The notes under the pieces were generated by a model, which saw nothing but the letters and a program-made list of their open reading frames with translations, was not told the origin of the DNA and ran no database searches. A DNA stretch of 63,170 bases, counting the filler, from Octopus bimaculoides (Eukaryota): assembly GCF_001194135.2 (NCBI RefSeq). It is 5 parts of 4 records of this genome, joined end to end, with 100 filler letters (N's around TTAATTAATTAA, not from the genome) between each part and the next. Parts side by side here need not be neighbours in the genome. Positions count along the whole stretch, not along the records: positions 30,298 to 44,453 come from NC_068990.1; 4 more parts are not named here. The stretch is one strand, 5' to 3'. Positions 1-63,170 of this stretch are shown here, one piece after another. Position 1 is the first letter of the stretch, and the number at the start of each line of letters is the position of its first letter. A program made the translations under genes and the position numbers.

Positions 1-79
1 TTTGCGATGTATTTTTTCATCGTTGTCCCCACTTTTGTTTTTTTTTCTGCTTTGTTTTCGACCCCCTCGAAAAGAAAAA

Positions 80-136
80 CTCTACATTTGTATTTTGTCC
101 CCTCTGTGTTGAGCCCTGTGTGGCTAATAAAGAAAC
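80..136 (+). mobile_element. 3' tail of a SINE (family D)
   Basis: tgtcccctctgtgttgagccctgtgtggctaataaagaaa resembles the tails at 30439-30478 and 31487-31507. Confidence 0.55.
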
Positions 137-654
137 CTATCTAAGTATACATCTATGTGTTTGTCTGTCTGCCTGTTCTCTTTTTGGTTTTTGTCTATCG
201 AACGACTCGTGTATATATTCTGGCTATTACATAGATACGTGTACACATACATATGTGTGCGAGAGTGTGTGTCTGTATGTATTAATATATATATGCTTAT
301 TTGTATTTATGTATTAGCTATGTATACAACTCCATCTCTAAACCATTCCCTTCTCTCAGCTTAAATATGCGCGCGCGCGCGTGTGCATGTATGTGCGTGT
401 ATGCATATATGTATTTATGTATGTATATTTGGCGTCCCGATGCGCCTATCAGTTCGTTAATCTCGTTAATCCACTCATTATTCCTATTCTACATGCGAAG
501 CAAAAGGGATTACTTGAATTCTAAGAATCTCACTGTCAGGATTTAACCAGGTTCAAAGTAAGCTTTCTTGAATTTCCCATTTCTTTTTTTTTCCCTCTAT
601 TTCTTTCACTTTTTTCGCTTTTATTATACTTTCCGTTTCATTTCCTTTCCGTAG

Positions 655-656
655 AC

Positions 657-729
<73 letters not shown>

Positions 730-830
730 CATCTATCTATCTATCGGTCCGTCTGCCTGTCTATCTGTCTATCTTTCTGCTTATCAATCTGTTTATCTAT
801 CTATCAGTCTATCTATTTACTTATATATCT
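655..830 (+). repeat. (CTAT)n microsatellite, decaying 3'
   Basis: Directly visible tetranucleotide array. Confidence 0.95.
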
Positions 831-1422
831 ACCGTTATCTACCAGTTTATCCACCTACCTATCTATCTGTGTGTCTGTTCATTTGTATGTATATTTTGAT
901 GTACTTATTTGTTCAGTTATCCGCTTGACCCTTCGTATTCTGTATGATTGCACTATTCTATTTTTAATTATTTGAAGCCTTCTAAGTCGTGAGACATTCA
1001 GCTTTCTATAGTCAAGTCTCTTGTTACGAAGCCTATCTAAGTTGACCGTATAGATAACAAAATTGTGGCCTGTATAGCCGACGATTTAAGCTGTTGACAA
1101 CCTATGCTATCCTTATCTACAGATCTACATAATACTCTGTCTATATACGATCTTGATGACCATATAGTGCTGGTCCATGTCTACATTGGCATATTCGGGC
1201 AATCAAGTGGGTACCTGCCCGACGATTGGAAATGTCTGAGCTGGTTTGTGAGGCTTTCGCGCTCATCGCTAGTGTATGGACATACAGATGTGCATATGTC
1301 TTTGCATATATACATACAAACATACTCACACACACACACACACACAAACAGAACCACAGACACACAGACATATATTCTCGTATGCACCAATAAAAATACC
1401 ACCCTCTCCCATATATATACAC

Positions 1423-1809
1423 GCAAATGAATAATAACAGCCGATGGATACATGTCAGTTCATTACAGCTGTTTCTTACGCATTTTTAATTGATGAATGA
1501 GTACATTATATCATTGCAAAAAACTGTATTCATCAGATGATACATATAATTTCAAAATAATATAAGGACACTCCATGTACACAGTGGGAGCAAGCCTATC
1601 ACCTATCGAAGGTGTTCATCTTCGGTTGGCCCATAGGGGTGTTCCCACTGTGTTCATGGAGTGTTCTTATATTGTTTGGAAATTATATGTATCACCTGAT
1701 GAATACGGGTTTTGGGAATGATGTAGCGTAATCATTCATTTATCAAAAATGCGTAAGAAACAGCTGTAATGAACTGACATGTATTCATCGGCTGTTATTA
1801 TTCATCTGC
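1423..1809. mobile_element. Foldback / MITE-like long imperfect inverted repeat
   Basis: Arm 1423-1599 (gcaaatgaataataacagccgatggatacatgtcagttcattacagctgtttcttacgcattttt...) is the reverse complement of 1633-1809 with scattered mismatches; about 33-nt loop. Confidence 0.8.
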
Positions 1810-2060
1810 ATATAATACACCAAAGGTATTCACGACACGTCGAACATCCTAGAGTATACCAAACAACGTATGATCAACACAACATGTGCTTGGGACCAGC
1901 CACTAGACGCTAAATATTCGTAGGAGTGGTTTTCTCTGTGTGCACAAGCTGAATATTTTACGGGATATTTATTTGATTGCAGGTGGTGATCACAGGTTAA
2001 CTCAACCCTACCTGGTGCATAACATTCAAGTATTCGATTCTCTCAAGGATTCTTATTATT

Positions 2061-2132
<72 letters not shown>

Positions 2133-2699
2133 CGATGCATATGCATGCCTGTATACCAAGGCCTGCTCTTCTGTGCTTCCACTCGTATCCTTTAAAAAGT
2201 TTATAAAGTGATGTATATATATATTCTAACTTGCTTATGCACATATTGCTATATTCGTATATTGTTTACACACACACACATACACACACACACACACACA
2301 CACTCACGCACATTATATATCTTTAAAGCTGGATATACTTCTGGAAAAATGCATAATCCTTATGCATTCATCTGGATGCGTAGGCAACGTCATGTAATTA
2401 CGTGCATGCATTTGCATAAGTATAATGATATAACTTAGAGACAAATATCCACGCTTGCAACAGGCAATAAACCCAACGTATTGTAACATAATCCCCTCAA
2501 CACTGACATTTCCAAAAGACCTAGTTTAAAATTTCTTATTAGGAAAACTAATAACACCCACATCGATTTAACCTATCTGACCTATGCTCTTTGACCTATG
2601 TTGATTTATCAGCAAAAATTCTTGTGTTAACCCTAAAACACCACAAAAACCAACTTTCTATACAACGAAGGTCTTGACACGTCTATCATTTTCTTTTTA

Positions 2700-2880
2700 C
2701 CATTTGCTTGTGTTAAACGTCGGACTGCTACCAAGCTGGGTTTCCACCTCGAATGGTTTTGTCGAACAAACCGAGTACAGTAATCAGTTTGGTACTCATT
2801 CCGTCAGTCGCTTTCATCGAACTGCTAGTTTACAGTGGCGTAAACATCGGTTATCAAGCGACGGTAGGGAACAAACACAA
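2700..2880 (-). mobile_element. Degenerate SINE family A fragment
   Basis: Weak similarity (gtcgaacaaaccg...cgtaaacatcggttatcaagcgacggtagggaacaaacaca) to the copy at 12825-13233. Confidence 0.5.
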
Positions 2881-3078
2881 AGATATGTACACTTACATGC
2901 ACATACATACATACATTTAAACATACATACATACGTATACACACATACATACATACGTATACACACATACATACATACGTATACACACATACATACATAT
3001 ATGAGTATGTATATATATGAATGTATTTATGCATATATATATATAATTATACACATAAATATGCATATATATACATAC

Positions 3079-3126
<48 letters not shown>

Positions 3127-3836
3127 TAATAGAAAGAAAGGAATTTTGATTATCCCCACGTAGTAAGTTGTAATATTTATAAGAAACTAAAGAAGGAAAA
3201 TGCACACACTTTACATAATTTCATATATTTTTTAATATGTATTAGATTGTGTTTGTCGACTGGTTTCGCTTTCGCAAATCATGACATAAAAATTATTTTA
3301 ATTGCGTATTTTCTCAAGAAATATTTTTTTCTTTGACCATGTTGTGTGTCAACAATCACAGTACAAAAGGTGCCNNNNNNNNNNNNNNNNNNNNNNNNNN
3401 NNNNNNNNNNNNNNNNNNNNNNNNNNNNNNNNNNNNNNNNNNNNNNNNNNNNNNNNNNNNNNNNNNNNNNNNNNNNNNNNNNNNNNNNNNNNNNNNNNNN
3501 NNNNNNNNNNNNNNNNNNNNNNNNNNNNNNNNNNNNNNNNNNNNNNNNNNNNNNNNNNNNNNNNNNNNNNNNNNNNNNNNNNNNNNNNNNNNNNNNNNNN
3601 NNNNNNNNNNNNNNNNNNNNNNNNNNNNNNNNNNNNNNNNNNNNNNNNNNNNNNNNNNNNNNNNNNNNNNNNNNNNNNNNNNNNNNNNNNNNNNNNNNNN
3701 NNNNNNNNNNNNNNNNNNNNNNNNNNNNNNNNNNNNNNNNNNNNNNNNNNNNNNNNNNNNNNNNNNNNNNNNNNNNNNNNNNNNNNNNNNNNNNNNNNNN
3801 NNNNNNNNNNNNNNNNNNNNNNNNNNNNNNNNNNNN

Positions 3837-3896
<60 letters not shown>

Positions 3897-6832
3897 GCTC
3901 AACCATTTATACTTCATTGCACGAACATACACATTGGAGCAATGATACAGCTAATTACACGAATACAGACCACTCTTCTCCTTTTTTTCTCTCTCTCTAT
4001 ATGTGTGTGTGTGTGTGCGTGTGCGTGTGCGTTTGTGCGTGTGCGTGTGTGTGTACGAGTGTGTGCGAGTTTGTATGTATGTATATATGTATATATACAC
4101 ACACATATATAGATAGACAGGCAAATAGATAGATAGGTATGTATGTCTGTATGGATGTGTGTGTGCGTGTGCGTGTGCGTGTGCGTGTGTGTGTGTGTGC
4201 GTGTGTGTGTGTGTGTGTGATTGTATGTAAATTCACATACATAGACGCACAAATACTGCAGATACGTTTTCACTTCTGATATCCACATACTAAATTCTTA
4301 TTTCCTTCCTAACATACTGGTGCGCGTATAGAAAACGTACACAGACAAATATTTGTGAGCAAGTCTGTGCGCTTTATTTACATGTATGGGCACATAAGCA
4401 TCTAGATATTAATGTCTTTGGACAGAAAGTTTTCATTCAGACGCGTTTGTGGCAAAAACAGAAGTTAGTTCCTAGTGTTGACGAGTTTTATGTTAACATT
4501 ACTACGTTACTTAACGAAACCAGCAGAAAAGAAAAAAAAAAATGTAAAGTAAAATCATTCTTTATTTCTTATGGCTTACCAGAGGAAATTTCAAACGGAG
4601 AATTGACAACTATTTATGTACATATATACATGNNNNNNNNNNNNNNNNNNNNNNNNNNNNNNNNNNNNNNNNNNNNNNNNNNNNNNNNNNNNNNNNNNNN
4701 NNNNNNNNNNNNNNNNNNNNNNNNNNNNNNNNNNNNNNNNNNNNNNNNNNNNNNNNNNNNNNNNNNNNNNNNNNNNNNNNNNNNNNNNNNNNNNNNNNNN
4801 NNNNNNNNNNNNNNNNNNNNNNNNNNNNNNNNNNNNNNNNNNNNNNNNNNNNNNNNNNNNNNNNNNNNNNNNNNNNNNNNNNNNNNNNNNNNNNNNNNNN
4901 NNNNNNNNNNNNNNNNNNNNNNNNNNNNNNNNNNNNNNNNNNNNNNNNNNNNNNNNNNNNNNNNNNNNNNNNNNNNNNNNNNNNNNNNNNNNNNNNNNNN
5001 NNNNNNNNNNNNNNNNNNNNNNNNNNNNNNNNNNNNNNNNNNNNNNNNNNNNNNNNNNNNNNNNNNNNNNNNNNNNNNNNNNNNNNNNNNNNNNNNNNNN
5101 NNNNNNNNNNNNNNNNNNNNNNNNNNNNNNNNNNNNNNNNNNNNNNNNNNNNNNNNNNNNNNNNNNNNNNNNNNNNNNNNNNNNNNNNNNNNNNNNNNNN
5201 NNNNNNNNNNNNNNNNNNNNNNNNNNNNNNNNNNNNNNNNNNNNNNNNNNNNNNNNNNNNNNNNNNNNNNNNNNNNNNNNNNNNNNNNNNNNNNNNNNNN
5301 NNNNNNNNNNNNNNNNNNNNNNNNNNNNNNNNNNNNNNNNNNNNNNNNNNNNNNNNNNNNNNNNNNNNNNNNNNNNNNNNNNNNNNNNNNNNNNNNNNNN
5401 NNNNNNNNNNNNNNNNNNNNNNNNNNNNNNNNNNNNNNNNNNNNNNNNNNNNNNNATATATATATGTTATGCCTGCATGTGTGCATGTGTGTGTGTATGT
5501 ATCTATATGTAAGATATATGCAAACCAGACATAGCTAAAAGCAGAGAGCAATAAACAATTGTGGTTAGAATTTCTTCAGTGCAGTTTAAGTAGAGGAAGG
5601 TTGAAACGACTACACACACATAGACAAACACACACACACACACACACACACAACACACACACGCACACACACACACACATACACACACATACACATGCAT
5701 CCAAACCCCAACACACACGCTCTCACACATTCTCATATATATGAGCATGTATCTTTATACATGTTGATACTTGTAACCCAGCATTCACTCTTTTACTCTC
5801 TCTAACACACCTATTTGCTTAAATATCCAAGTACACATACCTTATATATATNNNNNNNNNNNNNNNNNNNNNNNNNNNNNNNNNNNNNNNNNNNNNNNNN
5901 NNNNNNNNNNNNNNNNNNNNNNNNNNNNNNNNNNNNNNNNNNNNNNNNNNNNNNNNNNNNNNNNNNNNNNNNNNNNNNNNNNNNNNNNNNNNNNNNNNNN
6001 NNNNNNNNNNNNNNNNNNNNNNNNNNNNNNNNNNNNNNNNNNNNNNNNNNNNNNNNNNNNNNNNNNNNNNNNNNNNNNNNNNNNNNNNNNNNNNNNNNNN
6101 NNNNNNNNNNNNNNNNNNNNNNNNNNNNNNNNNNNNNNNNNNNNNNNNNNNNNNNNNNNNNNNNNNNNNNNNNNNNNNNNNNNNNNNNNNNNNNNNNNNN
6201 NNNNNNNNNNNNNNNNNNNNNNNNNNNNNNNNNNNNNNNNNNNNNNNNNNNNNNNNNNNNNNNNNNNNNNNNNNNNNNNNNNNNNNNNNNNNNNNNNNNN
6301 NNNNNNNNNNNNNNNNNNNNNNNNNNNNNNNNNNNNNNNNNNNNNNNNNNNNNNNNNNNNNNNNNNNNNNNNNNNNNNNNNNNNNNNNNNNNNNNNNNNN
6401 NNNNNNNNNNNNNNNNNNNNNNNNNNNNNNNNNNNNNNNNNNNNNNNNNNNNNNNNNNNNNNNNNNNNNNNNNNNNNNNNNNNNNNNNNNNNNNNNNNTA
6501 TATATACATACCTACAATATATATTTGTAAATATATATATATATATACCTATAGATATATACACACATTTATGCATATATATATTTGCAGTTATATATAT
6601 GTATATACACACAGAATGATATATTGACTTATACACCTGCTCAAGTAGACATGTTCAAAAATTTTAACCACTTCACATGCATGCGCCTACTAGTATATAT
6701 CTATCTATCTGTATATAAATATATATACATATGTTTGTGTATACATACATGCATTTATATATATATATTATATATATATTTATGCTTATATACATATCTG
6801 TGTATTATTTTTGGTGCATGTATGTATGCGTG

Positions 6833-6877
<45 letters not shown>

Positions 6878-7789
6878 TATACATACATATAAACCGTGTC
6901 CATATGTACTCGATTTCAAAAATATCAATATTCCTTCCTAAAAATCTATAGACCTACTGTGAATTTTAGAGTGATGCGTGATTGGGCCGGAAGTCTAAAC
7001 CACGTTATCTGTAAAGTTCAATCCAGTGTAAATAAATGCAAAAACACGCACACACGTGTACTCAAACACACATTCACACATACACAAGTACTCAAAAATA
7101 TACAACACATACAGAGAATGATACACGTCCCCCAAAATTCATTCTACAGTGTCAGCACAGTAGCATGCACATACATTGTTAAACGTTTCATATTTCCACG
7201 CATGCGTGCGTTTCCTCAAAACAGGCGAACACGAAGACACACCGCCCACATATATAAAAGCAGTGATTTCGCGTATCAAGTGTTTCATTCTGGACACATG
7301 AATCTTCTCTTGAGAGCGCCGTTTAATGTTTGATAGTTTAGAAAGTGCTTCCTTTTATGTTCACAAATATATATTCACATGAAAGATTCGACACACTGGT
7401 GCAAATGCATAATATATTCTTTAATGTTATTGTTGTAATATTGATCACTTATATGGGTCCAAAGCATCATATCAACCCCCACCATACTTGACACATTCAT
7501 TATTTTATGGAGACCCTCTACGATGGAAAGTAATGTTTACTTCGATGAGATTTAAACTCAGAGCTAAGTAGTCATAATTAAATAACACAAGTCATTTTAT
7601 CCGACGTCTTAACGATCATGTGAAATGATCTATGGCTGATGTTTACTGCTATTACAAATTAACGTATATAGGGCGATGACCTGGCAGATTTGTAGACTCG
7701 CTGGTCAAAATTCATAGTGGCATTTCGTACGGAGTGCATAGTGGTAGAATTTAGTTGGTAAACATATACATGCTTATATGCATACAAAT

Positions 7790-7950
7790 ATCCATACATA
7801 CATGCATACTACATGCTTACATACAAGCATACATACATACATACATACATACATACATACATACATGCATACATACATTCATACATACATACATACATAC
7901 ATACATACATAAATACATACATACATGCATGCATGCATACATACATATTC
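7790..7950 (+). repeat. (ATAC)n microsatellite
   Basis: Directly visible. Confidence 0.95.
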
Positions 7951-8215
7951 ATACCAATAATAATTGGAGTACTATGTTTTGGTAGTAAATGCTTAAAGGG
8001 GAATCTAGATAAACTGGGATTTTCAGAAAGAGAAATCGTCCGGCTAATTCGTATATTAGAAGTGCAATTTGTGAGTGGAACAGTAACGATATGCAAGACT
8101 TTTCTCAAGTTCCAAATGTGAATTTGTCTGTGTTAACTACATTTCAAAGATGGAGCCTTGTATCTTTGTTGGAAACCGGCTCCCTCCTCAGTGGAAGATT
8201 TATAATAATTAAAAA
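7951..8215 (+). mobile_element. 3' end of an R2-superfamily (RLE-type) non-LTR retrotransposon, copy 1
   Basis: IPIIIGVLCFGSKCLKGNLDKLGFSEREIVRLIRILEVQFVSGTVTICKTFLKFQM* resembles the RLE C-terminal 'PIVIGALG...GT..I' pattern; the 3'UTR motif ggagccttgtatctttgttggaaaccggctc recurs at about 10438. Confidence 0.65.
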
Positions 8216-8485
8216 AATAGAAGAGACATACATTCATGCATACCTACGTACATACGTACGTACATACATACATACATTCATACATACATACATGCATACA
8301 TACAACCTGATTTGAAGTCTACAGATGCAAGGCATCGCTGGAACTGTAAAAATATGTAAAACTTTCCAGAAGTTTATTATTTAAGTATATAAGAGCCTGT
8401 TTAGATATGCAGCTTTATGCATGAGAAGACATACATAAAACAAAGCACACAAATCTGCACGTATTCTTACATACATACAAAAATA

Positions 8486-10397
8486 GGATCTAAGACAATT
8501 CGCCGTAAGACAATTCACCGTACGGATATTTTGCGGCAAGGACATTTTGTGGTAAAGCACAAGAAGAGAAGGATATAAATAAGATAAAAATAATGAAGAT
8601 CATACACTTTATTTAAAAGGTTAGGCTAAAAAACTAAAATGCTAAGAATCATGTAAGTTCATTGAAATTGCATGCGAATAATGTTGTTTTTGAGAATGCT
8701 TAGTATGCGCTAATAAATATCTTAGTAATTTTTCTTGGTTTCAGTTTCTCCTCTTGCTGCATCGTTTACTTTCTTTTTAGAAAGAGATTCTTCATTGTCA
8801 AGACTTTGTTAAGTTTCTAGAAATTTGGATGAGTATTTGTAACGGATGCTTGCAGCGCTTTATGGAAACCTTCTAATCGATTGTTGATGTCAGCCAACTG
8901 ATTTAGGATTCTTTCATACATATTCTAAAGACCGATAGGAAAAAATAGGAGGAACTCTACGTCTACGAGCTCCTATGCCCCCCCCCACCGATGTAATGCG
9001 TTTCAAAATATGCCGCAAGTTCTTGCGAAAAGTCATCGTCATCCATAAGCTCTAAAAATGCATTGATGGTGAATGGAGGGGGCGATGAATGCGAGTGCAT
9101 GAAGGCACTTTATTTTTGTGTTAAAATCACTGATATCTCACCTTAAGCCCAATATCTGTCGCCTTTCCGTAAACATTTTTACAGAAATGAAAAAATAAGT
9201 CTGTTATATTTGCAGATAGAAAATTGTCGGAAAAACTTAGGAAACTAGCTTGTTCAAATTTAGTCATAAGATTTTCCAGTCTTAGGGATTGGAGCGAATC
9301 TTTAACTTTTTGAAAAAACCTATTGTATGTATCAAGAGTTTCATTCGGAAGGAGACCTTAAATTCGAAGGATGCATGCATGTCCTATATTGATATGTAGA
9401 GTATAACTGATAATACATTTCTGGATAAACCTTAAATGCTCCATCACATGCCCAATCCTTATATATTTCTAAATCGTGCAACCCTGCAGTCGTACCAAAA
9501 GTCAACATTTTATTTTCGTCTTCCACCCGAATATCGTAGAGTAAAATCTACCTCTGTTTTGTAGCCACGTAAATTCTTCGGGAATTACATATTCTTGTTC
9601 TAGGTATAGGAGGGACCTTTTCTTTCTTTTGTTGTCATCTTCTAATGTTTCTTGATAAACATAAAGTTGATGGCATAAGAGAGCGTCCGTCATCCTCTAA
9701 TTTCCTATATGCGACACCAACCAAAGATCTTGAAGCTAACTGGGATTTAAGTGCATTTTCGTTCATATTCGCTATTGCTACTTGCATTTTTGGTTGGCTG
9801 GGATTCGATGCTCACTTATACAATTTTACAAATAGAAATCACTTCCCTATTCAATTTTGTATGAGCTCTTGCTTTACAGTTTGTATTAACACACTTCCAA
9901 TAAATCTGGATTCTATATTTTCTTTTTTGCCTATAAATAAAGTTAGTTTCATCTACGAGCTTATCACAACCACTGTAGTTTTCAATAGTGTACGGCATCG
10001 TAAGGGTTTCGGTTTCAAACTTTTAAAGAAAAATAATGTAAATAATGTAAACGGTTGCGCTAACCTCTCAAAACAAGCTTTTTGCTTTTGAATTTTCAAG
10101 GTAAGCTTGTTATTTTGAATTAAATATTAAACGACCTTTCTGTTTTTAAATTCCCACTTTAGCAATTAACAATGCAGTTTCAAATGTAAAAGACCATTCT
10201 GTTTTTAGATTATCATTTCAGTAATTACCGAAAATGACTGCTGTAAATACTATTACTTTATCTACCTTATTTAATTAACGACGCAATTTCAAAATGTCTT
10301 TGCAGCGAAACATCTGTACGGTGAATTGTCTTATCACGAATAATCCTTCGGTCAATTGTCCTACGGCGGATTTGCTTACGGCAAATTGTCCGGTCAC
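8486..10397 (-). mobile_element. Full-length Mutator-superfamily (Phantom-like) DNA transposon
   Basis: Identical 10-bp TSD TACAAAAATA at 8476-8485 and 10398-10407; inverted ends gacaattcgccgtaag / cttacggcaaattgtc with tandem subterminal repeats; internal transposase remnant. Confidence 0.9.
8640..9998 (-). pseudogene. Disrupted FLYWCH + MULE transposase
   Basis: FLYWCH-like FIYRQKRKYRIQIYWKCVNTNCKARAH; MULE motifs WACDGAFKVYPEMYYQLY, LFFHFCKNVY, YFETHYIG, PPIFPIG, INNRLEGFH; several stops and frameshifts. Confidence 0.88.
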
Positions 10398-11649
10398 TAC
10401 AAAAATATCCTGTTGTTGATGTTGAAATTCTAGTGAAGGAGCCTTGGATCTGGGTTAGAAACCAGCTCTTTCTGAATTGGCAATAAACCTTGAAATAAAA
10501 CTGAATAATTACATACATGATTGTTGGAAAGATCTGTCGGTAGGTTTATCAAAGAGAACAAAATGATACTGGAACAACAATCTTCAACATTTATTGTCCG
10601 GAATCTCTTATTATTCCCACCAATTTTTCACTAAAATATACAGGCGCTTGTATTTCATATAATTACTTAAGTAAAGTTTGATGATTGTTTAATTAAGAAT
10701 TTGTAGAGGAAGGTAATCACCTTTGGTTCGGGAAAAAAAATAAACCCTAAAAGGCTTCGGAACGAAAGACACTGAAAAAAATCAATGTGGTACCTGTACT
10801 GTGATACCCAACCACTTAGAATTCAGTGGAAAGCAGCTATATTCTTTGAGAAGAAATATACTGCACTTCTCCAGAAAATAAACAACCCATTAATGTGAAT
10901 GGTAAATAACAGTATAAAGCACCCAGTAGATTCTGCCCTTGAGAAAATTACTAAAAATTTGGACTACAACGAAAACAAAATCGATAACAATAACACAGAG
11001 TTAGAGTTGCAGCCATTTAACAGAAAAACGTTAGCCGCTACCGAATTGATCGAAACGAGGGAAGAATACAAACAAGTAAAAACACAGCTAACAACTCGCA
11101 GCAGGATTTGAGGAGGTCCTCGTTATTTACATCAAGCTACAAAATGGAAGACTGATTACAGCATGAGTCAATAGAAAGCCTAACGATTTCATATTATATT
11201 ATTCGTAATTGATCAAGTTGATTAAAACTATCATGTATAAATTCAATTTCACAGTATTCAGACACTGACCACTATGTTGTTGTAGTTACCAATCGCCAAA
11301 AGACGGAGATATCTAAGACTGCCTGAACGCATAAGGAAAATGGACAACCTATCTTTTTACCGTGGTCATTGGTTATTCTAGATTGGTAGTCTTCATGACA
11401 ACCTGATCAAGTTCTTCGTGGACTGAGCTACTATACTCGAGCCCATTACAATCTTTCTCCCCCTCACTGAAGTTGTCCTTACCATCAGCTGCTTCTCCAC
11501 TGGTGTGGATGAGGGTGCTTGGATTTGCTCTGAGTGCATTAACCTGTTTGTTGTTTACCTTGAGACCCAAATCTTCAATTGTTTCATCAGTCTCCGTCCC
11601 AGATTTATATGGTTATAATGTGTATATTGCCATCACTTTACCTGAAAAA

Positions 11650-12290
11650 CACGCCCATCTCTTTCACTACCTCCATTAACCACTTTCCTTTTATCTTTCC
11701 AGCTCTTAACACTTAACAAACTTCTTACACATCTTTGTTTCAATTAATCAACCCAAACTCTCCACTACTCTCTTTTATAAACCTGCAGTCCCTCATTCAT
11801 ACCTCAATTTCTCAATGTCTCGTCTCATTTGCTCTAAATCAGGTAAGGGCTTCTAAAAGTTTTTCCCAGGCTATGCCCTCTGTAGCTAGACTCTGATTTC
11901 AAGGTCAGGTCTTACCAAATGGTCTACTTTTCTCTCCAACGAGCATACCTCCAGTCAGTGGTATATGTCCTTACCTCTAGTTCGATATCCCCGACAACAC
12001 CCATCCCATTCTCTCCTCCATTCACATTTTATCCCACCACTCAACCTCTTCACCACGCAATTAGACATATAACATATGTCTATGTCTATGACATTAGATA
12101 TATGTTTCCCCAAAACTGACTTTACCACTGTCATTCCTGAACATGTTCATTTCTTCAAACACTGCTATGGTAACCATAGAGGTTTAATATTCTCCCACAA
12201 TCTATCTTATTCAACGTCAAACACTTGCCTTCTTCCTCGTTTACCTTGGAAAAAATGTCACTTCATTCGGTTTCTTTGCTGACTTTCTGT
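11650..12290 (+). mobile_element. Degenerate Penelope-like element (RT C-terminus into GIY-YIG linker)
   Basis: KLSTTLFYKPAVPHSYLNFS, LQRAYLQSVV, IPFSPPFTFYPTTQPLHHAIRH follow the PLE consensus order (LSTSVYYKP.D.HSYL / RGYP..VV / PFVLTYHP). Confidence 0.7.
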
Positions 12291-12523
12291 GTTACTGAGC
12301 GTTTACTTATATCTCTAAATTTTTGAGTCTATGGAATTAAATTGTAATTCTGTGGCTTATTATAAATATAAGAGAAAGGATTTTGACTGGCAGATTTTAA
12401 GATCATGTACTGAATGCCCGGCTTGGTTGCAATGGCCCATTTAAACCCACTGCTGGCCTCTTTCAACTTTGCAACCCCCACCTTCGTTCTCTTTATCTTG
12501 TTTGAGGTCTCCAGTAACACCGT

Positions 12524-12760
12524 GGGTGCAGCCGTGTGACTTAGTAGTTGGGTGTTGCACTCATGATCGCAAGATTGTGATTTCGATTCCTAGACCGGAC
12601 GATGCGCTGTGTTGTTGAGCAAAATATTTTATTTCAAGTTGATCCGACCCACTCAGCTGGCACAAATGAATAATCCTGTGAGGGAGCAGTTTCATGTCCA
12701 GGATGAGGTGGGGAGTATAAACACTAAAGAAACCGGAAAAACAGTCTTATGAGTTTATAT
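12524..12760 (+). mobile_element. tRNA-headed SINE family C
   Basis: A/B-box-like head (gtgtgacttagtagttggg...gatttcgattcc) and body cccactcagctgg shared with 43950-44225 and 62720-62932. Confidence 0.65.
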
Positions 12761-12824
12761 GTCCCGATGTAAGGTACCGGACCTCTTCACAACTAAAAAA
12801 TGTTACTTCCTCGTTCCTAGTGAT

Positions 12825-13233
12825 ACTCTTTTTACTCTTTTACTCTTTTACTTGCTTCAGTCATTTGACTATGGCCATGCTGGAGCACCGCCTTTAGTTG
12901 AGAAAATCGACCCCAGGACTTATTCTTTGTAAGCCTAGTACTGATTCTATCGGTCTTTTTTGCCGAACCGCTAAGTTACGGGGACGTAAACACACCACCA
13001 TCGGTTGTCAAGCGATGCTGGGGAGACAAACACAGACACGCAAACATACACACACACATATGCATATATACGATGGGCTTCTTTCAGTTTTCGTCTACCA
13101 AATCCACTCACAAGGCTTTGGTCGCCACAAGTCTATAGTAGAAGACACTTGCCCAAGGTGCCACGCAGTAGGACTGAACCCGGAACCATGTGGTTCGTAA
13201 GCAAGATACTTACCACACAGCCACTCCTACGCC
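12825..13233 (-). mobile_element. tRNA-headed SINE family A, near full length
   Basis: Minus-strand head ggcgtaggagtggctgtgtggtaag...ggttcagtcc (A/B boxes), core-like gcaccttgggcaagtgtcttc, tail cagcatggccatagtcaaatgactgaa; many copies in the window. Confidence 0.85.
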
Positions 13234-13259
13234 TATGTTAATAATTGATTACTTTGTCT

Positions 13260-13660
13260 TTACTCCTCCAGGAAAAATAAAAAAGTCTCTCATACATCCT
13301 CCAACAGTTTCCCTCCTATCATTATTCCACCGAAAATATTTATTACTAAATGAACCCACACTCACTCACTCACTCACACAGTCACACACCCACGGAGATA
13401 TTCACAATATTTGTCTTGCTTCTATTCGCATCGCTACATTCTATTACATATTCCGCTCACACTCACTAATAAAACTACTCAGACACCCAGTTCTTTCAGC
13501 GAATGGTCACTATCCATTCATCTCACACAACGTTTTCTTTTACACTTTCCAACTTCCGTTTGCTGGATAGCTCACATATACATTTTTCACTCTCAAGAAT
13601 TATTCTCACTTCATTTCTAGTAATGAATCTTGAAAATGGAGAACTTGTCCGAAACGTCGT
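13260..13660 (+). mobile_element. Second degenerate Penelope-like 3' fragment ending in a hammerhead-like motif
   Basis: TPPGKIKKSL...IKLLRHPVLSAN resembles the PLE post-RT region; ttgaaaatgga-gaacttg-tccgaaacgtc at 13630-13658. Confidence 0.45.
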
Positions 13661-14256
13661 TATTTACTCTTTTTTTGTTTCACGGTGTATTGACTGTTTT
13701 ACTGTTGATTTTTGCTTCCTTTTCTCCATAATTTATCCCTATCTTAAGTATCACCACCAGATCATAACCAACTGCGCCTGCAATCGAATGATAATGATGA
13801 TGACTTGGTTTTTGACACGCAAGTTAAGGAACCGCAGCCTGGTTGATTGCTCTTCTACAAATAGCATTCAATTTCTTCTCAAATAAAAGAAAATAATGGG
13901 GGATAATCAAGGATTCAATGCCATTGATCATTGTTACATTCGTTCAGAACAAAAATGGGATTACACAACAACAGTAATAAATGCATTTTTGAAATTAAAA
14001 GATTCCATAATGATAATAGTCAGACATTTCTAGGTGCAATTTCAGTAAAACCGGAGTGATTTATTAACAATAATAGTTGCTTTTGACCGCCTACATGGTT
14101 AATGTACTTTCAAGAAGTTTGTCATTGGAAAACAAGTCATCAAACGTCCACAGACGACAATTCACACGTACAGAAACATGCTCACACACACTTTAATGAC
14201 TCTGTACTTCCACTCGTGGACATTCGCATACAAACTGGCTTATATATAAGCAAACA

Positions 14257-14303
<47 letters not shown>

Positions 14304-16331
14304 NNNNNNNNNNNNNNNNNNNNNNNNNNNNNNNNNNNNNNNNNNNNNNNNNNNNNNNNNNNNNNNNNNNNNNNNNNNNNNNNNNNNNNNNNNNNNNNNN
14401 NNNNNNNNNNNNNNNNNNNNNNNNNNNNNNNNNNNNNNNNNNNNNNNNNNNNNNNNNNNNNNNNNNNNNNNNNNNNNNNNNNNNNNNNNNNNNNNNNNNN
14501 NNNNNNNNNNNNNNNNNNNNNNNNNNNNNNNNNNNNNNNNNNNNNNNNNNNNNNNNNNNNNNNNNNNNNNNNNNNNNNNNNNNNNNNNNNNNNNNNNNNN
14601 NNNNNNNNNNNNNNNNNNNNNNNNNNNNNNNNNNNNNNNNNNNNNNNNNNNNNNNNNNNNNNNNNNNNNNNNNNNNNNNNNNNNNNNNNNNNNNNNNNNN
14701 NNNNNATATATGTATATATATATAATAACTCTTCTGTCTTCGGCAGCACTGGTAGACACAAGTTATACATAATTTGATCTTTAAAAAATCTTAACCGTTT
14801 ACATTAAAGCTAATTACAATACATTTCCTGCGGCTGCTTAGTCATAAAAATAAGAGAATGTCAGTGTCATAATGGATTGTGTCAGACGATAGCAACAGCA
14901 GCATATCAGCTGGTTGTTAAGAAACTAACAAATTGTATAATATTTTCATGTGACGTTGCGAGGAGACTATATTAAGCTCAGCCACAAATGATATATTTGC
15001 TTTTATTATAGCAACAGTTGATCCGGGCCTACTTGTCTACGTGTATAAGGTATTATAGTCATTCTTCCAGCAAGTTATAAATGGTTCGCGTCCTGGATAG
15101 GGTCTATTTNNNNNNNNNNNNNNNNNNNNNNNNNNNNNNNNNNNNNNNNNNNNNNNNNNNNNNNNNNNNNNNNNNNNNNNNNNNNNNNNNNNNNNNNNNN
15201 NNNNNNNNNNNNNNNNNNNNNNNNNNNNNNNNNNNNNNNNNNNNNNNNNNNNNNNNNNNNNNNNNNNNNNNNNNNNNNNNNNNNNNNNNNNNNNNNNNNN
15301 NNNNNNNNNNNNNNNNNNNNNNNNNNNNNNNNNNNNNNNNNNNNNNNNNNNNNNNNNNNNNNNNNNNNNNNNNNNNNNNNNNNNNNNNNNNNNNNNNNNN
15401 NNNNNNNNNNNNNNNNNNNNNNNNNNNNNNNNNNNNNNNNNNNNNNNNNNNNNNNNNNNNNNNNNNNNNNNNNNNNNNNNNNNNNNNNNNNNNNNNNNNN
15501 NNNNNNNNNNNNNNNNNNNNNNNNNNNNNNNNNNNNNNNNNNNNNNNNNNNNNNNNNNNNNNNNNNNNNNNNNNNNNNNNNNNNNNNNNNNNNNNNNNNN
15601 NNNNNNNNNNNNNNNNATATATATATATATATATATATATACATGTGTGTGTATGTGTGTGTAATGTATGTAAGGAGAAGATCTAGACCGTGTATGTAGC
15701 TGTTGTCATTGGTGTATCGATGTGAGGTATTTTCCAGACTTTTGTTTTATATTGAAATATGTGTGTTTGTGTGCGTGCATCTGCCTTTGTGTGTGTTTGT
15801 GTAAGTATACGGCGACTGATATTGTGCAGCATGCGGATACTGAGTAGCATAAAAGCCCATCTCTTGGACGGCGTTAGCGATTCCACATCGAACACTGCCA
15901 CACAAGTGACAGGTAAACTACGACTTCCTGCATCAGTATTACATATTATGTGCCCTAAAGTGATAGGAAACCACTGAAGTGGCAGTATTACAATGTTGCG
16001 GGTGGACACGTTAATTTAACCAGTGCATCAAATAGTCTGCCATTTATTTTTGAGTCTCAAAAAGCTTGCGTCCTGACACATGCTTGAGTTAAAAAAAACA
16101 AAAAAATACAAATAAACCCAGCAAAAACAGAAAGAAGCAAAAGTACCTGGGTATCACATTTTACAATGACATTTGCTCAGCGACTCTATAAATATTTCAC
16201 TCACAGTAAAGGTGTGTAATATTGAATTCATTTCCTTTCTCTATATTCGCGTTGTCTGCATCTTGCCTCATATATATCATGTTGAACCGGTAATCTCGAT
16301 GCATTTTTCTCTCTCTATCTTTTCCTCTCAC

Positions 16332-16371
16332 GTCTTTCTGTCGAAGAGCGTAGGCTTGAAAAGTCAAAGAC
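16332..16371 (+). ncRNA. Putative minimal type I hammerhead ribozyme motif (Penelope-associated)
   Basis: Stem I gtcttt/aaagac, core CTGTCGA, stem II gagc-gtag-gctt, GAAA, then aGTC cleavage triplet. Confidence 0.55.
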
Positions 16372-16455
16372 TTTTCAATTCTTCCCGAGCGTCAAACTAA
16401 TACACCTGCTTATTGTTTCCTCACCAGTTTCCGTCTTTTATTTTCTGCAGATTTG

Positions 16456-16490
<35 letters not shown>

Positions 16491-16513
16491 NNNNNNNNNN
16501 NNNNNNNNNNNNN

Positions 16514-16771
16514 ATAACCAAGTTTCAAGAACTCATCGATGAAAATCCACTATCACATATAGAAAAATTAATAATTAAAAGCACAATAAATGAGTATAAT
16601 ATAAAGTAAAGTAAATATCATAAGATAAATATAATATTATATTATATTTATTATATTTATCTTATGATATTTACTTTACTTTATATTATACTCATTTATT
16701 GTGCTTTTAATTATTAATTTTTCTATATGTGATAGTGGATTTTCATCGACGAGTTCTTGAAACTTGATTAT
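16514..16771. repeat. Near-perfect 122-bp-arm palindrome
   Basis: 16514-16635 versus the reverse complement of 16650-16771: 2 mismatches, 14-nt spacer; left arm abuts an N gap. Confidence 0.9.
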
Positions 16772-17879
16772 TTTCTCTAAAACTATATATTTTTTCTATA
16801 AAGCTCAATTTAATTTTAATTTTTTATAAATTGATTTTAATTGTGTTTTTACCTGTAATTTTGGATTTTGTCCCTAATATTATATATATATATATATACA
16901 TACATTTTTATACACACACACGCGCACACACGTATGCATGCACACACATTTATGTAGTATGTATGTATGTATGCATGTATGTATGCATGCATGTATATAT
17001 TTATGTATAGGAGAATTTATTTTGACGGAAACTCTGTCATGCACTACGACAGAAATTGTGAATAACTATTTTTTCATTCTCTCTATCTTTTACTCTTTCT
17101 TACTTTTTAAAATAAAATCTCAATGCGACTGAACTTTCAAACATGTATATTTGTTATGGTCTTCATCGAACATTTAATCTTATATTACTGTCTCTCTCCG
17201 TGAAACTCACTGCAATTTCTGTGAACATTTTAACATTTGATCGTTTAAAAATTGTTTTTTCCGAATTTTACCTTGTAACTTTAAACTCTCGAAAACCCTT
17301 TACGTATTTTTTACCATTGATATGCAAAAAATATCGAAACTAGTTTGGTATTTGAATAAATCTATTACAAAATTAAAAACGACAAACGACTACACGTTTT
17401 GAGATTCAGGTACATTTTCAAGCCCTAAAATAAACTCTCCTAATTTTTTTTGTAGCGTGGGAATGCATTTCTTCTCTCCATATATATAATCCGAATAAAG
17501 TGACAAAGAAGGTACTTTAACACATCTTTAATGATAAGTTACAATTATTTTTGTACTAACCCTGCTTGCAATGCTATTTTATGCAGGATTTGAAGTGAGG
17601 ATGTACGTAATATTTGCAGTTTAGACATCAGAGTGGCACTTCATCAGACTCAGATCAAAGATCTTATCAGGACTTTATATACATGTGTGTATGTGTGTGT
17701 GTTTGTGTGTGCATGTGCGTGTACATACATACATACACACACACACACACTCTCTCACGCACTCACAACATAATTTATATATATATATGCGTATGTGTGT
17801 GTGTGGGTGAGTATGTATTCATATATAAGTATAAACGTCCATGAAAAAGATTAATAATATCAGGAGTAGCAAGCTTGTT

Positions 17880-18030
17880 CCAATTGATTAAAAACGAAGA
17901 CTAGAGCGAACACAAGTTTGGCTAATTGGCATTTATGGTTGCGAAGCATGGACTCCGAACAAACTTGAAGAGTTTGAAATATGGGTGTTAAGGAGAATGT
18001 TACGAGTCTCTTACAAGAGCCATCGCTCAG
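17880..18030 (+). mobile_element. RTE-clade LINE fragment (post-RT)
   Basis: ...IYGCEAWT...KLEEFEIWVLRRMLRVSYKSH matches the RTE 'YGCE.WT...E.W..RRML.I.W' pattern. Confidence 0.6.
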
Positions 18031-18061
18031 TGGTCTCATATATATACAAATATATGTGTGT

Positions 18062-18131
<70 letters not shown>

Positions 18132-18648
18132 NNNNNNNNNNNNNNNNNNNNNNNNNNNNNNNNNNNNNNNNNNNNNNNNNNNNNNNNNNNNNNNNNNNNN
18201 NNNNNNNNNNNNNNNNNNNNNNNNNNNNNNNNNNNNNNNNNNNNNNNNNNNNNNNNNNNNNNNNNNNNNNNNNNNNNNNNNNNNNNNNNNNNNNNNNNNN
18301 NNNNNNNNNNNNNNNNNNNNNNNNNNNNNNNNNNNNNNNNNNNNNNNNNNNNNNNNNNNNNNNNNNNNNNNNNNNNNNNNNNNNNNNNNNNNNNNNNNNN
18401 NNNNNNNATATATATATATATATATATATATAAAGAAGCTAGCACATAAATAACATAAACATATATATATATATGCATTTACATACACACATATATATAA
18501 AATATATAATATACGTATATATATTTGTATGTATATATATATTGAACTGCAAAAATGTGTACTGAACACAGGCAGAGCGAAGTGGATAAACAATTCTTTT
18601 TAATAGAATTGCTGTTACTTCTCTGATACCTATGTTTTCTGCTGACAG

Positions 18649-18725
18649 AGTTCAGCATTTTCTTAAGCGAGAATCGAGAATTCAAAACACGAATGTCACT
18701 CCGTCAGTTTTCGTGGGAGAATATG
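18649..18725 (+). CDS. Candidate internal exon (VQHFLKRESRIQNTNVTPSVFVGEY)
   Basis: Acceptor tgttttctgctgacag, one open frame, weak donor G|gttcgt. Confidence 0.2.
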
Positions 18726-19139
18726 GTTCGTATTTTGAATTCAGTTGAAAAAAAAAATTGTGATGTATGTTAGCAAGAATACATTTCTACTAGAGAAGTA
18801 ACCAAAATTCTATCAAAACCTATGTATCTATATATGCATGCATGCATGTATGTATGTATATTTGCATGCATATATGTATGTATGCATGTATGTATGTATG
18901 TATGTATGTATGTATGCATGCATATATGGATGTATGCATATATGTGTGTATGTACGTATGTAATGTATGCGCCTGTGTATCTCTGTATACATGTATTATT
19001 ATGTACGTATATTTATATATATATATACATACACACACACACACATATATATACACATATATATTATACACATGTAAATATATATACGTATATATATATG
19101 CGTATATACACACATATATATATACGTATGAATATATGC

Positions 19140-19179
<40 letters not shown>

Positions 19180-20039
19180 GTATATATTCATGCACCCCCC
19201 ACACACATATATATGTATCGATTGATAGATAGATTGAGACATTCGTGTATACCTACATAGATACATACATATGTACACATATAGGCATATATGTACATGC
19301 GTGTGTAAGTGTTATTGCATGTGCCTGTGTATAAAGTGTTTACTTAAGAACGAAATATATTAGCAGTTCACTGTTTACTAGAAATTCAATGAGTTTAGCT
19401 GTCATGGAAAGTCAGCAACATATATAAAACTATTGTTGAAAACTCTCTAACATCAGAGCCATGTGTGTATGTACCTATGTCTGTTTTTATACGAGCAGTC
19501 GTGTACGTTTGTATGCATTTGTGTATTCTCCTTTCAGAATAGACCGGGTGAAAAATAAATTAACATTTATGCTGCAAACCAAATGAATAAATAAATGTAT
19601 TTACACATAGACTTCTATATATATATAAAATGAGTTTTGAAAAACTCCCCGGTATTAGTAACAATTCTTCATTCTCAAAAATATAAAATACACCCAAGGA
19701 GGTGACCACGTATAGGTTTAACTTTTCGTTCGTCAGGGGTCGATGGAAACATATACCAGTCACGAACGTAATGGGGTGGATACAATTCGTCGCACTTCCA
19801 CGAAAAATTTCTGGCTGTCTGCTTATATACAAAATAACCATCATCGTCATTATCATCATCAACATCATTGTCATCGTCGGCGTTGTGTTGTGGCAGTGAT
19901 GACGTTGCTGGCATGGCGGTTGCGGTTATAGCGTGGCAGTTGCGGTGATGGTGGTGGAGTCGGTGGCGGAGCTAACTCCGTCGTCGTCGTCGCCGTCGGT
20001 GTAGCGGCGGTGTCATAATCGTTAGGATGAAAAAGATGG

Positions 20040-21220
20040 GTGTCAGTATATGCCTGTCGACGTCACCGTAGTGGTGTTGGATCTTAAGCATATAGAAATG
20101 ATCGGCACCGCTCTCAGAGACGCGGTTTCAGGAGCGATAATTCATCAGGAAAAATCAGTGGGATTGCGACTCGACACCTGGAGAAACAAGTCCATGCCGT
20201 CCAACTGCGTCGTTGTGCTGGATGGACGAACCGGTTAAATTGCTCGAGGTCTGTTTTGGTCCGGACCTCAAGATGGGCAAAAACTGAAACGAGATAACGA
20301 ACAGAGTGACTGTTCTCACCTAGAAATAGGCCGAGAGAAGGCTATCCCTGGATGGTTGGGCAAAGATGGCTAATGCATATATCGCGTCCGTTATCTACGA
20401 TCGCTTGGCCATCGTGCCTTGTCCTGGCCACCGATTGATTACGCTGAGGCGTATACTCTTCAGCTTCTTGTGGAAGGGACGTGTCTCGATGGTGAGGTGG
20501 TCGATCTGCTTTTAGTATCCTGTGCGTACCGTGGTTGATGAAGCGCAGGCATGCGCTGAGGTTATGACATCTCCAGTGCTTCCTTGACGGTGAACAGGTG
20601 TAGTCGCCGTCTCCAGGCACGTATTTTCTTTAAAAATACAGGCAACTAGTTTCTTTAACGGAACTGCAGTCCTTGGTAAAACAGAGACCGAGGCGGAGAA
20701 TTTGGAAAGTAGAATGCCTTCAAGCGCTTACAGCCCTCAACCAATCGGGCAGTGCGATAGGTAGAACGTCCACTTTAGCCTTTTGTAGAGGATTAGTGGA
20801 GGAAAAGTTAAACGACGTTCTAGGGGAAACCTTGGGCGTCAAAGATCAGCTAACCGCTCTTTTTCGGGGAACTTTCGGGCCGGGACTGATGGATAATTTC
20901 CAAAACTCTCTGGCCGGGACCAATGGATAATTTCCAAACCTCTCTGGCCTGGCAGTGCTACCGGGGAGCTTTGCCTATTCAAGATAAATTTTTACAGGCA
21001 CGGAAGTGCCATCAGCCGAGCATGTCCCAGATGTCCTGAATACACACGTCCAGTGCCCGAGCACTGCTGACCTGCGGGTTTAAGTCGAATACCTGCTGTC
21101 GCATATGCGACGGATCTGGCTGTCAACTGAATCCATTATGAAAATCGCTCCGCCGCTTTCCTTTAACCGGAAGGAAAGACTGTTTTTATATGCCTGGTGG
21201 CCTTGGCGAAATTGTTAGTC
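20040..21220 (+). mobile_element. Tx1/L1-clade LINE fragment (RT C-terminus to zinc-finger region), degenerate
   Basis: PVDVTVVV (YADD-like), IIHQEKSVGLRL, KMANAYIASVIY.RL, LFSFLWKGRVSMVRWSIC, ACPRCP; locally GC-rich. Confidence 0.8.
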
Positions 21221-21304
21221 ACACATAAAAACCCTCACAACAACACACACATTCTTTGTTTTGGCCTCTGTTATCCATAATGTTTTTTCTTAATGTAAAC
21301 TCTT

Positions 21305-21383
21305 GTGGCAAATAAAGAAATCATTATTATAGTGATCACCATCGTCATTATTATTATAATAATTATTATTATTATTATTATCA

Positions 21384-21460
<77 letters not shown>
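21305..21460 (+). repeat. (ATT)n microsatellite
   Basis: Directly visible. Confidence 0.95.
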
Positions 21461-21754
21461 GCCGTTAACCTAGCAAGCTTCGCTTGATCTCCAAACGTTA
21501 GTAAGAGAGAGAAAGAGAGTGGTAAACGATGGCTTGCTAGAAAAAAAAAGAAGCCATAGCTGTATTTTTGTTGAAAAAAAAAGAACAAAAAAGACAGCAG
21601 GGCCAATTTTTTCGAGAAAGATCTTTTAAAGGATATTTGGGAAAACAACAGCATCCTTTTCGACGACATTCTTCGAAATAAGAACAGCAATTTCGAAAAT
21701 GTAAACAATGGGGCTCCTTTCGTGAGTGAAGCGATGTACAATGCGAGTACAAGT

Positions 21755-21877
21755 TACAACAACAACAACACCAGGAACAACAGCAGCAATAACAACATCA
21801 GCAGTAGCAACAACAACAACTACTACAAAAATTACAGCGGTGACAACAACATCAAACACAACAGCAGCAGCAGCAGC

Positions 21878-21950
<73 letters not shown>
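21755..21950 (+). repeat. (AAC/AGC)n trinucleotide tract
   Basis: Directly visible. Confidence 0.9.
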
Positions 21951-22274
21951 GCAAAAGACAACGGCTGAAGCAAAAGCAACAACGTTAACGATAAAACAAT
22001 GATGGAACAGAGAAAGAAACTGGTGCAACGGCTTGCAATCGCTCTAAACTTTACTTTGCTGGAGTTACCAAGTCATTCCTTCAGAGAATACAATTCTCCG
22101 AAGAGGAACTGAAAAATGCCAGACAGCTATTCGAGAGAGATGGGCGAGCTGTAAAGCTAGATACCCCTTTTGAGACTATTCAGGATACGAGACGCCGCAC
22201 AGTGGCACACCGTACAATTGGATTAAAATCAAAGAGGGAAGAAAGAGCCTCAGAAGCTCAAATACAAAATCTTT

Positions 22275-24965
22275 AGATACTGTCTTTTTGTCTTTTCCTT
22301 CATGCCGTGGTGTTTGATTCTATCTGCCTCAACTATTCCCAGGTATTTATAGCTGGAATCAGATTGAATTATTTTCATAATTTCACCACTTGGCAAACAT
22401 ATGCCTTTTGTCCAGGCGAGCTTTCCTCGTTTCATCACCATCGTAGCACATTTTGAGTGTCCGAACTCCATCTTAATATCATTGAAGAAAATCCGCACAG
22501 ACTGGACTAGGCTGTCCAGTTCTGCCTCAGTTTTTGTGAATAGCTTCTGGTCGTCCATGAATAGCAAGTGGTTTAGTTTTCCCTTACCTCTTCCCAGATC
22601 ATACCCCAACTTTTTTCTGTAGTATTTCACTCAAGGGGTTCATTCCCAGCACGAATATCAGTGAGGCAAACTGTCTCTCTGGAAGATTCCTCTCTTGATT
22701 TTCACCTCTCCTAGTGCTTGCTTCTCTGCTGTCGATTCTGTTCTCCAGCATTTCATGCTATTCCATATAAGACTTCTGATATTCCCTGCTACTCCATACA
22801 TTTCCATTCTTATTATTATCCACGAGCGTGGTATCATATCGTATGCTTTGTGATAGTCAACCCATGTCATGGTCAGGTTTGTATGTCTTCTCTTTCAGTT
22901 CCTGATAATTAGATTATCAATTAAGAGCTGATCCTTCCTTAACCCACTCCTTTTTCGGCACCCTTTCTGTTCAATGGGTAGTAGTTCACTTTTTTTCCCC
23001 AAGTATCTGTACAGTTCACAACCAATGCACCTGACATTAGTTTCTACATTAGCGGAAGCCATGTTATTGGTCTAAAGTTGAATGCAACATTTCCCTTTTC
23101 AGGATTCTTAGCATATAACAATGTCTTTTCCTTTGTCATCCAGCTGGGTACTGCACCATCCTGCAAGCACTCATCAAGCTGTTGTGCCCTCCTTTCACGC
23201 AGCCCTCTCAGCTTCTTCATCCAATACCTTTGGACCCATTCGGTTTTGGGCTCTTCCAATTTGGGAATTTTCATAACTTTTTTTTTATCATTTCTGTAGT
23301 TATCTTTGTCTTCTTTGACTTCTATATTTCTTAACCTATTTTGGATTTCATGCAGCCACTCTGCTTCATCATTATTCTCTACAGGTTGGTCCCAGATCCC
23401 TCTCCAGAATGCATTGCTTTCCTCTGCATCTGGTATCATTGTTACGTGTATTTACCCATCTAATTCCTGAAACATTTTCTTCTGATTTGCTTCAAACAAT
23501 CTGTTTTGCCTGAACTGTTTTTGTTTTCTGTTGCGATACCTTTCTAGTTTTGCTTCGATTGCTACTACTCTTTGTTTCAATTCCTCCAATATCACATCAT
23601 AATCTTTATCTCCTATTCTATATGTTCTTTCCAGCATTATTCTTATGCTTTTTTTCTGTAATTCCACTCTTCTCAATCAATCAACTTGTCCTAAATGTCT
23701 TTTTAACTTTGTTTGTTTCTCACAAATTTTGTTCTTTATCTTCTGCTTGTTCTTTCTTTTGTTTCCAATTCTATCTGCAACAACTATAGTTGCAGCCCAA
23801 ATAATCTTGTTAGTTTCAAGAACCGAATCCAACTTTTCGGTTTCAACCTTAGCTTGCGTCGGTCAATGTACCTCAGGTTGGTGGGTGCTTGATCTTGGTC
23901 TTCTCTAATATGTCGGCACAGCATCCTCCCTATATCGTGTTGGTCATCATCGAATTCTTGTGATATACCTCTTCCTATTATTTCTGCTTCGTTTGTTGAA
24001 TGCATTTACATTTACACTTTGCTCTACTTCTTCACTACCACCTTTCGTTTTTCTGTTCTCACTAGGCACGTTATCTGTTGGTTAAGTATTATTTCTCTCT
24101 TCTACTTTCCTTTTTATCTCTTCTATTTCCATGTCTGTTAACCACCTTTTTGCTCTTATTGCTCTTGCCTGGTCGGTTAACCGTTGCTCACTTGTTTCAA
24201 GGAGTGCTATCTCATTCCATTTGTCCTTCATTCGTTGTCGAATCCCCTTCTGCTGGGTTCACTCCTGATCCGGCATTCAATTACCGTTCGGTTTGCCCCT
24301 TATCCCACCTTCTTCTCTGCCCCTGGCTTTGTTTACAAGCAGTCTCTTGATGACGACCAGACCTGCGCTGCTCAACCACAAGGCATCTGCCGGGCGATAG
24401 GCTTTCACCTTTAGTTTCAGCGTCATTCACACCATTATTTGATGCACATGTATTAGACATTTTCACTTAACATTGAGGTGTCTTAAGGTTAGCCACCAAT
24501 CAGTATTTTTATGTAGGCACTATCTCTAGTACGATTGTCAACCAAGACAGCAGAGCGCTTACTACTCATAAATTGATCTTGTTCCCTTCGCATTTCTGAG
24601 TGTTGGAGACCATGATCTTGATTCTCACTAGGAGACAGAATAGCGTCAGTTGATCCCATATCTTCCTCCAAATATTGCTTGGGAGTTAAGTCCCGATTCG
24701 CCTTCATCCCAGGCATGGAGCCGTTGGACACTGACAGGTTGTCACCACCGTGACTAAGGAGTCCTACCTAGCCCTGCTTTTAATCAGAGTGTCGCTTCTC
24801 CTAGACAGACTGCCAACCAAGGCTCACGAGTTATGTCTACCTGTTTTCGGAATAGTCATTGACTCTTCTGAGTTCCTCTGCCCTTTACCAGGGTTTGTTT
24901 TAAAGTGAGGAGCGTATCGAAAATCCACCCTCCTCACCAAGAAAACTTAGTGGGGCTGCCGGTTT
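22275..24965 (-). mobile_element. R4/Dong-like LINE, 5' region plus RT, 3'-truncated, degenerate
   Basis: LEELKQRVVAIEAKLERYR..QNRLFEANQK; FWRGIWD; FRPITWLP; WVDYHKAYDMIP; GIFQRDSL; LNHLLFMDDQKLF; YKYLGIVE. Confidence 0.88.
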
Positions 24966-25464
24966 AATTACCGACGATGCGACGGTTTCACAATGCCACT
25001 TGTTAAACATTCTGGGTAATTTATCAATCTGGGTGATTATTTACTTTCTCACTAATATAATTTTACTATTACTACTATAATCCCTATCATTATTTACCTG
25101 TTCACCACTAAAGTTTCACAATTATTACTATACTTATATTATTACTGTAAGGCCGAGGGGTCTTTATATTGTCTCCCATGATTTCTTTAGACCACAAATA
25201 ATGGCAGATTTACGGCTGTTGGTTTTAGCTACTGCTGATGCTGCGGCGTTAAATAGAGAAGCGGGCTTGTTGTGTCTACTAATACATACTATTTGAGTGG
25301 ACTGCTACTTGACATGGCTGGCAGTGGATTGGGGACCGGTGGGAGGAGATTTTTGAGAGGAGCGTCGACATGTTGGAACTAGCATAGTTAAGATATAGAA
25401 ATTTATAAATAACATCTCAAATTTTATATCGTTATTCAAGAGAGTGGGATTGGCGCTATCGTTA

Positions 25465-25620
25465 GGACATTGGTCAAAATACATAGCACTAAATTTGCCG
25501 GCATGGCTTTCTGTGATCTAAGTTCAAGTCCTGGTGAGGTCCAATAACCTTTTTATCCTTTCGAGATCGATAAAGTATGAGGTAAGTACTGGGAAAGATT
25601 GCATCGGCTATCTCTCTTTC
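25465..25620 (+). mobile_element. Degenerate SINE family D
   Basis: agttcaagtcctggtgaggtc...tttatcctttcgagatcgataaa parallels the 31318-31507 copy. Confidence 0.55.
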
Positions 25621-25682
25621 TCTCTCCTCAACTTTCAGAACTTGTTCTTCAGTTAAAAATATTATTATTATTATTATTATAT

Positions 25683-26270
25683 GAAAACTCACAGCTTATT
25701 TTGCTGGATATGATGTAAAGTGTCATCTTTCCACAGCCAATAGACTAATTTGACACTTGTTTACTGGTCATGCTTCAAAAACCCCGCGAAGAATTCTTGC
25801 AGTTCCAAGCAATGCTGATTTTTGTAGGTGTCCTACCATCACACTTACACTGATAATTTTCAACCATGCTGGTAGTTGAGTGCTGATCCTTCCAAGTGCA
25901 CCAATTACTTTTGGTATCACGTTTACTCTCTTCATTGACCACCATCTTCGAGTTTCCCACTTTAAATCGTCATAGTTGTTTATTTTTTCTTCTCCTTTCA
26001 TATTGATCCTGTTGTCATCGGGGCGTGCTATGTCGATTATCACACATGCTCTTTCTTTTTTATTTGTCCGGTTTCCGATGTCTAGTCGGATGATCGCACT
26101 GGATCATTGCATCACACAGGATTTTGCAGTTATCATTTTCGGTGACTACTTCTGGAGTTTTCTCATACCACATCTTTGCTCTTTGTAGGCTGTGATTTCT
26201 ACAGAGCTCTCAACGGATCGTTCTTGCCACATTGGCATAGCGTCTTTTGTATTGGATCATTCTTGCCAGA
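25683..26270 (-). mobile_element. R4/Dong-like LINE 3' end (RLE domain plus 3'UTR)
   Basis: IIDIARPDD...EEKINNYDDLKWE...VIGALG...LQKSALLGTARILRGVFEA*; followed by (TAA)n at about 25660-25682. Confidence 0.9.
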
Positions 26271-26287
26271 TTAAAAAGGAAAAGGAC

Positions 26288-26294
<7 letters not shown>

Positions 26295-26362
<68 letters not shown>

Positions 26363-26392
26363 GTCGTCGTCATTATTATTATTATTATTACT
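26295..26392 (+). repeat. Compound (CAC)(CAT)n(CGT)(ATT)n microsatellite
   Basis: Directly visible. Confidence 0.95.
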
Positions 26393-26535
26393 TTATTTGA
26401 TTTTACAGTGCTAATGAGCTTTTCAAGACACTCTCACTTCTAGGTAATTTTTCTTGATTTTGTTTCAAAATAAGATGATTTTTCGCCCAAGTCTGAGCAA
26501 AAACAAGAAAAACATTTAAATCTTTCTTTTGTCAG

Positions 26536-26756
26536 TTGATGTTTAATGCAGAAACGCCCACCACTAATCTAGAAAGAACCCTGACAGCTGCAGAAAAAAA
26601 ACACACACACATAGACATAAAAAGCGTAAAAGCAAATCAACAGAATGCTGCAAACGAAACTGCCAATATTTTGAAGCAAACCAAAAAATATGTTTCTTTG
26701 GTTTTTGACATGAATGAGAACGACTTCTGTAACATTCTAAACTACATTAGCAATGG
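26536..26756 (+). CDS. Candidate internal exon, similar to the ionotropic glutamate receptor / ANF-receptor-family amino-terminal domain
   Basis: Strong acceptor tctttcttttgtcag; only one frame open; LMFNAETPTTNLERTLTAAEKKHTHIDIKSV...VSLVFDMNENDFCNILNYISN|G recalls AMPA receptor [31 protein letters not shown]...[23 protein letters not shown] (from memory); donor G|gtaaac followed by microsatellite. Confidence 0.4.
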
Positions 26757-27717
26757 TAAACATCACCACCATACCCATCACCACTACCATCACCACCATA
26801 ACAACAATAACATGCAACTTTGCATACATTGCCATGCAAATATTGTTACCAATAAAGACATTTTAGATATAGGCCAAGTGCAGTTAGAGGAACAAAATTG
26901 GCAGGAGTGTGCCATTAGGGAAACTGCATTCTGATCACAGGTAATTTACTCCAGTGCTACACTGACTTATTTCTGCCTAAGAAAATAGCACAAATCTCTG
27001 TACCCTGATTTGAAGGAGGTCTCGATAGATATGTAGGAGATATCTTGCACACTGAATGGGGAAAAGCATGGCGTAGTGCCTGCAAGCTTTCCAAGACTAA
27101 AGACTAGGGAATATTGCATTTAAAGAGAAAAATCACACATACCTACCCATAATTTATGAAATAGAGGCAGTGAGATACACAGCAATCCATAAAGTTTCAT
27201 ATTACCTAGCAATCACATAGCCGTTTCAAATTGTACCACATACAATTAGCACGAAAGTAAGTCGGTGGGTCTCGGTACGTCGCTGTAGTCTAGCTGGAAT
27301 ATTTCGTTAGCTGCGTGAATAACTGAAGCAAACTCACGAACATTTAGTTGAAATATTCTTTGCCTGGCATAAAGATATTTGGTGTTGGCTATTTAAAATG
27401 AACAATATTAATAACTGCTGACTGCGAGAATGAAAAAACCGCTTGAAATTAGAAAAACTATCCTTGTAATAACATGCAGTCGGTCACAAAAGTACGACAA
27501 AAATAAACGAGGTTATCTGCGCAAACCTTCTTGGTGACAAAAGACCGTTTATTGTCTGCGCTCTAAGCTACGCACTAAACTGTTTTGATAGGAGACATGC
27601 GGTTTTACTCAAGAAAAACCGAGAAAACTATATCCTGTCACAGCCTCACGCTGATTGTTCGATTTATAGACTGATTACGTGAAACATTGATTAGCAAGAA
27701 AGATTATATCCAGAACC

Positions 27718-27761
<44 letters not shown>

Positions 27762-27776
27762 TATATATAATTAATA

Positions 27777-27811
<35 letters not shown>

Positions 27812-28211
27812 CTATTCACACATTTATATTGGAATCGTGGCAGTCTAGAAAGTGGCTTGAACTCAGAATGCATATTGAAAGTAAATCAACTACATCGTAG
27901 AAGAGCCATTCTAGCCATTTAGTAATTCACAAAACCTGTTAAAATCACATTTTATTTGTTACAGGAAATGAAAAAAATTTTCCTTGCACAACATTAACTT
28001 TTTTCATGGACATGCAACCGTTTGAAAATTTGTTAATGATCAGTTCTTATATAATTCAGTTTTCTTTTCTTTGCCTTGATATTTTGATTCTTTATCTTCC
28101 GTAATGAAATAGACGTTTTGGTTGCTGAATTCATGTAGACATCACTCTTCTGTAGGCCTTCGTTAGTCATTTACAATTTCGATTTTCTTTCTTTTTTGCT
28201 TGTGAGCAACA

Positions 28212-28275
<64 letters not shown>

Positions 28276-29807
28276 ATGTATGTATGTATGTATGTATAAA
28301 TCTTTGTTACTCCAGAAGTGAAATATTACAGGACTCAATACAAATGAAGAACATTTTTAGATACATTATAACTGAAAGTCACCAATTTCCAGTACTCCGA
28401 GTACTTCGTTTCCGATCATCAACTGGAAAACCGAGTCTGGTTTTCTTTTGAATATCCACTGTCTGAATATTTTTTAGAAATATGAAATGAAAGCTTGAAG
28501 AAATTGTTTGCCGTTATGTACTCCCGTTTAAAAACATTTGTGAATAACGTGTACGAACACGGCTGCATCAACTTCACGCTTTTTATCTAATTTCTGGTTC
28601 TAGTGATTATATTATTATAAACAGCATAAAATCCATACAATAGAAGTCATGAAATTACACTGCTGTTTAAGCATTGTTCCAAAATAATGCTTTTAAATAA
28701 TACTTTTAATTAATACATTTAATTAATGTTCTTTTCAAACACAATTAGTGTGTATGCGGGCGTTCATTTTGCATGCCCCTGTGCAGACACATAGATATGT
28801 ACACATGTACACATGTACACTCATAGGCACACACATATACACAGAAATATATATTGATACATACATATATACATACATGTATACAGATACAAATATGCTT
28901 ATATACATATATTCACATATAGACATGCAGGCATACATATTAAAACATATTAAACATATACCAATAAAACCTATTAATTAAACATTTCGTAAGCCAATTC
29001 TTTTTCTGAACGAGAATGAAATTCAAAGAGGTTTGTATTTGCATAAAAGATACTTAGTCGCGTAAATACAAGGCGCTAACAGTTCGTTTCTTTTCTTCAA
29101 ACTATCGGTGCCTTGAGCCAAATTTTCTCAGTTTTTCGCTCAGCCAAGGTTACACTGCAGCTTTAACTTGAAGCTCCCGTTCCGACAAGGCTGCGTATTA
29201 TCTACAACAGACCAGGTAATTTTGAATTCCCGAGGACTTGTCTCACGTAAGTACTATATAAACATCGAGAGCTGTAGCACAGTTTCTGTCGAGGCTGACA
29301 AATGAATGCATACGCTTGTAATAACGTTTATTTTTAGTGCGATTTCCGCTGCCCCAATATATGTATACTATCGACCTTACCAGGAAATTACCGTCAGGTG
29401 GACACTTCTCGCGAATTCTACAATAGCATGATACCTGTTGGCTAGCTGTTTGCACCTCTCCTCTATTCAGCTAAGCTGTATTATAACTTCTGATATAACA
29501 CCTGAAATTTTTGCAAGCTGAATACCTAACCTTAACACAGTTCCTATTCAATATTTTCCTATACTTATACCCAGGCGGAAAATGATGGTCTATTAAATTC
29601 AGAAGTCAAATTCTTTAGCTAGAGAAAATTAAAAGGAATATCATGGGAGAATTGAAGAATTGCAACAGCTATGTAAGTTCTAATATATGTTTTTATTCAT
29701 TTAAACGTTCCAGCCCTAAGGCTGTGACCATGCTGTGTATATATAAGTGTGTGTAAATATATATATGTACGCCCCCACAGACACATTTAAAAAAAAAAGA
29801 AGTTTTT

Positions 29808-30197
29808 TAAGTTTCAGCTTAGAGCTGCGGCCATGCTGATGCACCACCATGTTGCTACACTGTTATTACAGGGAGCCTCTTACAATATGTGGCACTTGGT
29901 GCAGAATGGAGTTTGATTTAGCAACCCTCATTTGCACCTCCTGCCGCGAGGTAGGTTCATCTGGACTCTCGATAGGAAGAGATCCAGCTTTGATTTAAAA
30001 ACTCCTACATCTACTTTGTGTAGATTCCTCAGGCTCTTTGGGAGAATATTAAAAAGCTGTGGGCCTCTGAATCCCAAGCTGTTGCAGTAACTGGTCCTGA
30101 AGCGTGATGGCATTGCTGGGATCTTTGGCACTATGCAGTGTCGTCCCGTTTTGGCATTGGTGTAGCTTTCAATGCCAAAATTTGGCACAATTCCTTC
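29808..30197 (-). mobile_element. CR1/L2-group LINE 3' end
   Basis: GRHCIVP...NSLGFRGPQLFNILPKSLRNL...VFKSKLDLFLSRV..EP then ...SNSILHQV and tail cagcatggccgcagctctaagctgaaac; 5' side lost in a gap. Confidence 0.8.
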
Positions 30198-30479
30198 NNN
30201 NNNNNNNNNNNNNNNNNNNNNNNNNNNNNNNNNNNNNNNNNTTAATTAATTAANNNNNNNNNNNNNNNNNNNNNNNNNNNNNNNNNNNNNNNNNNNNCTT
30301 CATTGTTCTATGTTGGTTTTTGTTTTTGTATACCATTCGATTTAAACCGATTTTCATTGTAATTTTTAATTGCTAAATTTTTATTTTACGTCGATTTTAT
30401 TGTGTAACCATATTTTTATTTGACCCCAAATCAGATGTATTGTCCCCTCTATGTCGCCCCTTGTGGGTAATAAAAAAAC

Positions 30480-31240
30480 TGGTGCCTTCGTTGATGTTTG
30501 TGTGCGTTTTTTACCCTGAAGAGAGAGTTATTACTAGTTTGTGCTCTATTGTGCTCTAAATACGGTGATATACCCCCGAAATGGCCATAGGTGTTCTGTG
30601 TTTGTTATTCCGACCTATATTTGTAATCCATTGTAAATGATGTTAAATTATGGTTTGACTTTACTGATGTTACCTGCTGGATGTTGGTTTAATGTATCGA
30701 CTTGTGTGCCTTGATTTTCTTGGACTTAAATAACGCTGATGGTGAAATATGGATTTTACTTTATTACACATTGGATGTTCTGTTATTATGTCGTCCCGTG
30801 TACTTTGGTATTCCTGTGTATGAATTACGAATTACGAAATTGGATTTTACCTGCTAAATTTGGTCTCATGAGGTAAGTAATGAACTTTCGTACAATTTGA
30901 ACTTAAACTTCTTTTATTAGCTATTAACCTCAACGAATGAGCTATTTTACTACGTTTCCCTATGTATTATTTTTTTCTCTATATTTTTATATATATATAT
31001 ATATTTATTCCACTATATCTGTACCGGTCTATAATATTTTTAATCAACTTTTTAATCGCAGTTTATTTATTTATGTTATTCTATTATATTTTTAATCGAC
31101 TTTATTCCTATGTATAAAAATTTTGACTTCCCTTTGACTTTGGTTTTGTGGTTTATGCTGTACTTCTGATATGTGGTCATTGGTGGGCTGTGGCTTTTTG
31201 AGTCGATGACCTAACGGTTTTATTCTGTAATTAACTTTAT
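30480..31240 (+). mobile_element. Possible decayed Penelope-like terminal region
   Basis: T-rich tail composition similar to 16770-16880 and 53330-53450; very degenerate ctcatgagg...tcg motif at about 30866. Confidence 0.3.
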
Positions 31241-31317
31241 ATATACGTATATACATATATATATATATAAATATATATATATATAGACATATACATATAT
31301 AAACATGCCATATATAC

Positions 31318-31507
31318 AGGCGGTGAGCTGGCAGAAACGTTAGCACGCCGGGCGAAATGATTAGCGGTATTTCGTCTGCCGCTACGTTCTGAGTTCAAAT
31401 TCCCCCGAGGCCGACTTTGCCTTTTATCCTTTCGGGGTCGATTAAATAAGTACCAGTTACGCACTGGAGTCGATGTCTGTCCTTGTTTGTCCCCTCTGTG
31501 TGTAGCT
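31318..31507 (+). mobile_element. tRNA-headed SINE family D
   Basis: aggcggtgagctggcagaaacgttagc head, gagttcaaattcc B box, cctttcggggtcgattaaataagtacc body. Confidence 0.85.
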
Positions 31508-32378
31508 GTGTCCCCTCATGCTGTCACATGAGAATCGAGTGATCTGTTCTAACCGAGTCTTCGTTTGAATATCACTTAAATGCAGAAGGTCATCAAAAAA
31601 AAAAAAAAAGAAGCGAGTGACATTAATTTCTCTTTCCTCGGCAGATACTATCATGTAGCGTTTACATTCCCCTAACAGACTTTTATGTCCTGGATAGTAT
31701 GGCTTTCATTCTGCATATACTGCTTGTAGTTTAATGCAAACGTGGTATTGATGGTTCTGTTTTAGGAATTTCTTACGCTAACGATACTTTTGACTTACCG
31801 TTTGCAATTCGTGTTTAGCAGTAAGAGCATCTTTTGTCGGCATTTCCAGTCTACCTTCAATAATCTAATATAATGTCACAGCTGTGGTTCGTGAATTTAT
31901 TATATATTTCGCATTAAATGATAGTATTCAATTGTCCAATATTTTTTCTGGTTCCATCGATGCTCTTTTGGAGAGAGGTGATCCATTTTGCCTGTGTTTT
32001 TCGTTGCAATTGATCGTTGTTATTCCCACTTGCTGTCCAACTCTAACTACAAAACAATGCAGGACATTCAGTGTCTAACAGTTGAGAATTTCAGTTTGTA
32101 TTAAGTGTTCTTTAGTAACTTGATCGATAGCGGATACCATAAAGATAGTATGTTCTTATAGGTTAATAATCAAGTTTATTCGTGCAAATGATGAAGTTTA
32201 GTCTGAATTTCGCCGAGTTGTTTATATTCATCACTTATTTCTTTTTTGTTAAAAAAATTAAACAGCTACTGCTCTACGTGTAATGACATCAATCTTGTTT
32301 CAGTGTTGTTATTATTGCTGTCACTTAGGTCGTGGTTAGTATTCCTCTTGGTTTCTTCAAAAAAAAAGAATCCACTAG

Positions 32379-33180
32379 TTAGTTTATATTTATATTAAAT
32401 GTGCGTTTTGATAGTCTGTAGAAAGAGCAGCATTTTTTAAAAGGAAGATGGCTATCTGCTGCACTTGTTTCCACCAGCGTATCTGGGTGGGGTGGTGGCG
32501 GTCCGCTCCGGACTTTTAGAGGGGCTGAACTTTTGGGTCTGCTGTAGGCAATACGTGGTGTTTTTGTGGGTCCTGGCGCGGCACACACTCTAGCTACGCT
32601 AGTGCCTGTTTGGCACTGACATGTGAATAACTGAGGTATTTCAAATCCCTTTAGCTCACTCATCATCCTTTTTATGTAACTAACCGAGTTAACTTCCTCA
32701 ACATTTTTGTACTATTCATACAAATCATTATACAATTTTTTAAAAAATCCACCAGAATTTCTCTTGGTAGTTCCGTAACTTGCAGTGGCTAAACCTTGTT
32801 TCCTGTCTTGTCACTGTGTATATAGCACTGATCCGCATAACCAGCTTTAGTTGATTTCCACGACTTGGTTAGTTACTATTATGATCTTCTCTAAAAATGC
32901 ATCGTTGCTTTTATCCGAAGAGAGTCATTTTGTTTTTACCATTCTTGTATTAAATGGCAAAAGTTTTAGGTGATCGTATTCGCAACTACTAAGATAAATA
33001 ATGCCTCCCATTCGGATATGACTGAAATCGACACCATATTTTTTTATGTAAGAGTTTTCTTGAGAGCTAACACTGTCACCTGGTATTTCATTCACCCACA
33101 CCAGTGGACTGCCGTTATTTGGTGCGTGGTTGTTTGTTCGCCCGGAAGGTGTCCATTTATCATCGCTACTAAAAGCACAT
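32379..33180 (-). pseudogene. Pseudogenised ORF of unrecognised family, containing a MITE
   Basis: One frame, no frameshift, four internal stops: CAFSSDDKWTPSGRTNNHAPNNG..VWVNEIP..VSSQENSYIKKYGVDFSHIRMGGIIYL...SYGTTKRNSGGFFKKLY...LFTCQCQ[MITE]AADSHLPFKKCCSFYRL. Confidence 0.55.
32472..32604. mobile_element. 133-bp MITE (hAT-like)
   Basis: Terminal inverted repeats caccagcgtatct / agctacgctagtg; degenerate 8-bp flanks cttgtttc / cctgtttg. Confidence 0.65.
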
Positions 33181-33184
33181 CAAG

Positions 33185-33500
33185 TATGTTAGAAAATGTT
33201 GTGACCGGGTTTAGGAGATCAGCAAGATATTCTCTCCACCTCACGAAGATGTACTTCTTTTCAGACAGAAGGACCTCAAACGATTCCTGATAGTGGGCAT
33301 AGAGGGGTATTTCTTTCTACAAAGTCGGCCGTTGGTCTGACAGAATACTTTATTTGATGATCTGAAGTTGGATTGTAGCTTAATCCCAAAGTCCTCCCAT
33401 GTTTTAACCCTGGACGTCTTTACTGTGATCTCCGACATGAACGTGATAGATTCACTGTCGAGGGCTGTTTGGTAGGAATGAAAAATCAGTAGCGCGAAGA
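33185..33500 (-). mobile_element. RTE LINE fragment (pre-RT linker), inverted relative to the neighbouring 3' piece
   Basis: VKTSRVKTWEDFGIKLQSNFRSSNKVFCQT.GRL and, after a frameshift, RWREYLADLLNPV. Confidence 0.7.
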
Positions 33501-33539
33501 CTGAGACACTTATCCTTTCAAGGAAGCCTGCACAATACA

Positions 33540-34345
33540 CTCTACATGTGAATGAAGTTCCACTGAAGCAGATGGAAAAATTTAAGTATCTCGGGGCCTT
33601 TTTCTCAAGTGACGGAAGGCAGGAGGCTCAGTTAAATGCAATAATTGCATGAACTGGTGCAGTAACGCCGCCAGCTTCAACTTTTGATTATTAGAGGAAG
33701 AGAGGTAGGTGTAAAAACAAACTTGCTATCTTCAATTTGATATAACGGATTACAAGTAAGTTCGCTGCCATCATTTTACGTTAAGAAACTTTCCGCCAGG
33801 AAAGTTTACTGAGAAAATATAAAAATATATCTCTTGTATCTCACCATTAATAGTTAAAAACTATTTTATTGCAGAAAACAAAAACACGGTGAATTGATGA
33901 TGGTGAACTTTCCCTGCGGTGAAATGATGACGATGTAGTCACCGCACATGATTCGTGGTTACCCTTACGATGGTTATGAATCTTGGGTAGTGACCAAAAG
34001 AATACTATCGTGAATACAAGCAGCCGAGATGGAGTCCCTCCGAAAGGATTCCTTGGAGTAGCGTTAGTCAATAGAATATGTAGATCAGAAATCAGAAAGG
34101 GACTCCAGGTAGAGCTGCTATTTCTCCGAATTGAGAGATCACAGCTCCGATACTACGGATGGTAAAACCGACCTACTGGAGACTCAGGGGGTAAACCACA
34201 AGTAAGATGGTTAGACAACATCCATGAGCTCAGTTGGTCCCGTTAGGGGATCCAGCCTGGTTTACTGGAAACGATTATTTCAGAAAGGACCAGATGGAAG
34301 GCGTGCTTGGAGATTTTTACCCATGACTCTCCATGTAGATGAAGA
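33540..34345 (+). mobile_element. RTE LINE 3' portion, interrupted at about 33720-33980
   Basis: LHVNEVPLKQMEKFKYLG..FSSDGRQ; SWVVTKRI...IQAAEM; SEIRKGLQVELLFLRIERSQLRYYG; (gatgaa/tgaaa)n tail. Confidence 0.75.
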
Positions 34346-34369
34346 AGATGAAATGAAATGAGATATTTT

Positions 34370-34729
34370 GACTCGTGTATCTTTTAACTTGTTTCAATCA
34401 TTGGACTACAGCCATGTTGAGGTACCTGTCCGAAGAATCTTAGTCGAACGAATCACCCCCAGTTCTCTCATTTGCCGAATCACTAAGTTATGGAGATGTA
34501 AACACATCAACACCAGTGGAAGGACACAGACACAAAGACGCATACGCCTGCGCATATACGACAGACTTCTTTCAGTTTCCGTTTACCAAATCCACTTACA
34601 AGGATTTGGTCGGCTCAGAGCTATAGTAGAAGACTCTTGCTCAAGGTGTCACGCAGTAGGACTGAACCTGAAACCATGTGCTTGGGAGGTGAACTTCTTA
34701 CCACATTACCACACAATCACGCCTGCGCC
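34370..34729 (-). mobile_element. SINE family A
   Basis: Collinear with 12825-13233. Confidence 0.8.
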
Positions 34730-35296
34730 TATATTATGCTAACTGTCATTCTTATTTGCTTGTTCCAATCGATTCCAATAAATTAATGCATATATCTGTC
34801 CAATAAGAAAGTCTTTAGCTATTCTTTGCTTTGTTTCAAAGAAATTTTTAATCTTTTGAAATACAGAAACGGAAAAGCATGATTTATATTTGATTCACAA
34901 TCCTTGACAAACTGTAAATTCGTTTTTAATTAGTGCAAAATAAATGTTTACTGACTTCCACGAAGTTATTTATAGAGCAGTTTTTTCTCAAAATCTACAT
35001 GAAAGGTTTTCATAAATTTTAGAATTTAAAAAGATTTAAGATACATTTGAAAACGGTAACAATATCTATCTCAGCAGAATAAAATTCCAAACATGATACC
35101 ATCCAACCATGATACCAAGCTGGTGTAATACTTACAGACTGGATTTGTGCGTGCGTGTGCATATACATACATGGATATATGTTTATATATCCGTCTGTGA
35201 GCGTGTGTGTGTATTATGTATGTACGCATACTTATACATATGCATTCACAGACACACACATATATATGTATGTTTGCAAGTATATATTCATATTTA

Positions 35297-35338
<42 letters not shown>

Positions 35339-35341
<3 letters not shown>

Positions 35342-36213
35342 TAGCTGACGTACCCAGTAATTCCTGGGAAAGCGGGGCTTATCCCTTGGTTCCGTTCTCG
35401 TAATTGTTTCACTAATCCAATTACAACAATACAATGTATGTAGCCCTTAAAACGGTTTTTGTGCATTTACAGAGGATACAAAACTGTCTTACACAGGATC
35501 TTATTTTTAGGAATTCCTAATAAGTTATGAATACCCAAATTCTGAAGTCGGTTATTTAATAACATGAAATTAGTTAACCGATGGTAAGAATTCAAATAAA
35601 GTAGCCCTGAAAAGGGCTTTAATGCGTTCCCAGAGTATATAGAACATAGGAGGAAATACTAATAAGTTATGTATACTGAAATCGTGAAGCAGGTTACGTA
35701 GTAACAGGCTAATCAGATAAGAGATAATAATAATTGAAGTAAATAACTCTGAAAAAGGCATTTGTGCGTTCTCAGAGAATATTACCCTCAGGGGCGCTAT
35801 TGTTTGGTATATTCGTGAATAAATCACTAACCGAAATAAATGGATCTATTGTTTAGGAAAATACTGCTTACTTGTTTAAGAGTTGTACTGGATAAATTGT
35901 GAAAATAACTCAAACAGTTCAAATACTAAGAAATAAGCATGCTCAATTTCATCTTTACCAAATAATTTAGGAAAATGAATGGTTATTTCCCTTGATTTTT
36001 AAAATGAAATATATTAGATATATATAAGGATCCTTTCCTGGGGCCCTACTATCGATGTTTTTCAACAATCTGAATATGCCATAAGGTTTCCAGACAGGAG
36101 TTCTACTCACATGTCAAGTTTCATCAAACTCGATACAACGATGTAGGAGGAGGGAGGGGTTAACTAACAACTCCACAAACACAGCCACAGAGAGAATTAC
36201 CCACATGTGTAGT
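35339..36213 (+). mobile_element. Non-autonomous Helitron/Helentron-like element with internal subrepeats
   Basis: Starts tactagctgacgtaccc in a (TA)n tract; ends ...aagtttcatcaaactcg...gtaggaggag...tagtatg; three diverged 140-160 bp internal units (about 35443, 35605, 35747). Confidence 0.5.
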
Positions 36214-36745
36214 ATGTGCCGTGCTCGAGAAGACCCGTCAAGCCAAGTGAAATCGTAGGCGTGGCCGATGTCGGTGTCACATTACTGGCACCCATATCGC
36301 TGGCACGTAAAAAGCATCTTTCGAGCGTTGGGTCTCACGGAGGCAATGTGGCTGATGCCGGTGGCGAGTAACTAGTACCTGTGCCGGTGGCACGTAAAAA
36401 ACGCCTTTCGAACTTTGGGGCTCACGGAGGCAATGATAAATGACCGATACTTTTGGCAATACATCGTGCTTGAGTAGGAGACCAATCAGGTCAAGTGAAA
36501 TCGTAGTCATGGCAGATAATGGTGTCACGCAATTGGCACCCGTGCTAGTGACACGTAAAAGCAGTCATTACACCCTTGGAGTGGTTGGTGTTCGGAGGGG
36601 CATCCAGAAACCATGCCTAATCTGGCTGGAATCTGGTGCAGTCCCTCAGCTTACCAGCCCTGGTCAAACAGTCTAACCAATGCCAGCATGGATAACGGAC
36701 GTTAAATGATGATGATGATGAAGATGATGATGAAGATGATGATGT
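36213..36745 (+). mobile_element. RTE LINE extreme 3' end with internal duplication and (GAT)n tail
   Basis: gccgtgctcgagaagacccgtcaagccaagtga = AVLEKTRQAK*, repeated at about 36464; tail gccagcatggataacggacgttaaatgatgat shared with 57397-57620. Confidence 0.75.
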
Positions 36746-37202
36746 ATGTATGCGTTTGTGTATGTATGTGTGTGAGAGAGAGAGTATATATCTATGTATG
36801 TGCATATACAGGGTGCGATGAGTAAATTCTTGCCATTTTATATTTCTAATTTCACACATATGCGCATTGTTTGTTTTTGATATATATATTGTTGCATTTC
36901 TAGGGTTTTTTTTCTTTTTTTTTTTTTTTGACAGTAACATACACACTATTTGTTCTTCACTCGTTTATTATATTAACTTATGTCCATTGTCTAGAAACCT
37001 TTCGTCATGCATCTTTAGGCTCTTCAGCGACACTTTCCTTTCTCGTGTGTGTTCCTGCACCGCTTAAGCCGTTCTCTTTTTCTATTCGGTCAGAAAAAAA
37101 AAATTACCGTCCCGAAATATAACAAAATATGTTTCAACATACGGTTTCAGGAATTCTGCCACACAAATTCATAAACGTTTGTGTGTGTGTGTGTGTAATA
37201 AA

Positions 37203-37250
<48 letters not shown>

Positions 37251-37253
37251 ATA

Positions 37254-37290
<37 letters not shown>

Positions 37291-37440
37291 NNNNNNNNNN
37301 TGCCTTTTGCATCACTATTCAAAATTTCCACAAATTTCCATTTCCTCAGGTGACAAACTTTTCTAACCAGGTTCAAAAGACATTAAAACACTAAGATAGT
37401 TTCGTTTATTTCATTGGCTTATCTCAGTCATGCATTTAAG

Positions 37441-37713
37441 CATGGGCCTTGAAACAGGGGCTGCAGGGTGTGCAAGTGCACCTCCTAAAATTTTTTGTTG
37501 GCTGTAAAATGAAACATTGCATTCCTACTTACTTCTCTAAGGTTTAGAAAACAGTGCGTACAAAGAAAAAAAGTGATGCGTAAGAAAGAGCTTGTTTCTT
37601 CTCAAAGAACAAAGAACAAAAATAAATGAAACGAAAAGAGATAAGATCTTGTTTGTGTTAAATACTGAACCTAGGTTTGCACCCACTAAGCAAGCTTCGT
37701 TCCCGAGCCAGTG
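37441..37713. mobile_element. About 270-bp MITE
   Basis: Imperfect TIRs catgggccttgaaac / gttcccgagccagtg with subterminal gggtgtgcaa..gcacc and ttgcaccc. Confidence 0.5.
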
Positions 37714-37879
37714 CGCATAAGTTCAATAGAAGAACTGCAGATTAAGGCTGATTATTTCTTATGAAAAATTCGTTAAACAGCGGAAGAAATACTTCCATTT
37801 TTAAGTCACACATTTCTGACTGAATTTTTGTGTTACCAGCATTGAAAACACTAACCCCCAGGTATCGATTATAAATTTC

Positions 37880-38050
37880 ATTGGATTGGTTTGTAAGTCG
37901 AATTCTACCAGCACAGGGTTATGCTTGAAAGCTTTAAAGTTTGCTTGACGAGAGTAATCCTTCTCGAGAATTCTCGAATATTCTAGAAAATTTCAATTAA
38001 CTTCCGGATGACGTGAAAGTCATGGACTTCCGGTTCATCCCTTATATAAA
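37880..38050 (+). promoter_or_regulatory. Heat-shock-type Pol II promoter
   Basis: Two inverted CCAAT (attgg 37880, 37885); HSE array TTCtcGAGaaTTCtcGAAtaTTCtaGAAaaTTT 37961-37993; two ACTTCCGG ETS sites; TGACGT; TATATAAA 38043-38050. Confidence 0.75.
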
Positions 38051-38072
38051 GCGAATGCAATTCTAATTTCGC

Positions 38073-38147
38073 CTTTTGCCTGTCGGTTCTTAGGCGTACG
38101 CATTGAGCCACGCAACTCGCACACACAAACTCGCATGTGGTTGCAAG
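38073..38147 (+). other. Putative non-coding first exon
   Basis: Pyrimidine initiator cCTTTT exactly 30 nt after the TATA T; donor AAG|gtatgt at 38147/38148; YY1-like caagatggcg at about 38284. Confidence 0.5.
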
Positions 38148-38339
38148 GTATGTTCATGTAATATGTTACAAGCGTTTTCTTTCAAACTATTCTTATATGT
38201 TAACGTATTACAACCAGTAATAAATATGTTATGACTTATTATGAACATCTCACAAGTTCTTATTTTTCTTGTCGTTTTACGTTCAAGATGGCGACCCCTC
38301 TTTCTCGCATGCAATTGTAAAATTGTAGGTTGTCACATA

Positions 38340-39262
38340 CTGACATCACCACAATCTTGTTTGCTCTGGTTGATACTGTGAGAGCGGGCAGCAGCCTGCA
38401 GTCAGAGGTCTTACAGGGTCTCATTCCTCACATTATAAACTTTGGTACTTGGTTGTTAATTATTGTGAGAGAAATTCAACATCCAAGTACCTATCGCAAA
38501 ATCCTATCTATCCCTGGCAAGCCCAGTTTTGGGGGTTTGTTCTACTCTCATGTCAATTCCAATTTCTCTGGCATATTTCTCGAACTTGACTGTTAGTGTT
38601 CCGAGTGCCCATACAACTACTGGAATGCTAGACACTCTCCTCATAGTCCACATTCTTGCAATTTCGTCTTTTAGTAGTCTGTACTTTTCAATCTTCTCTA
38701 GTTCTTTGTCATTTATGTGTGCATCCCCAGGTATTGTAATATCTATAAATTTGGTTTCCTTTTTTCCTTTATCTACCACAATAATATCTGGTCTAGGCAC
38801 CTTGTTAGGAGTCATATTGGATTGTAAAATCCCACAGTATCTTATATTCCTTGTTCTCGGTGACTCTTTCTGGTGCATGTTCATACCATTTCCGTGCTCT
38901 GTTCAGGTCATACTTTCCACGTAGACGAATTTGACCACGTTATCGTGCCTCCTTTTGTAATGCTTTTGGCCTGCTTGCTACACTCAATCACAGTATGTGA
39001 GATTGTTTTGTTTCTGCTGCCACACATCCTACAAAGACGTGATTCGCTACTCTTATCTATTTGGAACTTGGTGTAATTATTTCTCGGCCCTTGTTCCTGA
39101 GCGTTGCAATCAATTCCTCAGTGCATCCTTTCAGATCACTTTTTCTTAGCCATTTCCAAGTGTTGATCTTGTCTTTTCCTTCGATTTCTCCGAGGTATTG
39201 TCCATGCAGTGATTTCATTTTCCAATTGCTTACTCTTTCATTTTCATCTTGTTTCTTAAATT
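38340..39262 (-). mobile_element. R4/Dong-like LINE 3' fragment (zinc-knuckle region, RLE, 3'UTR)
   Basis: WKWLRKSDLKGCTE; RPDIIVVDKGKKETKFIDITIPGD...EKIEKYRLLKDEIARMW...PVVVWALG. Confidence 0.9.
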
Positions 39263-39291
39263 TATCATTAAAGTTATTATTATTATTATTT

Positions 39292-39772
39292 TATCGTAAC
39301 ACTGGGTAGGTAAAAATGCACCGGAGTCTTTAGTCGTCTGTCAAGTCACAACACGAACCTCAGACAGATAATACTTTCCTTAAGATGTACGCTGTACCCA
39401 ATAAGGTTGCTTTTTTCAAGACATCTATCTTGCATGGGATTTCCAGTTGCCTTAAGTAGTCTTGAAGTTTCAATAGGATTGATCCCAACGCTCTGATCAA
39501 CACTGGTATCACTTTTAAATAACCCTCTCGCATTCTATGCAGTCTTACCATTTCCACTTTCAACCTCTTTACGCGCAAGATTCATATCATTTGGTATGGT
39601 TACATCAATGATCTGACAGTATTTGTCTCTCTTATTCAATATCACAATATCCAGCCGACGGGTTCATCCATGGTTTCTCCTGATGGTAACCGCAATCCTC
39701 TGCAGGCTACTTTCTTCCCACTTTTCATATTAAGTGCTGAGTATTTTGTAATCCTAAATTCTATACCGATGC
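39292..39772 (-). mobile_element. Internally deleted R4/Dong-like copy (RT end fused to RLE)
   Basis: GIEFRITKYSALNMKSGKKVACRGLRLPSGETM joined to (R)LDIVILNKRDKYCQIIDVTIPND...LKKATLLGTAYILRKVLSV*. Confidence 0.8.
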
Positions 39773-39809
39773 CCCATTATTATTATTATTATTATTATTA
39801 TATATTATT

Positions 39810-40705
39810 TCTTTTTATCACAAGTTTTGTTGGATCTCCTGGAGTCTTACATGCGTGGCAGGTTTGCTACCTGCAATCTACGGTACCATTCTTTTCGGTT
39901 ATCTAATACTTTCCTGATTATTCTGGTTGTGCCAAGGTGGCAAATATTTTGTAACTGGACACTCTATTCCAATTTTCTTTATATTGCCCTTGATGTCTTC
40001 GGATACTGATCCCAAGGACTCACCAATAATTGGTACTATCTTCAGCTTCTTCATTTTCCATAGCTGGGCTATTTCGTACTTAAGAGGGTTGTATTTAACT
40101 ATCTTTTCGCCTTCCTTCTTGACTATTCGTGGGTCAAAGGGCCATATAACATCAACTATATAGCATATGTGGTGCATCTTGTCCACCACTACTGTTATGC
40201 TCTAGCACCTGATCTGTTTGGATTGGAAAATCCCAGAGGATTTTGCTAGTCTCCGACTCAACCACTCTCTGCTGTTTGTCCTCGTACCACGTCTTGCCTC
40301 TCTCTAGCCCCCACAGTTTCCAATGTAACACTTTCGCTACCTAATTGTGTCACCACAACTTGTAGTGGTTTGGGGAAAATCTCGGGCATTCGTTCGTGAT
40401 ATGGGTAGTGGGTTCATCCACTTTATTGCATATACAGCACAGAAGAGACACTTGCTCATTCCTAAAGTTGACCCTACAGTTCGTATCCAAAGCTTGGTCT
40501 TGCGCTGCCAGTATAGGGATCCCAGTCTCTTTTCTTAGTGTTCCTTTCATCAGCCAATCGCACCTATTTTTTCCAGTAACTTCTGTTGTGGCCTCATAGA
40601 ATTGATTATGGAGGCCCTTCTTGCGTAGTTTTTCATGTCCTTTATGCGCTTCTTCCTTTGTTTACCCTTGTTTTCTCTGCTTTCAATACTCCCTCTAACT
40701 GGGGA
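39810..40705 (-). mobile_element. R4/Dong-like LINE 3' fragment
   Basis: KKGLHNQF..WLMKGTLRKETGIPILAAQDQAL..CCICNKVDEPTTHITNEC..ILWDFPIQTD..EGEKIVKYNPLKYEIAQLW. Confidence 0.9.
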
Positions 40706-41206
40706 ACGAGGGCACGTTTCCAAAGGTGAATTATTCAAACCCTGAAGAATTCCTCTCAACACATGGCTATGATGCTCCCCCACTACTTCTGCTCGTGATC
40801 AGAGATGCACATATCGTCAACCACTAAGGCACATGCTCAACTCGTTATGGTTAAACAACTGACAAGCAAATCTGTGGTATTGAGCAGAATATTTGCTACA
40901 GCCCATCTTTTATACCATGACAAAACAATGTACATGTATTGTTATTTATATTTATATTAATATTATTAACGAATAAAAAGTTTTGAATGGTACAACGATG
41001 CCCTATAATACAAAAACTGGACTATATACTTGTTGTAATTTAGTTATCTATAGTCCAATGATATTTCGGAATACAATTCCTTCTTCAGATCTTCTTAGAT
41101 GGAGTCTCTGCTATAAACTGTTTACTAACGGCTTTTCTCCCCCCACCCCCGAAGTGTCTCAGTAGTGGTCTCATTAATATTATTATTATTATTGCTTGTA
41201 TTTCAG

Positions 41207-41256
41207 TCTGTCATCTTCTTAAGGGGCAATTAAATTTGATATTTCTTTGTCGCATG
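41207..41256 (+). other. Candidate 5'UTR / start-codon exon
   Basis: Acceptor attgcttgtatttcag, donor ATG|gtaaat. Confidence 0.3.
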
Positions 41257-41351
41257 GTAAATTAGATATTTATCCACTAACATTATCTGTAATTTGCTTT
41301 AAAATTCAGAGAGGGCAGTTGGAGTATTTTTTTTTCTGAATATTTTGTTAT

Positions 41352-42027
41352 TCTTTTACTTGTTTCATTCATTTGAGTGCAGCCATGCTGGAGCACCACC
41401 TTCAGGGGTTTCTTAATCGAACAAATCGACCCCAGGACTTATTGTTTCTAATACTAGCAATTATTCTATCGGTCTCTTTTGCCGAACCGCCAAGTTACAC
41501 GGATGTAAACACACCAACATCGGTTGTCAAGTGATGGTAGGGGGACAAACACAAAGACACATACACATAAACACACACACTCATACATACAGACAAACAT
41601 GGAGTAGATGGACAAGGACAACTGATGAAGGGAAGTATTCTTTGTTGCATGTCTCGTTTCTCTTTGTTTTTGTTTTTTTTTGTTCAAAAAACAAGTTCGT
41701 TTTCTGTTTTCGTCTATGTTTTCGTTTCTCGTTGTGTTTAACGTGTTTTTGTGATGTCCTGTACCCATATATGCATGTATGTATACATATAGATGTAGGT
41801 ATGTACATATATGTATGGATATATGCATATATTTATATATTATTTATATTATTATATATATCAATATATATATATATATATATATACGACCGTATCCTTT
41901 CAGTTTCCATCTACCAAATCCACTCGCAAGGCTTTGGTCGGCCCGAGACTAATGTAGAAGACACTTAACCAAGGTGCCATGCGGTGGGTCTGAACCCAGA
42001 ACCATGCAGCTGAGAAGCAAGCTTCTT
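41352..42027 (-). mobile_element. SINE family A, interrupted at about 41600-41880
   Basis: Tail half 41352-41600 and head half 41885-42027 are collinear with 12825-13233. Confidence 0.8.
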
Positions 42028-42347
42028 TAATATTTCTACATTATAAACAACAAATTTGTTGCCCAAGGAATCAAGAATTTGTAAAAAGTCTAAGAAATTA
42101 CAGAAAAGGCGTCGCCTGTATACATTTGACATCGATAAAGTTGATTAGGCTGTTTAACAAGACAAAAATGTGGTCAATAAAATACTGAGTTCAGAGCATG
42201 TTGTGTGTTATCTATGCTAATTATGCAACCAGGACCACACCCTCACCCTTGATAGACTAGTTGACCGTACACATTAGTGGGTTAGTAAGAAAATTACTGC
42301 AGACTCTATCGATCATCCATTGTCTATCATACGTCAAGGTGGTCTCA

Positions 42348-42378
<31 letters not shown>

Positions 42379-42413
42379 GTGTGCATGTGTATATATATAT
42401 ATGTGTATGTATG

Positions 42414-42483
<70 letters not shown>

Positions 42484-42484
<1 letters not shown>

Positions 42485-42600
42485 TTTTGTTTTTCCTTGT
42501 TTCTGTCAAATGACTGTGCCCATGCTGGAGCACCACCATAAAGGTTTTTTTGTTGAAGAAATCGACTCCAGGGCTTATTCTTTGTAAGTGTAGCAAGTAT
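42484..42600 (-). mobile_element. SINE family A tail fragment
   Basis: catgctggagcaccacc...aaatcgactccagggcttattctttgtaag. Confidence 0.7.
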
Positions 42601-43532
42601 ATGTTCAGTTTGCCTGTTTACCTTTAAATAGATGCACATCGGCTCATACGTTGTTTTCTACAAGTGGTCACATGACCAGGTAACGTGATGGTTGAGCCTT
42701 TCTGGCTCTCATCCCATCATGTGATAGACCAGCTGAGCACAGGAATTTTATGTCTATCTGCCGGGAGCTCACTATCAGCTATATAAGGAAACTTTTCCCT
42801 CTAATTCTTTAGTGAGGTAAGTTGCGCAGCTGAGTTCGGATCTCAGCAAAGAGCAAGTTTTATTTCACAGGTAGCCTTTGATGTGAACGTCTGTTCTTGC
42901 CTTCCAGTAGAAGTTATGTTTCATATTTGTTACCCTGATCTACACCGCATACATCATGTACCAACTGCATGTAGGTAAACAGATAGATAAGTAGATAGGT
43001 ACCTTGGTAATATGAACAGACAAGCATACACACACATACATACATACACAAAAAAAGACGGAAAACATTACCATATACACACACACACACACACACACAC
43101 TCCACACACAAGCATGAACACAAACACAGGAATATGCAGAATACATACATACAAATATACAAACATGCAAACGCACATATATATATGCATACACACACAC
43201 ATGCATACATACATACATATAGATACATACATATATACATGTGTATACATATGCACACTGATGCACCCACATGAGTACAAAGAAGCAAACAAAAAAGAAC
43301 ACCGCTTTGATAACAGACTGAGTCAACAACTATTGAAGAGGTTACAAGAAGCAACGAAAATTTTAGAAAAAATTAAATAAGTAAATGAATGGAAATTGAA
43401 CTGGTGAGAGTATTAATAATCAGAATGACTCGATTCAGACACAACAAAATTCAACACACGAATTCACATAAAGAATCTTTCAAACCAAATACAAAAACGA
43501 AATACATATATATATATGTATAGATTTAAACA

Positions 43533-43682
43533 CGACGGGCTTCTTTCAGTTACCCTCTACCAAATCCACTCACAAAGCTTTGGTCAAGGCTATATGTAGA
43601 AGACACTTGCCCAAGGTACCACTGATCCTGGAACAATACGATTGTGAAGCAAGCTTCTTATCACAAAGCCATGCCTGCACCT
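43533..43682 (-). mobile_element. SINE family A head fragment
   Basis: cgacgggcttctttcagtt..ctaccaaatccactcacaa..gaagacacttgcccaagg. Confidence 0.75.
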
Positions 43683-43949
43683 ATGTACAAATATACCATA
43701 GAGAGTCATGCATACACACATATCATATAGTGTGTTGTAACCCTAAACCACATGGTCTTGAAACAAGCTCCATAGCTACCCAACCCTGACTGTGACTATT
43801 ACATCTTTATTTATAGTGAAAGTATAGCAAATATGTTGTGGTATTTATATACACCAGCCTTACCTGGAGTCAAATTTGTCTTTTGCTCTTTCATAACAGA
43901 CAAAATAAATACCTGTCATGTATTGGAGTCCAAATAAGTGGATTACGTG

Positions 43950-44225
43950 AAGGCGGGTACTTTAGTGATTAGAGTATTGCACTTACAGTTGCTAGATCAT
44001 GAGTTCGATTCCAGGACCGGGCGGTGTCTTGTGCAAAACACTTCATTTCCCGTTGTTCCAGTCCACTCAGCTGTACATGGGTAACCCTGTGACGGATTAG
44101 CTTTCAGGTTAAGGGGAAATTTTGCCCTCCTCACTAAGCCAGCGGGGTGACCACATACGAAAGTTCAAACAATGTGAAGCGCATTGTGACTAGCAATGTA
44201 TAACAACTGATATTCTGGTTGATAC
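43950..44225 (+). mobile_element. SINE family C
   Basis: gagttcgattccaggaccgggc B box; gtccactcagctg body. Confidence 0.65.
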
Positions 44226-44226
44226 A

Positions 44227-44453
44227 GTGCCCCTGGACTGGCTCATGTGCGGGCGACACATGAAATCTTTCGAGCGAGATCGCTGCCGGTGCCCCTGGGC
44301 TGGCTCTTGTGCGGGTGACACATGAGGTTTTTTCGAGCGAGATCCTTGCCGGTGCCCCTGGACTGGCTCATGTGCGGGTGACGCATGAAATTTTTCGAGC
44401 GGGGTCGTTGCCAGTGCCCCTGGACTGGCTCATGTGCGGGTGACACATGAAAT
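44227..44453 (+). repeat. About 62-bp minisatellite, at least 3.6 units, running into a gap
   Basis: Unit gtgcccctggactggctcatgtgcgggtgacacatgaaatctttcgagcgagatcgctgccg. Confidence 0.9.
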
Positions 44454-44553
44454 NNNNNNNNNNNNNNNNNNNNNNNNNNNNNNNNNNNNNNNNNNNNTTA
44501 ATTAATTAANNNNNNNNNNNNNNNNNNNNNNNNNNNNNNNNNNNNNNNNNNNN

Positions 44554-44614
<61 letters not shown>

Positions 44615-45056
44615 AAGAAACACACATATATACAACTATACTTACATTCAAACATACAGAAAGAGACATATACAATTAGATGACTGTGGTCATGCGTTTC
44701 ACAACAACAGACCACATATTATACTTCTCTTTAACGATGAGAAACATTATTCTGAGCTAAATGTGAGGACATCTCGTCTATTGAATGGTTTAGCGATGTA
44801 CAAATTAAATGTATGCCAAAATTTTAACGACAGTGAATGAGTAGTGCGCACGTGAATAGTATTGAATAGTCTAGAACAGCATGGCTGTTTTAACCCACCA
44901 ACTCATCATATGAATTCTTTTTATCCGCATCTGATATTTATGCTATCTCTGTATTTAACTTTGTACCACATCTCCATCGACCTCTTTTCGCTTAATTCCT
45001 CTATCCATGCGTGTATATATACGTGTGTGTGTGTGTGTTTGTCTGTCTGTGTGTAT

Positions 45057-45132
<76 letters not shown>

Positions 45133-45359
45133 ATATATGAGTATTCTCGTACGACGCATGCGTTTAAGAACTCACTTCGTTCTCTTATACATATTTATAC
45201 ATTTACACCTAAACTTGTATATATAAATATTGATATATCTCATTATGGAAGGAAAGTGCAGAGAGAAACATGTTCATGTTCCTACACACATTCAAACGCA
45301 TATAGGTATATATGCTGGCATGTACGTACATATATATATATATATATATATGTATGTAT

Positions 45360-45414
<55 letters not shown>

Positions 45415-45422
45415 GCTTATAT

Positions 45423-45473
<51 letters not shown>

Positions 45474-46099
45474 ATACACACATTATGTATACATATATCC
45501 ATATGCTGACGTACACAAATTCATGAATACACATAAATATATATATACGTACGTAGGTATTTAGTTATATAGTCTGAAACAAAATATAATATCGATTTCT
45601 AGAAATTTCCTTTATAATATAACAACATGGTAGTGTAAATTAACTGCTGGTTTTGGAATATAATCAGAAGTTTCGTGAAGTTATAAATCGAGCTGTGTGT
45701 CTGCATTAGGCACTGTCGGATACATAGACATATGTCTATAGACACGAATGATTAGAGCTCTTGTTTTGAAAGCTTTGCGAGTGTAATGGAAAAATCAATT
45801 TAATATTCGCATCGAGATCTACATAGTGGTATGTAAATACGCGTGCGTATGCGTGCATATTTGGGTGTGAATGAGTGCGTGCGTATATGTGTATAGTCAC
45901 GTATATACATANNNNNNNNNNNNNNNNNNNNNNNNNNNNNNNNNNNNNNNNNNNNNNNNNNNNNNNNNNNNNNNNNNNNNNNNNNNNNNNNNNNNNNNNN
46001 NNNNNNNNNNNNNNNNNNNNNNNNNNNNNNNNNNNNNNNNNNNNNNNNNNNNNNNNNNNNNNNNNNNNNNNNNNNNNNNNNNNNNNNNNNNNNNNNNNN

Positions 46100-46133
<34 letters not shown>

Positions 46134-46259
46134 GTGTGCACATGCATGCATGCTGTGAGTAGTATTTAAGGAGATGTTTGAGAAAATAATAAGACTCCAG
46201 TCATGCAAAAACTAAATGTATTTTCATTAAAATTTGCGCACATATTCACGATAAACTTC

Positions 46260-46580
46260 CCTATAAAATTCTTCCTTGAATCTGCGTTCATCATTTATGA
46301 CTATTTCAAAGCAGGACTGGATTTTCTAAATACCTGCACTCAAAGGCATCTTTCAAGTAACCAATGATTTAAGGTGGATTGCAGTTAGTATCCCTCACAA
46401 CTACACTCCAAGCAACGTAGAATATGGGAGTGTAGAGGCAACAATTTCGTGTTACAGAATCGTAAACGTTGTCTGACATCCATACTTGTTTTGCGTGAGC
46501 TTTGTGCGAAGGTATTGTGTCTTCTTGAAACACGTATGTCTTTCTGCTACGTATTTCGTCCATTCGGGGCATAATGAACC
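46260..46580 (-). mobile_element. Tc1/mariner-superfamily (maT/DD37D-like) transposase C-terminal remnant
   Basis: YVFQEDTIPSHKAHAKQVWMSDNVYDSVTRN...FYVAWSVVVRDTN resembles FQQDSAPSHKA..TQ.W..N...W..VE..N. Confidence 0.65.
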
Positions 46581-47537
46581 GAGTATCTTAAAGTTATTAA
46601 TTCTAAGTTCCTGTCGAAGCATGTGAGGCGGCAAAACACAAGCATCTGTCATTCACAATTCCTAAACTCATCAATGTTGCTGGAAATTTAGTGTACATCA
46701 CGGTGGGATATAGAGAAGGGGTCTGCACACATCTGTCTGTCATTTAACGAGCTAGACTTTTGGCTTGGTAGAATATTTTATCATCAAAGAAGAACCAAAG
46801 GATCCCATGGTCGTAAGAGATTTTAATGTTGGGGCAGACCAAAAGGCATTCCTGTGTCTCGTGTCTTTGCAGATATTTTCTTCGCCTTACTACACACTTT
46901 GTGTATGGTATGTCTTCCTGCTCCACAGTTCTGATATCTACAACGCCTCCTTGGCGATCAGCTTTATTAATTTTCCGGCATCGTTTTCGACAATATTTTA
47001 AATAAATTGTAGTATCCATATAGTTTTGGATCTTTGGATGCTTGTGGGGAATATAACCTTTTACTTTGAGAATATGAAAGTTAGAATTCTGTTTTCAGTC
47101 CAGCATTTAAACCTTTCTAATTAGGTGTGTCACCTTTTAGTTATAGGAACTTTCAAAGGGCCACAATAGAATTATGTTCCTGTTAAAGTCTTTAGTTCGC
47201 CACCGAGTTTCTTGTTGATGCTATTTAGGATATTTTACCTGTTTGTATTGGGAAGAAAGAGATTATAATTTTAAGCATACCATAGTGTTGCTAATAGAGA
47301 AATTTGCTTTTAACGTGTTTTAATGTCCAAAACAAGATTTAGGTAGCTGTAAAGGTTGTTGATAAAAATATATCTCCCTCGGTGTTTATTCTTATACAAA
47401 GTTGTTTAATTACTCTTTTGAAATTTTAACCTTTCTGTTTTAGGGACGTGAATCTTTTGTGCTATTTTCATAAATATTCTTCAATTCGGCTCCAAGAGTA
47501 GGCATTTCTTTTATAATGTATTCTTTTTTCGCCAAAG

Positions 47538-47582
<45 letters not shown>

Positions 47583-48859
47583 NNNNNNNNNNNNNNNNNN
47601 NNNNNNNNNNNNNNNNNNNNNNNNNNNNNNNNNNNNNNNNNNNNNNNNNNNNNNNNNNNNNNNNNNNNNNNNNNNNNNNNNNNNNNNNNNNNNNNNNNNN
47701 NNNNNNNNNNNNNNNNNNNNNNNNNNNNNNNNNNNNNNNNNNNNNNNNNNNNNNNNNNNNNNNNNNNNNNNNNNNNNNNNNNNNNNNNNNNNNNNNNNNN
47801 NNNNNNNNNNNNNNNNNNNNNNNNNNNNNNNNNNNNNNNNNNNNNNNNNNNNNNNNNNNNNNNNNNNNNNNNNNNNNNNNNNNNNNNNNNNNNNNNNNNN
47901 NNNNNNNNNNNNNNNNNNNNNNNNNNNNNNNNNNNNNNNNNNNNNNNNNNNNNNNNNNNNNNNNNNNNNNNNNNNNNNNNNNNNNNNNNNNNNNNNNNNN
48001 NNNNNNNNNNNNNNNNNNNNNNNNNNNNNNNNNNNNNNNNNNNNNNNNNNNNNNNNNNNNNNNNNNNNNNNNNNNNNNNNNNNNNNNNNNNNNNNNNNNN
48101 NNNNNNNNNNNNNNNNNNNNNNNNNNNNNNNNNNNNNNNNNNNNNNNNNNNNNNNNNNNNNNNNNNNNNNNNNNNNNNNNNNNNNNNNNNNNNNNNNNNN
48201 NNNNNNNNNNNNNNNNNNNNNNNNNNNNNNNNNNNNNNNNNNNNNNNNNNNNNNNNNNNNNNNNNNNNNNNNNNNNNNNNNNNNNNNNNNNNNNNNNNNN
48301 NNNNNNNNNNNNNNNNNNNNNNNNNNNNNNNNNNNNNNNNNNNNNNNNNNNNNNNNNNNNNNNNNNNNNNNNNNNNNNNNNNNNNNNNNNNNNNNNNNNN
48401 NNNNNNNNNNNNNNNNNNNNNNNNNNNNNNNNNNNNNNNNNNNNNNNNNNNNNNNNNNNNNNNNNNNNNNNNNNNNNNNNNNNNNNNNNNNNNNNNNNNN
48501 NNNNNNNNNNNNNNNNNNNNNNNNNNNNNNNNNNNNNNNNNNNNNNNNNNNNNNNNNNNNNATATATATATATATAGGGTAAAACATTTATGAGTGCGTG
48601 CGTTACATAAATAATATTTTCAGGATTAAATAAGACAACAAACGGAAAATATGCCATACCTATATATATATATATATGTGTGTGTGTGTCTGTGTGTATG
48701 TATGTATGTATGTAAGTATGCATGTATGTATGTATGTATGTATGTATGTATGTGTGCGTATATACAATAACATGTAATAAATAAACAAATGAATATATAC
48801 TAAATACACAGCCGAGCAGAAAGCACAGGTCACCAACTCTTCATCGTATATCTGCTGAT

Positions 48860-50236
48860 TTAATGCTTCGTAGCATAACTATTATTCAGTACCACTTTAA
48901 CCAATCTCTTCCTGTTGTTCTTAATCAATGACTCGCATCTTTCTTTAGGAATTTTTCCGCATTCTTTTCGACAAATTTTCTTCAAATCTTGAATGAATTT
49001 TAATTTTCAAATAACGCCACAAATTTTCAATGGGGTTCAAGTTAGGTAACTGGCTTGGCCATTCTAATAATTTTATATTGTGATTGACAATCCATTTTTT
49101 TTGGTAGACTTCACCGTGTGCTTAGGGTTATTATCTTGTTGCAAAACGCGCCCTTCACAAAGCTTGAGCTTTTTTACAGGGTCCCATAAATTATTGTTCA
49201 AAATATTTTGGTACATCTCTGCATTCATTCTACCATCTATCACATGTTAACTGCCAGTGCCATTTGCAGAGAAACACCCCCCCCCACATCATGATGTTGC
49301 CACCTCCAAACTTTATGGTAGGAATTGTGTTTTTCGACGAATAGGTGGTACCATCTTTCCTCCAAACATGGCTACGCGAATTTCGTCCAAACAATTCAAT
49401 TTTCAACTCATCTTTCCATAGAACATTTTCCCAGAATGTATCCGATTTATCTTTATGTTCATAAACAAATTTTAAACGGGTATCTCTATGCCTTTTAGTC
49501 AACAGCAGAGTTATTCTAGGAGAGCATGACTTCAGTTCATTCCTATGAAGTTCATTGCTGATTGTTCGCAGTGTAACACTAGTCCCTGAAGCTAACAAAT
49601 CCTCTTGAAACTCTTTTCTGGTGATCATTGCATTTTTTTTTATTCTTTGCTTCATTTTTCTTAAAGATGTAGGGGAAATCTTGTGTGGTGCACCAGATCT
49701 TATTCTGTTTTCAACAGTTCCCGATTTTTTATATCTTTGAATAAATGAAGATATGGTAGAAAATGGAATACAAAGGGTCTCTGTTATTTTCTTGTTACTT
49801 TTACTGTAACTTTCCACTGTTTAATAATTAAGTTTTTCACTGAATTTGTGAGTTCTTTACCTTTCGCCATTATTACGGCACTACTTTATGTTGTCTCAGT
49901 GCTGAATTAAGAAGCTAGCGTTTTGACACTTAAAATGACTACTGATAAGATTGTTGGAACAAACGAGAAAGTTCTAGTAAAAAAAAACAACTTATTTTAA
50001 CAGTATTTTGTGGCATAGAAAGTCATAAATTTATTCTGTACGAATACTTTTTTCGCACCTAAATATTTATAATTGTATATAAATTCCTTAGTTACTATAA
50101 TTTATTAGTTTCTTCTGCATATTCTTAGTTTATGCATGTGTATGCAAATATAGTAGTGGTATATCCCATTCATGTTCATTAGAAGTTAAATAAATAAAGA
50201 ATTTTGACATGTACGAATATTTATTTCCCCCCACTG
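48860..50236 (-). mobile_element. Tc1-family transposon with frameshifted transposase; one end retained
   Basis: TA|cagtggggggaaataaatattcgtaca end at 50236; HTH region, RSGAPHK, VLWKDELKIELFG, KFGGGNIMMWG, LQQDNNPKH, WPSQLPNLNPIENLW; no matching TIR found at the other end. Confidence 0.9.
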
Positions 50237-50429
50237 TATATANNNNNNNNNNNNNNNNNNNNNNNNNNNNNNNNNNNNNNNNNNNNNNNNNNNNNNNNNN
50301 NNNNNNNNNNNNNNATATATATATATATACAGTTGTGAGTCTATGTGAATGCGTGCGTGTGTTCCCATCCCTCCCCGCTGTATGGTTTGTTTACGCTTCT
50401 TGTGCATTAAGGTGTCGACAAAAGAGAGT

Positions 50430-50550
50430 GATGAAATAAGTACCGGTCTTTAAGTGTAATTACCGTGGGCGATTTGCTCGACTAAAACACTTGAAGGCGG
50501 TGCCCTAAACTGGGGGAAGTTCAATGAATGAAACAAATAGAAGATAAAAG
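50430..50550 (+). mobile_element. SINE family A-type tail, sense orientation
   Basis: aaataagtacc...gatttgctcgactaaaa..gaaggcggtgccc...aatgaatgaaacaa. Confidence 0.55.
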
Positions 50551-51964
50551 AGAAAAGATAATGTTTGATATCTGCTTCTGCTATCATGTCTTCATTTTTC
50601 TTTAATCATGATATTATTCGATAAATGTGAATAACTAGCGGCAATATTAACGAGAATCGATTACCATTCAAAACGCGTGTGTCAGATTGAAAGCAAGGCG
50701 TTTGATCATGTATACAACCAAGTGCAACAGGTCTGCCCAGCATAGGCCAAGATGAAAAACGAATCTTTAAGTGCAGATCAAATGAAACGGGCTGAGCGGA
50801 AAACGTTTCAGTTAATTACAATTTCACTGGTACTGTAAAAAGTACAAATTGCAGAACTTTAGATGAAACAATTATTATTGTAAGAAAAAGCAAGAGGCAG
50901 AATTCCAAAATGTAAATTTAAAACAAAAATTAAGTAGCTCATGTGATGGGGTGGGGAGTGAGTGTGATCTTTGGTAAACACATTGACAAATGTTATATTT
51001 CGGATTTATTAGACTTCTTTCTTGTTGTTTCGCCATACCATACATCAGTCAAAAACATAATAAATAGATATTTAATATACGTTCTCAAATGAAGCAACTG
51101 CTAGCGTAATTATTTAAGGATTAATCAGCAATGCGCTCTCCACGAAAAACTTATGATCAAAACAATTTCACTTCGAATATAGAGTTAATATATTTGTTAA
51201 TATATTTGTTATATATATATATATACGGATGGCTCCCACACAGTCTCAGTCTTTCAAATTCACTCACAAGTAAGAGGTTGGCTCATAGTGGTTTTGATAC
51301 CTGAAACCAGAGTTTTTGATAGAATAGGCATACCTGTAGATGTCAAGAATATAACACGCTTTATATCTGTGAGAAAGTCTCCATGTATTCTTATCTTAAT
51401 CGAACTAGTTAAATATTCTATGACTCCCAAGATTATTCTAGCATTTGAATGTTCAGGGTTTAACAATCATTTTGCCATAGTAGATTAAACTGGATATCAA
51501 CTCAAAATTTCTGAAGTACGCGGAGATGAAAGAGAAACAGTAAATTGCATATGAACTGATAACATATATTCCTAAAATATAAAACAATTTAAGATATTAT
51601 ATCGTCATAGAATGGCCAAATATTTCCTGTCCTACTTATCTGTTTGCCTAGCTGGCACTGCTTCACATATAAATGACTATATGTGCTGAAGGCATCAACG
51701 AATTACTGGAAAATGACACTTAATTAGGTGAAATACACTGCTGAGATTTTGTAGAACACGCAATAATACATCAGACTTCGATCGATAAAATGAAATAAAG
51801 GAAAATTGTAAAACAGTATGAAATCTCTTATTTGAAGCATCAATAAAGGTTCAATTACTAGAACCTTAATAGTGCTCAGGCGCTGATATTTGTATTGTGC
51901 TTTGTTTCGTTGTTGTGGTTGGCATTGTTATATTGGCAAAGGAAGAAATGTAACACAGGAAGAA

Positions 51965-52001
<37 letters not shown>

Positions 52002-52169
52002 GTTAAACGAGAATAGTAAAAATGAACCCGAATGCTATGCTCTTAAAACTAGGTAAATAACAGCAAAAATAATGTATATATATATATATACAGGGTTCAA
52101 CACAAAGTTAAATTAATTATATTTGTATAAGTATGTGTGTATATATGTATATACGTATGTAACCATAAT

Positions 52170-53270
<1,101 letters not shown>

Positions 53271-53299
53271 CGCCTTCACTCCAGATTTTTCCTCTTTCC

Positions 53300-53450
53300 T
53301 ATTTATGACGAAGAGTCGAACTCGAAACGTCACACACAAACTCCCTTTTCCATATTAAACTTTGTTTGAGCGTAAATCTAATACATTTATTGTATACACC
53401 CTTTTGACTTTTGTTGTTTTTCCTGTTTGTGCTTTATTTTCAATTTACAT
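53300..53450 (+). mobile_element. Penelope-like terminal fragment with a degenerate hammerhead-like motif
   Basis: atgacga-a-gag-tcgaa-ctc-gaaa-c-gtc at 53305-53331, then tgagcgtaaatctaatac as after the 16332 motif (cgagcgtcaaactaatac). Confidence 0.55.
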
Positions 53451-54400
53451 ATATATATACATATATATATANNNNNNNNNNNNNNNNNNNNNNNNNNNNN
53501 NNNNNNNNNNNNNNNNNNNNNNNNNNNNNNNNNNNNNNNNNNNNNNNNNNNNNNNNNNNNNNNNNNNNNNNNNNNNNNNNNNNNNNNNNNNNNNNNNNNN
53601 NNNNNNNNNNNNNNNNNNNNNNNNNNNNNNNNNNNNNNNNNNNNNNNNNNNNNNNNNNNNNNNNNNNNNNNNNNNNNNNNNNNNNNNNNNNNNNNNNNNN
53701 NNNNNNNNNNNNNNNNNNNNNNNNNNNNNNNNNNNNNNNNNNNNNNNNNNNNNNNNNNNNNNNNNNNNNNNNNNNNNNNNNNNNNNNNNNNNNNNNNNNN
53801 NNNNNNNNNNNNNNNNNNNNNNNNNNNNNNNNNNNNNNNNNNNNNNNNNNNNNNNNNNNNNNNNNNNNNNNNNNNNNNNNNNNNNNNNNNNNNNNNNNNN
53901 NNNNNNNNNNNNNNNNNNNNNNNNNNNNNNNNNNNNNNNNNNNNNNNNNNNNNNNNNNNNNNNNNNNNNNNNNNNNNNNNNNNNNNNNNNNNNNNNNNNN
54001 NNNNNNNNNNNNNNNNNNNNNNNNNNNNNNNNNNNNNNNNNNNNNNNNNNNNNNNNNNNNNNNNNNNNNNNNNNNNNNNNNNNNNNNNNNNNNNNNNNNN
54101 NNNNNNNNNNNNNNNNNNNNNNNNNNNNNNNNNNNNNNNNNNNNNNNNNNNNNNNNNNNNNNNNNNNNNNNNNNNNNNNNNNNNNNNNNNNNNNNNNNNN
54201 NNNNNNNNNNNNNNNNNNNNNNNNNNNNNNNNNNNNNNNNNNNNNNNNNNNNNNNNNNNNNNNNNNNNNNNNNNNNNNNNNNNNNNNNNNNNNNNNNNNN
54301 NNNNNNNNNNNNNNNNNNNNNNNNNNNNNNNNNNNNNNNNNNNNNNNNNNNNNNNNNNNNNNNNNNNNNNNNNNNNNNNNNNNNNNNNNNNNNNNNNNNN

Positions 54401-54432
<32 letters not shown>

Positions 54433-55094
54433 TATGTGTGTGTGTTTGTGTGTATATATAAAGTTTACAGTCATATGTTTCTACTTAAGTATATGGGTAT
54501 ATATCTGGGGTTCTCAAATGCATACACACATACACCCCCACACACATATACCCAGTCAAGCACAAACATATACAATTAGAAAAATGGCCACACATGCAAA
54601 CAAATCCTCAACTCATACGAATACATACATCCATACTAAGATATACAGTAAATTATGTTGGAATATGCATGTCTAAATACATACGCACAAACGTTAATGC
54701 GCATAATGTATAGCTATATACATATGATACACATATACGATACATATCTGTATCTTGTATGTTTTTGTATTTATATGCTCACACAAGCACATACACACAC
54801 ATACTAACACATACGTGCGCGCACTCGTACACACGCACACATGCAATAACACATACACACACNNNNNNNNNNTATATATATTTATATACACATATATACT
54901 TGTATTACACATAGGTATTTACGTATATATTCTCATATTCATGTACATAAAAACGTACGTATATTAAGCAATAAATTCACATTTATTCGCTTATAGGTTT
55001 ACAAAGTTTCATTAATACATTTCCTCATTTACGATGTAAAGACATAAATCTTGACCGAAAAGTCTTGAAATATGCCTACTCATGCACACACACG

Positions 55095-55132
<38 letters not shown>

Positions 55133-55440
55133 CACACGCACCCACAGGCTCATAAACTCTCACACACACGCACACACATATGATGCATGCCTTAATAAGT
55201 ATACACATATATTTTATGTGTCTGTATCTATGCATAAGTATACATATTAAATAATGTACACATATATATATATATACATATATATATACATATATATACA
55301 TATATATACATAGATACATATATATATATATATATATATANNNNNNNNNNNNNNNNNNNNNNNNNNNNNNNNNNNNNNNNNNNNTTAATTAATTAANNNN
55401 NNNNNNNNNNNNNNNNNNNNNNNNNNNNNNNNNNNNNNNN

Positions 55441-55830
55441 AGGGGGCTGAGGACGGAACCTTGGTGGACCCCTACCTCTACCCGGAATTCATTGCTGTAC
55501 TCATTTCCAACCCTCACCTTACTGGCCGCATCTCTGTACATGGCTCGCACAGCTCTCACTAGCCATTCTTCTATCCCAAGTTTCCTCATTGACCACCAGA
55601 TAAGGGATCGGGGGACCCTGTCAAAGGCTTTCTCCATGTCAACGAAAGCCAGGTACAGAGGTTTATCCTTGGCTAGGTATTTCTCTTGCAACTGTCTCAC
55701 TAGAAATAAGGCATCAGTAGTGCTTTTACCTGGCACGAACCCAAACTGCATCTCATCTAAATTGATTCGCTCCCTAATTAGTTGGGCTATGACCCTCTCT
55801 GTAACTTTCATAACCTGATCTAACAGCTTG
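55441..55830 (-). mobile_element. RTE LINE reverse transcriptase fragment, uninterrupted, truncated by a gap
   Basis: LKLLDQVMKVTERV..QFGFVPGKSTTDALF..FVDMEKAFDRVPR..VGVHQGSVLSP. Confidence 0.95.
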
Positions 55831-56368
55831 AATGTGAGATAGATATATATATATTCTCCTGGATGGTATAATAATAGATTTGAACACAAATCTTAGAATT
55901 TGTAGTTCAACATTTCCTCCATTTGGTCATTTCAATTTATTTTGTGCAAGATCAGTAAAATTTTGTTTCAAAGTAATAGATGTGAAGGACCAGTTTTCTT
56001 TCCAGCCAGACCAGAAATTAGACTTAGGCATTAGCCTGAATCATTCCTGAAGAGTTCTAGAGATCATCATCATCATTTAATGTCCATCTTCCATGCATAC
56101 ATGGGTAAGATGGTTGATAGGAGCCAACCAGGTAGAAGACTACTCTACCTGGTCTATTGACTACTTCACCCACCCATTTCACTGCCCTTATAAGTCAACT
56201 TATTTACTTACCTTTACACAAATAGGTATCACTGAAGAATGTTGAGAAAAAACTTTAATCCAAGCAGCTCGATAGCTAGATTCTTTCCATGATATCAGTG
56301 ATTCTAAAAATTAAAAAACAAATAAATTTAAATTAGCAATATAAATGAAGAAAGTATTAATATTAAGT

Positions 56369-56720
56369 TTAACCATTTTGTTACCATATTTCTGTTGAAA
56401 TACCTTACTTTTGTTTCAATTAATTCTGAAATAATGAAGAATTTAGTAAAATAACTTTATTATTAAGCTGGTGTTTAGAATATGAATTAACACGGAATTT
56501 TGATGGAAGATTTTAAAGTTAGGTCACTTGAATCCTTTTGTTTTCATAATTCCATTCAAATCTAGTGCCTTTGTTTCAATTGATTTTGAAAATAATGAAG
56601 AATTTAGTAAAATAACTTTGTCATAATTAACTGGTGTTTGGAACATATATTAACATGAAATTTTGAAGGAAGATTTTAATTTAAATCACTTTAAACAGGA
56701 AATTACTATCATGGAAACAA
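56369..56720 (+). mobile_element. Two tandem partial copies of a piggyBac-type MITE
   Basis: ttaaccattttgttacc start; tttgtttcaatt...aataatgaagaatttagtaaaataacttt occurs twice; homologous to 57144-57358. Confidence 0.6.
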
Positions 56721-56809
56721 GGGCATTTTCAAGCAGTCATATCAAAAGTGTTGTGTGGCTTTTAAGAGCAATGGAGATAGTGCATAGTGGCACTAAAACT
56801 GGTAAAGTG

Positions 56810-56995
56810 AAATTTATTCTCAGTCCACTCTGCAGAGTAGTTGGTGTTAGGAAGAGCATCCAGCCATAAAACCCCTGCCAAAACAGACACAGTAGGCTGG
56901 GGTAGTCTTCTACCTAGTTGGCGCCTGTCAACTGTCCTATCTATGCATGCATGGAAGATGGATGTTAAACAATGATGATAATGATGATGATGATG
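56810..56995 (+). mobile_element. RTE-type 3' tail fragment
   Basis: gttggtgttaggaagagcatccagc...gcatggaagatggatgttaaacaatgatgat. Confidence 0.65.
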
Positions 56996-57143
56996 GAAAG
57001 TTTTGAGGTGGGGTGTTGGTGTGTACCAAGATTCCTTCCTCAGTTCCTAAGTTATTAAAACTATAGAAAGGAGTGTGGTGCTGAATGAATGTCCCAAACT
57101 TTTTGATGAACTGCTTTTATCTGAGGGTAAATCTGAGAGTTAA

Positions 57144-57358
57144 CCCTCTTGTTACTATCAATATTTTGAAAGGCATAAACTTTTCTTCAACTAATTTTGA
57201 AAAGAATGAAGTAACTAGTAAAGTAACATTGTTATTATTAAGTTGCTGTTTGGAATTAACATAAAATTTTGATAGAAGGTTTTAAATTAGATCACTTTAA
57301 AAAGAGAATTTGTATTATAGAACCAAGATTGATTTGAGAAGGGTTGGTATGAAAAGGG
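57144..57358 (+). mobile_element. About 215-bp piggyBac-type MITE
   Basis: ttaa|ccctcttgttact ... ggtatgaaaaggg|agtaa (TTAA-like flanks, CCC/GGG ends). Confidence 0.6.
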
Positions 57359-57396
57359 AGTAACAGGCATAACCTTCTCACTGTTTGATGATAAAA

Positions 57397-57845
57397 TCAT
57401 TATCATCATCATCATTTAACGTCCATTTTCCATGCTGGCAGGAGTTGGACAGTTTGACAGGAGCTGACCAGCTGAGGGACTGTTCAGGCTCCCTGTCTGT
57501 TTTGGCATGGTTTTTACAGCTAGATTTCCTTCCTAATTCCAACCTGTTTACAGAGTGTATTCGGTGCTTTTGCACAGTACTGGTATGGGTGCCTTTTACA
57601 TGGTACCAGCACCTACAAGCCTGCAAGATTAGGGATGCTCAGCTGGTTGCAAGGGCAACCACGCTTTTACTTAGCTTGGTATGTCTTTTCAAGCACAGCA
57701 AACTGCCAAGAGTCTGTCCCCTGTCGTCCCCTCTTTGAGTCCTAATGTCTGTAGATATTTTCTCACCACTTCGTCCCATGTTTTCTTGAGTCCACCCCTT
57801 CCACATGTCCCCTCTACAATTAGAGATCAGCACCTCTTGATGCAT
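57397..57845 (-). mobile_element. RTE LINE 3' end (ORF C-terminus, 3'UTR, (GAT)n tail)
   Basis: LIVEGTCGRGGLKKTWDEVVRKYLQTLGL; UTR shared with 36213-36745. Confidence 0.8.
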
Positions 57846-58119
57846 ACCACTTATATAATACTACATGTGATAAAAAAAATACATATTATAAAATATTGAA
57901 TAAAAGTTTGCCAATAGTTTCAGATTTTCTTCAGAAATATAATTGCCTTAAATTTAAAGATTTAAATATATTTGAAGAATTTTACATACTTGCTAATTTC
58001 TCCTCAAAGTCATGATCATTAGAAAAAGCAATTTCATTACTTAAAATTGTAATTCCACGATATCTGAAAAAAAAAAAAAAAATGAAAAGTTTTTAAGTGT
58101 GCATGCATGAATGTGTGTC

Positions 58120-58270
58120 TTTTATCTTTTATTTGTTTCAGTTATTAGATTGTGGCCATGATGAACACTGCCTTGAAAAATTTTTAGCTAAATGAATCGG
58201 CTCCAGGACTTGATGTTCTTTAAAGGCTGGTATTTATCCTATTGGTCTCCTTTGCTGGACCACTAAGTTA
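58120..58270 (-). mobile_element. Degenerate SINE family A tail
   Basis: tttgtttcagttattagattgtggccatgatg..ccaggactt..cctattggtctcctttgctggaccactaagttac. Confidence 0.6.
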
Positions 58271-59295
58271 CTCGCGTGCGTGTGCATGCGTGCACATGTG
58301 TGTGTGTGTGTGTGTAATAATAGTCTAATATACAAACAAGGAAACATGCAAAATACAACAAGAAGCAATTATATCAATATTAAAGTAAATATCAGTTCCC
58401 CTAGACATTGTGTTGTGTTTCAGTTAATAACTTAGTCTCCACAGTGGAAGAAAGAGTTGTGTATATATAACAATATTTTAAAAACAGTATTGGACTATTT
58501 CATGTTATTACCAGTGTTATAGTAAGACAGATACTTTACCAATTGCACTTTTTGCACAACAAATAAAATCTTAAAGCTCCTAGTTTTTAAGATGGTTGAG
58601 CTCTCATATTCTACACAACAAATGCAAAAGATCTATGCAAAAGCAGATTCCATGTTTGTAGTCTATAAAATTCTATAATATTGTCTTTGAGAGCACAAAA
58701 ATGGTAATTCAAAAAATAACACACACAAATACATAATGTGTATGCAGCTCTGTGAGTGTTTGTGTAAATACTTATGCACGTGAGCGTATGTATGTACCTG
58801 CATGTGTATATAAGTATATATAAAATCATCTTTGTTTTAGGTCCACTTTTCCATGCTCACATGGGGTGGATGGAATTTGTTGAGACAGACTTTCTACAGC
58901 CAGATGTCCTCCTGTTGCCAACCCTCACCTGTTTCCAGACATATATCAGCATAATGGAAATAAAGAACATCACATGTATGAAGGTGACACTTGTTTACAA
59001 CTATCACACAATGTCTTGAAAAAGGGACAGTAACACACACACATACGGCAAAAGAAGTTTTTGAAAAATGTTGATGTGTCTGCTATGTTAAATACTTATT
59101 CTGACCCAGAATACACTCATCAATACATACACATGCATACACACATTCATACATACATACATACATACATACATACATACATGCACACATATAATACATG
59201 CATACATATACACATAGATACATATATACATATATTTATATACATATATGGCTAACATTTGCCCTGTTTATAATTGTACTATATGTTACATATAA

Positions 59296-59335
<40 letters not shown>

Positions 59336-59529
59336 TTTGTAAAAAAAACATAAATTCGAAAGAAGAACCACACTCTAAGATGTAGAGCAGTATATATTAA
59401 AAATGGGGAAGGCCAGTTTATGAGATTACCTTAGATTTGTCGTCCATAAAGGGTTTAACTTTTTAGTAGAAAGTGGGTTATACATCTTTAGATTGTATAC
59501 CTGACTTTCTACTAAAAAATTAAAGAAAT

Positions 59530-59801
59530 TGACGGAACGCTGAACTCCAGACTAAACAACTTAAACAACATTTATTTACTTGGTAAAACATACATATCTT
59601 TAGTTATACATCTTTAGAGGTGAGAATAACGAGCTGTCGAGTATAAGACCGAAAGATGTAGAGACAGCTTTAAACACACGTCCCTGCTCAATCGCTGGCC
59701 AGCAAGAAAGAGAATGAATTGAGCGGGAAACGCTTGCTTTATTAATTCCATGCATGCGTAAGACTACGCATGCGCAGGCGTTACTACAGAGCTCCCTCGC
59801 C
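59530..59801 (-). mobile_element. Probable LTR with polypurine tract; internal region in the gap
   Basis: Minus strand ggcgagggagctc|TGtagtaacgcc ... aataaa ... ccgtCA. Confidence 0.45.
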
Positions 59802-59942
59802 NNNNNNNNNNNNNNNNNNNNNNNNNNNNNNNNNNNNNNNNNNNNTTAATTAATTAANNNNNNNNNNNNNNNNNNNNNNNNNNNNNNNNNNNNNNNNNNN
59901 NATATATATATATATATATATACATGTATATGTATATATGCT

Positions 59943-60185
59943 CTCTCTTTTACTCTTTTACTTGTTTCAGTCATTTGACTGCCGTCATGCTGGAGCATCG
60001 GATTTAGTCGAAGAGATCGACCCCATCACTTATTCTATATATGCCTAGTACTTATGCTATCGGTCTATTTTGCCGAACCGCTAAGTTACGGGAACATAAA
60101 CTCACCAACATCGATTGTTAAACGATGCTGGGGGTCAAGCACAAACACACCATTACATACATAGATACATACATACATACATACA

Positions 60186-60219
<34 letters not shown>

Positions 60220-60873
60220 CATATACATATACATATATATATATAAATGTTTATATATATATATATANNNNNNNNNNNNNNNNNNNNNNNNNNNNNNNNN
60301 NNNNNNNNNNNNNNNNNNNNNNNNNNNNNNNNNNNNNNNNNNNNNNNNNNNNNNNNNNNNNNNNNNNNNNNNNNNNNNNNNNNNNNNNNNNNNNNNNNNN
60401 NNNNNNNNNNNNNNNNNNNNNNNNNNNNNNNNNNNNNNNNNNNNNNNNNNNNNNNNNNNNNNNNNNNNNNNNNNNNNNNNNNNNNNNNNNNNNNNNNNNN
60501 NNNNNNNNNNNNNNNNNNNNNNNNNNNNNNNNNNNNNNNNNNNNNNNNNNNNNNNNNNNNNNNNNNNNNNNNNNNNNNNNNNNNNNNNNNNNNNNNNNNN
60601 NNNNNNNNNNNNNNNNNNNNNNNNNNNNNNNNNNNNNNNNNNNNNNNNNNNNNNNNNNNNNNNNNNNNNNNNNNNNNNNNNNNNNNNNNNNNNNNNNNNN
60701 NNNNNNNNNNNNNNNNNNNNNNNNNNGTTTCCGCCTATGAAATCCACTCATAAGGCTTTGGTCGACCCGAGCCTATAGTAGAAGACACTTGCCCAAGGTT
60801 CCACTGCGTGAGACTGAACCCGGAACCATGTGGTTGGGAAGCAAGCTACTTATCACAAAGCCGCTCCTGCGCC
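59943..60873 (-). mobile_element. SINE family A spanning an N gap
   Basis: Tail half 59943-60150 and head half 60727-60873 are collinear with 12825-13233. Confidence 0.8.
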
Positions 60874-60925
60874 TAGGCAAGACACACACACACATACGCA
60901 CAAATATCTATGTGTGTGTGTGTGT

Positions 60926-60979
<54 letters not shown>

Positions 60980-61497
60980 GTATGTGTGAGCGGGGGTGGA
61001 CACACACGCAAATGCGTAGAAAGACGTGTTTTGAGAGATGAAAGGAGAAGGATAGAGAACATAAGCAAAAAAAAACAAAAACAAGGTGGGGGTGATGAAA
61101 TGATTAGAGAGATATAAAGAGAGGTAGATAACAGAGAAAGGTCACGGAAGAGGCATGCTGAAGCAGGTTTTCAGAGTCAGTGCCAACAATATTTTTCTAC
61201 GGCGAACCTTGCCACCAAAGGTTTTAATAAAGCTGCGAAGATATGAAACCAGAGGCAAGTAATGATAACTACATACAAGTCCACTTTACAGTGGATGCAT
61301 CTGAACAATACAGAATCAGACATGATGACTGGTGAGATGATGTAAGTGCGGTGATTTGATAGCAAATCCTTTGCCAAAGAACTGGAGGCGCTGTTTCGAA
61401 TAGCAGTAACGTTAACCTTTCTCTCTTCACATATTTTTGTTGGTTATTTTCTTGATTATGTCCGGTGTATGTGGATGTGTGTGTGTTTGTGTGTGTG

Positions 61498-61535
<38 letters not shown>

Positions 61536-62581
61536 TATGCATATACATGCATGTGTTAATTGAACGTATGCGTGTTTGAGTGAGTGTGCATTGGTGTATG
61601 AATATTTTAATGAGTTTTTGTGTATTTGTGAATGTGGGGTTTTATTGTCATTTTATGTATATATCTGTGAGAATGTGTAGGTGTATGAGTGTATGTGCTT
61701 GTGTGTGTGTGTGTGTATGTGTTTGTGTGTGTGCGTGTGCGGGTGTGTGTGCGTGTGTGTGCGCGTCCGTGTGCATAATATATATGCGCGTATTGTGCGA
61801 GTTTGTGCGTATTCTGTCTTGAGTTTTTAATGTATATTTGTATGTATATGTGCCTGTGCTTTTTTTGTGTGTGTATGTGTGTGTGTATGTATACGGACCT
61901 GTATGTGTGCGGGAGCGCGCGAACGTATGCGTTTTCCCTAAATTCTTCTAGTATTCATTTTTCGATATACTTTGTTATTAATTCTGTGTCAAACCACTTA
62001 CTGCTTTATTATGATTTCGATTCTCAGGTGAAATCCAATTCTTGTACATCAATAATTTTGCTGATAGCAGCCACAAAAAAGGCATGAAAGACACCATCCT
62101 CTTATAATATTAGTATATCACTTAATCATTATCCCGTGGATAAGAGAACATGTAAACCAACACTTGATATAGTAAAAATAACAAATCGCACCCTACTACC
62201 TTAAATAAAGAATAGTTACATTGGATAGTGTAGTCCTAGATACCTTTGAAAATACGGGATGTTCAAGGATGATATGCCTTCCATCATAGATCTGCACAAA
62301 GCAGCAACAGTCCACGCTTGCACAAATCGTGCGCATGTGTAAACACACTAAACTTTTAAACTGTTTAATCAAAGGAAAATGAGCATTTAAGAACGAACGT
62401 TCCGACTGGTCTATGAAGACGTGCAGTGGTATTCATCACTCGCTGAAACAAGTGTATGTCAGCCTGATAACGACACCAGAGGCCAGTTCAATATGTTTTT
62501 ACGACAAAATGAGGGTAGCAAATGTCTTTCCGCATTCGAGTGTACACAAGTGTGCTAAATTCAAATGCAAATATTTACTCA

Positions 62582-63170
62582 CACACACACACATATGATA
62601 TTTATATATGCATATATTAAATATATATAAAAATTATAAATGTACGCGCGCGCATGCACACACACGCACAACACACGTGTATATGTAAAAGGATAACATC
62701 CTTCCCGAGGTAATATAAACTCATAGAGCCTGTTTCCCAGTTTCTATGGTGCATATATTCACCCCTGGAAGATGCCAGTCTATCGCAGCATTACTCATTT
62801 TTGCCAATTGAGTGAACTGGACTAGAGCAACATGAAATGAAGTGTTCTTCTCAAGAATACAACGCGTCGCCCGGCCCAGAAATCGAAACCACAATCTTAT
62901 GTTCATGAGTCCAAAACCCTAACGACGCGCCTTCACACACACACACATATGATATTTATATATGCATATATTAAATATATATAAAAATTATAAATGTACG
63001 CGCGCGCATGCACACACACGCACAACACACGTGTATATGTAAAAGGATAACATCCTTCCCGAGGTAATATAAACTCATAGAGCCTGTTTCCCAGTTTCTA
63101 TGGTGCATATATTCACCCCTGGAAGATGCCAGTCTATCGCAGCATTACTCATTTTTGCCAATTGAGTGAA
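62582..63170 (+). repeat. 354-bp direct tandem duplication containing a family C SINE (minus strand)
   Basis: tgtacgcgcg at 62641 and 62995; copies appear identical up to the window end. Confidence 0.9.

What the first reader, a model, noticed from the sequence alone, without database searches (positions are those of the whole stretch)
37880..38300. Textbook heat-shock promoter with no visible gene behind it
Seven in-phase alternating nGAAn units (five perfect), two inverted CCAAT boxes, two ETS sites, a CRE half-site, TATA at -30 from a TCT/TOP-like start, a 75-nt exon with a good donor and a YY1-like motif downstream. This layout is typical of HSC70, HSP90, polyubiquitin or other chaperone genes with a non-coding first exon. 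No such coding sequence appears in the next 25 kb, and three LINE fragments follow immediately. Options are a stress gene with a very long TE-filled first intron or exons hidden in gaps, a heat-induced lncRNA, or a promoter carried by a mobile element.
Basis: partly seen in the sequence, partly recalled or inferred. Interest (0 to 1): 0.72.

Follow-up and report, generated by a model that had tools for sequence, protein, structure and literature searches.

The report
Heat-shock-type promoter, its gene out of view
A 640-base stretch of unique DNA between transposon debris, in what is probably an octopus genome, carries a very convincing heat-shock promoter and a short first exon. The gene it serves is not within the 6.3 kb available downstream, so this is most likely an ordinary stress or chaperone gene start followed by a long intron.

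Summary
- **Heat-shock element:** an uninterrupted seven-unit array at 37961-37993, five units perfect. None appeared in 40 Mb of composition-matched random sequence.
- **Other rare motifs:** two ACTTCCGG octamers (the only two in the piece), flanking TGACGTGA, and CAAGATGGCGAC (YY1-like) at +212.
- **Core promoter:** TATATAAA 30 nt before a C-TTTT start at 38073, and a 75-nt exon ending AAG|GTATGT.
- **Weak parts:** the CCAAT boxes, the CRE half-site and the TATA box are each no more than chance. The "non-coding" exon holds an ATG that stays open to the donor.

The module lies in a roughly 640-bp repeat-free island with the local CpG peak. A SINE fragment bounds it upstream, and three 5'-truncated LINE-like tails, all antisense, follow downstream.

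No HSP70, HSP90, ubiquitin, DNAJ, sHSP or HSP60/10 coding sequence and no Pfam domain occurs on either side. I found no second copy, LTR or transposon hallmark, and no related sequence anywhere.

Best reading (about 0.5): the promoter and first exon of a constitutive, heat-boosted gene with a first intron longer than 6.3 kb. Rivals are a heat-induced non-coding RNA, an orphaned promoter and a transposon-borne promoter. This is a known kind of element, and interest is low to moderate.

The parts
37663..37720 (+). Truncated 3' part of a SINE copy. It marks the upstream edge of the repeat-free island.
   Evidence: It aligns with the 3' part of the SINE copies at 34540, 41868 and 43514 (alignment A2). 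The SINE family is listed (D8, D9, D13).
37880..37889 (-). Two tandem CCAAT pentamers (ATTGGATTGG on the + strand), at -193/-188 from the putative start
   Evidence: The count is not above chance (1.3 expected per 470 bp), so the functional call is an inference.
37961..37993 (.). Heat-shock element array of seven alternating nTTCn/nGAAn units in 5-bp phase (TTC GAG TTC GAA TTC GAA TTT), at -112 to -80
   Evidence: One search is the only such array in the piece. One search gives 0.01 trimeric HSEs expected per 470 bp. One search found 0 in 40 Mb of simulated sequence.
38000..38033 (-). ETS-CRE-ETS module: ACTTCCGG (38000) - ATGACGTGAAAGTCAT - GG - ACTTCCGG (38026). TGACGTGA is at 38009-38016.
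   Evidence: these are the only two ACTTCCGG octamers in 14 kb (0.17 expected).
38043..38050 (+). TATA box TATATAAA, with its first T at -30
   Evidence: The motif is common in this AT-rich DNA, so the evidence is its position relative to the HSE, the start and the exon.
38073..38147 (+). Putative first exon, 75 nt. It starts C-TTTT (TOP/TCT-like, 6 of 8 consensus positions), contains an ATG at 38135, and ends AAG before GTATGT.
   Evidence: (AGGTATGT: 0.02 expected per 470 bp). The start site and the splicing are predicted, not observed.
38148..38355 (+). Unique start of the putative intron. It holds AATAAA at 38219-38224 and the YY1-like CAAGATGGCGAC at 38284-38295 (+212).
   Evidence: Alignment with L004 shows that the LINE-like homology stops at about 38356-38366, so the YY1-like motif is outside the repeat.
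38356..39300 (-). LINE-like 3' fragment 1 (5'-truncated), antisense to the promoter
   Evidence: ORF tail 38507-38902(-) has 32 homologues. L004 is 75% identical in DNA to 38366-38734. ORF 38911-39117(-) has a weak zf-RVT hit.
39330..39775 (-). LINE-like 3' fragment 2, antisense
   Evidence: The tail peptide is 34% identical to fragment 1, E = 8e-17. The outer boundaries are approximate.
39776..40800 (-). LINE-like 3' fragment 3, antisense, ending in an (AAT)n tail at 39776-39809
   Evidence: The tail is 36% identical to fragment 1, E = 2e-15. It has a weak zf-RVT hit, E = 0.0026.

Best explanation
This is the promoter and short first exon of a gene transcribed by RNA polymerase II on the + strand.

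**Proposed mechanism (inferred).**
- Under proteotoxic or heat stress, trimeric heat-shock factor binds the seven-unit HSE array at -112 to -80.
- It boosts initiation from a TATA-directed start at about 38073.
- Between the HSE and the TATA box, an ETS-CRE-ETS module gives basal, housekeeping-type activity. A YY1-like site early in the intron may add to this.
- The 75-nt exon is spliced from the donor at 38147/38148 to an exon more than 6.3 kb downstream, beyond the end of the piece, across an intron filled with antisense LINE-like tails, SINEs and microsatellites.

**Likely gene class.** Combining strong HSE and TATA elements with housekeeping motifs points to a constitutively expressed, heat-boostable proteostasis gene, such as a cognate chaperone, a co-chaperone or a ubiquitin-system component. 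Its identity is unknown.

**Shown versus inferred.** Shown: the motifs, their rarity, their order and spacing, the repeat-free island, the CpG peak, and the absence of coding sequence nearby. Inferred: HSF binding, the start site, the splicing, the existence of downstream exons, and the host (probably an octopod).
For: - **HSE rarity and position:** the array is far beyond chance and correctly placed upstream of a TATA box.
- **Other rare motifs:** two ACTTCCGG octamers and the YY1-like 9-mer are each rare (0.17 and 0.03 expected in the piece) and cluster within 300 bp of the HSE.
- **Geometry:** TATA at -30, pyrimidine start, 75-nt exon and AAG|GTATGT donor form a coherent layout.
- **Repeat-free island:** the module occupies about 640 bp (37720-38355) bounded by a SINE fragment and a LINE-like 3' end. 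This is expected if insertions there are selected against.
- **CpG:** observed/expected is 1.34-1.44 over 37898-38297, against 0.73 for the piece and about 0.3 just downstream.
- **Repeat orientation:** all three LINE-like tails that follow are antisense to the putative transcript. By general knowledge, this is the orientation tolerated in introns.
- **Host:** the repeat families match what I recall from Octopus genomes, which are large and repeat-rich, so long introns would not be unusual.
Against: - No coding exon of any recognisable family lies in the 6.3 kb downstream, or in the 7.6 kb upstream on the other strand.
- By established knowledge, classical strongly heat-induced genes have no introns or short ones, because splicing is impaired by heat. 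A first intron longer than 6.3 kb is atypical for them.
- The exon carries an ATG in poor context (a uORF or a 4-codon coding start).
- An AATAAA lies 72 nt into the putative intron.
- The CCAAT boxes are too far upstream to count for much.
- No transcript, conservation or copy-number evidence could be obtained.
Confidence: 0.5

Rival explanations
1. The promoter is real and responds to HSF, but its product is a non-coding RNA. This could be a heat-induced lncRNA, spliced or ending at the AATAAA at 38219, or transcription running through the antisense LINE-like tails. Alternatively the site is an HSF-bound enhancer that makes unstable RNA.
For: The promoter evidence is the same as for the best explanation. 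The unspliced RNA has only tiny ORFs (MWLQGMFM*, at most 46 aa before the repeats) and meets AATAAA after about 150 nt. No coding domain lies anywhere in the piece. Heat shock is known to induce many non-coding and transposon-associated transcripts in C. elegans (PMC6765114, found).
Against: The consensus donor at the end of a 75-nt exon and the housekeeping motif set are more typical of mRNA genes. Absence of coding sequence in 6.3 kb is weak evidence in a genome with long introns.
Confidence: 0.2
2. This is an orphaned promoter. It once drove a stress gene whose body was separated or lost through transposon insertions, rearrangement or an assembly misjoin. It is now silent or drives nothing useful.
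For: No gene follows. Repeats begin only 210 nt after the donor. The region is extremely repeat-rich, with an assembly gap nearby.
Against: The motifs are intact, with 5 perfect HSE units, two identical ETS octamers and a perfect TATA. CpGs are preserved. A decaying relic would be expected to erode. There is no gap between the promoter and the repeats.
Confidence: 0.1
3. The promoter is carried by a mobile element, either an LTR or a Helitron-like HSE carrier.
For: The order TATA (38043) - AATAAA (38219) - ...GTTCA (38283) - TGGCGACC (38289) formally resembles U3-R-U5-PBS. Transposon-borne HSEs are known from Helitrons in Caenorhabditis (PMC6927752).
Against: - There is no second copy in 14 kb and no gag/pol or any other domain downstream.
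- The 'PBS' does not extend into a tRNA T-arm-like sequence (my inspection).
- The only matching TGAAC start lies inside a SINE fragment.
- A six-frame probe of the island found nothing in 5.8 billion proteins, whereas the adjacent LINE-like tail found 32.
Confidence: 0.07
4. The HSE serves a gene on the minus strand, alone or as a bidirectional promoter. On that strand the order is HSE, then CCAAT-CCAAT (37889-37880), then TTTATAAT (37879-37872).
For: HSEs work in either orientation. The CCAAT boxes are in forward orientation on the minus strand and lie next to a TATA-like element.
Against: The TATA-like element is weak and abuts the CCAAT boxes. There is no consensus donor and no coding domain on the minus strand in 7.6 kb. 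The rare ETS and YY1-like motifs and the strong TATA all lie on the + side.
Confidence: 0.05
5. This is a chance cluster of motifs in AT-rich, low-complexity DNA.
For: TATA, CCAAT and TGACG are each at chance level.
Against: No 7-unit array occurred in 40 Mb of matched random sequence. Two further rare motifs co-locate in correct promoter order.
Confidence: 0.03

Closest known systems
Classical HSF-driven heat-shock promoters (Drosophila hsp70 and hsp83, human HSPA1A)
   Same: A contiguous array of inverted nGAAn units within about 120 bp upstream of a TATA-directed start. The single long uninterrupted array resembles hsp83 in particular (my knowledge of the literature, not tested here).
   Different: In those genes the chaperone coding sequence follows within about 0.2-1.5 kb. 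Here none follows within 6.3 kb.
HSC70 (HSPA8) and HSP90 (Hsp83/HSP90AB1) genes with a short non-coding first exon and a 5'-UTR intron
   Same: A short first exon of about 75 nt, a TATA box, an HSE, inverted CCAAT boxes and a pyrimidine-rich start. The motif mix suggests constitutive plus inducible expression.
   Different: No HSP70 or HSP90 exon is present. The intron would be several times longer than in the known examples, no intronic snoRNA was found, and exon 1 contains an ATG.
Human polyubiquitin UBC
   Same: HSEs in the promoter (PMC4552642), a non-coding first exon, and YY1 sites in the 5'-UTR intron that enhance expression (PMC3680475).
   Different: The UBC intron is under 1 kb and is followed by ubiquitin repeats. 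No ubiquitin coding sequence was found here.
Transposon-borne heat-shock elements (Helitrons in Caenorhabditis, PMC6927752; ONSEN LTRs in Arabidopsis, from my own knowledge)
   Same: An HSE array embedded in a transposon-rich landscape with no chaperone gene beside it.
   Different: The HSE lies in the one repeat-free island of the locus. No transposon hallmarks or extra copies were detected.
Heat-induced non-coding RNAs (Drosophila hsr-omega; C. elegans heat-shock ncRNAs, PMC6765114)
   Same: An HSF-type promoter with no protein-coding potential in the nearby transcript.
   Different: No transcript evidence exists here, and the short exon with a consensus donor looks like an mRNA 5' end.

Membership tests
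HSF-dependent heat-shock promoter | At least three contiguous inverted nGAAn units in 5-bp phase | tested here: met
   Seven units, five of them perfect, at 37961-37993. None occurred in 40 Mb of matched random sequence.
HSF-dependent heat-shock promoter | The HSE lies proximal to a core promoter (TATA or initiator) on the same DNA | tested here: met
   TATATAAA at 38043 lies 50 bp after the array, and a C-TTTT start lies 30 nt further on. The start site itself is only predicted.
HSF-dependent heat-shock promoter | HSF binding and heat-inducible transcription | not testable with these tools
   No expression or binding data were reachable.
HSF-dependent heat-shock promoter | A stress or chaperone gene downstream | tested here: inconclusive
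   There is no HSP70/90/60/10/40, sHSP or ubiquitin by tblastn and no Pfam domain in 6.3 kb. The piece ends at 44453.
HSC70/HSP90/polyubiquitin-type gene start (non-coding exon 1 plus 5'-UTR intron) | A short first exon ending in a consensus donor | tested here: met
   Exon 38073-38147 (75 nt), AAG|GTATGT. This is predicted only.
HSC70/HSP90/polyubiquitin-type gene start (non-coding exon 1 plus 5'-UTR intron) | Exon 1 has no start codon | tested here: not met
   An ATG at 38135 is in a frame open to the donor. It may be a uORF or a real start.
HSC70/HSP90/polyubiquitin-type gene start (non-coding exon 1 plus 5'-UTR intron) | HSP70, HSP90 or ubiquitin coding exons after a short (about 1-2 kb or less) intron | tested here: not met
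   none in 6.3 kb.
Transposon-borne promoter (LTR or Helitron) | Multiple copies | tested here: inconclusive
   There is a single copy in the 14-kb piece. The six-frame probe of the island gave no hit, against 32 for the LINE-like tail. The source genome could not be searched.
Transposon-borne promoter (LTR or Helitron) | Structural hallmarks (paired LTRs, TSD, tRNA-complementary PBS, gag/pol, or Helitron termini) | tested here: not met
   plus inspection of 38283-38310.
Heat-induced lncRNA | A transcript lacking coding potential | tested here: inconclusive
   The unspliced RNA has no ORF longer than 46 aa before the repeats. The spliced product is unknown.

The most novel reading that the evidence does not exclude
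The promoter serves no protein-coding gene. Instead it drives stress-induced transcription straight through three antisense LINE-like tails. The product would be a heat-inducible non-coding RNA, or antisense transposon RNA, in a cephalopod. Such RNA could, for example, feed small-RNA silencing when stress loosens transposon control.
Probability: 0.12. Interest if true: 0.55.

Novelty: new member of a known kind. Interest (0 to 1): 0.25.

Why it matters
If confirmed, this would be a cleanly defined, compact (about 200 bp) heat-inducible promoter from a cephalopod. That could be a useful tool for inducible transgenes in an emerging model group, and a marker for annotating a stress gene whose first exon is easily missed because it sits far from the coding exons. 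Biologically it is what one expects of a heat-shock or cognate chaperone gene. Only the non-coding or antisense-transposon reading would add something new.

Tried and rejected
1. **tblastn for heat-shock proteins.** Only noise came back, E above 1.
2. **Pfam.** I scanned all stop-to-stop ORFs of 40 aa or more on the + strand 38012-44453 and on the minus strand 30298-37992. There were 0 families. My first attempts with raw ranges failed on stop codons.
3. **Rfam and tRNA scans.** These gave only sub-threshold miRNA hits on TA/CA microsatellites, with no snoRNA or tRNA.
4. **Extending the locus by exact protein look-up.** One search was largely mis-specified by me: the minus-strand ranges included the stop codon and lost the start codon, and TTG/GTG starts were not read as M. 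I redid it correctly, and none of the 10 ORFs is in the collection.
5. **Identifying the host through LINE homologues.** The hits are unnamed ENA and Logan contigs. A literature search for the run accession found nothing.
6. **JGI metagenome scan with the 21-nt HSE core.** The two hits are chance matches inside prokaryotic coding sequence.
8. **Six-frame 'handle' query over 37730-38378.** This was meant to find paralogous or orthologous copies, or run-off transcript ORFs. There was no hit at E of 10 or less.
9. **LTR reading.** The order TATA-AATAAA-CA-TGGCGACC looked LTR-like, but I rejected this (see the rival explanations).
10. **Literature searches.** Searches for octopus heat-shock promoters or HSP70 gene structure found nothing usable.

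Full report
**Scope.** Only window 30298-44453 (14,156 bases, 37.7% G+C) is genome. It contains one 10-N gap, at 37291-37300, inside a (TA)n run.

- **HSE array:** TTC-GAG-TTC-GAA-TTC-GAA-TTT at 37961-37993, in strict 5-bp phase. That is seven units, five of them perfect.
- **CCAAT:** ATTGGATTGG at 37880-37889.
- **ETS-like sites:** ACTTCCGG at 38000 and again at 38026, flanking ATGACGTGAAAGTCAT, which contains TGACGTGA at 38009.
- **TATA box:** TATATAAA at 38043-38050.
- **Start:** a C followed by TTTT at 38073, 30 nt after the first T of the TATA box.
- **Donor:** AAG|GTATGT, with the exon ending at 38147. The exon is therefore 75 nt.
- **YY1-like site:** CAAGATGGCGAC at 38284-38295.

The statistics separate strong evidence from weak.
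- Trimeric HSEs are expected 0.01 times per 470 bp.
- The ACTTCCGG octamer is expected 0.17 times in the whole piece, and the only two copies are here.
- AAGATGGCG is expected 0.03 times in the piece.
- CCAAT (1.3 per 470 bp), TGACG (0.5) and TATA-type octamers are at chance level taken alone.
- In 40 Mb of first-order Markov sequence with this composition, no seven-unit array of this quality appeared. Four contiguous perfect units occurred 8 times, which is 0.003 per piece.

The core of the observation (HSE, paired ETS sites, YY1-like site, correct order and spacing) is therefore far beyond chance. The CCAAT boxes, CRE half-site and TATA box are supported only by their position.

Two points need correcting. 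The exon contains an ATG at 38135 whose frame is open to the donor (MWLQ plus 1 nt), so it may be a uORF or a real start. And the CCAAT boxes sit at -190, further upstream than usual.

**2. What surrounds it?** The piece is mostly repeats.
- **SINEs:** copies lie on the + strand at about 34540-34700, 41868-42030 and 43514-43660 (families D8, D9, D13). A truncated 3' part lies at about 37663-37720.
- **Other repeats:** a G+C-rich composite repeat ending in (GAT)n spans 36200-36745, and related 62-bp tandem units lie at 44227-44453. TA/CA microsatellites are numerous.
- **LINE-like tails:** immediately downstream of the promoter lie three 5'-truncated tails of retrotransposon ORFs, all on the minus strand, at about 38356-39300, 39330-39775 and 39776-40800.
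  - They are mutually homologous (34-36% identity, E = 2e-15 and 8e-17).
  - Two give weak zf-RVT matches below Pfam's cut-off.
  - The first has 32 homologues in large unnamed eukaryote-sized contigs.
  - A Logan contig (L004) is 75% identical in DNA to 38366-38734, and the homology stops at about 38356-38366.

The promoter, exon and first 210 nt of the putative intron, including the YY1-like site, thus form a repeat-free island of about 640 bp (37720-38355). CpG observed/expected peaks there, at 1.34-1.44 over 37898-38297, against 0.73 for the piece and about 0.3 just downstream.

**Host.** A SINE core that I remembered from Octopus sequences (GGTGCCACGCAGTGGGACTGAACC) matches two places with 2-3 mismatches, against 0 expected. 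The 36.2-36.75 kb repeat also matches my recollection of an abundant Octopus element. The host is therefore probably an octopod. This rests on memory and could not be verified with the tools.

**3. Is there a gene?** Not in view.
- tblastn with HSP70, HSP90, ubiquitin, DNAJ, sHSP, HSP10 and HSP60 found nothing.
- Pfam found no family in any ORF of 40 aa or more on the + strand from 38012 to 44453, nor on the minus strand from 30298 to 37992.
- Rfam and ARAGORN found no snoRNA or tRNA. All Rfam hits are microsatellite artefacts below gathering scores.
- The unspliced RNA from 38073 would encode only MWLQGMFM* and other ORFs of 46 aa or fewer before the repeats. It would meet an AATAAA at 38219.
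- No gap lies downstream in which exons could hide.

**4. Attempts to reach related sequence.** All failed, and these are the main limits of this report.
- Exact look-up of window ORFs found nothing. One search was mis-specified by me; one search is the valid test.
- A 21-nt HSE-core scan of JGI metagenomes hit only prokaryotic coding sequence by chance.
- A human HSPA8 query returned only distant taxa in its top 120 hits, so octopod chaperone loci could not be fetched.
- A composite six-frame query covering 37730-38378 found nothing at E of 10 or less among 5.8 billion proteins. The neighbouring LINE-like tail had found 32 hits. This is a weak argument that the island is not a multi-copy element.

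**5. How it most likely works.** The grammar is that of an HSF-responsive Pol II promoter, with these positions relative to the putative start.

| Element | Position |
|---|---|
| HSE array | -112 to -80 |
| ETS sites | -73 and -47 |
| CRE-like site | -64 |
| TATA box | -30 |
| Pyrimidine start | +1 |
| Donor | +75 |
| YY1-like site | +212, in the intron |

- The ETS, CRE-like and YY1-like set is typical of constitutively active promoters. The strong HSE and TATA are typical of inducible ones.
- I therefore infer a gene with basal expression that is boosted by stress.
- Its first exon would be spliced across an intron longer than 6.3 kb and full of repeats.
- The island structure, the CpG peak and the antisense orientation of the LINE-like tails fit this reading.
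- Against it, classical heat-induced genes avoid long introns, and no transcript or conservation evidence exists.
- I put this reading at about 0.5.

Rivals and their weights:

| Reading | Confidence |
|---|---|
| Heat-induced non-coding RNA or enhancer | 0.2 |
| Orphaned promoter | 0.1 |
| Transposon-borne promoter | 0.07 |
| Minus-strand or bidirectional use | 0.05 |
| Chance | 0.03 |

On the transposon-borne reading, the order TATA-AATAAA-CA-TGGCGACC is formally LTR-like. However, there is no second LTR, no gag/pol and no tRNA-like PBS extension, and the only matching terminus lies in a SINE fragment.

**6. Comparison with what is known.**
- It works like the Drosophila hsp83/hsp70 and human HSPA1A promoters (my knowledge).
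- It is laid out like HSC70, HSP90 or UBC gene starts. UBC has promoter HSEs (PMC4552642) and intronic YY1 sites that enhance expression (PMC3680475; both found).
- Membership of those gene families fails the decisive test, because their coding exons are absent and the intron would be much too long.
- Transposon-borne HSEs (Helitrons, PMC6927752) and heat-induced non-coding RNAs (PMC6765114) remain as analogies for the rival readings.

**7. Verdict.** This is a new member of a known kind, a heat-shock-type promoter. The gene is simply not in the DNA provided. Interest is low to moderate (0.25). It would rise only if the transcript proves to be a stress-induced non-coding or antisense-transposon RNA.

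Noticed in passing
window 36200-36745 and 43940-44453: A G+C-rich composite repeat has internal 87-bp and 248-bp repeats and ends in (GAT/ATG)n. Related 62-bp tandem units (3.6 copies) lie at 44227-44453, preceded by a tRNA-like B-box region (gagttcgattcc, about 44000). It looks like the abundant SINE-like element I recall from Octopus.
   Followed up: partly
window 34540-34700, 41868-42030, 43514-43660, 37663-37720: There are three + strand copies and one truncated copy of a SINE, each preceded by a TA-rich microsatellite. A remembered octopod SINE core matches two of them with 2-3 mismatches.
   Followed up: partly
window 38000-38033: The two ACTTCCGG octamers are direct repeats 26 bp apart. 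They flank a small palindrome (ATGAC-GTGAAA-GTCAT) that contains the CRE-like TGACGTGA. This looks like a compact ETS-CRE-ETS module rather than independent sites.
   Followed up: no
window 37781-37796: A further inverted pair of ETS-like cores (CGGAAG...ACTTCC) lies about 290 nt upstream of the putative start.
   Followed up: no
window 38043-38296: The order TATA - AATAAA (38219) - GTTCA (38283) - TGGCGACC (38289) mimics the U3-R-U5-PBS layout of an LTR. I checked this reading and did not accept it.
   Followed up: yes
window 37291-37300: A 10-N assembly gap lies inside a (TA)n run, 780 nt upstream of the putative start. It is the only gap in the piece.
   Followed up: yes
window 33200-34200: Fragments resembling the end of a reverse-transcriptase domain lie on the + strand (for example KISSAKTETLILSRK...FKYLG at 33482-33649). 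They gave no Pfam hit, so this is probably another decayed LINE.
   Followed up: partly
window 35509-35782: A 142-bp unit is tandemly duplicated (1.9 copies, 75% match). Its nature is unknown.
   Followed up: no
window 31240-31320, 35190-35350, 41760-41840, 42340-42430, 43150-43260: Rfam 'miRNA' matches (mir-297, mir-3149, mir-1277 and others) all lie on TA/CA microsatellites and are far below gathering scores. They are artefacts.
   Followed up: yes
L005 1850-1870, L006 2439-2459: The 21-nt HSE core occurs by chance inside a coding sequence on two near-identical, prokaryote-like JGI metagenome contigs. They are unrelated to the finding.
   Followed up: yes
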